A stretch of DNA of 64,000 nt, taken from assembly GCF_902713615.1 (NCBI RefSeq), contig NC_052150.1, forward strand, positions 222,673,063 through 222,737,062, given 5' to 3'. The stretch comes from Scyliorhinus canicula (lineage: Eukaryota). Positions 1-64,000 of the stretch are shown here, piece after piece. Below the pieces are notes generated by a model, which did not search any database, was not told where the DNA came from, and saw only the letters and a list, made by a program, of their open reading frames with translations. How positions within the stretch are numbered: position 1 is the first letter of the stretch; the number at the start of each line of letters is the position of its first letter. Both the position numbers and the translations under genes were made by a program.

Positions 1-1066
1 GAAAAGTATTCATTTAGTATCTCGCTTATCTCCTCAGCCTCCACACACAACTTCCCACCACTGTCCTTGACTGGCCCTACTCTTACCCTAGTCATTCTTT
101 TATTCCTGACATACCTATAGAAAGCTTTTGGGTTTTCCTTGATCCTACCTGCCAAAGACTTCTCATGTCCCCTCCTTGCTCGTCTCAGCTCTCTCTTTAG
201 ATCCTTCCTCGCTTCCTTGTAACTATCAAGCGCCCCAACTGAAACTTCATGCCTCATCTTCACATAGGCCTCCTTCTTCCTCTTAACAAGAGATTCCACT
301 TCTTTGGTAAACCACGGTTCCCTCGCTCGACCCCTTCCTCCCTGCCTGACTGGTACGTACTTATCAAGAACATGCAATAGCTGTTCCTTGAACAAGCTCC
401 ACATATCCAGTGTGCCCAACCCTTGCAGCCTACTTCTCCAACCAACACATCCTAAGTCATGTCTAATGGCATCATAATTGCCCTTCCCCCAGCTATAACT
501 CTTGCCCTGCGGGGTATACTTATCCCTTTCCATCACTAACGTAAAGGTCACCGAATTGTGGTCACTGTTTCCAAAGTGCTCACCTACCTCCAGATCTAAC
601 ACCTGGCCTGGTTCATTACCCAAAACCAAATCCAATGTGGCCTCGCCTCTTGTTGGCCTGTCAACATATTGTGTCAGGAAACCCTCCTGCACACATTGTA
701 CAAAGAACGACCCATCTAATGTACTCGAACTGTATCTTTTCCAGTCAATATTTGGAAAGTTAAAGTCTCCCATAACAACTACCCTGTTACTTTCGCTCTT
801 TTCCAGAATCATCTTCGCCATCCTTTCCTCTACATCCCTAGAACTATTAGGTGGCCTAAAGAAAACTCCCAACAGGGTGACATCTCCTTTCCTGTTTCTA
901 ACCTCAGCCCATACTACCTCGGGAGAAGAGTCCCCATCTAGCATCCTTTCCGCCACCGTAATACTGTCCTTGACTAGCAGCGCCACACCTCCCCCTCTTT
1001 TGCCCCCTTCTCTGAGCTTACTAAAACACCTAAACCCCGGAACCTGCAACAACCATTCCTGTCCCT
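1..1066 (-). mobile_element. CR1 LINE ORF2 endonuclease fragment
   Basis: Minus translation GGGVALLVKD...FFRPPN...MGDFNFPNIDW...LDLVLGN...SDHN. Confidence 0.85.
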
Positions 1067-3334
1067 GGAGAAGAAAGAGTACTCCCGTGCCCTTGGCCTC
1101 ACAAACCTCCATGGATCCACCCCTCCCATCTGGTCCATAAACCCCCTCAGTACCTTGGCCGCCGCCGGCCTCCTACCCATCCTTGAACTGGACCGATCCA
1201 GTGAAGGATCCAACACCGTATTGAAGTCCCCCCCCCCCATAATCAGACCTCCCGCCTCTAGATCCGGGACACGTCCCAGCATACGCCTCATAAAGCACGC
1301 ATCGTCCCAATTTGGGGCATACACACTAGCCAGTACCACCTTCTCTCCCTGTAGCCTGCCCCTAACCATAACATACCTACCCCCCTTATCCGCCACCACC
1401 TCCGATGCCTCAAACAACACATTTTTCCCCACCAGAATCGCCACTCCCCGGTTCTTCACATCCAACGCGGAGTGGAAAACCTGCCCCACCCATCCCTTCC
1501 TCAGACTGACCTGGTCCGCCACCCTCAGGTGGGTCTCCTGAAGCATTGCCACATCTGCCTTTAGCCCCCTCAGATGAGCAAGTACCCTCGACCGCTTCAC
1601 CGGCCCATTCAGTCCTCTCGCATTCCAGGTGACCAACCGGATCAGAGGGCGTCCCGCCCCCCTCCCCCGTTGACTAGCCATAGCCCGTCGACTGCCCGCC
1701 CCAGGCCAGCACCCCCTGCCCGACCCAGTCCCCACAGCGACAACACCTCTCCTCTGTCCCCCCCAGCCCCCACCAGCTCCTTCCTGACCCTGTCAGCAGC
1801 AACCCGGTATTCCCCTTTCTCCCCCTCCCTTCCCCCCCAGGCTAGGAACCCTCCCAGCCGCGAACCGTCCTCCATTGTACTTCCGTGGGTCAGCTAACTT
1901 CTGCTGACCCCGGAAACTCCCGCCAATAGCCCGACCCCTCCCGAAGTGGGATCATCCCCCATCCTGTCCCTCCTCCAGGCACCGCTCCAGCGTGGGGAAG
2001 AAGCAGTTAAGGCCCCGCCTCCCCCCGTCACCGTCTCCACCCCCCAGCCCCGCAGCGCGGGAAACCAGAGGAAAGCCCGCGCTTTCACACTGCCCCACCA
2101 CACCCTTCTGACGCAGCTCCCAAATACCAGCCCCACTCCATACCCCCAACCCGACATAGAATACAACAAACCCCCCCAACCCTCCCCGCAAGATACACAA
2201 CTCAAACAATGCCCCACAGCAAAAAAAACTGAACAACACCCCCATAAATAACCATATCAAAATTACAAAAGTACAGAAAAGCAAACACAGCAACAGCAGG
2301 AAACAGCAATAAAGCATTACAACCAACCCCGCAACCCCCAACCCCTAGTTCGAGTCCAGCTTCTCCGTCCGCACGAAGGCCCACGCCTCCTCCGGGGAAT
2401 CAAAATAATAATGCCGGTCCAAATAAGTTACCCACAAGCGTGCAGGCTGCCACATTCCAAACTTTATTTTCTTCTTATAGAGCACCTCCTTCGCCCTATT
2501 AAATCCGGACCGCCGCTTAGCCACCTCCGCACTCCAATCCTGGTAGATCCATACTACCCCATTCTCCCAATTGCTGCTCTTCACCTTCTTGGCCCAGCGC
2601 AGCACACACTCCCGATCACTGAACCGGTGGAATCTCACCAGCACCGCACGCGGGGGTTCATTCTCCTTAGGCCTCCTGGCCAGTACCTTGTGGACTCCCT
2701 CCAGCTCCAGGGGCAGATGGAAAGATCCTGCCCCCACTAGCGAGTTCAGCATCGTGGCCACGTAGGTTGTCAGATCCGACCCCTCCAGCCCCTCCGCAAG
2801 GCCCAAGATCCTCAGATTCTACCGCCTCATGCGCTGATCAAGCTCCTCGAAGCGGTCTTGCCACTTCTTGTGAAGTGCCTCGTGCCCCTCCACCTTACTC
2901 ACGAGGACCACGGCCTCCTCCTCTCGTTCAGTGGCCTGCGCCTGCAACGCCTGGATGGCAGCACCCTGGGTCGTCTGAATCTCCGAAAGCTTTTTATTCG
3001 TTTTCTGCAGAGAGCTCAGCACCTCAGCCTTGAAATCTGCAAAACAGCGCAGGAGAGCAGCTTGCTGCTTCTGCGCCCACAGCTTCCACTCCTCTGGTGC
3101 TCCGCCGGCCGCCATCTTGGAATCCTTCCCCCGTTTTTTCTGGGGAGCTGCTGCCGTTTTTTCCCCCTTTCCACTCCGAGTTCGAGTCATGAAATGTGGA
3201 GAAAGTTGATCACCACACCTTCTCCCCCCGGGAGACGTCGAAAAAATTCCGTTTTGTGCTCTAAAAAGAGCCGAAAAGTCCGTTTGAATCGGGAGCCCCC
3301 AAATGTGCGGCTTCCTATGTCATCGCCGCCACCC
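1067..3334 (-). mobile_element. L1/Tx1-clade LINE 5' half: 5'UTR, ORF1 (3190-2345, disrupted near 2819) and ORF2 endonuclease
   Basis: ORF1 coiled-coil plus RRM-like LEGVHK...PPRAVLVRFHRF; EN motifs TWNARGL, LQETHL, SVYAPN, GGDFN. Confidence 0.9.
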
Positions 3335-3335
3335 A

Positions 3336-3775
3336 TAAGTTGTAAAAAGTTGAGGCCCCGGCACTAATCCCTCTGGCACACCACTTGTTACATCCTGTCA
3401 GCCAGAAAAAGTCCCATTTATGGCTACTCTCAATTTCCTGTGAACTAGTCAATCGTCTATCCATACCAATATGTTAACCCCTACACCGTGAGCTTTTATT
3501 TTCCGCCATAACCTTTGACGCGGCACGTTATCAAATGCCTTCTGGAAATCTAAGTACAGTACATCCACCAGTTCCCCTTAATCCACAGCACATGTGACTC
3601 CTTCAGTGAGATAAACTGGTCAAACATGATTTCCCTTTCACAAAACCATGTAGACTCTGCCTGATTACCTTGAATATTTCCAAGTGCCCTGCTATAACAT
3701 CTTTAATAATAGCTTCTAACAGTTTCCCTATGACAGATGTTAAGCTAACTGGTCTATAGTTTCCTGCTTTCTGTC
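3336..3775 (-). mobile_element. CR1 reverse transcriptase fragment
   Basis: Minus translation includes YRPVSLT and DVLYLDFQKAFD. Confidence 0.75.
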
Positions 3776-3900
3776 TCATTCACCTGATGAAGGAGCTCCG
3801 AAAGCTAGTGATTTGAAACAAACATGTTGGACTTTAACCTGGTGTTGTAAGACTTCTTACTGTGCTCACCCCTGTCCAACGCCGGCATCTCCAAATCATG
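3776..3900 (+). mobile_element. Penelope-like pLTR fragment with minimal hammerhead ribozyme motif (3778-3812)
   Basis: TTCAC-CTGATGA-A-GGAGCTCC-GAAA-GC-TA-GTGA; same family as the copies at 31.5 kb and 34.9 kb. Confidence 0.7.
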
Positions 3901-4089
3901 GCTTCAAATATCTTCTGAGCTCAGCCGCCCTCCATACTTTATCCCCAACCCTGGACATCAGTCTGTCGATGCTCCATGCTGACTTCACCAGACCTACGCC
4001 AGCTTTATCCCACCACGGGACCTCTGACTTTAATTATTTTGTACGCCACATTTCTGTTTATAAAATGAAGGACTCTATCTACTTTACTT

Positions 4090-5040
4090 TTTAAACAAAA
4101 TAATTTTTATTCAAATTTGCAACAAATTTTAACCAACAAAACGGAAGAAAAGAGAAAAAAACAGCAAACCCCACCCCCAATACAGAAGCAATAAATTAAC
4201 AATAATAATTAAATAACATGGAAACAAATGCCCATACCCAGTAAAGAACCCCCCCTGCCCATCACCCCCCCGGGTTGCTGCTGAAGTTGACCGCCCCCTC
4301 ATGCTCCGCCAGGAAGTCTAGAAAAGGCTGCCACCGCCGGAAGAACCCGTGCACCGACCCCCCTCAGGGCAGACTTGACCCTCTCCAGTTTAATGAACCC
4401 GGCCATGTCGCTGATCCAGGATTCCGCGCTCGGGGGCCTCGCATCCCTCCACTCCCCTAGATCCTTTGCTGGGCTACTAGGGACGCAAAGGCTAGGACAC
4501 CAGCCTCTCTCGCCTCCTGCCCTCCCGACTTCGCTGCCACCCCAAAAATTGCGAGCCCCCAACCCGGCTCAACCCTGGAGCCAACCACCCTTGACAGGGT
4601 CTCCGCGACGCCCCTCCAAAAGCCCTCCTACGCAGGGCACACCCAAAACATGTGGGTGTGATTTGCTGGGCTCCCCGAGCACCTAACCCACCTGTCCTCT
4701 CCCCCAAAGAACCGGTTTAGCCTTGTCCCAGTCATGTGCGCCCTATGCAGCACCTTTAGTTGAATCAAATTAAGCCTCGCGCAGGAGGAGGAGGAATTCA
4801 CCCTCCCCAGGGTATCCGCCCACGTCCCCTCATCAATCTCCTCTCCCAGCTCCTCCTCCCACTTATCCTTCAGCTCCTCCACCGAGGCCTCCTCCCCCTC
4901 CTGCATCACGAGGTAGATTGCCGAGATCCTCCCCCCCTCACCAACCCACGTCCCCGAGAGCATCTTTCCTGAACCCCCCTTGGCGGCAACAGTGGAAACT
5001 CCACCACCTGCCGCCTAACAAACACCCTTACCTGCATGTA
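4090..5040 (-). mobile_element. L1/Tx1 ORF2 3' fragment with 3'UTR
   Basis: KWEEELG...IQLKVLHRAH...RCSGSPANHTHMFWVC; T-rich tail on the plus strand. Confidence 0.85.
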
Positions 5041-5799
5041 TCTATCTACTTTACTAACTGTTGTTTGTTAACCTGTCAAGCCACTTTCAAAGATTTGTAC
5101 GTAAACTCTCGAGTCCTTTATACGACAATCGCAGCATTTCACTTCCAATATCTCTCCTAACTAATTCTGCCTGCCTCCCATGATTTCCTGCATTGCATTT
5201 CGTCTTCCAATTGACCACCCAGTCCACCGGCCTAGATCAACAGAAATTTCCTCCAGCTAAATATATTGGAAGCTATTGCCTTCCCAGCACAGGCCTTCAA
5301 CCTCGTTCCCTCACCACTGACTCTATCCCTCTCCTTGGCCATTCTGTGTAGCTGAACCAGACCATTCTTAACTTTTGCTGTCCTATTTGACCCTGAGATG
5401 AACTTCCGACCACTGATCTGCGCCATCACGAAGGCCGTCTATTTCCAATACTGCGACATCGCCTGACCCCCCACCTCTATCTGAGCTCATCTGCTGCGGA
5501 AACCTCCACCCACTCCAGACCGGAGTATTCCAAAGCACTCCTGGTCAACTTCCCATCTTCCATTGATATGAGGTCACCCATTTCCTGTCTCACCATTCAC
5601 CCAGCTTCCTCCTTTTGACCTACATTCCTGATTTGGCAACACTTGTGGTTTTAAAATTCTCATCTTTGTTTTCAAATGCGTCCATGGTTTGTCCCTCCTC
5701 ATCTTTATAACCTCCTCCAGCTTGATAACTCCCCCAGCTATCTACAGTCATCCCACTCTGGCTTCTTGTGCATTCCCACGATTTTAATCTTTCCATCCT

Positions 5800-6625
5800 T
5801 CAGCTATCCAAAACTCTCCATGGAATCCCATCAATTTTGCACAGACCCTCCAGAAAATCACTCTACCGAGGCCCACCCCCCCACTTCCATGACCCCGTGC
5901 ATTGATCATGGCCAATCCACCTAACCTGCACATCTTTGGACTGTGGGAGGAAACCGGGGCACCCGGAGGAAACCCACGCAGACACGGCGAGAACGTGCAA
6001 ACTCCACACAGCCACCCAAGGCTGGAATTGAACCTGGATCCCTGGCGCTGAGAGGCAGCAATGCCACTCATTAGGGCAGCACAGTGGGAAGCACTGTTGC
6101 TTCACAGCTCCAGGGTCCCAGGTTCCTGCATGGGCAGCACGGTAGCACAGCGAATAGCATTGTGGCTTCACAGCTCCAGGGTCCCAGGTTCGATTCCCCG
6201 CTGGGTCACTGTCTGTGCGGAGTCTACATGTTCTCCCCGTGTGTGTGTGTGGGTTTCCTCCCGGTGCTCCGGTTTCCTCCCACAGTCCAAACACGTGCAG
6301 GTTAGGTGGATTGGCCATGCTAAATTGCCCTTAGTGTCCAAAGGGTTAGATGGGGTTATTGGGTTATGGTGGAAGTGATGGCTTAAGTGGGTCGGTGCAG
6401 ACCCGATGGGCCGAATAGCCTCCTTCTGCACTGTATGTTCTATGTTCCTCCGGGTGCTCCGGTTTCCTCCCACAAGACTCGAAAGATATGTTAGGTGAAT
6501 TAGACATTCTGAATTCTCCCTCTGTGTACCCGAACAGGTGCCGGAATGTGGCGACTAGGGGCTTTTCACAGTAACTTCATTGCAGTGTTAATGTAAGCCT
6601 ACTTGTGACAATAAAAATTATTAAA
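5800..6625. mobile_element. Cluster of HE1/V-SINE copies (one minus, then partial and full plus copies)
   Basis: tRNA-like head (GGTTCGATTCC B box) and V-domain GGGTTTCCTCCGGGTGCTCCGGTTTCCTCCCAC. Confidence 0.85.
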
Positions 6626-6699
6626 ATCTGAGCAACTTCTTAAAACTACCACTTCTGACTCAGCATTTTTGTCCATTTGTCCCATTACTGTGGCTCAAT

Positions 6700-8140
6700 C
6701 CAAGATTCCTGTTCCTACTTCAGCGTCTTCCGACTTTCCCACCAAATAATTTTTCTGGGGTGGTGGAGCAGCTCAGATCAGGCTTCACATGGACAGGAAA
6801 AACTCTGAGGATTCGGACGGGTATCCTCCAGAGAGATAGACAATCAGGGGGGCCCCGCTCTGACATTTTATTACTGGGCTGTGAACGCAGGTGTGAGGGC
6901 CCAGGATCTACCGGGGCCCAGTTTGGGAGCACTGGTGACGCCTTCACTTCCATTTGCTCCGGCAAAGTACTCGTCACAGCCGGCTGTTGTCTCCACTTTA
7001 AAAATATGGAGGCAACTAACTCCGTCAGCATTTCAAGCTGGGATCGGTGCCAAGGCTGGCCCCTATTTTTGGTAACCACCTGTTCGAGCAGGCAAGATTA
7101 GATGCCACGTTTGGGGTACGGAATAGGCTGGAGAGAGTGTGCGATCTATTCCTGGAGGGCCGGTTTGCCAGCCTGGAGGAATTGAAAGAGAAATTCAGGC
7201 TCTTTAGGTATCTGCAGACACAAAATTTTGTTAAGACCAATGTTCCTAGTGCGGCCACCATCTTACTTATTGGAGGAGGTCTTTTCCAGTTCGAGGTCAG
7301 TACGGCCGGCATGTACGGCTGGGTTGGGGGGGCAGGATTCAGACTCGGCAGAGCGGGTGAAGGCCAGATGGGAGGAGGAGCAGGGGCCTATAGTGGAGGA
7401 AGAGGTGTGGAGTCAGGCCCTTCGTAGGGTGAACGCCGAGCCTGATAATAACAATAATCGCTTATTGTCACAAGTAGGCTTCAGTGCAGTTACTGTGAAA
7501 AGCCCCTAGTCGCCACATTCCGGCGCCTGTCCGGGGAGGCCGGTACAGGAATTGAACCCGTGCTGCTGGTCTTGTTCTGCATTGCAAGCCAGCTGTTTAG
7601 CCCACTGTGCTAAACCAGCCCCTCAATGATCCAGCTCAAGGTAGTGTTGAGGACGCACCTTACTATAGCCAGAGTGAGTTGGTTCTTTGCAGGGGTTGAG
7701 GAAGGTGCGAGTGCTGTTCAAGGAGGTCCAGGCTTGTAGGTCTTCTTGTCAGCGATCCTGTCCTTAAGTGGCTATATTTGGGGTTTTGGATGTGCCGGAA
7801 CTGCGGATGGTGCAGGGGACGATGTCCTTGATTGTTCGGAGGCACGTCCTGCTGAGTTGGAGGTTGGCGGTGCCACCTGATGCTCAGCGTGGCTAGGGCA
7901 CTAATGGAATTTTTGCACCACGAGGAGGGCAAATACATCGCGAGGGGGGACAATCGAAGGGATCCACCACAAATTGCAACCATACTATGTTTCAGGGAAT
8001 TGGACACTGTTAGCTGCTAGAGGGGGGTAGGCTGGGGGGATTCTAGAGGGAGGGGGATTGTGTAGATTAGTTTCTTTTTAGGTTTAGTTACTGTTGTATT
8101 TTTATACAAGATGACGAAAGCTTATTGTTTGATTTAATGT
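6700..8140 (+). mobile_element. Degenerate L1/Tx1 ORF2 3' fragment with a SINE inserted at ~7443-7622
   Basis: FASLEELKEKF..FRYLQ and RWEEEQG peptides, similar to the 57-kb element. Confidence 0.75.
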
Positions 8141-9689
8141 GGCTCAATGTCAAATGTCAGTGAATGCTTGCAGCACAGAAAAGGGCGACCAGATGAAAAA
8201 CGAGACAGCCAGCCTATTCCCACTTTCTGGCATTTGGTCCATATCCCTGCACTCGAGGTGCAAATCCAGACAATGTTTAAACAAGTTCTGGGTTTCTGCC
8301 TCCGCTACCCCTTCAGGCAGTGAGTTTTTTTTCAAATTTAGAGCATCCATTTCATTTTCTCCAATTAAGGGGCAATTTAGCATGGCCAATCCACCTATCC
8401 TGCACATCTTTTGGGTTGTGGGGGCGAAACCCACGGGGAGAATGTGCAAACTCCACACAGTGACCCAGAACCGGGATCGAACCTGGGTTCAGGTAGTGAG
8501 TTTGACTCCCACAACCCTCTGGGTGGAACGATTTTTGTCATCTTTATATGTCCATAGTCACTGACCTTTCTGCTGGAGTAAATAGGCCCCTTCCATCCAC
8601 TCGATGCAGGCCCCACACAAATTTGTACATCTCCCTTCAGCCTCCTGTTCCAAGGAGAACAACCCCACACTCTCCTGGCAACATCCGCGTAAATCTCCTC
8701 CTGACCCTCTCTCCTGCAATGTAATCCGGTTATGAGACCAGAACTGCACACAGTGCCCAAGTTATGGCCTAATGTTTTATAAGGTACCAGCATAACCTCC
8801 CTGCTCTTCTAGTCTATACGTTGGCTGATGGATGGAAGGAGTGCATATGCCTTCTTAACCACCTTATCATCCTTTCCTGACACCTTCAGGGATCTGTGGA
8901 GACTCACTCCAGGGTGTCTCGCTTCCTCTACACCGCTCATGTTGTTTGAAAATGTTCCTGTAAACCACCATGGGACATTTTTTTTTAAATTTAGAGTACC
9001 CGATTATTTTTTTCCAATTAAGGGACAATTTAGTGTGGCCAATCCGGCACATCTTTGGGTTGTGGGGGTGAGACCAACGCAGACACAGGGAGAATGTGCA
9101 AACTCCACACAGGGCCGGGATTCGAACCCGGGTCCTCAGCGCCGCAGGCAGCAATGCTAACCACTGTGGCACCATGTAGCCTCCCATTGGACGTTTTACT
9201 ACATTGAAGGTGCTAATATAAATACAAGTTATTTTGTGTGCTTGTACAGAATCATTGAAAGTTACAGCCCAGAGACACTCAGCACACCAGGTCTCATAAA
9301 ATTTCAATCTGGCTTGTTTAATGCTTGTTTGGGCAGCACGGTGTCAGTGGTTAGCACTGCTATCTCAAGAGCACCCAGTAAATTGGCCCAATTCTGAGTG
9401 ACTGTTGTCTGGGAAGTCTGCACGTTCTCCCCGTGTCTGTGTGGGTTTCCTCCCAGTCCTAAGATGTGCAGGATAGGTGGGGTTACGGGGATAGGTCTGG
9501 GGAGGGTGTTCTTTCAGAGGGCGTGTAGGCACGATGGGCCAAATGGCCTCCTTCTGTAGTGTAAGGATTCTACCCTCCTCCTTGCTCCCTCTTTGAAAGC
9601 AAGCTTTGACTTTGCTCATTTGAAGGATTTCTCATCTTAAGTGTGTGAATGTTGACTGGGTCTGAGCAACACAAATCCAATCTTTTTTC

Positions 9690-9890
9690 CCCAGGATGAC
9701 CCAAAGCACTTTACAGCCAATTGAGTATCGTGGAGGGTTCGATTCCAATGCAGGAGACGCAGCAGCCAAGTCGCACACCAATCTCCCACAAACAGCAACA
9801 TGGTTAGATTCTGTGATGCTGATTTAAGAGATATAGGCCAGGGATAACGCCACTTTGTAATTGTGTCACGAGATCTTTACACCCACTGGA
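9690..9890 (-). mobile_element. DeuSINE (SacSINE/AmnSINE-like) relic, continued at ~10690-10750 past the CR1
   Basis: CCCAAAGCACTTTACAGCCAAT...ATCTCCCACAAACAGCAA resembles the Deu domain and tail. Confidence 0.55.
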
Positions 9891-9892
9891 AT

Positions 9893-10640
9893 AAGTCATA
9901 AGAACTAGGAGCAGGAGTAGGCCATCTGGCCCCTCGAGCCTGCTCCGCCATTCAATGAGATCATGGCTGATCTTTTGTGGACTCAGCTCCACTTTCCGGC
10001 CCGAACACCATAACCCTTAATCCCTTTATTCTTCAAAAAACTATCTATCTTTACCTTAAAAACATGTAATGAAGGAGCCTCAACTGCTTCACTGGGCAAG
10101 GAATTCCATAGATTCACAACCCTTTGGGTGAAGAAGTTCCTCCTAAACTCAGTTCTAAATCTACTTCCCCTTATTTTGAGGCTATGCCCCCTAGTTCTGC
10201 TGTCACCCGCCAGTGGAAACAACCTGCCCGCATCTATCCTATCTATTCCCTTCATAATTTTAAATGTTTCTATAAGATCCCCCCTCATCCTTCTAAATTC
10301 CAACGAGTACAGTCCCAGTCTACTCAACCTCTCCTCATAATCCAACCCCTTCAGCTCTGGGATTAACCTAGTGAATCTCCTCTGCACACCCTCCAGCGCC
10401 AGTACGTCCTTTCTCAAGTAAGGAGACCAAAACTGAACACAATACTCCAGGTGTGGCCGCACTAACACCTTATACAATTGCAACATAACCTCCCTAGTCT
10501 TAAACTCCATCCCTCTAGCAGTGAAGGACAAAATTCCATTTGCCTTCTTAATCACCTGTTGCACTTGTAAACCAACCTTCTGTGACTCATGCACTAGCAC
10601 ACCCAAGTCTCTCTGAACAGCGGCATGCTTTAATATTTTA
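9893..10640 (-). mobile_element. Young 5'-truncated CR1 (open 207-aa ORF2 C-terminus plus 3'UTR)
   Basis: LYKVLVRPHLEYCVQFWSP...FFTQRVVNLWNSLP with no stops. Confidence 0.92.
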
Positions 10641-11164
10641 TCGAAATATTAGCAATCAGCAATATTAGCAATCAGGAATCAGCAATAGCGACCTCATTTT
10701 AACATCGAATATGAAATATAGTCCCTCCGGCAGTGCAGCACCCCTTCAATATTGCTGCATTTCCTAAATTACATCATGGTCTAGCTTCAAATTTGATTCA
10801 TTTATTTTGAAACAGAATGTGGACGTCACTGGCCAACATTTATTGCCCATGTCTTATTGCCCTTGTGGTGGTAGTGGGCTGCCCTCTGAACCACTGCAGT
10901 CCGAGGTGTAGGTACAACCACAGTGCTGTTAGGGAGGGTGTTACAGTATTTTGACTCAGCGACAGTGAAGGAACGGCTGATATATTTCTAAGCCAGGCTG
11001 GTGAGTGACATGGAAGGGAACCTCCAGGTGATGGTGTTGCGTGTGTGAGAGTGCGGGTGTGACACACGAGGACCCTCGAGGTACACAGCCAGTGGGGTGG
11101 CCACATCCCTGGGGTCAACTCTCCACCCATAAAAGCCGCAATACCAGGTCATCATTACATTGCA

Positions 11165-11283
11165 GTCCGAGGGATCTTACTGTGCACTAATTGGCTCTCA
11201 TTTCCTACATTACAACAGTGACTACACTTCAAAAGAATTTAATTGGCTATAAAGTGCTTTAGAAAAACCAGAGGTCTTGAAAG
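11165..11283 (+). mobile_element. DeuSINE 3' relic
   Basis: GGGATCTTACTGTGCAC...TTACAACAGTGACTACACTTCAAAAG. Confidence 0.55.
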
Positions 11284-11284
11284 A

Positions 11285-11792
11285 TCATAGAATTTACAGC
11301 GCAGGAGGCCATTCAGCCCATCGAGTCTGCACCGGCTCTTGGAAAGAGCACCCTACCCAAGCCCACACCTCCACCCTATCTCCATAACCCAGTAACCCCA
11401 CCCAACACTAAGGGCAATTTTGGACACCAAGGTTAATTTATCAAGGCCAATCCACCTAACCTGCACATCTTTGGACTGTGGGATGAAACCGGAAGCACTC
11501 GGAGGAGACCCATGCACACACGGGTAGAACGTGCAGACTCCGCACAGACAGTGACCCAAGCCAGGAATCGAACCTGGGACCCTGGAGCTGTGAAGCAATT
11601 GTGCTAACCACTATGCTACTGCGCTGCCCTAATCGCTTATTGTCACAAGTAGGCTTCAATGAAGTTACTGTGAAAAATCCCTGGTCGCCACATTCCGGCG
11701 CCTGTTCGGGGAGGCTGGTACAGGAATTGAACCCGCGCTGCTGGCCTGGTTCTGCATTACAAGCCAGCTGTTTAGCCCACTGCGCCAAACCA
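11285..11792 (-). mobile_element. Full HE1/V-SINE followed by a second tRNA-derived SINE family copy
   Basis: The second family ends GGCGCCGGAATGTGGCGAC...ACAATAAGCGATT; other copies at ~7443, 17585, 31711, 34560 and 39595. Confidence 0.85.
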
Positions 11793-12069
11793 GTCAGTCT
11801 GTCAGCATCTAGTGCTCCAAGATTACAGTATTGATTACAGTAGTTATTTTTGAAATTGGTTGGTTGCTCCTTTCGAACAGGCATTTGTTGGTCACGTGGC
11901 AGCCACCTGTTCCGTAGACCCCTTGGGCACTCTTCACTGAGGCCTAGTTTGGTAACCCCTGCGGCAAAAAATTTAAATTATGTGCCCAGAGTAAGTTTAA
12001 TGGCAGAATCAAGACAGCTCCCTCTAAAAACAAAGTCATGAAAGCAAGATGCACTTGGTCGGGTAAAAA

Positions 12070-13040
12070 TTCAAAATGGAGGACAGAATTCACAGCCTGA
12101 CGTTGTGGAACTGACGTTGAGTCCACAAGGCTGTGAAGTGCCTAACTGGAAGAGGAGGTGCTGTGCCCCAAGCCTGTGTTGGGATCCATTGGGACAGTGC
12201 AACAGACCAAGGACAAATGTGTGTGTGAGAGTAACCTGCGAATTGGCAAACAAAGGGTCGCCGAGAGGAGGTGCTCCACAAAGCGGAGCTCAGTTTGGGT
12301 TTGGTTTCCCCAGCGTAGAGGAAACGGTACCGTGAGCAGCTAACACAGTAGGCTACATGGAGTACAAACAAATCACTTTCACCTGGATGTTGAGGAGAGG
12401 GGTGAAAGGGGCAGCTGTGACACCGCTTGCAATTGCATGGTAAGGTGCAGTGGGGAAGGGGACAAGCTGTTGTAAATTACAGAGCGGACCAGTCACTCTC
12501 CTGCCCTCTCAGGCACCCCCTGGCCACCTCCCTTTTGTTCTACCTGATCTGCACCCCCCACCCCCTCCCCCCCCCACTGTTCATGCCTTATTAAACCGCA
12601 TCAACACCATCACATTTCTACCCATCTTCATTTCTGAAGAGTCATATTAGCCTCAAAATGTTAATTCAGTTTCTCTCTCCACAAATGTTCTATTGTTGAA
12701 CTCAATGTTGAGTCCGGAAGGCTGTAAAATGCCTTAACAAAAGATGGGGTTGCTGCTCCTCGAACTTGCTTTGAGCCTCACTGGAATAGTGCAGAGGACT
12801 GAGGGCAGAGAGCAAGAGTGACCACAGGGCAGATCAAGTGACTGGATGGTCAGGGTCCTGCTTGCGAGCTGAATGGTAGCACCCCACAAAGTGGTCATCC
12901 AGTCTGCGTTTCGCCTCCCCAGTGTAGAGACCACTGCACGGTGAGTGACAACTAAATTGAAAGCAGGAGACACAACCGCAGCTTCGCCCGGGAGGTGTCG
13001 CTTGGGGCCAGGTAGAGAGAGAAGGGAGGAAGTAAAAGGG
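12070..13040. mobile_element. Penelope-like element relics (GIY-YIG fragments on minus, inverted pLTR on plus ~12490-12690)
   Basis: YCVSCSRYRFLYAGETK and CSGLYTGEAKRRLDDHF peptides; decayed hammerhead CTGAAGA...CTCAAAATGTTAA at ~12634-12664. Confidence 0.7.
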
Positions 13041-13101
13041 GCGTTATATCTCCTGGTGAGTTCAATAAAGGACTAGACGGGAAAGATAATTCAATCCCTT
13101 C

Positions 13102-13107
13102 TTTATT
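13102..13107 (-). terminator. EEF1D polyadenylation signal AATAAA
   Basis: AATAAA 30 nt after the stop codon, implying a very short 3'UTR. Confidence 0.8.
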
Positions 13108-13137
13108 CATCTAACTCTGGGAAAGATTCAGCAGTCT

Positions 13138-13176
13138 TTAGATCTTGTTAAAGGCAGCAACATCTACGCTTTGCAC
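13138..13176 (-). CDS. EEF1D: EEF1D last coding exon VQSVDVAAFNKI*
   Basis: TTTTCAG|GTG...ATC TAA; canonical C-terminus. Confidence 0.97.
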   Translation of the reverse strand: MQSVDVAAFNKI

Positions 13177-13419
13177 CTGAAAATGAACAAAGAAAAGAAA
13201 GATGTCAATTAGAAGAGAAGCCGGTGACTATTAACCACAAAGTTAAAGATTTCACCACCAGGTTATCGTGACAACACACAACACCAGGGGCTAAAACCTG
13301 CAGAACCCTCAGAATGGGTTCATGATGCAAATTGTGCAACTGAGGAATATGGCAACAGGGAACAAGTGCGTTCTGTGGGCATTGAGCAGGCATTGTCAAA
13401 CTCGGAGGTGTTGGGAGGG

Positions 13420-15785
13420 TCATGGAGCCGTCCGTCGCGGCGCTCCCGATTGCGCAAAAGCCGGCTTTTAACTATGTCGGCTGCGAGCGGCCTTCAAAAT
13501 GGCCAGGAACGGATAAAAAAAATTTGGTCGCACTGCGCATGCGCGATCATCGGTGCGCATGCGCAGTGCGGGGGCGTATTTTTAAAAATATAGTCGCAGC
13601 CTTTTTTTCCCCAAGTTCAGGGGGCCAAAGGCACTGGAGTGCTGAGCTTGTGGCATTTGAGTGCTACAGTGAGAGTTTGGTGACTGAGGGAGTATAAGGG
13701 TTCATTTTTATTTAAAGTCTAGTATTTCTTTTATTTAGTTAATTAACTTAAAAGTTGCTGTTTGGTCGATAAGAAGGTGAATTTTGAATCAGCTTTAAAC
13801 AAGGTTCTACTTGGACTTACTTGCAGCTGGAGCTTGTTAATTAGTTAATTGGATTAGGCCAGTTTTCAGAAGCTAGAGTCACAGTATAAATAGGAGCTAG
13901 TTACAGTGCAGACTTTGTTTGCACTGGAGTGCTGAGCTTGTGGCATTTGAGTGCCACAGTGAGAGTTTGGTGACTGAGGGAGTGCTGAGCTTGTGGCATT
14001 TGAGTGCTACAGTGAGAGTTTGGTGACTGAGGGAGTGCTGAGCTTGTGGCATTTGAGTGCTACAGTGAGAGTTTGGTGACTGAGGGAGTGCTGAACTTGT
14101 GGCATTTGAGTGCTACAGTGAGAGTTTGGTGACTGAGGGAGTGCTGAGCTTGTTGCATTTGAGTGCTACAGTGAGAGTTTGGTGACTGAGGGAGTGCTGA
14201 GCTTGTGGCATTTGACTGCTACAGTGAGAGTTTGGTGACTGAGGGAATTAGGTGAGGAGGGAGCAAGGTGCTCCTTACATTTCATTTCCTATATTTATCA
14301 AAGAGCGTGAAGGGAGCCAGGAGTTTAGAGTACAGCTGACTGGAAGTAGAGTCGGAGGGCGGAGGTCCAGTTGGTCCAAGGGGCAGCTAATTCTGTAAAG
14401 TAAGAGGGGATGGAGGCTAGGGCAGTTGCATGCTCCTCCTGTAGGGTGTGGGTGGTGAGGGAAACCACTGGTGTCCCCGCTGACTATACCTGCGGGAAGT
14501 GCATCCAACTCCAGCTCCTCAGAGACCGTGTTAAGGTACTGGAGCTGGATGAACTTCGGATCATCCGGGAGGCAGAGGGGGTCATAGAGAAGAGTTACAG
14601 GGAGGTAGCCACACCAAAGGTACTGGACAAGAGTAGCTGGGTTACAGTCAGGGGAAAGAAAACTAACAGGCAGACAGTGCAGGGATCCCTCGTGGCCGTT
14701 CCCCTTCAAAACAAGTATACCGTTTTGGATGCTGTTGGGGGGGGGATGACCTACCGGGGGAAGGCCCCAGCGGCCAGGTCTCTGGCACTGAGTCTGGCTC
14801 TGGGGCTCAGAAGGGAAGGGGGGAGCATAGAAAAGCAATAGTAATAGGAGATTCAATGGTTAGGGGAATAGACAGGAGACTCTGTGGTCGCGAGCGAGAC
14901 TCCCGAAAGGTATGTTGCCTCCCGGGTGCCAGGGATGTCTCTGATCGCGTCTTCAGGATCCTGAAGGGGGAGGGTGAGCAGCCAGAAGTCGTGGTGCACA
15001 TTGGTACCAACAATGTAGGTAGGAAAAAGGGTGTAGAGGTAATAAACAAGTTTAGGGAGTTAGGCTGGAAGTTAAAGGCCAGGACAGACAGAGTTGTCAT
15101 CTCTGGTTTGTTGCCAGTGCCACGTGATAGCGAGGCTAGGAATAGGGAGAGAGTGCAGTTAAACACGTGGCTGCAGGAATGGTGTAGGAGGGAGGGCTTC
15201 AGGTATTTGGATAATTGGAGCGCATTCTGGGGAAGGTGGGACCTGTACAAGCAGGATGGGTTGCATCTGAACCAGAGGGGCACCAATATCCTGGGGGGGG
15301 GAGGTTTTCTAGTACTCTTCGGGAGGGTTTAAACTAATTTGTCAGGGGAATGGGAACCGGATCTGTAGTCCAGCAACTAAGGTAGACGATAGTCAGGACG
15401 CCAAAGCATGTAGTGATGCAATGGGGAAGGTAACAATGACAAAGGAGAGTACTTGCAGGCAAGGAGATGGGTTGAAGTGTGTATACTTTAATGCAAGAAG
15501 CATCAGGGTGAACTTAAGGCATGGATCTGTACTTGGTACTATGATGTGGTGGCCATCACGGAAACTTGGATAGAAGAGGGGCAGAAATGGTTGTTGGTTA
15601 AATTTAAGATAAATGGTGGAAGATATAGAGGGGATGTCAGAGGTAGGTTCTTTACCCAGAGAGTAGTGGGGGGATGGAATGCACTGCCTGTGGTAGTAGT
15701 TGAGTCGGAAAAGTTAGGGACCTTCAAGCGGCTATTGGATAGGTACTTGGATTAGGGTAGAATAATGGAGTGTAGGTTAACTTCT
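13420..15785 (+). mobile_element. Internally deleted CR1: CpG 5'UTR, ORF1 zinc finger (14410) plus SGNH esterase (~14840-15330), EN start fused to the 3' end
   Basis: CSSC..CGKC, IGDSMVRG, VHIGTNN, DGLHLN. VYFNARSI...ITETW jumps at ~15597 to FFTQRVVGGWNALP. Confidence 0.88.
13927..14244 (+). repeat. 53-bp tandem repeat x6 in the CR1 5'UTR (solo copy at ~13637)
   Basis: Unit GAGTGCTGAGCTTGTGGCATTTGAGTGCTACAGTGAGAGTTTGGTGACTGAGG. Confidence 0.95.
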
Positions 15786-15788
15786 TAA

Positions 15789-16065
15789 GGGCAGCACGGT
15801 AGCATTGTGGATAGCACAATTGCTTCACAGCTCCAGGGTCCCAAGTTCGATTTCGACTTGGGTCACTGTCTGTGTGGAGTCTGCACATCCTCCCCGTGAC
15901 TGCATGGGTTTCCTCCGGGTGCTCCGGTTTCCTCCCACAGTCCAAAGATGTGCAGGTTGGGTGGATTGGCCATGAAAAATTGTCCAAAATTCTATGATTA
16001 ACCTAGGACAAAAGTTCGGCGCAACATCGTGGGCCGAACGGCCTGTTCTGTGCTGTATTTCTCTA
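15789..16065 (+). mobile_element. HE1/V-SINE
   Basis: tRNA head plus V-domain. Confidence 0.85.
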
Positions 16066-16702
16066 TAATCTATAAAAACCATTTCCTCCATTTTTGTCAG
16101 CAACAAACAACACAAGAGAAAATGGTGGGTCGCGTGGGTCGGCCGGCTGGTAAAAATGAGCCCCCGGAAAAAAAGTTTGAAAAGCACTGGCATAAAGGAG
16201 CATGTCAGAGGACAAGACATAACCGGATACACCTCCCAACAGGATTGGCAGTGCAGCGTGATCGCAGGTATAACTCATGCTGATCAGCTCTGGCCCCGAG
16301 ACAACTCCTGGAGACATCCACACTTCCCCCAGAGGGATAGGGATCGGAGCTGGAACATTTGTGACATCACTGGCAACGCTGCATGAATTCCCCATCTCTG
16401 GTGTCCTCAGCATGGTGGTGTTGGTGAGCCGCTTTCTTGAACCACTGCAGCCCGTGTAACAAAGGCCCGCTCGCAGTGTTATAATGCAGAGAAATCAGGA
16501 ACTTAACCCAGGAATGATGACGGAATGGATGATTTATGGCGAGGTCGGGTTAATGTGCGAGGGAGGGGATGGTGTTACTACTCATTTCCTGATTTTGCAT
16601 TTCTAACCGGCCAAGGTGGTGTATTCCAAATAAACCCAGCCCCAGTAATGCTGAGCTCCACCATCCAACCCCTGATTGCCAGCTTTACTGTTCAATACTC
16701 AC

Positions 16703-16897
16703 GTAATCCTCAAACTTGGTGATTTCTTCCTCCAGCAGGTCTGTGCCAACCTTATCATCTTCCACCACACACTGGATCTGGAGTTTCCTGATCCCGTACC
16801 CGACCGGTACCAGCTTGGAGCCTCCCCACACCAAGCCGTCCAGCTGTACTGTGCGCACGCTCTCCTCCAGCTCCACCATGTCTGTCTCGTCGTCCCA
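16703..16897 (-). CDS. EEF1D: EEF1D GEF-domain exon [25 protein letters not shown]...KFEDY
   Basis: CCGCAG|TGG...TAC|GTGAGT; 195 nt; EF1 guanine-nucleotide exchange domain. Confidence 0.98.
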
Positions 16898-18187
16898 CTG
16901 CGGAGAACAGGCACTCATCTCAGCATAGTCGCAGTCAACCCCGCTTTCCACAGCCAGCTCGGACTGGCCAAAACCTATGCCCCGTCCACTCAATGAAACA
17001 CGGAAAATAGAAGCAGGAGGCCATTCTGCCCTTCGAGCCTGCTCCACCATTCAGTATGATCACCCAACTCAACTGAAGTGTCTACATCACAGTCACCTGT
17101 CAGAGCTCCTCAGTATAACTGGTCTGCTCCCCCCCCCCACCCACCTAGGGAGTTACCTGTCCGTTTTGTCAGTGCAAACTGCTTTGAATGAATCTCGATC
17201 TGCCGAGAAAAACTAAACCTCAACAGTCGGAAAAGATGCAATTTCCTGGTGGGGCTGCAAACGCGAAGTTACACTCGTTGGTGCCCCCAAATTTCCCGCC
17301 CATTCCATGAATGTACACCACAATTCAGAGTAAACTATCAGGGTACAGGGACAGTGCTGGGTTTGAACCACATAATCGCTCCTTTAATAAATTTCAAAGC
17401 ATCTACGCCCAGACGCAGCATCGTGGACCATGCAACCGGGGAAGCTTCAAAGCTTCAAAAATAGCGGCCTGGAAAAATGCCTTCAAAGCAACTGAGCAGG
17501 TCGCAGCAAGGATTAATAAAAACTAAAAAAAAAAATTTAAAAATCTTAGCACTAAAAATCAGGAAATGACTGTTTCTGGCTGCTGTTGGTTTAGTTACAC
17601 GGGGCTAAATCGCTGGCTGTTAAAGCAGACCAAGGCAGGCCAGCAGCACGGTTCGATTCCTGTAACAGCCTCCCCGAACAGGCGCTGGAATGTGGCGACT
17701 AGGGGCTTTTCACAGTAACTTCATTGAAGCCTACTCGCGACAATAAGCGATTTTCATTCATTAATTTCTGGAATTATATGTTTTAGCGAGCCAACTTGCT
17801 TAAAACACCATGTGTATAACTCTGTATTCAGGGAAGCCGGGGGGGGGGGGCTGGGGCAGAGATCCAATCAACGACAAAATTTGGGTGCGGCGTCATGGGT
17901 TTCTGCTCTCATTTACATTTGTAGTTGACTCATGTCCCGATTACACACATCTCTGGGCAACAAAAACATGGACGTGAAAGCCTTAAACGGTATGTTGCAA
18001 TGTACTGCTCAAGATGGAACAGAAACAAATACAGAATCATCTGAAGTGTTCTCCTCAGCCTTCTCCAGGATGTGCAAAGCATGTCACTGCCCAATACCCA
18101 CTGTTCTTATCATCATACATAACGCTAACCTGTCACACAAGCAATTACATTCATAGCGGGTGGGAGAGGAGAAATGTACAGGACCTT

Positions 18188-18520
18188 AGAATCATAGAAT
18201 TTACAGTGCAGGAGGCGGCCATTTGGCCCATCGAGTCTGCACCGGCCCTTGGAAAGAGCACCCTACCCAAGCCCACACCTCCACCCTATTCCCGTCACCC
18301 CAGCTAACCGTTTGGACACTAGGGGACAATTTAGCATGGCCAATCCACCTAACCTGCACATTCTTGGACTTGTGGGAGGAAACCGGAGCACCCGGAGGAA
18401 ACCCACGCAGTCACGGGGAGAACGTGCAGGCTCTGCACAGATAGCGGCCCAAGTCACAAATCGAACCTGGGACCCTGGAGCTGTGAAGCAACTGTGATAA
18501 CCACTGTGCTACCGTGCTGC
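18188..18520 (-). mobile_element. HE1/V-SINE, full length
   Basis: tRNA head, V-domain and CR1-like (ATTCTATG) tail. Confidence 0.85.
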
Positions 18521-19069
18521 ACTTGCTGTATGCACCTTCTTTGCAAAATTGTTTCACTTCTTCAACTGTTGAATGCACAGAACCTTGCTGTGTAGCAGGC
18601 GGCATGCCAACTTCCCAAGAGCTTTACCCAATTAGTCCTGTTCTCCTGCACTTTGCTCCTGGGTGTGTGTTTGCCCAGTTCTGGTTTGAACATTATTATT
18701 CAAACACCACTATCCTTTCATTCAGTGCATTCCAGAACACAACAAACACTGCAAAAAAAAATACATTCTCATCCATCCTCTGAATACTGATACCCTCCTG
18801 CCTCTGTAGAAAACAGCCCCTTTTCATTTACTTCATTTTGTTTTTTAAGCATTTATTCAGTCATGGAGTATTGCTGCAAAAAAATGAGACATGGCCTGTC
18901 ACATTGTTTGGCCTTTGATTCATCAGAATAGCTCAGTCGAAATTCCCAAACTGTAACGGGGAAAACGATTGACACTGCATGAAAAGAGAATGCTTATTGT
19001 TGGCAAGCTTCACCATGAGGAGAGAAATGTTTAACAGAAATGTTAACCATTTCCAATCATGGTGAACAT

Positions 19070-19676
19070 AGCCACCAGGAGGAGGCCATTTGGCCCTTCA
19101 AGCCCGCTCCGCCATTATCATGGCCGATCCAACTCAATAGCCTAGTCCCACTTTCCCCGAATATCGTTTGATCCTCTTCGCTCCAAGTGCGATATCTAAC
19201 TGCTTCTTGAAAAGATAAGTGTTTTGGCCTCAACTACTTCCTGTGGTAACAAATTCAACATGCTCTCTGGGCGGTGAAATCGCTCCCAATTTCTGTCCTA
19301 AATGGTCTACTTCGCATCTTTAGGCCGTGACTCCTGGTTCTGGGCACCCACATCACCAGGAACATCCTTCCTGTATCTACCCTGTCCAGTCCTGTCAGGA
19401 TTTTCTAGGTTTCTATGAGATTCCCCCCATATTCTTCTGAACTCTTGCGAATACAATCCTAACCAATTCTATCTTTCCTCTTATGTCAGTCCCGCCATCC
19501 CAGGAATCTTCACTGCACTCTCCCTGTAGCAAGAACATCCTTCCTCAGATAAGGAAACCAAAACTGCACATAATATTCCAGGTGTGGCCTCACCAAGGCC
19601 CTGTATAATTGCAGCAAGACACCACTGCTCCTGTACTCGAATCCTCTTGTAATGAAGGGCAGCATACCATTAGCCG

Positions 19677-19736
<60 letters not shown>

Positions 19737-21135
19737 CCATCATTTTGTAATTTTTATTCCTTGCTAATAGTACAGTAATCTGAAAACAATATACAGACGC
19801 AAAATCACAGATGCAGCCCAAACCTTCGCTGCCAGGCTTGGGGGAAGTGTGCCTTACACTGGAACACGAGGGCCTTACACTGGAACACAAACTTTAAAAA
19901 AAAAACAACGCAGGGCTCTGCCTGGGAAATGACGGGAGGCGAGGGTGGCTGCTGTCGCCTGGGCCACATGTGTAAAGAAGATCACATGCTATCACCGTGC
20001 CACTACAAGGCAAGGAGGAGTTACGCAATGAAATCCAGAGGTCTGTTAAATCCACCTTTTCTGTTCATGTATTGCCGATATTTCCTTTTCTGTTGCACAT
20101 TAACAGCGTAAGCATTGACAGAGCCGTCCAGTTTCTTGCCCTTCGTTGTGTCAAATGCATCAAATCCCATCACCTTCAACAGTTCGATTTCTTCCTCCGT
20201 CTTCCCCTCCATGTCGGCCTCTGAGATCTCGTGTTCTTTCTCCTGATCTTTCGGTCTCGAAGGCGATATTGAATTTGACTTGTTTCGGCGTGGGGACCTT
20301 GACCGTCTTCGGTGAGGAGACCTGGAGCGGCTCCTCCGGCGTTCCCGGTCTCGCTCACGTGACCTGGAGCGCTCGCGCCGCCTGGCTCTCTCCCGCTCCC
20401 TGGATGTCGACCTCGAGCGGCGACGCTCTCTGCGGGGTGAGCGGCTCCTGCTCCGACCCATCGTTCGGAGCCTGAAGCACCAACACCTCCGGAAGCTTCC
20501 AGAAACTCCCACAATCCAATCCGCGGCTGCAGCTCGGCGGCTCCCCCTGGCGGCCGGAGGCAACACTGCCGCCCCGTCCCCTGCCGGCCGGAGGCCTGAC
20601 TGCAGCCCCGCCCCCTGCCGGCCGGAGGCAACACTGCAGCCCCGCCCCCCGCCGGCCGGAGGCCAGACCGCTGGACAGGCCCCGCCCCCTGGAACCGGCC
20701 GACACCCGGGAGAGGTCCGGGCCCCGCGCCCTGCCACCATTAGCCGTCTTTAACGCCTGCTGTACCTGCATGCTTACTTTCAGAGACGGATGCACGCGGA
20801 CACAAAGATCTCGCTGAGCATCCATATCTTTCAATTTACATCCATTCAAATAATAATCGGCCTTCCTATTTTTGCAACCAAAGTGGATAACCTTGCATTT
20901 CTCCAAATTATACTGCATCTGCCATTCATTTGCCCACTCGCTCAACTTGTCCAAATCACACTGAAGGATCTTTGCATCCTCCTCACAGCTCACCCTCCCA
21001 CCCAACTTGGGGTCATCGGCAAATTTGGAGATATTACATTTTGTTTCCTCTTCTAAATCATTAATCTATATTGTGAATAGCTGGGAACCCAGCTCCGCAG
21101 TGGTACCCCACTAGTCACTGCCTGCCAATTTGAAA
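19070..21135 (-). mobile_element. CR1 LINE 3' fragment interrupted by the SNRNP27 retrocopy
   Basis: RT C-terminal peptides LQCDLDKLSEWANEWQMQYN and LYRALVRPHLEYYVQFW are colinear across the insertion. Confidence 0.9.
19682..20735 (-). pseudogene. SNRNP27: Processed retrocopy of SNRNP27 (U4/U6.U5 27K) with intact 146-aa ORF at 20021-20461
   Basis: Intronless [18 protein letters not shown]...[21 protein letters not shown]; AATAAA at 19753-19758; poly(A) 19679-19736; 16-bp TSD at 19666-19681 and 20736-20751. Confidence 0.95.
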
Positions 21136-21347
21136 AAAACTCTTTAATTCCTACTCTTTATAGGTCCTGTTTCTTTAGACACATGCTGAGTGTTTTCAGC
21201 ATTTACTGTGTTTTTCCCAGTTTCCAGCATCCACAGTATTAGCTATTACTTGCTGGTGGCGGGCATTACACAGACTTGAGAACGTACCTTGAGAAAAACC
21301 TTGGAAAAATCAGATTGAACAGAATTCCTGTCACCAAATACCCGACT

Positions 21348-21660
21348 CCAATCACTGCCCAGTGAACAATCCCCCTCCATCCCAATCACTGCCCAGTGAA
21401 CAATCCCCCTCCATCCCAATCACTGCCCAGTGACCAATCCCCCTCCATCCCAATCACTGCCCAGTGACCAATCCCCCTCCATCCCAATCACTGTCCAGTG
21501 AACAATCCCCCTCCATCCCAATCACTGCCCAGTGAACAATCCCCCTCCATCCCAATCACTGCCCAGTGACCAATCCCCCTCCATCCCAATCACTGCCCAG
21601 TGAACAATCCCCCTCCATCCCAATCACTGCCCAGTGAATAAACCGCTTCACTCCAATCAC
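21348..21660. repeat. 34-bp minisatellite, ~9 copies
   Basis: Unit CCAATCACTGCCCAGTGAACAATCCCCCTCCATC. Confidence 0.95.
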
Positions 21661-21711
21661 CGTGGGTAGTGGTGGAGTTTGGTGTGGTTGGGTAAAGGGG
21701 GAATGGCTTAC

Positions 21712-21900
21712 TGGTTTCACGTCCAGAAGAATAGAGGACTTGGCGATGAGGGCTGGTTTCTTGGATTTCTTTGCTGCGTATTCACGTAACCGTTCCTCGC
21801 GAATCCTCTCCTTCTCTGCACTCTCTTCTTCATCACTGCTTCCAAATAGATCAATGTCATCGTCTTCATCCTCCGCTGCCTCAGGCTGCTTTGTGCTGGG
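21712..21900 (-). CDS. EEF1D: EEF1D exon with acidic/CK2 region PSTKQ...[14 protein letters not shown]...[10 protein letters not shown]
   Basis: ACAAAG|CCC...CCA|GTAAGC; 189 nt; EF-1beta acidic motif. Confidence 0.97.
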
Positions 21901-22379
21901 CTTTGTATAAAAGGAAGAGCAACACGTTTACAGGAGAAAATCTCATGGAGAAAAGGACAGTGTGAATGAAACTACCGTCACACCCCTTTCAACACTCATA
22001 CACCACCAGTAAACAGGCAGCTCAGAGCCTTTGAGACAGAAAGTGCACCCATTACTGGTCAACAGTTACCCTTCCATCAACCCAAGCAGAACACATTCAC
22101 CCATTTACAGAAGTGGAGGCTGCATGGCTGCCGAAGGGCCTATTCCTGCACCTATTTTCTATGTTTCCATGTTCTGCCTCCCACTCTCATTGACCGGTTC
22201 CCTCTGCGAAATTGCCCCCATTTAATGAGGCCCTCTCTTAATTCAACCATAAGCCCTGCAGAATTCTGGAATCTGGTCCTACCGGGGCAAACGAGGCTTT
22301 GGGGAAGTGAGGCAGAATTTGTCCCAGTTCTCCCAATACTTCTGCATGCAAGCTCACCACGTGAAGTTAAAAAAAAATT

Positions 22380-22612
22380 TTTTTTAAAAAAGATTTAGAT
22401 ACCCAATTCATTTTTTCCCAATTAAGGGGCAATTTTTTTTTAGCGTGGCCAATCCACCTACCCTGCATATCTTTGGGTTGTGGGGACAAAACCCACGCAG
22501 ACACGGGGGGAATGTGCAAACTCCACACGGATAGTGATCCAGAGCCGGGATCGAACCTGGGACCTCAGTGCCGTGAGGCAGCAGTGCTAACCACTGCCCC
22601 GCCGTGCTGCCC
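22380..22612 (-). mobile_element. Short V-SINE subfamily (also at ~8325, 8980, 31925, 33600, 52890 and 60189+)
   Basis: Ends TAAATTGCCCCTTAATTGGAAAAAA...TCTAAATTT. Confidence 0.85.
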
Positions 22613-22803
22613 CACCACATTAACTTTATCCAATGGCATGCACTTTAGACAAGCACAGGGTCAGTCTCATTTGCTACCCTCTCATGGAGGAATAACAAAC
22701 ATGCTGTCGTGCTGAGGTACTGGAGGATGCCTATCAATCCACTGTTCTGCACAGGATCAATCCCAGGAAAAGGAGGTCGGGGTAAATGATAATGGGATCT
22801 TAC

Positions 22804-22916
22804 CTTGTTATCTGGGGCTGGGGGGCAGACTACAGGCTTGGGGCTGGTCGAGGATTTCTCTAACGTCGACAGGCGAGTCTCCAGCTTTGACAGTGCCAAC
22901 CGCAGGTCCTCCACCA
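22804..22916 (-). CDS. EEF1D: EEF1D exon VVEDLRLALSKLETRLSTLEKSSTSPKPVVCPPAPDNK (leucine zipper, second half)
   Basis: TTGTTAG|TG...AAG|GTAAGA; 113 nt completes the phase. Confidence 0.95.
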
Positions 22917-23979
22917 CTAACAAGGAGTAAAAAGGAGTAGCATGAAAGTACAACCCACACACACACCAGAGTATTGTATTATGGACACAGCAGTGGAGGC
23001 CAAGTATAAAACAAACTTGATTCTCTCGGCCGAGGGCCACGAAGTGGATGCCTGTCAGGCGGTGACTGCAGTTAGTAGACAGGGACATGGGTGAGGACTC
23101 AAGACAGTTAGTAAAAGCAATAACAATGAAGGTACATTTGGTTATACTGAATAAGAAATGTAATAAGTAGAACCAAGGTTAAAGTGGAGGTTGTTGCTGG
23201 ATTTCGGAGCTTTATATATTCAGTTTTCCAATGTCCTTCGCAGCGAGTACATTTACAAAGCAGGGAGCCAGGATACAATCTTCTGAGTGTTTCAATAAAA
23301 CAACGATTGCCATAGAACCATAGCTAAGAGGTGTTAATATTATTGCAGAGAATGGAAAGGGCGGGCACAGAGCAACTCTTCCTTTGAATCTGCACATAAC
23401 AAAACAGGTTGAAGGTGGCCCGACAGATTATGAAAGGTTCTGATGGGGTGGACAGATGAAACAGTCATTTGCGTCATGGCTGTGAATATAAAGTAGTCAC
23501 TTTTAAACCCAAAGGGGAATTCAGGAGAAATTTACTTACCCAGAGATTGGCGAGTATGTGGAACTTGCTAAGGCAAATAGTGTGGACGCAGTGAAGGGAA
23601 AACTAAGCAAGCATTAGGAGAGAAAGGAATAGGAGGATATATATTGATGGAGTGAAATGAAGAGGTGATTAAGTGAAGCCGAAACACAGGATTGAACCAG
23701 TTGGGTCGAATGGCCTGTTTCTGTGCTGTAAATGTGGCCCTCTGAAGATTGGCATGATGCCCCCCCCCACGGACAGGAGGGGCCAGGAGGTGAGTTACTC
23801 GCTGTCGGATTCTTAGCCTTTGACCTCTGTTGATTTATCCCATTTTTGTTTTTGCAGGGTGGACAAACACTGTGATCATCATCGTAATGTTTTTTCTTCT
23901 TTCGTTGTGTGGCTCGTAGCAACACATATGGAAGTTAATGTTTCAACAATGGAGCTTAATGCTCACTTGTTTCACAATC

Positions 23980-25165
23980 TAAGCCAGACATTTGATTACT
24001 AGTCCAGTTCAGTTTCTGATCAATGGTTACCCCCAGGAAGTTGATTGTGGGGGATTCAACGATGGCAATGCCATTGAATTGTCAAGGGGCGATGGCTAGA
24101 TCCTCTATTGTAGGAGATGGTCATTGATTGCCAATTGTGTGGCGCGAATGTAACTTGCCACTTAAGCCTGGATATTGTCCAGGTTTTGCTGCATTTGATC
24201 ACACTGGACGGGATTCTCCGTGAACCAGCGCGATGGCCCAAACCTCGAGCCAAAAAGGTCGCGAATTCTCTGGCCGGGAATGGGCTAGTAGTGGTGTGAC
24301 GCCCGTCACGGGCGGGCGTGCCATCAGTAACGCTGCGTGGCATCACTGCACAACAGGCGCCCCCCCCCCCCCCCCTCCAGAGAACCGGCAAAATGGCCTC
24401 CCGCCGCACAGCGCCAAGTGAGACCCCCCCCACTGCCTGCCCCATATCCCCCCTCCCCCATATCCCCCCATGCCCCATATTCCCCCTCCAGAGTATATTC
24501 TGCGCCCTTGCCACCCTCAGTGCTTCCTCCAAGTGGTGTTCAACATAGAGGAGTACGGATTCATCAGCTGATGTCGACAGTATGTGGTAATCAGCAAGAA
24601 GTTTCCTTGCCAACGTTTACCCTGAAGCCATGAGACTTCATGGGGTCCAGAGTCGATGTTGAGGACTCCCAGGGCAACAACTCTCTCCCGACTGTATACC
24701 ACTGTGTCGCCACCTCTGTCTGTCCTGCCGGTGAGACAGGGCCCAGGAATGGTGATAGTGGTGTCTAGGATATTGTCTGTGAGGTATGATTCTGTGAGTG
24801 TGACTATGTCAGGCTGCTGCTTGACTGGCCAGTGAGACAGCTCTCCCAGCTTTGGCACAAGGCCCCTGTTCGTAAGGAGGACTTTGCAGAGTTGACAGGT
24901 CTGGGTTCGCAGTTGTCGTTTCCTGTGCCTAGGTCGATGCCGGGCGGTCCGTTCAGTTTCATTCCTTTTTCTAATCGTTGAATACAACTGAGTGGCTGGC
25001 TGGGCCATTTCGGAGGGCATTTTAGAGTCAACCACATTGCTGAGGGTCTGGAGTCAGATGTAGGTCAGACCAGGTAAGGATGGCAGATTTACTAAAGGAC
25101 ATTAATGTACCCAATGGGCTTTTACAACAATCAACAATGGTTTCATAGTCATCAGATTTTACTAA
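23980..25165 (-). mobile_element. CR1/L2-group LINE fragments (RT and EN) joined by a GC-rich MITE-like piece (~24205-24500)
   Basis: QQPDIVTLTESYL; KWQVTFAPH; the insert starts GGACGGGATTCTCCG, like the TIR at 60839. Confidence 0.7.
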
Positions 25166-25179
25166 TTGAATTTAAATTG

Positions 25180-27860
25180 CTCCTCATCATCCTGTTCCCC
25201 TTTACCAGTCACCTCATCACCCAGTTCCCCTTTACCAGTCTCCTCATCACCCTGTTCCCCTTTACCAGTCTCCACATCACCCTGTTCCCCTTTACCAGTC
25301 TCCACATCACCCTGTTCCCCTTTACCAGTCTCCACATCACCCTGTTCCCCTTTACCAGTCACCTCATCATCCTGTTCCCCTTTACCAGTCTCCTCATCAC
25401 CCTGTTCCCCTTTACCAGTCTCCACATCACCCTGTTCCCCTTTACCAGTCTCATCACCCTGTTCCCCTTTACCAGTCACCTCATCACCCTGTTCCCCTTT
25501 ACCAGTCACCTCATCACCCTGTTCCCCTTTACCAGTCACCTCATCACCCAGTTCCCCTTTACCAGTCTCCACATCACCCAGTTCCCCTTTACCAGTCACC
25601 TCATCACCCGGTTCCCCTTTACCAGTCTCCACATCGCCCTGTTCCCCTTTACCAGTCACCTCATCACCCGGTTCCCCTTTACCAGTCTCCACATCACCCT
25701 GTTCCCCTTTACCAGTCACCTCATCACCCTGTTCCCCTTTACCAGTCACCTCATCACCCGGTTCCCCTTTACCAGTCTCCACATCACCCTGTTCCCCTTT
25801 ACCAGTCACCTCATCACCCTGTTCCCCTTTACCAGTCACCTCATCATCCGGTTCCCCTTTACCAGTCTCCACATCACCCGGTTCCCCTTTACCAGTCTCC
25901 ACATCACCCTGTTCCCCTTTACCAGTCTCCACATCACCCTGTTCCCCTTTACCAGTCTCCACATCACCCTGTTCCCCTTTACCAGTCACCTCATCACCCA
26001 GTCACCTCATCACCCAGTTCCCCTTTACCAGTCACCTCATCACCCTGTTCCCCTTTACCAGTCACCTCATCACCCTGTTCCCCTTTACCAGTCTCCACAT
26101 CACCCGGTTCCCCTTTACCAGTCTCCACATCACCCTGTTCCCCTTTACCAGTCTCCACATCACCCAGTTCCCCTTTACCAGTCTCCACATCACCCTGTTC
26201 CCCTTTACCAGTCGCCTCATCACCCAGTTCCCCTTTACCAGTCACATCATCACCCAGTTCCCCTTTACCAGTCACCTCATCACCCAGTTCCCCTTTACCA
26301 ATCACCTCATCACCCAGTTCCCCTTTACTAGTCTCTCATCACCCTGTTTCCCTTTACCAGTCTCCACATCACCCGGTCCCCCTTTACCAGTCTCCACATC
26401 ACCCTGTTCCCCTTTACCAGTCTCCACTTCACCCTGTTCCCCTTTACCAGTCTCCACATCACCCTGTTCCCCTTTACCAGTCTCCACATCACCCTGTTCC
26501 CCATTACCAGTCTCCACATAACCCTGTTCCCCTTTACCAGTCTCCACATCACCCTGTTCCCCTTTACCAGTCTCCACATCACCCTGTTCCCCTTTACCAG
26601 TCTCCACATCACCCAGTTCCCCTTTACCAGTCTCCACATCACCCTGTTCCCCTTTACCAGTCACCTCATCACCCAGTTCCCCTTTACCAGTCACCTCATC
26701 ACCCAGTTCCCCTTTACCAGTCACCTCATCACCCTGTTCCCCTTTACCAGTCACCTCATCACCCTGTTCCCCTTTACCAGTCTCCACATCACCCGGTTCC
26801 CCTTTACCAGTCTCCACATCACCCTGTTCCCCTTTACCAGTCTCCATTTCGCCCTGTTCCCCTTTACCAGTCTCCACATCGCCCTGTTCCCCTTTACCAG
26901 TCTCCACATCACCCTGTTCCCCTTTACCAGTCTCCACATCGCCCTGTTCCCCTTTACCAGTCTCCACATCGCCCTGTTCCCCTTTACCAGTCTCCACATC
27001 ACCCTGTTCCCCTTTACCAGTCTCCACATCACCCAGTTCCCCTTTACTAGTCTCCACATCACCCGGTCCCCCTTTACCAGTCTCCACATCACCCTGTTCC
27101 CCTTTACCAGTCTCCACATCACCCTGTTCCCCTTTACCAGTCTCCACATCACCCTGTTCCCCTTTACCAGTCTCCACATCACCCGGTTCCCCTTTACCAG
27201 TCTCCACATCACCCTGTTCCCCTTTACCAGTCTCCACATCACCCTGTTCCCCTTTACCAGTCTCCACTTCACCCTGTTCCCCTTTACCAGTCTCCACTTC
27301 ACCCTGTTCCCCTTTACCAGTCACCTCATCACCCAGTTCCCCTTTACCAGTCTCCACATCACCCTGTTCCCCTTTACCAGTCTCCACATCACCCGGTTCC
27401 CCTTTACCAGTCTCCACATCACCCAGTCACCTCATCACCCAGTTCCCCTTTACCAGTCACCTCATCACCCTGTTCCCCTTTACCAGTCTCCACATCACCC
27501 TGTTCCCCTTTACCAGTCTCCACATCACCCGGTTCCCCTTTACCAGTCTCCACATCACCCTGTTCCCCTTTACCAGTCTCCACTTCACCCTGTTCCCCTT
27601 TACCAGTCACCTCATCACCCGGTTCCCCTTTACCAGTTTCAACATCACCCTGTTCCCCTTTACGAGTCTCCACATCACCCGGTTCCCCTTTACCAGTCTC
27701 CACATCACCCTGTTCCCCTTTACCAGTTTCAACATCACCCTGTTCCCCTTTACCAGTTTCAACATCACCCTGTTCCCATTTACCAGTCTCCACATCACCC
27801 TGTTCCCATTTACCAGTCTCCACATCACCCTGTTCCCATTTACCAGTCCTCCACATCACC
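25180..27860. repeat. 30-bp minisatellite, roughly 90 copies (2.7 kb)
   Basis: Unit CATCACCCTGTTCCCCTTTACCAGTCTCCA with variant units. Confidence 0.98.
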
Positions 27861-27924
27861 ACTCCCTCCTTTTCAGTCACAACACATTGACAAAGCGACT
27901 GTGGTGAAAGAAACTCCCACTTAC

Positions 27925-28003
27925 CCTGATGTAAACTCTGATTCTCCTTCTCTAGACTGGTTACCCGGGTACACAGCTCAACATCTGAACCTTGCACTGC
28001 GCT
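27925..28003 (-). CDS. EEF1D: EEF1D exon SAVQGSDVELCTRVTSLEKENQSLHQ (leucine zipper, first half)
   Basis: TTTTCAG|AGC...CAG G|GTAAGT; 79 nt, phase 1. Confidence 0.95.
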
Positions 28004-29932
28004 CTGAAAATAGAACATGCAGGAATTAGCCTTAGTGAAAGCAGACAGAGAGAGAGAGAATGACCCTAGACGGCAGAGAGTTAGCCCTCATTTCCCCAAT
28101 CTCCCTCCTCCCCATTAGTAAGAGTTCAAGAGGCAGTAGGTGCACATTGTTGAATCTGTTTCCCCTCTGGATAACGAGGCCAATTTAAACTGCAATAATG
28201 AACTCTTATCAATGGTGCGAAACAGATACAGAAAGAGGGTGGGAATATCCTGGAAGCGAGCAGGAAGCACTCACACACAAAGGGCAGGCAAAGGTAGGGA
28301 ACCCAGAAATGCACGCACATTTGATTGCTGCATGTGATGATTACAGTTCTTCTAAGAGACAGCTGGTAAACATTTTTCAACAGAGAACAGAAAGCCAGCT
28401 GGATGTTATGTGCAGGATTCCAGAAGGAGCCCTGATGCTCCTCTTAACATCATTCTGTCCTTACAGGTCTATAAGGCTCCTCGAGCCCTTTGATAACAAA
28501 CAAAACGGACGAACTGACTTTTGCACCAATGTTTGGGTTAGTGCAGGCTGTTCTCCCAATGGCACGATGGAACAGTGGATGACATGTATAGCTGCTATCC
28601 TGTTACTGGGAGAGGGGAATGATTGGGAAAGTTGCCAAAGTGGGGAGGGGGTGAGCACAGCCTCAGTGTGGAGATCCATGCAGCCTTGGCACCGCCTACA
28701 ACCCAGCTGTTTCTGTGACATCCAAATGACCTCATGGCGTGGCGGTAGACAGAGTGTCCAGTTTACACTCTGCTTTAATTTAAAAAAGCCTCATGGTGAG
28801 GAATCAAAGGGAGAAATAATAGCTTTAAAAAGGATCACCGCCAGAGACTATCTAAGCCAGCGCAATGTCTGACAGGGTCGCAGGACAGTGATTCCCCCGT
28901 GTGAGAGCTCCCCATCTAAAGTCGGCTGTAATAAAAGAAGAGCGAATGGTACGGAACCTTAGCCAGACTCCATCTGGGGAAACTACATTCAGTTCTGGGC
29001 ACCGTACCCTCACAAAGGATGCACTGGCCTTCTGAGCAGGCACAGCACTGCTTCACCAGAATGCTTCAGAACTAAAAGGGTTAAATTACAAAAGTGGGCT
29101 TGCATTCCCTTGAATATAAAGATCCAGCAGTGATTGCTTTGCCTTTCCAATGTAACCCCTCAGAGGAGTTCCTTTCTTTCCAGTAGAAGGGTGAGGATTT
29201 TTCTTGCCCCACCAGCCCCGAGAGCATCGCAGTCTCAGCCGAGATGGTTCAGGAGCGAGCCGGGCTGTTCCTGGCTGGTATCACTCAGTTATAGGGCACA
29301 ACATGGACAGCCCCAAACCCCATGGCGACAAGAGGTACAAGTGATGGGAATGGTGAGAATATAAACTAAAATCACAAAATGCTGTACCTGAATAGAGGAA
29401 TATGCTTCCAAGTTGGCTGCCCAGCCAGTGCCCTAATAGTCTGTTACTGAGACACGTTCGCAGTGCTCTGTTCAGGAGATGATGGATTTCCCCCTCCCGC
29501 CTCCCACTTCCCTTTATGGAATACAGTCTCGCAGGAGTCGGCAGTGCCACTCTGGACACTAGGCTGTCCACTCTCCAGCCAGGAACTGGTGGGCAACAAT
29601 GGCAAAGCAGCCTCGGATCAAATCAGATGGCAGTCGCTCTACCACGGCAATACCATGACACCGGGCAGCATCTTTACCCGTGAGCCTAATGGGAGCAAAG
29701 AATTGGATCTGGCTGCGATGGGCATTTAAATGCTTCCCCTTAGCGGGGGGCATGCAGCTGACATGAGGAATGGATGGCTCAGCTCTGCAAGCAGCCGGCG
29801 TGAGGAAGCCACATTTCATATTAGTAAAGGAAAGGCACAATGTGAAGAACCATGTAGAAGATGGGAGGCAAGAGAATCTCACAACCAACCAACCCTGAAA
29901 GCGGACAAAAGCTGCAGCAGCAACGTACTTAC

Positions 29933-29959
29933 TGTCTGATGATTTACAAGCAAGACATT
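29933..29959 (-). CDS. Candidate coding microexon (27 nt NVLLVNHQT, or 3 nt ACA)
   Basis: TTGTTTTTATTCCCTGAAAAG|AAT...CAG ACA|GTAAGTA; strong donor; both options preserve frame. Confidence 0.3.
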
Positions 29960-30515
29960 CTTTTCAGGGAATAAAAACAAACAACAGAGCTTTAGTACCT
30001 TGTGAGCAGACATGATTTAAAACCCTTTGCTTCAATTCTCATGCGGTTACAGAAACTAGAAGCACAACTCAGGGACAATCACACTTTCATGACCCTCTCT
30101 GCCGAGTAACAATATGAGGGTCCATGGGGTTGGTAATTTGGAGGCTAACGGAGATGAAAAGGGTGCAATGATCCAGTGGTCAGTACAGTAACACTCGAAC
30201 ATTAACTATAAGACAAATGTCGAAGAGATCAACACCATAAAGGACAAATACGAAGAGGATGGATACTGACAATACTGGAGAGGTGACAGACAAATAGTCT
30301 TTCTTCACGGTGAGGCATGGTATGCAAAAATGAAAAAGAAAACAATGCACAGGTCAACACCATTCACATCAAAATGCAACCATATATATTTTTGATAGCC
30401 TACAATGGCAATACAAGCAGTAAGTGTTAATGGTGAGGTTAGTGATGTGCTGGGTGACAGGGAGAGGGGAGCATGCCACCTAAATTCTTCGGCTTGCATT
30501 GCCATGGAATCTCAC

Positions 30516-30590
30516 GTGGCTCGAGACGGGGTCGACGTTATCCTGGACCGTTTCTTTGGGATTACTGTTGGCTTCCCAAACGGATTGGAT
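30516..30590 (-). CDS. Candidate alternative EEF1D cassette exon IQSVWEANSNPKETVQDNVDPVSSH (75 nt, phase 0-0)
   Basis: GATCAG|ATC...CAC|GTGAGA; open, frame-preserving and CpG-retaining. No homology verified. Confidence 0.35.
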
Positions 30591-31483
30591 CTGATCGTGG
30601 AAATACATTCACATACTGTACTGTGATAGTCTCACAACACTCACACAAGCACCGACTGTCTCCAGATCAAACTAAAAGGCACCGATTCAACCAACACCAA
30701 AGCAGCAGCATGTTAAACACAGAGACCAGGAACCCGAGTCAGTTTCATTGTTCATCGCCTGCTACTTTAATCGGTCTTCACAGATTTGCTCAAACGATAC
30801 AGCCCATCTTAAAAGTGTGATGCCCAGTTAATTGCGACATAAACCGTGGTGTCAATTCAGTGACTTTTTAAAAACTCTAGTCCTGGGGGTGGGGTTCATT
30901 TACTCTTTTTAAATTGGTGTTGATTCCCTATTAGCTTTAAAAAGATTGGTCATTTTTTTGTTTGAAAAAAAAAGAAGAGCCTCCTCAAACTGGCATCAGA
31001 GTTTCTACCGGATCGGAATTAGGCAACGCTGTTCCCGCCGCTTTAAATGTTTTAAAACGCGACGCAAAGTTGAAGCAGTTATTTTCACATGGTTTAATCT
31101 ATATTTTCTGATTAACTGGTGGTCCTTTCAAAATGATCACCTTCACGTTGCTGATTTAATTCTTTCTCAAAAGGACAGTAACGGCCCTGAATGTTGTCTG
31201 AATGGAAAATGAGTGACGGATAAAGCACGTGGGAGTTGTGTGGGCTTGTTGGCAGCTTCTCAGCGACTTCTACAATCAGAGAGTCTGAATGTCACGGATT
31301 CTGCACTTGTGTTTTTAATTATTAAAATGCAGCAGGGGAACAAGCCACTTGGCCCAACAGTACTGAACCTGCCATTTGAGCCGCTCATTATCCAGTCAGC
31401 ATAAACCTTTCTCTCTTTCATGACCTAACTTGGGAACCTAACTTTCCCCAAAATACATTTATGCTATTCGTTTAAAAGTGAGG

Positions 31484-31709
31484 ATGTGGAGATGCCGGCG
31501 TTGGACTGGGGTGAGCACAGTAAGAAGTCTTACAACACCAGGTTAAAGTCCAACAGGTTTGTTTCAAACACTAGCTTTCGGAGCACTGCTCCTTCCTCGG
31601 GTGAATGAAGAGGTAGGTTTGACATACCTCTGTTCAAACATACCTCTTCATTCACCTGAGGAAGGAGCAGTGCTCCGAAAGCTAGTGTTTGAAACAAACC
31701 TGTTGGACT
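31484..31709. mobile_element. Penelope-like inverted pLTR pair, each arm carrying a hammerhead motif
   Basis: 31547-31615 is the reverse complement of 31641-31709; plus-strand core CTGAGGA at 31656, GAAA at 31677. Confidence 0.75.
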
Positions 31710-34351
31710 CGAAATGAAATGAAAATTGCTTATTGTCACAAGTAGGCTTCAATGACGTTACTGTGAAAAGCCCCTAGTCGCCACATTCCGGCGCCTGTTC
31801 GGGGAGGCCGGTACAGGAATTGAACCGTGCTGTTGGCCTGCCTTGGTCCGCTTTAAAAGCCAGCTATTTAGCCCAGTGCGCTAAACCAGCCCCATTAACC
31901 TGTTTTAAAAGTGAGGTCCACATTAAAAAAAAAATCCAATTAAGGGGCAATTTAGAGTGGCCAATTCACTTACCCTGCACATCTTTGGGCTGTGGGGGTG
32001 AAACCCACGCAGACACAGGGAAAATATGCAAACCCCACACGGACAGTGACCCGTGGCTGAGATCGAACCCAGGTCCTCGGTGCCGTGAGGCAGCAGTGCT
32101 AACCACTGTGCCACCGCAAGGTGCATATTTTAAGCACTGTGTAGGTGACGAGGTTTCTCCTGAATCCCCTATTCGATTTATTTTTGATCATCTTGTATTT
32201 ATCACCTGAGTTTTGGACTCCCAAAAGTGGAATACTTTCCCCCGTGACTATCCCCTTCATACAAACTGCTCTTCCTAATTTTCAAAACCTCTATTAGGTT
32301 CTCCCCCTGCCAAACCCCCCCCCCCCCCCCCCCCCCCCAACCCCGTTTGACCAACTGAGAATGTGGCGTCCATATTGGACAACGTATTAATGAAGAGAAG
32401 TCAGATCATGAGGTGGCAGAAGGGGACAAAGTTAAAAGAGGATAACTATTCCAAGTATATTAATGTTTTCCAGTCAGTTTTAACTCCTGGAATTCTGATG
32501 AACGTCAGGTCTGTTCATTCCCAATGGACACAGCTGATTATGGCATCCCTCAAACCTCAATACAAAGCCAAGGCAAAACAATTAGCACTCAGTGAATCTT
32601 TAATACATGATCCATTTCTTATTAATTCTCCCTTCTGTTACCCTCTGAAGAGACTGGCTCGTGCTAGGCTTACAGTCCCATGGCTTCAAGGTGCTCTCCT
32701 GCAGCATTCTTTACACAGTTGGCGCACACTTACATGCGGACATACGCTCCAAAGGGTTCCCATGGAAGAATATTGGACAATTTCTCTCTTTCTAACCCAG
32801 AGGTGTGGAGGTCAACTACAGCACAGAGACAATGACCCAGTCAACATCAGCAAATCTGTCTGGGGAGGGTGGGGAAGGACTCATCCCGAATATGTAGAAT
32901 CCCTCCGATGTGCATGAACCCACAGCAGTCAATTGAGTGAAATCCCCTCTCAAAACAAAATCCAACACAAAAATCCCAATCGACAGCCACCTTTCAGAGA
33001 TTTCCAGGGAAATGATGACCGAGGGAGATAAAATCTTTTATTACCAAAAACTTTTAAATGTCATATTCCAAAAGCATAACAAAAGAGCGAGTATCTGAGG
33101 TGAAAGTTATTAAGAAACGAAAAATAGGAGGCCATTCGAATCTGCTCCCCAATTCATTGTGATCATGGGTGATCATCTAACTCAATAGCCTAACCCCGCT
33201 TTCCCCCCAGATCCTTTGATCCCCTTCGCCCCAAGTGCTATATTTAACTGCTTCTTGAAAACATGCAATGTTTTTCACTCAATGTATCCTTTAAGATGCT
33301 AATGAGCCATGTCTTCACATTGTTTCCTCACTGACTGAAAATTTTAAGCCATCTAATGGATTGCTTCCATAATTAAAAAATTCTGCGTGTTGTGTTGGCC
33401 AGTTTTTAATCCCCTTCTGACAAAATGGTCAGGAATAAAGCAGGACGATGAACACTTTTTTTTATTCTGCTCTAACTGTAGATCAAATGAAAAGGTAGAA
33501 TGATGGTGGGATGATCTCCTTACTTGGGACATATAAGAAAAAGACCATTTAACCCAACCAGCCCATGCCAGCATTTAACATTAACACTTAAAATTTTCAT
33601 TTTTTCCTTTTCCAATTAAGGGGCAATTTAGCGTGGCCAATCCACCTACCCTGCACATCTTTGGGCTGTGGGGGCGAAACTCATGCAAACACGGGGAGAA
33701 TGTGCAAACTCCACACAGACAGTGACCCAGAACCGGGATCGAACCAGATGTCAATAAAGAGGACTCTGCAGGGTTCACCAGGTTGAGTTTGCCATCTTCA
33801 ATGCCGGGTGGTCCATCTTGTTTTATTCCCTTTAGGCCTTTTTCTTAGCATTTACATACAACTTAAGTGGTTTGTTAGGCCATTTCAGAGAGCATTTAAG
33901 AGCCAACCACACTGACGTGGACCTGGAGTGAGGCTAGGTTATCATGACGCAACAAAAACAGGCAACACTAAGGTCGTGCTGACAGAGGCACAAAATTCCA
34001 AAGAGACTTTGTTGCAAATGCGAGGTCATCCATTTTGGCCGGGCACTTTCTAAATGATAGCGGCAGCTGAAGTCCAAATAAGGGATCTCCCATTTCACAC
34101 AAAGATGAGGCGAGATTACTTCTCAGAGTTGTTATACCGTTTGAATTCTCTATCCTGGGCAGCAGTGGAGCCTGGATCACTGAATATATTCGAGGCTGAG
34201 TTAGGACGGATTTTTGATCTGGAAGGGAGTCAATATTATGTGGGGCAGGCAGGATTGTGGAGTTGAGGGCACAATCACATCACTTATTGAATGGCAGAGC
34301 TGGCTCGAGGGGCCAAATGGCATACTCCCACCCCTTTCCTCGTGCTCTTAT

Positions 34352-34940
34352 GTTGTGGAGATGCCGGCGTTGGACTGGGGTGAGCACAGTAAGAAGTCTT
34401 ACAACACCAGGTTAAAGTGCAACAGGTTTGTTTCAACCGGGATCTTGGATTCATGTCGCATTACATTCGCCCCCCACCATCTGGCCTGGACTTGCAAAAT
34501 CCTACCAACTCTCCTGGCTTGAGACAATTCACACCTCTTTAACCTGGGATTACCCCTATGAACAAAAATGAAAATGAAAATCGCTTATTGTCACGAGTAG
34601 GCTTCAATTAAGTTACTGTGAAAAGCCCCTCGTCGCCACATTCCGGCGCCTGTCCGGGGAGGCTGGTACGGGAATCGAACCGTGCTGCTGGCCTGCTTTC
34701 AAAGCCAGCGATTTAGCCGAGTGTGCTAAACCAGCCCCTATCTCTGGATCTGTAAAGATTTGATTACCCGCAAATGCTCGCATTCCAAGCATTGTCTGGC
34801 ATCTTTGACTTTGTCTATATATATGTTTCTGGAACATACCTCTTCATTCACCTGAGGAAGGAGCAGTGCTCCGAAAGCTCGTGTTTGAAACAAACCTGTT
34901 GCACTTTAACCTGGTGTTGTAAGACTTCTTACCGTGCTCA
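34352..34940. mobile_element. Penelope-like element with inverted ends, hammerhead at 34844-34888 and a nested SINE (34560-34740)
   Basis: Terminal ~60-bp inversion; TTCAC-CTGAGGA-A-GGAGCAGTGCTCC-GAAA-GC-TC-GTG; CCCCTAT flanks the SINE. Confidence 0.75.
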
Positions 34941-36387
34941 TGCTCTTATGTAGCTTAGATTTACCAAAATGTGACTTGGACCCTTGCAGCGATCAGACAA
35001 ATTACGGGCAATTTAATCATATAGTTTACAAGAACAGTGAATGTTTGTGTTACCCAGCACTCTACCAACCAGAATCGTCTAGTAACTGGAATCTCTGATG
35101 GTTCGATTCGTTGTTTTTTGAAATAAAGTGTTCGGATAATGCATTCTTCAAAATAAAAAACTAATAACAGATTACAAATCTGAAGCTGTTTCGAAGCTTT
35201 ACATTGAAATTATGAAAATTACTGGGTCAGTATTGGTTACGGAACCTGAACAAAGATATAATGCTTAGCTGACCCTTTCTGTAAAAAGCTGGCCTGATGG
35301 TTGTGGTAGTTTTACTGCGAAACTCTGCTGGGACCCTTCCTACCCATCTGCTTCTCCACTCCCCTCAAGGGCAGAGCAGAACCCTGCCTCATGCACAGGG
35401 CAATTTAACTCCCCGTTAACCGGCATTTTTGATTCCCCAAGCTTGCTGGATAACAGCGATCTTACTGGATTAAGGTAACAGATGATAGTTCCAAGAGAAA
35501 TTACAACTAATGTTTGTTTGTTTCTTATTCCTAGATTCCCTATAGTCAGACCTTCCAGGAGTGAAATTAGGAAACACTTCTACACAAAGCGTGCCAGATA
35601 TTTGGAACACTCTCTTGCAAACAGCAATTGATGCTAGATCCTCCGTTTAAAACTGAAATTAGTACCTTGGGTTAATAAAATACTACGGGATATGCGGTTA
35701 AATTGGGTAAATGGAGTTAGGCTGCACTCATTAAATGGTAGTACAGGGGGTTAAATGGCCTCCTCCTGTTTGGATACAGAATGACCTATGTTGTGATGTT
35801 GACAGAAGTGCATCACTCCCCTCCCTCCCTCCACCCAGATGCAATAGGAATTATCCTCATTACAGAGAACACAGTCGCAAGTATAGAGCCCGTTTTATAC
35901 TGCTGCCCAGTTTGTTTTGGGAGTCATGGATGATAATACAATGGCGTGCATTCCAGCAGTAGTGAGTGGCTACTATAGCCACAAAGCTGGAGGACACATA
36001 TGGGTTTCTCACACTCGTATATTGGAAAATAGGAAACCATTAATGGGTTAAGTTGACTGTGACATTGGCTACAAAGTCAAGGTTAAACCCAGAGTCTCAT
36101 TTCAGTTGATGTTGGTATTTAATGTTCTTTATTATTTAGAGGATTCTGTCTCATCGCCTATTTGAAGGGAATTTATTTGTTAGAAAACCCAATTCCACTC
36201 TTAGCCAGATGTGAAGAGTTACCAACTTATGCAGACATTTTAAAAACAAAACACGATGTGAACACAATTTGAATCATTGCCTAGCTTCCTGACAGTTAAA
36301 GGAGTTGGGGTAATTTTTGGAAAGTCTTTATGTACAACTAAGTGGGCATCTCAAGTCTGCGGCCAGGTACGAGGAGCAGGTACTCAC

Positions 36388-36459
36388 TCCGGCCAGTGAC
36401 TTCTGGATATTCTCCCTGGCTCTGGCAATGTCTCGAAGGATGTTACTTGCTCCGTTCTC
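36388..36459 (-). CDS. EEF1D: EEF1D exon [24 protein letters not shown] (72 nt; not in the ORF track)
   Basis: CCTAG|GAG...GGA|GTGAGT; near-identical to the vertebrate EEF1D peptide. Confidence 0.97.
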
Positions 36460-39161
36460 CTAGGTAGTGCAGAAAGAATTTAGTCAAAAGCTTGATCTCT
36501 GGTCAAACGATCGCAGAAATAAAAAAAGTCCGTGGGTTACAATCACTGGCTCAGGGGAAAACGCAAACCAGTAAAACCAAGGGGTAAACACGGTGGACCC
36601 AGTCGACCAAAAAGGACGGACACAGACCCAGGCCCGATCCACAGGGCAGCAATTTCACTGCCAGAGTGCCCCAACTCCAGGTAAACACAAACTTGTTCAC
36701 AAATCTCCTGACCCTCACAGACTTTCGAGAGATGAGCTTCGGACAAGCTGACCCGAATCTAGGTGCATTTCTAATCAAGAGTGTATCCCCACTCCCTCCC
36801 TATCTCTCCTTAATGCTGCAATCCCAAAAAGAATAAAGGACACTTACGCACAAGGTTAAAAACAAGGCCTACCCCACCCTGCCCAATCTCTCAGCTGGTT
36901 AAGTCTGAAGCTCAACATCCAGAGACCTGTGCTGAGTTAGCAGCTCAGAGTTTTTACAGGAAGATAAATCAGCCAAGGATCTCCCTCTCTTCATTCCAGG
37001 GTGCCCGATGGAAGTGAATTTGCTGCCATCAGCTGCGATTACTCCCAGAGTTGAATATCCTGTCAGTAGAACCGCATATTGATTGGTTATGCAGCCAGCT
37101 AAGTGGGAGCAGGTCAGCTCCCTCTGAGCAATGTCCCAGGATGGGGGCAGGAACCAGAATAAAACAGCAACATCCAAAAACAGAAGACTGAGATCAATGC
37201 TTGATGCAATAATCGTACTTCAGGGACCCAGGTTCCAACTCACTCCCACGTCAGAGATTTTATTCTGACTCCCTCAACCCTATACTGAGTTTTACTTGTA
37301 TCTGCAGCTCTTGGGGTCAGACTCTGTCTCCTTTCCAGGCCCCAGTAACAATTCATACAGAACCACCCTCTCAACCACTTCAGGTTCCAGATCCCAGAGG
37401 CCGCTATGGAGTTTGAGCAGGTTGCATGTATTCCATCAGAGGCTGGCCATCTTGAAGTCACTTTGACCCGGCAACACCTCTCCTCCCCACCACCACTAGA
37501 TAACTGCAGCTAGTACCAGAACTACCTCAAGGCAGAACGACAGGCAGCACAAGCCATTGGGTAACACACACACACACGAGCAGTGAACCACCTCCTCCCC
37601 TTATACAGTGTGGGTACACACCAAACACTATCAATAGTAACAGGCACACACTGCTGCAAAACTCCTTATGATATGATGCCTGTTCCCTACCAGCACTGTT
37701 TAAAGAAAATTAAAACTCTAATCGCATGGCAAACCACAAGTCACGGTAGGGGAGTGCAGGACGGGGAAATCCTGTCCGCTACTCATTTCCCTTATTGTCA
37801 ACCTAACATTGAGTCTTCAGCTAAGCGGGTTTCCAAGGACAGTAAAGCCTGACGGCTGGAAACCAGAACCCTCCCGTTTGTGGAAGGTTGTGGAGTACAT
37901 TCGAGCTCTAATCATTTGTTTGAAAAGCATGGCACTGAAACTCTCACTAGGCCCGAGTGACAGGCACGTAGTGAGTACTTAGAAACCATTTTCATGTAAT
38001 ATTAAACGGTACGGGTCTAGTCCGTTTGGAACAGAGAACCAGGCTTCTCTCCCGCATGTGAACATTCGCATCCGGGGAGTTAGTCGTGTGTTAATTGTTA
38101 GTCGGGGCACAATGTACAGGCAAGGAGTCAGCCATCTCTTGCACAATAAGCTAGCACAGCCAAATTGACAGCCCTCATCATGTATAAGGAATGTAACACT
38201 GCAGTGCGAGGTTAAACAGAACAAGTTAATTTTGAGGGCATGGGTGTAACACACCTTGCTATACAGGGCAATGTTGTCTCCGCATTAGCTCGAAGGCTGG
38301 TAAGGGGAGGGGGATGGAGAATCCAAACTTTATCTTTGTGCAATACATTAGTATGTATCAAGATTGAATTGACTTTCAAAGTCATTTCCACGTTTCTCAA
38401 GTTACCAACATGAGGTGATGGAGAAATTCAAGCGCAACTAAGATAGGATTGTGATTTAGACATTCCTGATCCTGAAGAAATCGGCCGACAACCCTCGGAG
38501 CTCTCACTGGCTGGCGTGGTTTCAGCTGCAGGTGGGGAGGATCGAGAAACGCTAGCTTCCCCATTTAAACCTCTCTCTCTCTCGCCTGTTACAATCGAGC
38601 TCTGACCAAACTTTTGGTCACCTGTCCTAATATCTCCTGATGTGGCTCAGTGTCAAATGCTGCCTGACATCCAAGTTGTGGAGAAAGCTTTACTAGGTCA
38701 AAAGGTGCCAAAAGAATGCACCTTCTTGGTGTTTTACATTGAAAGCATTCAGGCTGTTGGATTTCATTTGGGTAACTTTAACAAAGTCAGGCCCGCTGGG
38801 GGTGAATAGACAGTTTCGATTAAAACAAAACTTGACAAAATGATGAATCTGGGAAAGCACTGCAGGGCATTCAACACCGGATAGAGAAAATGTAACACTG
38901 CGTAAGGGAGTTACAAGCCAAAGTCTCCCTTCAGTCACTGACCGGCCTGCCACGTGTTTTTCCAACCGTCTATCAGAGGGCACATCGATCAGGATCTCAC
39001 ACGGTCAAGTCAGAAATTCTAACCGTGTTTTACTGACAGCAACCGAGACATTCGTCACTTGAAGGGTCAACAATTCCACTCATTTACTAAACAGGTTAGG
39101 TATGTAAAACAATGCTACCAGTCACACACACAGGGGTTAATAGCAGTGCGCTGTAATATAC

Positions 39162-39293
39162 CTGCATAGCTGGTGGATTCTGTTCTTTGGCAGTGACCGG
39201 GTTGTTGAGGTGAATGTAATATTGCGTCTCTGCATCATCATACTTGCACTTATCGAACCAGATTTTTTCCTCTGTCAATACGTTAACTGCCAT
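39162..39293 (-). CDS. EEF1D: EEF1D short-isoform start exon ([26 protein letters not shown]...AMQ); exon starts at 39297
   Basis: TTACAG|G ACC ATG G; donor CAG|GTATAT; homologous to [22 protein letters not shown]. Confidence 0.95.
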
Positions 39294-40590
39294 GGTCCTG
39301 TAAGGTGGGAAGATAAATGGGAGGCACAGTAAGACGCTGTTCACAGAAAGAGATGCCACTCGCAACGTTTGCCCAATACACCCCACTAATAACACCACAA
39401 ATCGGGGGATTTGCACTCTGTCCCATTCTAACACAGACTTACTGTTCCTCGACGCAGTGGAACACTGCAGGAATTAAATAATTATAAATGGTGGGGAGAT
39501 GGGAGCAGACACTCGTCCCATAGTGAGGCTTGTAACAATAGCTGACAAGGCCTCCTGTGACCCAACCCTCCCCAAGTACAGGAAAATCCATTTGAATATT
39601 GCTTATTGTCACGAGTAGGCTTCGATGAAGTTACTGTGAAAAGCCCCTAGTCACCACATTCCGGCGTCTGCTCGGGGAGGCTGGTACGGGAATCGAACCG
39701 TGCTGCTGGCCTGCTCGGTCTGCTTTAAAAGCCAGCGATTTAGCCCAGAGTGCTAAACCAGCCCCTATTTGGACCTGGGAGTTACTTTACTTCGGTTCCA
39801 CCATGCCCACTACCCACCCTCCCAACTCAAGCTGATTCTGCAGGAATGGGCACCTCACCATGCATCCCTTTGGGTGCTCCATTAAGATTGGAGCAGTAAG
39901 GACCCACCTCTCCCTTGGCAAAGCAGCAAGCAGGCGCAAAGAACTAAATCACTGTTACCACAAGCAACACTGGGTCATGCAAAATGCAGCTGGTGCACGC
40001 GCTGTGATGATCGATGTTCAAATCCAGTGACACACACAGTCAACTCCCTTAGACTATTCGCAACAGCCTGAAACATCAAATCTAGAAGTCAGAAACATGT
40101 CAACCCACACACACACTGTCCCCTTCACCTCCCCGTCCCCTTCACCTCCCCAACCCCAAACACCAGATTAACTTTCCTTTGCCTCGGCAACTGCACGGAG
40201 CTGCAGCCAACCATTTGATGTCTCCCGGCTGCTCGTCCCTCTTACTCCGACTCACAAATACAATGACAGATGAATGAAAAGATCCTTTCTGTCTCTGAAT
40301 GGCAGGAACAGTTAGCCAGTGATGTTAACAGTACTGCTTGGATTACAGTATCATTACATCGGTTAATGAGACATCAGCATCCATCTATTTATCTGTGGGA
40401 CTCACATAGTAAACGTTCAGAGCAAGATCAACATTTTAAATCGACTGGGAGCGAGATATTTCAGCTGTAGTAGCTAGGTTGTAACTGGCGGGAAAAGGCC
40501 AAGACAGGTTTGTATACTAAGACTAAGAGGTCATGTAAAATTTCCTGTAGCACACATAGTAAGGAGTGTCATAAACAAGATTCAAACAAT

Positions 40591-40815
40591 GGGGCAGCAC
40601 GGTAGCACAAGTGGTTAGTACTGTGGCTTCACAGTGCCAGGGTCCCAGGTTCGATTCCCGGCATGGGTCACTGTCTGGCTATGTTAAATTGCCCTTAGTG
40701 TCCGAAAAGGTTAGGTAGGGTTATTGGGTTACGGGGATAGGGCGGAAGTGAGGGCTTAAGAGGGTTGGTGCAGACTCGATGGGCCGAATGGCCTCCCCGC
40801 ACTGTATGTTCTATG
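40591..40815 (+). mobile_element. Internally deleted HE1 SINE
   Basis: Head and tail present, V-domain core missing. Confidence 0.8.
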
Positions 40816-41597
40816 TTTAAATGTAAATGGGATGAAAACGATTGGGCATGTCAGAGAGAAAAGGGCTGGGGTAACATTTTGGGGTGAAAGCCCACATCGA
40901 ACCAGAGGGCTCCCCCCCTGCCTTCAATGTCACCTTTCTCCTCCTCGTACCACACACGCATATTATCTGGTTGAACTATGGAACTATCTGTTGCCCAGTG
41001 GGGCTGTCAACATGGAGCAGTGATCTGGGGGTGGGGGATGAGCAGCAACAAGTGTGCATACCATTCATAGACAAGGGCCTGGGTGGCTGAAAAGCATCGC
41101 CTGCTCAGAAAAGAGGAAAAGTCGAAGCCACAGGAAATAGGGATATACAGCAAGAGGGGCAGGTCACGGTTTTGAGAATCCTTGGCTGTGCACAATAGGG
41201 TGATGAAAAAATTGACTGAGATAAATCAGATTTGCCTAGAGTATGTGTGAATTGGAGGGACTTGGGGAATGAGATTAAATCGATTGCTTGTCAAAGGAGC
41301 CAGCACAGACTGGATAGGCCGAATGGCCTCCAACTTTGCTGTATTATTCTATCATTCCACATACAACAGAGGTCGTGTGAGCCGCTAATGCAGACATGTA
41401 GACTGACCATCCAGAGGACAGGACTTCAAATCCAACCAAGGCTGTTTGAGAATTTTAAATTCAGATTTGAAGTCATAGTAAAAATGCAACTGGTTTGCTC
41501 TTACTTATTTAGGGAAGGAGATCTACCGTCCTTACTCCGTATGGCTGCGATGTGACTCTGGTCCCACACCACCTGCAGCAATTCAGGGACTTGGGTA

Positions 41598-41917
41598 ACA
41601 TAGAATTCTTGGGCAGAAGGCCATTCAACCCATCAAGTCTGCACCAACCTTCCAAAAGAGCACCCTACCCAGGTCCACTCCCCTGCCCACCCCATCCCCG
41701 TAACCTAAGCTGCACATCCCAGGACACTCCGGTGCAACTTATCATGGCCAATCCACCCCACCTAACCTGCACACCTTTGGGCTGAGAGGAATCTGGAGCA
41801 CCCGGAGGAAACCCACGCAGACACGGGGAGAACGTACACACTCCACACAGTCACCCAAGGTAGGAATTGAACCCGGGACCATGGTGCTGTGAAGCAGCAG
41901 TGCTAACCACTGTGGCA
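41598..41917 (-). mobile_element. HE1/V-SINE
   Basis: tRNA head plus V-domain. Confidence 0.8.
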
Positions 41918-42713
41918 TCCCGAGACACCCATCAAAACCCACTCCATGCGACCAGGGACAGGCAATAAGCCCCACACACCAAGAATGAAAATAAAATCAA
42001 CGTACAGAACTCAAGTGGGAGTAAATGCCTTACAAAGAACCCCCCAAAATGGCACAGAAATAAATCTTGCAGAATCATAAAACTGCCTTCCAGTGGTAAA
42101 CGTACAACAACTATGCTTCACTCTCACTGCCTCCAATTCAATGCGAGCCCAAGAGATCAAACTGTTCTCTTCACAATTAATCATGACAGGCACAATAGGT
42201 GGCCACTGCGCCTCATCCTCACCTTGTAAACACACCGCACTGTCAGGATCCAGGCCAGGAAATGGCTACAGAAAGTGCAGCAGCAGCCAACAACTGGAAC
42301 TCTGGGCGACCTCAGCTCTTCGTACAAAAATAGGAAACTAATTAAGGTGTCAGCTCACCTTCCACAGAGAGCTTTCACTTCACCGCCAATGCACGCAACT
42401 GCTTCTGGATCCCACCACTCACACACACACACACACACACACAACTGGGCGAAGGGGTTCCAGGATTTGACTGGATCATGAAGTGTAGAGCAGGCCTTTT
42501 AACCAAAAGCAGAAGTGACACCACCCGAGTAAAATTTTTAACCTGTTGACTTCATAGAGCAGACCAGCTTCACAAAGGTTTGGTGCACAGCGAGAACAAA
42601 ATCAGATTCAACGCATGCTGAAGGATGGCTCAAAATGAAAAGACACTGCAATGTTGGGAATGCTACAAGAGCACAATAAAAGGCAAGGAGTATTCGATAT
42701 AATTCAAGCCTAC

Positions 42714-43780
42714 TTATCCTGAAGCCTTGGACAGTGAGATGCAGGTCTCTTCAGTGGTGGTGCCCGTGTAGAATCTACCATTGGCTCCCGGGTCTCATTG
42801 GCAGCTCTCTGGGTTCTGGCCAGGTGGTAGCGTAACTCGGCAGCATCGTACTTGGGTTTACTGAACCACACCGGTTCACTGCCCTCATCAACAAGATGGG
42901 CAGCGGCTGCCGCAGGATCCTCACCCACTGCGAGCGACAGACGGGGTTTGGCACTTTGGTGGGCAGGAGGGAGGCTGGCGGCAGGGGTTCTCTGTTGCTT
43001 GATCTGGGGTGGGCCTGTGTGTTGTGTGTCAGTGGCTGAGCCACCATACAATATCTCGTGGTACAGTCGCTCGGCATCATCATACAGTGGCTTTTCCAGC
43101 CAAACCTTGAGTGCCAATGGGCGTTGGCTGGCACTTGGGAACATGCCATTGACCGGCAGGCCGGTGTCTCCGCCAATGGGGAAACCGGGGGTTATGGGGG
43201 TGACAGGGGTAGCACTGATGTAGCCTTCATCCGGAGTGGTCCACAACTTTGGAATAGCAGTGCCCGCGGAAGTTGGGATCGGGAGAGAGTGTGGGACGCA
43301 GCGTGCTTGCGACCGCACGATAAACAGGCTTTCAGCCTCGTCGAAAGTGCTCTTGTTGAGCCAGACACCGTGCACCAGCTGGCAACAAGCGACTAGGGGA
43401 CGTGTCACACAGCCGGGTGTGGCCCCCCTGCTGGGGGGCCTAGTTCCAGCTGCTGGGCGAGCAGCGCCCTTCACCAGCACTGTTCCAGGAGCCACGGGCG
43501 GCCCTGCCATCTCTAGCCGATGTGCACGTACCACCTCTTCGGGTGGGGCACGTGGAGACCGCTTCCGCCGTCTCTTCTTCCCCACCTCTCGCTCCTGTCG
43601 CACCTCCTCCCCGGCCAAAGGCCAGATTCGCTGTGCCAAATCAGTCTCCTGGGCAGCCTGTGCCATGGCGGAGGCAGCTGAGGCCTGCTGGCCCTCATGA
43701 AACAGCCTCTCTGCCTCGTCGAACTTGTATTTGTCCATCCAGATGGTTTCCAGCAGGTAGGGATGCTTCCGGATCCTCAT
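42714..43780 (-). CDS. EEF1D: EEF1D long-isoform (eEF1B-deltaL) cassette exon, 355 codons + 2 nt; exon starts at 43783
   Basis: CTGCAG|ACG ATG after a pyrimidine tract. MRIRKHPYLLETIWMDKYKFDEAERLFHE resembles the mammalian long N-terminus. NLS KKRRRKRSPR. Donor GATAA|GTAGGC is phase 2, matching the next exon's leading G. Confidence 0.9.
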
Positions 43781-44369
43781 CGTCTGCAGCGTCCAGTACA
43801 ACACAGCAGAGGGGAAAGAAACAACACAGTGAACAAGGAAATATACAAACAGAGGCGGCATATTTTAGACAAAGGATTATTTGGCCCAATTTATGCAGTG
43901 TGGTCACTGCAACCAGGAACAATTATCATTTAAAGGCATTTTGAGACAGAAACACTGAATTACACTAAATCGTAGTTTGAAATGTAGTAGGGCTGGGGCC
44001 AGAGGGGAGGGGCAGGTGAAAGAGTGGGGATGGGGTGGGGTCAGGTGCGGGGATGCCAGAGAGGAAGGGGGCAGGTGGCCGGGGGGCTGGCGGCCAGGGG
44101 GGGGGGGGGGGGGGGGGGGGGTGCTGGCAGCCAAACGGGAAGAGGGTGGGGGCAGGCAGCCAGAGGGAAGGGGCCAGGACTACACCCCATCCCCCGTAAC
44201 AACCTATGTTGTTATGTTTGTCAAACAAACAGGCACCATGAGGACGGCAATGCGGGGGCTGATCAGAGCTTCACTGTTTTGCAAGTGAATCCTGTAACAC
44301 TTGCACTTTCTGAAGAGACTCGAGGAGATGGGGCGAGGCGAAAGAAACCGTGTATTAATGGGTACTCAC

Positions 44370-44384
44370 CTCTTTATCCTAAAA
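44370..44384 (-). other. EEF1D: Candidate 5'UTR microexon (9 nt 44370-44378, or 15 nt 44370-44384)
   Basis: Minus: TTCTCTCTCTTTCCCTCAATGCTGTCAG TTTTAG GATAAAGAG|GTGAGT. Polypyrimidine tract, TGC motif, two AGs and a consensus donor. Confidence 0.5.
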
Positions 44385-45333
44385 CTGACAGCATTGAGGG
44401 AAAGAGAGAGAATAACATTTAAAGTGGTTCAGTGGCACAACACAAACATACAACAATATTGTTAACCACCTACACGATGATCATAAAGCAGTTACCGTGG
44501 GCTGCAGGGAATGAAGGGCAAGACAGCTTGCCCAGGGTACAGGATCCAATCAGCAAATTACTTGATCCCAAGGGCAGAGCACAGCACCTTCCATTTACCA
44601 CGGTGATTTCTCACCCGCTATCTGTAGTTCATTCATATCGAGCAATTTTGCAGTGAGGGTGTGTCAGTAATTCAATCACAGAGGCACACCAAAATCTAAC
44701 AGTGACGTTCACTTGTATGCAGACTGATCGGATAGCGGGGGTCAGGATACTGGTGAAAATCTTCTCCATTACAATCCCAGCAATGCAAAGACCTATTTGC
44801 TGCCCTCATTTTGTTCCACCCACTCCGAGGTCACCAAGAGACGGCACTGGCCGCAGTGACCGTGACAAGCATACAGGTTTCCCCCATCTCACCCTGCAGC
44901 CCCAGCACTGAGTACAAGGCACCCGGGATGCAGTGGGCAGCATTTACAATGGCAGACCCTGTGATCACGAATGGTGCTGTACAAAAACATGCCTTTCTTT
45001 TTCCCAACCCTCTTGTTCGATGACCAACAGTATTCTAAAAGCACACACACTGGTCCACAGTGACCCGTTTGCATTGGGAGCAGCAGCTGTGATGCCCAGA
45101 TTCCTGGTACCAATGACGGGTGCTGGATTCAAACAATAGGACAGTTCTGAGTTTGCAAGAACACTCTGATGCCACCCCTCCTCCAGCCTATCGATGGAGA
45201 CACACACCCATTGTACCATTGCTGTCAATTATCCTCTGGCAGTGCCCCCTCCCAGTGCCAAGCCTGCAACTGTACTTGAATTACTATTTTCTCGTGCCAC
45301 TCCCTGCAAACTCAGGCAAATGTGTGTCCCCTA

Positions 45334-46363
45334 TGCTAATTTTCTGTTTCTGTCTCTGTAAGAAAGGATACACTCGCATTGGAGGCAGTTACAGCGAAGG
45401 CTCACCAGATTGGCCCCTGGGCTGAGGGGCTTGTCCTATGATGAGAGGCGGAGTCAATTGGGTTTATATTCCCTGGAGTTTGGAAGAATGAGAGGCGATC
45501 CCTTTGAAACATAGAAAATTGTGAAGGGGTTTGATCGGGTGGACACAGAGATTGTTTCTGCTGGTCGGGGAATCTAAAACACGGGGACTGAGTTTCAGGA
45601 TAAGGAGCCAATCATTTAGGACTGAGATGAGGAGGAGTGAGACAGTCGTATGTGTGTCCCCTACATACGACGACCCTGTGAAATCAACCAGAATCCAAAA
45701 GTCACTGCCCGCTTGTGGATGAACGTCAGAGGTGCCCCGAGTTGAGGGTATGAGAAACCTGAACACAAACCGAACAATCAAATGTCATAAACAGCCAACA
45801 AGAGACACCCTCACTTCTGAACCCAAGAAACAGCAAGGAAGCCACTCGGCCCTTCAAGCCTGACCTACCATTCAGTACCATCAGGGCTGATCTTGGGTTT
45901 CAACTCCACCTTCCTGCCCACTCTGCATCTCCCTCGATTTCCTGAATGACCAAAAATTTGTCTACCCCAGCCTTAAATATATTAAACGATGGGAGCATCC
46001 ACGAACCCCTGGGGTAGACAATTCCAGAGATTCACAACCCTGAGGAGTGAAGAAACTCCTCCTCATCTCAGTCCTAAATGATTGGCTCCTTATCCTGAAA
46101 CTCAGTCCCCGTGTTTTAGATTCCCCGACCAGCAGAAACAATCTCTGTGTCCACCCGATCAAACCCCTTCACAATTTTCTATGTTTCAAAGGGATCGCCT
46201 CTCATTCTTCCAAACTCCAGGGAATATAAACCCAATTGACTCCGCCTCTCATCATAGGAAAAGCCCCTCAGCCCAGGGACCAATCTGGTGAGCCTTCGCT
46301 GTAACTGCCTCCAATGCGAGTGAGTGTATCCTTTCTTACAGAGACAGAAACTGAACAATAGCA
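45334..46363. repeat. ~300-bp near-perfect inverted repeat (45334-45638 / 46055-46363) made from a CR1 3' fragment (CR1 ~45825-46340, minus)
   Basis: Identical peptides in ORFs 45531+ and 45962-, and in 45402- and 46082+; shared truncation junction. Confidence 0.95.
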
Positions 46364-48569
46364 GAGGCAATGGCAAGAATGACCTGCAATTCCTGATGTG
46401 TCACCAACGGAGCTTCAAATGTCAGTTAGATCAACCTTGCATCAAACATAGAAGCCAGCCTTCCCCACTGCCCTTTACCAATTTCTGTCTTCCTGGTGGG
46501 GTTATGCTGATTTTTCTCACGAGACTGAGTGATAGCCAAGCTATTCAACTGCGGAAAGCATCACAAAATCACCCCATGTATCTCACGTCCACAGGTTCCT
46601 CAGTAAAGGTCACCACGGTGACAGCAACCGGGAGCATGAACCCTGGCTAATTCCCCCTTCCCGCCTCAGGGTCACGAAACAAACCCCGAGCTCCCCCGGC
46701 ACCTGTTCCGAGCTGAGAAAACATCCCTTCAAATGGCAATTTGGCCATGACAAGAGTTTTCACTCGTACTAATGACCGTGCATAAAACTAATAAATCAAA
46801 CCAGGATGAAGCAGAAACATAACAAGGACGTTGTCAGCATTATTTAGAGCTAACTTAACCCCACCCAAAACAGGTCTGAAGTACATGCAGTTATTGAGCC
46901 ACTTCTTTCCAACTTACATTTCAGTCTCACAAACTGATCAACGATTTCAGGCTTTTAAAAATTTCCCTACAATCTCACAGCAATCAGAAATAGATTAAAA
47001 ATGGGTCCAATCCTGGAACTCTCTCTGTAACAGCACTGTGGTGTTCATGCACCACCTGGTGGCTCAAGGCGATGGTTCACCACCTTCTCCAGGGGTAACT
47101 GGGTCTGGATAACAAACACTGGTTCATATCCCACTATAAACAAAAAATAAATAACCAGCGCACATTTGAAGCAAGCCCAGTCTGTGTGCAAACTGGGGCG
47201 AAAAGTAAAGTAAGCTGAAGCATTTACAACAGGCTCAGGGCCGTTGAGTAAGATTATTAGCATATGCGGCCATACTGGCTCCAAGTTTTCAGGAGGGAGT
47301 CAGCACTCCAGGAACATTGAACCGGGAATTAAATAGGAGGTATATTACAGGAACAGGCCGTTCAGCCCTGCAGCTATGCCAGCGTTTATAACCCACTCGC
47401 CCAGTCTCCCACTTGGGAGAGCATTTCCTGGGCAGTGTCAAACACATCTCTGGGCAGACATAGGAGTAGAACCGCAGGGGAATGATACAGTCACCAATAC
47501 CGGGCATGCCAAGTGAAAGATGGTCACTACCACAGATGTAATGCACAATGAAAAGCACATTCAGCAGCCCGGACCTGCGGGAGGAAATCCGCGCAGATAC
47601 AGAGAGAACATGCAGACTTGACACAGACAGTGACCCAAGCCGGGAATCGAACCTGGGACCCTGGCGCTGTGAAGCAACAGTGCTAACCACTGTGCTACCA
47701 TACCGTTAAGTCTGTGACCCAACTCCATATGCCTGTCTTAGCCCCATAATCCCTACAAACCTGGATTCATAGAACGGTTACAGAAAGATGTTCCTATTAG
47801 TTAATGGTACAAGGACTAGGAGACACAGATTTAAGAATATGGGCAAGAGATGCAGGGGAGGAAAGACCTTTTATTTCCCCCCCACCGGGCATGGCAATTA
47901 ACTTGGAACTCGCTACCTAGGATGGCGGTACAAGCGGAGACCGCTCAGGAAACCGGATGGTCGCTTGAGGGAAATAAACTTGCAGGGCTACTGGGATAGT
48001 GTGGGGGGGACGGGCCCAACTTTGTGTTCTGGAGAAATGGCATGGGCTGAACGGCCTCGGAGTGCCTTAATGCCTCTATGAGGAAGCCATCGGCCTGTCG
48101 AGTCAACGTCGACTCTCCCAGAGCACCCCAGCTGATCCCGCACCCTGCCTTTTCGCTGTAAATGCTTTCCCTTCAGATGAATTTCCAATCCTCTTCCCGA
48201 AAAATAATTAAAGACCATTTTATAAGTTAAACAAATGCCAAAAATCTTATCAGTTGCAAAGTTTAAATCAGAAACTGATTTGGTGTACTGGGGTGGGTTG
48301 AGAGCTTCAAAGCCGTCACGGTCTTTAAGTGCTGATCTTGCAGCAGAGGGTCAATGGATTGGGACAAGCGACAATGAGATGACCTGACTCAGCACAGCAC
48401 GCTGCAGGCACAATACACTGCAAATCGAAAACAAAACATAAAATTACTGGAAATAATCAGCAGGTCTGACAGCATCTGGAGAGGGGAAAAAGTTAAAAGG
48501 CTTAGGATCTTTTATCAGGGCAGAATCCTCCAGATGGGATCTGATCATGTCTCTGTACAACTTAACCAC

Positions 48570-48787
48570 AACGGTGAGGCGGCACTGCTGCCTCATAGCT
48601 CCAGGAACCCAGGTTCAGCCTCTGGCCTCAGGTGATGAACGTGTGGAGTTTGCACTTCCTCCGCGTGTCTGCTTGGGTCTCCTCCGGGTGCTCCGGTTTC
48701 CTCCCACCATCCAAACATGTGCAGATTAGGTGGATTGGCCATGCTAAATTTCCCCTTAAGTATCCAAAGGGTTAGGTGGGGTTACTG

Positions 48788-48820
<33 letters not shown>

Positions 48821-48890
48821 CTCTCTCCAGGAGCCGGTGCAGACTCGGTGGGCCAGGTGGCCTCCTTCTGCACTGTAGATTCTATGATTC
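48570..48890 (+). mobile_element. HE1/V-SINE
   Basis: V-domain and tail. Confidence 0.8.
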
Positions 48891-49212
48891 TGTATGCTAA
48901 CTTCTTGCGACTCATGTACGCGAACAACTAGATCACGTTGCATCTCAGTGGTCTACTGTTCCTCCCCATTTAAATAATATCCTGCTTTTCTATTCTGCAT
49001 GCCACAGTGGCTAAATTCACCTTTTCCTCCTCCACCTGCCACTTAATCGACCTACAACCCTTCACAGACTCCTTATATCCTCTTCACAACCTACTTTCCT
49101 ATTTCTGTGTCGTTCCCCCCGTCCACCCCAGCAGTTAGCCACTGCACCTGCGGTTCCTTCTGTCTTGAGTCAGGTCACCTCACTGCCCCTATCCCAGTAA
49201 AAAAAAAAATGT

Positions 49213-62279: not shown

Positions 62280-63730
62280 AATGTTTTATTCATTTACGGG
62301 ATGTGGCTGTCGCTGGTTAGAGCATGGAACATACAGTGCAGAAGGAGGCCATTCAGCCCATGGAGTCTGCACCGACTCACTTAAGCCCTCACTTCCACCC
62401 TATCCCCGTAACACAATAACCCCTTCTCACGTTTTTGGTAACTAAGGACAATTTATCATGGCCAGTCCACCTAACCTGCACGTCTTTGGACTGTGGGAGG
62501 AAACCGGAGCACCCGGAGGAAACCCACGCAGACACGGGGAGAACGTGCAGACTCCGCACAGACAGTCACCCAAGCCGGGAATCGAACCTGGGACCCTGGC
62601 GCTGTGAAGCCACACTTGTGCTACCGTGCTGCCCGTTAGGCCAGCACTTATTGCCCATCCCTAGTTGCCCTTCAGAAGGTGGTGGTGAGCTGCCTTCTTG
62701 CAGTCCTTCAGGCATAGGTACACCCACAGTGCTGTTGGGGAGGGAGGTCCAGGATGATGCCCCAGCGACAGTGAAGGAACGGCGATATCTTTCCCAGTCA
62801 GGATGGGGAGTGACTTGGAGGGGAACCTCCAGGTGGTGGGGTTCCCAGGTATCTGCTGCCCATGTCCTTCTAGATGGTAGTGGTTGTGGGTTTGGAAGGT
62901 GCTGCCTAAGGAACCTTGGTGAGTTCCTGCAGTGCATCTTGCAGATGGTACACACGGCTGCCACTGCTCGTCGGAGGTGGAGGGTTTGAATATTTGTGGA
63001 AGGGGAGCCAATCAAGCGGAGCTGCTTTGTCCTGGATGGCGTTGAGCTTCTTGAGTGTTGTTGGAGCTGCACTCATCCAGGCAAGTGGAGAGTATTCCAT
63101 CACACTCCTGACTTGTGCCTTGTAAATGGTTGACAGGCTTTGGAGGGGGGGGGGGGTGTCAGGAGGTGAGTTACTCGCCGTAGGATTCCTAGCCTTTGTC
63201 CTGCCCTGGTACCCACAGTATTAATATGGCCAGTCCAGATCAGTTTCTGATCAATGGTAATCCCCAGGATGTTGATTGTGGGGGATTCAGCGATGGGAAT
63301 GCCATTGAATATCAACGGGCGATAGTTGGACCCTCTCTTGTAGGAACTGGTCATTACCTGGTACTTGTGTGGTGTGAATGTAACTTGCCACTTGTCAGCC
63401 CCAAGCCTGGATATTGTCCAGGTCTTGCTGCATTGGGACATGGACGGCTTCATTATCTGAGGATTCGCAAATGGTGCTGAACATTGTGCAGCCATCCGCA
63501 AACATCCCCACTTCTGACCTTGTGATAGAAAACAGGTCATAGAGTCATAGAGGTTTACAGCATGAAAACAGGCCCTTCAGCCCAACTTGTCCATGCCACC
63601 CAGTTTTTACCACTGTCATTGATGAAGCAGCTGAAGATGGTTGGGCCTAGGACACGACCCTGAGGAATCCTGCAGTGATGTCCTGGAGCTGAGATGATTG
63701 ACCTCCAACCACCACAACCATCTTCCTTTG
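62280..63730 (-). mobile_element. CR1/L2-group LINE 3' portion with a nested HE1 SINE (62325-62635)
   Basis: MEYSPLAWMSAAPTTLKKL; ADKWQVTFTPHK; same family as 53160-54720. Confidence 0.85.
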
Positions 63731-63734
63731 TTTT

Positions 63735-64000
63735 TCATAAAATCCCTACAATGCAGAAGGAGGCCATTCGGCCCATCGAGTCTGCACCGACCCCTCAAAT
63801 GAGCACTCTATTCATATCCACTTCCCCCCCTATTCCCGTGCCCTAAACTGCACATCAAGGGACAGTCTATCATGGCCAATCCACCTAACCTGCACATCTT
63901 TGGACTGTGGGAGGAAACCGGAGCACCCGGAGGAAACCCACACCGACAAGGGGAGGACGTGCAAAGTCCGCACAGTCACCCGAGGTGGGAATCGAACCCC
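63735..64000 (-). mobile_element. HE1/V-SINE, cut by the window end
   Basis: V-domain and tail. Confidence 0.8.

Follow-up and report, generated by a model that had tools for sequence, protein, structure and literature searches.

A processed retrocopy of the mature SNRNP27 mRNA, very probably recent and inserted in trans by L1-type target-primed reverse transcription, lies within an intron of EEF1D of Scyliorhinus canicula, the small-spotted catshark; we assign this reading a probability of about 0.85. The copy is full-length and intron-free and occupies positions 19666-20751, on the minus strand, of the window, that is, of the whole 64,000-nucleotide stretch of DNA that was analyzed. An earlier note on this DNA had proposed that EEF1D harbors a retrocopy of SNRNP27 that is intact, very young, sense-oriented, and marked by the signs of L1, and this proposal holds, through both the anatomy of the insert and its identity to the mRNA. 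As a kind of event it is ordinary, a very recent processed retrocopy, though a textbook-clean one. In the sequence of events that we propose, the template would have been an SNRNP27 mRNA, mature and polyadenylated, from the lineage of the small-spotted catshark, probably begun at a rare upstream start, and an old LINE fragment nicked at CTTT/AA would have primed its reverse transcription by L1-type machinery acting in trans. The product would be the sense insertion seen in the EEF1D intron, with its long poly(A) tail and 16-bp target-site duplication (TSD).

The features on which the earlier note had based its proposal, namely, the poly(A) tract, the 16-bp TSD, the target site, the retained CpGs, and the 146-amino-acid open reading frame (ORF), are all present, and they lie on the minus strand (see the table). 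The TSD reads ACCATTAGCCGTCTTT on the plus strand and AAAGACGGCTAATGGT on the minus strand; its two 16-bp copies are 100% identical, are spaced 1,070 bp apart, and can be extended on neither side, and by chance any one 16-mer would reappear at one particular position with a probability of about 2e-10. On the plus strand, the tail appears as an unbroken T-run of 58 nt (19679-19736), the first three T's of which are also the end of the TSD. The A-run follows the AATAAA signal after 16 nt. RNA contigs from samples X3 and X8 each run 10 nt beyond 19747, to 19737, and the A-run of the copy begins exactly where they end. The length of the A-run and both junctions are taken from the assembly alone, the read comparison having left out 19669-19746. 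At the other end, the complete leader (20735-20462) is 274 nt long and very GC-rich. The CpG observed/expected ratio is 0.84 to 0.89 in the insert, compared with 0.39 to 0.48 for the flanking DNA and 0.46 for the window as a whole, and 71 CpGs are untouched. No second SNRNP27 copy was found in the window, where the self-match of the insert is an internal 34-bp repeat only.

Table. Features of the SNRNP27 insert, of the LINE fragment that received it, and of the surrounding EEF1D exons (window coordinates)
Feature	Positions	Strand	Remarks
EEF1D upstream exon	21712-21858	-	Acidic region, ends ..SSILLDVKP; EF-1_beta_acid PF10587, E=2.8e-13; donor GT at 21711-21710
Older LINE reverse-transcriptase fragment, upstream half	20752-21240	-	Weak RVT_1 match
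Upstream TSD copy	20736-20751	-	AAAGACGGCTAATGGT on minus strand; exact 16-nt direct repeat
5' leader above mapped main cDNA 5' ends	20518-20735	-	81% GC; five GC-box-bearing units of ~34 bp
Main 5'UTR	20462-20517	-	Inverted CCAAT at 20520 and ETS-type CTTCCGG at 20495, beside mapped 5' ends
SNRNP27 ORF	20021-20461	-	146 aa plus stop, intact; Pfam PF08648, E=2.9e-26, full domain
3'UTR	19737-20020	-	284 nt; AATAAA at 19758-19753; RNA contigs stop at 19737
Poly(A) tail	19682-19736	-	55 nt uninterrupted; 58 with the AAA that opens the downstream repeat
Downstream TSD copy	19666-19681	-	Same 16 nt as upstream copy
Same LINE fragment, downstream half	19200-19665	-	Assigned by frame continuity and contigs of other copies
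EEF1D next exon	16700-16897	-	Starts WDDETD; EF1_GNE PF00736, positions 9-77 of 88, E=3.2e-26; acceptor AG at 16899-16898

Sequencing reads were compared with the window over 19200-21900. Samples X3, X8, and X33 are RNA, the last being a poly(A)-primed, 3'-biased single-cell library, and X2, the sole DNA sample, probably comes from the assembled animal. Twenty runs from eight studies hold 42 to 53% of the sampled words, the insert making up 58% of the sampled stretch. Of the two tests of youth named in the earlier note, divergence from the parent was assessed against the parental mRNA, and the result is favorable. The X8 contigs at 19747-20076 and 20075-20561 have no substitution in 815 nt and differ only by one extra A in a run of 10 A's. 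The X3 contigs have no substitution at 19940-20104 and 20076-20628 and a single one at 19747-19905, for a total of at most 1 in 848 nt. The RNA contigs, which come from two studies, are collinear with the copy over 19747-20628. In addition, one X3 contig and 12 X33 reads exit the copy at 20076|20075, the sole intron position seen directly, into sequence with a GT.. donor and a ..polypyrimidine-AG acceptor. This intron sequence in the pre-mRNA reads is missing from the copy and absent from the window. A GT..AG intron in pre-mRNA reads means that an expressed, intron-bearing parent exists elsewhere and that the copy in the window is processed. The X2 DNA contigs cross 20076|20075 without an intron, with no differences over 19747-20541. 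No read or contig bridges either junction of the insert, X2 having zero depth at 20565-20746 and 19669-19746 lying outside the comparison, and no read in the runs compared joins the copy to its flanks.

RNA reads match the copy and its parent equally and can therefore be assigned to neither. The X33 library carries three variants relative to the window, namely, T in place of C at 19916 (41%), A in place of G at 20123 (31%), and the loss of one nucleotide from the A-run at 19896 (64%), while X3 and X8 carry the window letters. These variants were considered as markers separating copy from parent and were rejected as such, since their fractions misfit a two-source model and X3 and X8 have the letters of the window. 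We read them as ordinary polymorphism of the parental gene, and the copy equals the haplotype that is seen in X3 and X8. As a separate observation, the X2 unitigs break with 30-nt overlaps at 19937-19966, 20053-20082, and 20140-20169; these breaks are not at the known exon junction.

At the protein level, the copy is 98 to 99% identical to the 147-residue SNRNP27 of Mustelus asterias, the gene for which spans about 55 kb. Relative to all other shark orthologues, the copy has the changes H60N and Q70P and has lost one Ser residue. The combination of N60, P70, and the Ser loss was found in no other shark orthologue compared; the skate protein P0002 has P70 independently. These catshark-lineage residues exclude the possibility that the copy is shared with distant sharks, a finding that would have told against its youth according to the earlier note. 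For the catshark, the protein collection contains a single entry, XP_038654332.1, annotated as SNRNP27-like and referred to here as P0003. Its gene has a single exon of 441 bp and lies antisense within another gene, which makes it another retrocopy. P0003 comes from the same parent gene in the same species and shares the Ser loss with the window copy, but it keeps the ancestral H60 and Q70 and has acquired ten private changes, several of them of the CpG-transition type (R to W, H, or Q), with its frame still open. Unlike the window copy, which is in sense orientation and is not in the protein collection, P0003 is older, is annotated, and runs antisense to the gene around it. Judging from these residues, the Ser loss probably came first, followed by the P0003 retrocopy, the two parental substitutions, and finally the window copy.

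The host gene is EEF1D, whose last exon ends ..DVAAFNKI at 13141. The intron that received the copy (21711-16898, GT..AG, 4,814 nt) splits the exchange-factor domain, and the sense-oriented copy is found 960 bp beyond its 5' splice site. Premature polyadenylation is a known effect of L1-type insertions that lie in introns in sense orientation, and the position of this one after the donor, along with its canonical poly(A) signal, makes it conceivable that AATAAA and the A-tract end some EEF1D transcripts in the intron or that EEF1D exons are spliced into the copy. In mammals, about 11% of expressed retrocopies use promoters of neighboring or host genes (PMC4772013). Such a functionally disruptive insertion is nevertheless improbable. 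The 595 X33 reads and the X3 and X8 contigs that leave the upstream exon at 21712/21713 continue with letters found at 16869-16898, so that the best-supported ends all join the normal next exon. RNA depth is zero in the unique intron bins at 21202-21656 and in the 5' junction bins at 20565-20746 in the three RNA runs (X3, X8, and X33). The same RNA gave no sign of intron-terminated or chimeric EEF1D transcripts, a weak negative that counts only insofar as those animals carry the insertion. The copy also lacks the parental downstream cleavage element, as this element is not part of an mRNA. The suggestion of the earlier note that the insertion could truncate EEF1D transcripts or be expressed from the host gene therefore found no support in the RNA, with the same caveat as to carrier status.

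How recent the insertion is can be judged in several ways. The absence of substitutions in 815 nt sets a 95% upper bound of about three differences (0.37%). The sole directly measured shark mutation rate, that of the epaulette shark, is 7e-10 per bp per generation (PMC10587355). With both lineages counted, identity alone bounds the age at up to about 2.6 million generations, and with so low a mutation rate, sequence identity is a weak clock in sharks. Long pure A-tracts, by comparison, are very unstable and soon shorten or gain interruptions, as seen for the tails of young primate Alu and L1 elements. The long pure A-tract is accordingly a better sign of youth than identity is, and the untouched CpGs and the identity to a still-segregating haplotype are likewise among the stronger signs. 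It is likely that the copy is recent and that it may still be polymorphic; an age in years would be an estimate drawn from these signs. An older retrocopy, perhaps millions of years old and fixed, could look young through slow mutation or could have been kept identical by gene conversion or purifying selection. The slow rate leaves room for this, and P0003, although itself older, retains an open frame. This explanation is nonetheless a shade less credible than the disruptive insertion considered above, as it has to accommodate an unstable, pure A-tract of 55 to 58 nt, untranslated regions that have altered no more than the coding sequence has, and a CpG ratio of 0.84 against a genomic 0.46. 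Moreover, the window copy postdates two parental substitutions without which P0003 stands, and conversion between unlinked loci would not keep a tail and a TSD.

The target site is informative about the machinery that made the recent copy. On the sense strand, it reads ...GCGTT|AAAGACGG, and the nicked strand, which carries the T-run, is 5'-GTCTTT/AACG-3'. The nick site, CTTT/AA, is a variant of the TTTT/AA-like site of the L1 endonuclease. The three T's common to the tail and the TSD are predicted if the T's of the nicked target prime reverse transcription. Together, the poly(A)-primed insertion, the 16-bp TSD, and the CTTT/AA nick are an L1-type signature. Removal of the insert and one repeat in silico restores a single minus-strand LINE frame that is unbroken across the site and forms part of a reverse-transcriptase C-terminal region (weak RVT_1 match), and a relative of this LINE at 10122-10619, 66% identical, is continuous across the equivalent site. 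As the restored frame and the uninterrupted copies of the family indicate, the insert entered an older LINE fragment cleanly. The X2 DNA contigs that join 19647 to 20748-20758 were considered as an empty-site allele; with 24 to 40 unlike letters between these points, they are other copies of the LINE family, and the candidate was rejected.

The L1-type signature suggests that copying machinery of this type has recently been active in the shark, and L1 itself would be the putative source of the enzyme. CR1-group LINEs dominate shark genomes, which speaks for a reverse transcriptase from a non-L1 element, be it a CR1/L2-type LINE, Penelope, or an endogenous retrovirus, as does a 2016 survey that recorded L1 in Chondrichthyes as fragments only (PMC5203782). 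The catshark genome paper gives a LINE content of 34% and holds nothing on retrocopies or L1 (PMC11979771). Poly(A)-dependent trans-mobilization is a property of L1, whereas CR1/L2 LINEs recognize their own 3' ends (PMC3747384), and retroviral copies lack a poly(A)-primed target site. A poly(A) placed directly on the T-run of the nick, a 16-bp TSD, and CTTT/AA occur together here, and this leaves a non-L1 source slightly less plausible still than an older copy. Within the window, the closest clusters to an endonuclease ORF at 974-1735 belong to the Tx1/L1 group, a resemblance that serves as a lead only but points the same way, and a reverse-transcriptase ORF at 57712-59118 matches only generic RVT_1 clusters in a protein atlas. 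An assembly artifact, in which a cDNA-like or chimeric read was placed in the intron, would fit with the junctions being bridged by no short-read contig, but it could yield neither a perfect 16-bp TSD at CTTT/AA nor a clean split of a LINE frame, and with intron-free DNA contigs showing no differences in X2, it is scarcely credible.

A point that goes beyond the earlier note concerns the main cDNA 5' ends, which map to 20490 and 20517, and with them the possible carriage of a promoter by the retrocopy. Of the X33 reads, 22 break off from the copy at 20517 and 13 at 20490, and both sets run on as the reverse complement of the template-switch oligonucleotide, which identifies these points as cDNA 5' ends. 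Farther upstream, X33 has no depth above 20565, the X8 contig reaches 20561, and X3 reaches 20628 at high depth and 20662 at a depth of 4; above 20662, no RNA contig was found in X3, X8, or X33, and the 5' end of the copy itself is at 20735. The leader above 20517 comprises 218 nt. It contains a 34-bp tandem array (20543-20663), a GCCCCGCCCCCTG-type motif that occurs five times up to 20733, and four GGGCGG boxes (20687, 20647, 20613, and 20574) located 57 to 170 nt upstream of 20517. The simplest view, and the one towards which we lean, is that 20518-20735 represents the proximal promoter of the parent, some 220 bp with GC boxes and no TATA element, carried in by a rarer transcript with an upstream start. 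A copy equipped with the parental start-site cluster and promoter could be transcribed by itself, and expression of the copy is thus conceivable. Alternatively, the ends at 20517 and 20490 may be points where the reverse transcriptase stalled on meeting the 81%-GC leader and not cap sites, in which case the 274 nt are an ordinary 5'UTR and no promoter was carried.

Inheritance of a parental promoter has a precedent in mammals, where about 3% of expressed retrocopies inherited it via upstream-start transcripts (PMC4772013). The catshark copy resembles this class (Carelli et al. 2016, Fig. 2A) in that it extends about 220 to 245 nt above the main 5' ends and bears GC boxes along with one CCAAT and one ETS motif there, as a transcript begun upstream of the main promoter would be expected to leave it. 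It differs in that the 5' ends were mapped here by template-switch reads from a single library, single-cell and 3'-biased, and not by CAGE, and use of the promoter at the new locus is putative. If the promoter was indeed carried, the copy may be a rare case of a retrocopy caught just after its birth with the promoter of its parent.

More generally, processed retrocopies are routine in mammals. The copy described here is like the processed pseudogenes and retrocopies that L1 has produced in mammals, among them the polymorphic gene retrocopy insertions of humans and mice, in that it lacks introns and derives from a short housekeeping mRNA with high expression, in the tail after AATAAA, the 16-bp TSD, and the TTTT/AA-type nick, and in its location in an intron of another gene. 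The difference lies in the host, a cartilaginous fish in which CR1-group LINEs are dominant and L1 has been reported as fragments only (PMC5203782), with L1 as the presumptive source of the enzyme. Among sharks, retrogenes of RAD51, OPTN, PLEKHA1, LRAT, and WAPAL are reported for the Greenland shark (bioRxiv 10.1101/2024.09.09.611499). These are likewise single-exon copies of multi-exon genes, flanked by LINEs or LTRs. Their description drew on gene models and included no insertion hallmarks, whereas in the catshark copy the tail, TSD, and nick site are intact and the sequence is undiverged. Such an undiverged shark copy with a full A-tail points to recent, perhaps current, poly(A)-recognizing retrotransposition of the L1 type where L1 had been thought fragmentary, and it offers a tangible starting point in the search for the active element.

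A bolder reading would be that an L1 lineage still active in the catshark made the copy, and that this duplicate of an essential tri-snRNP gene is segregating, brought a promoter along, and is transcribed independently. We regard this full combination as doubtful. If true, it would show directly, for the first time, that L1 trans-mobilization of mRNAs is ongoing in cartilaginous fish, and it would supply a natural allele for the effects of a sense CpG-island-plus-poly(A) cassette inside EEF1D. If the copy is polymorphic, it is a ready marker and, for a housekeeping gene, a natural test of sense insertions into introns.

The exact protein encoded by the window copy is absent from the protein collection, and the intron-bearing catshark parent therefore appears either to lack annotation or to be missing from the gene set. 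This carries a warning for annotators: with the true parent seemingly absent from the catshark protein set, RNA-seq reads from SNRNP27 will map perfectly to an intron of EEF1D.

The 146-aa protein encoded by the window copy of SNRNP27 has no exact entry in a collection of 15 billion proteins, and the matches returned from that collection include no intron-bearing catshark SNRNP27. Despite this absence from the databases, the existence of a parental gene is shown by pre-mRNA reads, in which its intron is seen, and the same protein is encoded by an abundant mRNA as well as by the window copy. The parental catshark gene therefore seems to be either unannotated or absent from the assembly. The direct repeat within the SNRNP27 3'UTR (see the table) occurs in the mRNA contigs too.

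An older single-exon SNRNP27 retrocopy is located outside the window, antisense within another gene, and is annotated in S. canicula as "SNRNP27-like" (XP_038654332.1; P0003). Its reading frame is still open, and 9 of the 10 changes that are private to it fall in the N-terminal Arg/Ser-rich part, with the remaining one being located in the C-terminal SNRNP27 domain. P0003 could be a retained retrogene or could merely be decaying slowly.

Features of the window and their coordinates
Feature	Position (strand)	Details
Exo_endo_phos frame	974-1735 (-)	253 aa; domain match, 1.4e-10
SNRNP27 3'UTR direct repeat	19851-19888	17 nt, perfect; spacing, 21 nt
SNRNP27 copy, open frame	20021-20461 (-)	146 aa
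34-bp tandem repeat	21348-21500	4.5 units, 98% matches; same EEF1D intron as the retrocopy
EEF1D splice-donor variant	21712	final exon base; A in the window (CCA/GT)
Minisatellite	25180-27860	EEF1D intron; 30-bp unit, ~89 units, 90-94% matches
PCF11 RFEGP frame	49513-50394 (-)	293 aa; repeat match, 43.9 bits, just over the Pfam cut-off of 43

Two tandem repeats were noted in EEF1D introns. The 34-bp repeat lies 600 bp upstream of the SNRNP27 insertion and is unrelated in sequence to the retrocopy's own 34-bp repeat. The minisatellite gives long ORFs on both strands when translated; a Pentapeptide_2 match there (4.2e-30) is a product of this translation and was rejected as spurious.

Elsewhere in the window, the Exo_endo_phos frame may be a fragment of an L1/Tx1-group LINE endonuclease, since "Transposon TX1 149 kDa protein" is among its nearest atlas clusters. 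The PCF11 RFEGP frame is probably repeat derived, because overlapping ORFs occupy both strands there.

The final base of the EEF1D exon is G (CCG) in contigs from two catshark RNA runs (X3 and X8) and in ~76% of reads from a poly(A)-primed single-cell library (X33); this A/G variant is synonymous and occupies the splice-donor -1 position.

Follow-up and report, generated by a model that had tools for sequence, protein, structure and literature searches.

The long-isoform exon of EEF1D in Scyliorhinus canicula is proposed to encode paralogous copies, arranged as an array, of the short helix by which the canonical protein docks onto EEF1G, carried by a disordered chain and with a nuclear-localisation-type stretch after the first copy. 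From profile comparisons, the homology of the extra modules with the crystallised, EEF1G-bound helix of EEF1D can be regarded as established, and so can the origin of the array by ancient duplication. That the extra copies still dock GST-fold domains, chiefly that of EEF1G, and thereby make the long isoform multivalent is the functional reading towards which we lean on balance. What was known before is the protein, as annotated in RefSeq, with a single docking helix; the tandem array of that element is mentioned in none of the papers searched.

The window, namely the whole 64,000-nucleotide stretch of DNA that was analysed, contains the following two exons of the gene:

42714-43783, minus strand: alternative long-isoform exon of EEF1D (eEF1B-delta-L), identified from the spliced translation and from homologues ranging from hagfish to primates
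39162-39297, minus strand: next exon, with the short-isoform start codon and the canonical N-terminus, its junction matched to the RefSeq model

On the minus strand, the long exon is delimited by a cag acceptor at 43786-43784 and by the donor AA/GTAGGC after position 42714, and the ATG of the long isoform is found at 43780-43778 within an open frame spanning 42710-43861. The next exon (39297-39162) opens with G-ACC-ATG, which completes a Lys codon and continues with Thr and with the Met of the short-isoform start codon (39293-39291, minus strand), giving a K-T-M junction. The translation of 42714-43783 spliced to 39162-39297 is identical at 401/401 positions to XP_038654513.1, a RefSeq model of 605 aa that is named as an EEF1D (‘delta b’) isoform and bears the EF1_GNE and EF-1_beta_acid domains, both C-terminal; the exon was therefore assigned to eEF1B-delta-L. 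As in eEF1B-delta-L, it supplies an alternative 5′ coding start with an ATG of its own and splices in frame to the canonical first coding exon. The use of the exon in S. canicula is predicted by this RefSeq model; the exon sequence is also present in 19 sequencing runs from 8 studies, none of them recorded as RNA and at most presumed to be so. A Pfam search returned no family for the exon-encoded region, the full-length model showing only the C-terminal EF1_GNE and acidic-region domains, and a feature search of the ESM Atlas gave no usable match.

Two features of the locus may be recorded in passing. A TAG stop codon (42712-42710, minus strand) overlaps the donor (AA/GTAG), and an unspliced transcript would therefore encode an exon-only protein with Leu-Gln-Asp-Lys as its C-terminus; several database models, from rays, birds and a newt, stop exactly at the equivalent point and are annotated as separate ‘uncharacterized’ proteins. 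Furthermore, a 30-bp minisatellite of approximately 89 copies (90-94% matches) occupies positions 25180-27860, inside the EEF1D intron beside the leucine-zipper exon (approx. 27.9-28.0 kb), and generates long spurious ORFs on both strands.

The original prediction had placed an array of five W-x-x-K-x-x-(F/Y)-D-x-A-E modules in 42825-43750. All five peptides were found on the minus strand, and a pattern scan with W-x2-K-x2-[FY]-[DE]-x-A-E returned four copies in the long exon and one in the next exon, so that four lie inside those coordinates and the fifth, which is the canonical one, lies outside them. The modules were numbered from M1 to M6 according to their place in the vertebrate alignment:

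43709-43741, minus strand: core motif of module M1 (W14-E24), HMM score 40.7 bits, AlphaFold2 (AF2) helix 14-51 with pLDDT 87-89
43508-43540, minus strand: possible relic of the C-terminal half of M2 (aa 81-91), weak and alignment-based, with a short AF2 helix 82-90
43331-43363, minus strand: core motif of module M3 (W140), HMM score 38.4 bits, AF2 helix 143-158 with pLDDT 76-77
43070-43102, minus strand: core motif of module M4 (W227), HMM score 43.5 bits, conservation 0.75, AF2 helix 230-245 with pLDDT 85
42836-42868, minus strand: core motif of module M5 (W305), HMM score 35.7 bits, AF2 helix 308-329 with pLDDT 84-92
39228-39260, minus strand: core motif of module M6, the canonical EEF1G-docking helix, HMM score 35.3 bits, AF2 helix 372-387 with pLDDT 80-83

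With an HMM built on modules from many species each of the five shark copies scored 35-44 bits and no sixth copy was detected in the shark region; similarly, a looser form of the motif pattern, run on the six frames of the 64 kb window, yielded no copies beyond the five. Among the 311 linker residues, Ala (44), Pro (40), Arg (27) and Thr (23) are abundant, in agreement with the Pro/Ala/Thr-rich character that had been ascribed to them. At the DNA level, the only repeat within the exon is a 44-nt stretch shared by M1 and M3 with 75% identity. A recent duplication or an assembly artefact was ruled out because this match follows the protein motif. DNA binding by the modules was also considered and judged unlikely, since all but one of the five shark modules are net acidic.

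The identity of the repeated element is given by the structure of the canonical protein. In PDB entry 5JPO an EEF1D(1-32) peptide is bound to the GST-like domain of EEF1G, hydrogen/deuterium exchange mass spectrometry mapped the contact to EEF1D residues 11-29, and the canonical EEF1D:EEF1G stoichiometry is 1:1 (PMC9458455). The helix, formed by residues 14-28 with a Trp at position 12, adjoins the glutathione site of EEF1G; the E22R and Y26E substitutions in EEF1D and R14E in EEF1G each abolish binding, and oxidised glutathione is reported to evict EEF1D from EEF1G (10.1101/2025.10.13.682107). The N-terminal helix is thus the EEF1G-docking element, as had been supposed. The canonical shark N-terminus (M6) matched the 32-residue EEF1D peptide (5JPO chain E) with E = 1.4e-7. 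A profile made of 66 non-canonical modules only also retrieved this chain (E = 2.6e-9, 39 bits, residues 11-31), as the sole significant match among solved chains, the next-best having E = 0.075. Of the extra shark copies, M1 is closest to canonical M6, and by itself it aligns to residues 11-30 of 5JPO_E with E = 0.016. These values bear out the claim that the extra modules repeat the short-isoform N-terminal helix and, together with the class-specific conservation described below, the further claim that the array in the exon arose by duplication of the docking helix.

A structural model of the long-isoform N-terminal region was calculated with AlphaFold2 on an alignment of 35 sequences. The chain has no global fold (pTM 0.22, mean pLDDT 58.6) and the linkers are predicted with pLDDT below 50; the five helices listed above stand out with pLDDT values of 76-92 and start approximately three residues after the Trp residue, so that the predicted shark modules reproduce the beginning of the helix after Trp that characterizes the canonical docking helix. 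When the modules are drawn on a helical wheel, the conserved positions (0, 3, 6, 7, 9, 10, 13 and 14, taking Trp as 0) fall on one half and the variable positions on the opposite one. The face conserved in all copies comprises V/I at −1, W at 0, K at +3, Y/F at +6, D at +7, A at +9, E at +10 and F/Y at +13. On this model, the Pro/Ala-rich chain is disordered and the modules stand along it as short, amphipathic helical segments. Such an arrangement could also be read as a set of intramolecular decoys or buffers, in which the helices would either mask the nearby nuclear localisation signal or vie with M6 for a single pocket of EEF1G, and so tune binding to EEF1G rather than multiply it. The flexible linkers that tether the helices, the position of the signal between modules and the 1:1 stoichiometry of the canonical complex (PMC9458455) would suit this reading, which is nevertheless quite unlikely in our estimate, as the AF2 model contains no packing between modules (pTM 0.22).

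Two further conserved elements, as well as the modules, emerged from the alignment:

43556-43585, minus strand: vertebrate-conserved basic stretch of nuclear-localisation type (aa 66-75), after M1 and before the place of M2, from the alignment consensus and the conservation profile
43187-43240, minus strand: conserved island outside the modules (aa 181-198), in which T-P repeats come after a near-invariant P-D-E-G, from the conservation profile

The basic residues at aa 66-75 fall, in the alignment, on the nuclear localisation signal region of other vertebrates, such a signal having been described in the human protein (PMC4346937), and a role in nuclear localisation is putative in the shark. 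Within the island, which is kept from shark to primate, P183, D184, E185 and G186 are each at least 90% invariant in the 35-sequence alignment. The T-P repeats that follow resemble proline-directed phosphorylation sites. A conserved stretch containing Cys and His (aa 129-138; 43367-43396, minus strand) directly precedes M3 and is modelled by AF2 as two short strands with low confidence.

The original prediction had also tied its fate to conservation of the repeats above the linker background. The repeats are indeed conserved above it: across the 35 sequences, the five modules of 16 residues have a weighted column conservation of 0.61, as compared with 0.37 for the rest of the region, and random placements of five windows reached the observed module value in only 6 of 20,000 trials. 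M4 is the best conserved copy (0.75), with W, K, D, A and E invariant in 35/35 aligned sequences. Against this background, the notion of a chance pattern, or of a decaying and functionless relic of duplication, is hardly credible. It could draw on the losses seen in single lineages (sharks and rays without M2, teleosts without M1 and in some cases M3); however, it has to face the conservation of the modules well above the linkers, the invariance of the M4 residues across the 35 vertebrate sequences and the outcome of shuffling the 402-aa N-terminal region, in which at least one motif appeared in 3/200,000 trials.

The copies have moreover kept their individuality. At non-motif positions, modules of the same class are 39-57% identical across species, as compared with 21% between classes within one protein, and in 167/171 cases the module most similar to a given one in another species is a member of its own class. 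It follows that the duplications predate the vertebrate radiation and that concerted evolution did not take place. At the level of sequence, each copy is thus shown to be under its own purifying selection. The M3 class, for example, is marked by N at +2, F at +6, F at +13 and a hydrophobic residue at +14. The maintenance of class-specific signatures for more than 400 million years suggests that the copies are not interchangeable, a property that fits diverged partners as well as a fixed place of each copy in one assembly.

Sequence searches identified relatives of the long isoform in sharks (including Chiloscyllium and whale shark), rays (Mobula and Hypanus), sturgeon, paddlefish, many teleosts, a frog (Pseudophryne), a newt (Lissotriton), many birds, platypus, chimpanzee and a hagfish. 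The long isoform was said to be confined to mammals and birds in a 2015 review (PMC4346937), a restriction that is contradicted by these database models, which indicate a much older isoform. Paddlefish, birds and chimpanzee have six modules by count, all the sharks and rays have five, teleosts 3-5, and hagfish three clear ones with a fourth weak one, so that EEF1D orthologues from hagfish to chimpanzee carry 3-6 modules. M4 is always kept; M1 is missing from teleost long isoforms and M3 also from some of them, and in teleost M2 Arg replaces Lys at +3. Sharks and rays are without the W-x2-K-x2-Y half of M2, and in the 35-sequence alignment their M2 columns hold only the segment at aa 81-91. The hagfish carries a copy at the M2 position in the same alignment, which makes a loss of M2 by sharks and rays, and not a gain in bony vertebrates, the most likely history. 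The ancestral array would most likely have consisted of six modules, and the number five that had been given for the array, correct for sharks and rays, does not hold in general. By these counts the long form of S. canicula adds four copies of the docking helix to the canonical one, and that of bony vertebrates five.

Two positions of the helix matter for EEF1G binding according to the published substitutions. The Glu residue at +10, equivalent to E22, is found in 5/5 shark modules and in 96-100% of vertebrate sequences in M3-M6. The position equivalent to Tyr26 (+14) is occupied by Tyr in shark M6 only, with His in M1, M4 and M5 and Ile in M3; across vertebrates, Tyr is found in 80% of M4 and in 89% of M6 copies, M2 has mostly Gln or Arg, and M3 has Val, Ile or Met. 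The replacement of the Tyr26 equivalent in shark M1, M3, M4 and M5 is the first argument against multivalent binding of EEF1G, with the reservation that the role of Tyr26 in the literature is based on the drastic Y26E change only (10.1101/2025.10.13.682107). The second one comes from pull-downs with the human N-terminal region, by which this region is linked with RNF20/40, HSF1 and p-TEFb and not with EEF1G (PMC6451099), and the third one lies in the long-lasting class-specific signatures, which fit copies with diverged partners equally well.

These observations feed the main rival explanation, according to which the homologous copies have been sub-functionalised, each class docking a different partner, so that the isoform would act as a multi-protein hub instead of binding EEF1G multivalently. 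HSF1, p-TEFb, RNF20/40 and other GST-fold proteins (such as VARS1 or the AIMP/MARS/EPRS group) are candidate partners. The class-specific conserved signatures, with no concerted evolution, are in keeping with it, as is the systematic difference between classes at +14, a position important for EEF1G binding in M6. Furthermore, in the human protein the binding of HSF1 and p-TEFb was located to residues 181-367, the part with M3-M5, and that of RNF20/40 to residues 1-367 (PMC6451099). However, the face common to all classes is that containing E22 of the EEF1G interface, and in the published pull-downs the fragments were large and include conserved islands other than the modules. Taken together, sub-functionalisation is a serious possibility, to which we assign a minor share of the probability.

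Under the favoured reading, the extra helices would dock into GST-fold domains, with EEF1G foremost among them. The long isoform of EEF1D trimerises through a leucine zipper. One chain, in the trimer so formed, might thus engage several EEF1G protomers or, alternatively, the long isoform might re-bind EEF1G oligomers with high avidity; either mode would alter the location of EEF1G and its cargo, and the amount of canonical eEF1B complex that is formed. The recruitment of EEF1G into the nucleus is a hypothetical extension of this reading, made in the original prediction. A more elaborate version, which we regard as rather unlikely, is that of a redox-gated multivalent tether: in the resting cell, several GST domains of EEF1G would clamp the five or six helices, hold the long isoform in the cytoplasm and shield its nuclear localisation signal, and oxidised glutathione would release all of them together, sending the isoform to the nucleus and to stress-gene transcription, and EEF1G back to translation. 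If so, the trimeric zipper, with 15-18 helices per trimer, could also drive condensate-like assemblies.

EEF1D-L is a vertebrate-wide brain and testis isoform, and recessive neurodevelopmental disease has been reported with variants of EEF1D, some of which affect residues specific to the long isoform. With the present analysis, its extension of approximately 360 residues, hitherto treated as motif-less, gains a concrete architecture of four to five extra copies of the docking helix, an element that in its canonical form is structurally characterized, mutationally validated and sensitive to glutathione. The presence of the array throughout vertebrates suggests, from sequence data, that the long form may bind several GST-fold partners at once, and the array could connect the reported role of the isoform in transcription and stress with its origin as a translation factor. 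The N-terminal region of the long isoform has been described as being without identified motifs (PMC6451099). In the EEF1D papers searched, a set lying outside the subscription journals, no description of the repeat architecture was found; the 2015 review (PMC4346937), a 2018 knockout paper and a 2026 splicing paper either do not contain the word ‘repeat’ or use it for something unrelated.

Among known systems, multivalent SLiM arrays offer an analogy, in that conserved short helices alternate with low-complexity linkers predicted to be disordered, the multivalency being in the present case a prediction. With the canonical N-terminal helix of EEF1D (residues approx. 11-29, 5JPO_E) the extra modules share the core motif, the predicted helix register and the conserved face with its Glu residue equivalent to E22. 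However, the canonical helix is a single copy at the extreme N-terminus, whereas the long exon adds 4-5 more copies, each with its own conserved flanks, and in most of them, unlike in the canonical helix, the Tyr26 equivalent is replaced. With respect to mammalian eEF1B-delta-L, which is heat-shock-responsive and nuclear, the shark exon is orthologous, with its own ATG and a nuclear-localisation-type stretch after the first module; the chimpanzee model has six modules, whereas the version of sharks and rays is without M2, and in the mammalian protein, as in that of the shark, the array is continued by the canonical N-terminus, the leucine zipper and the GEF domain.
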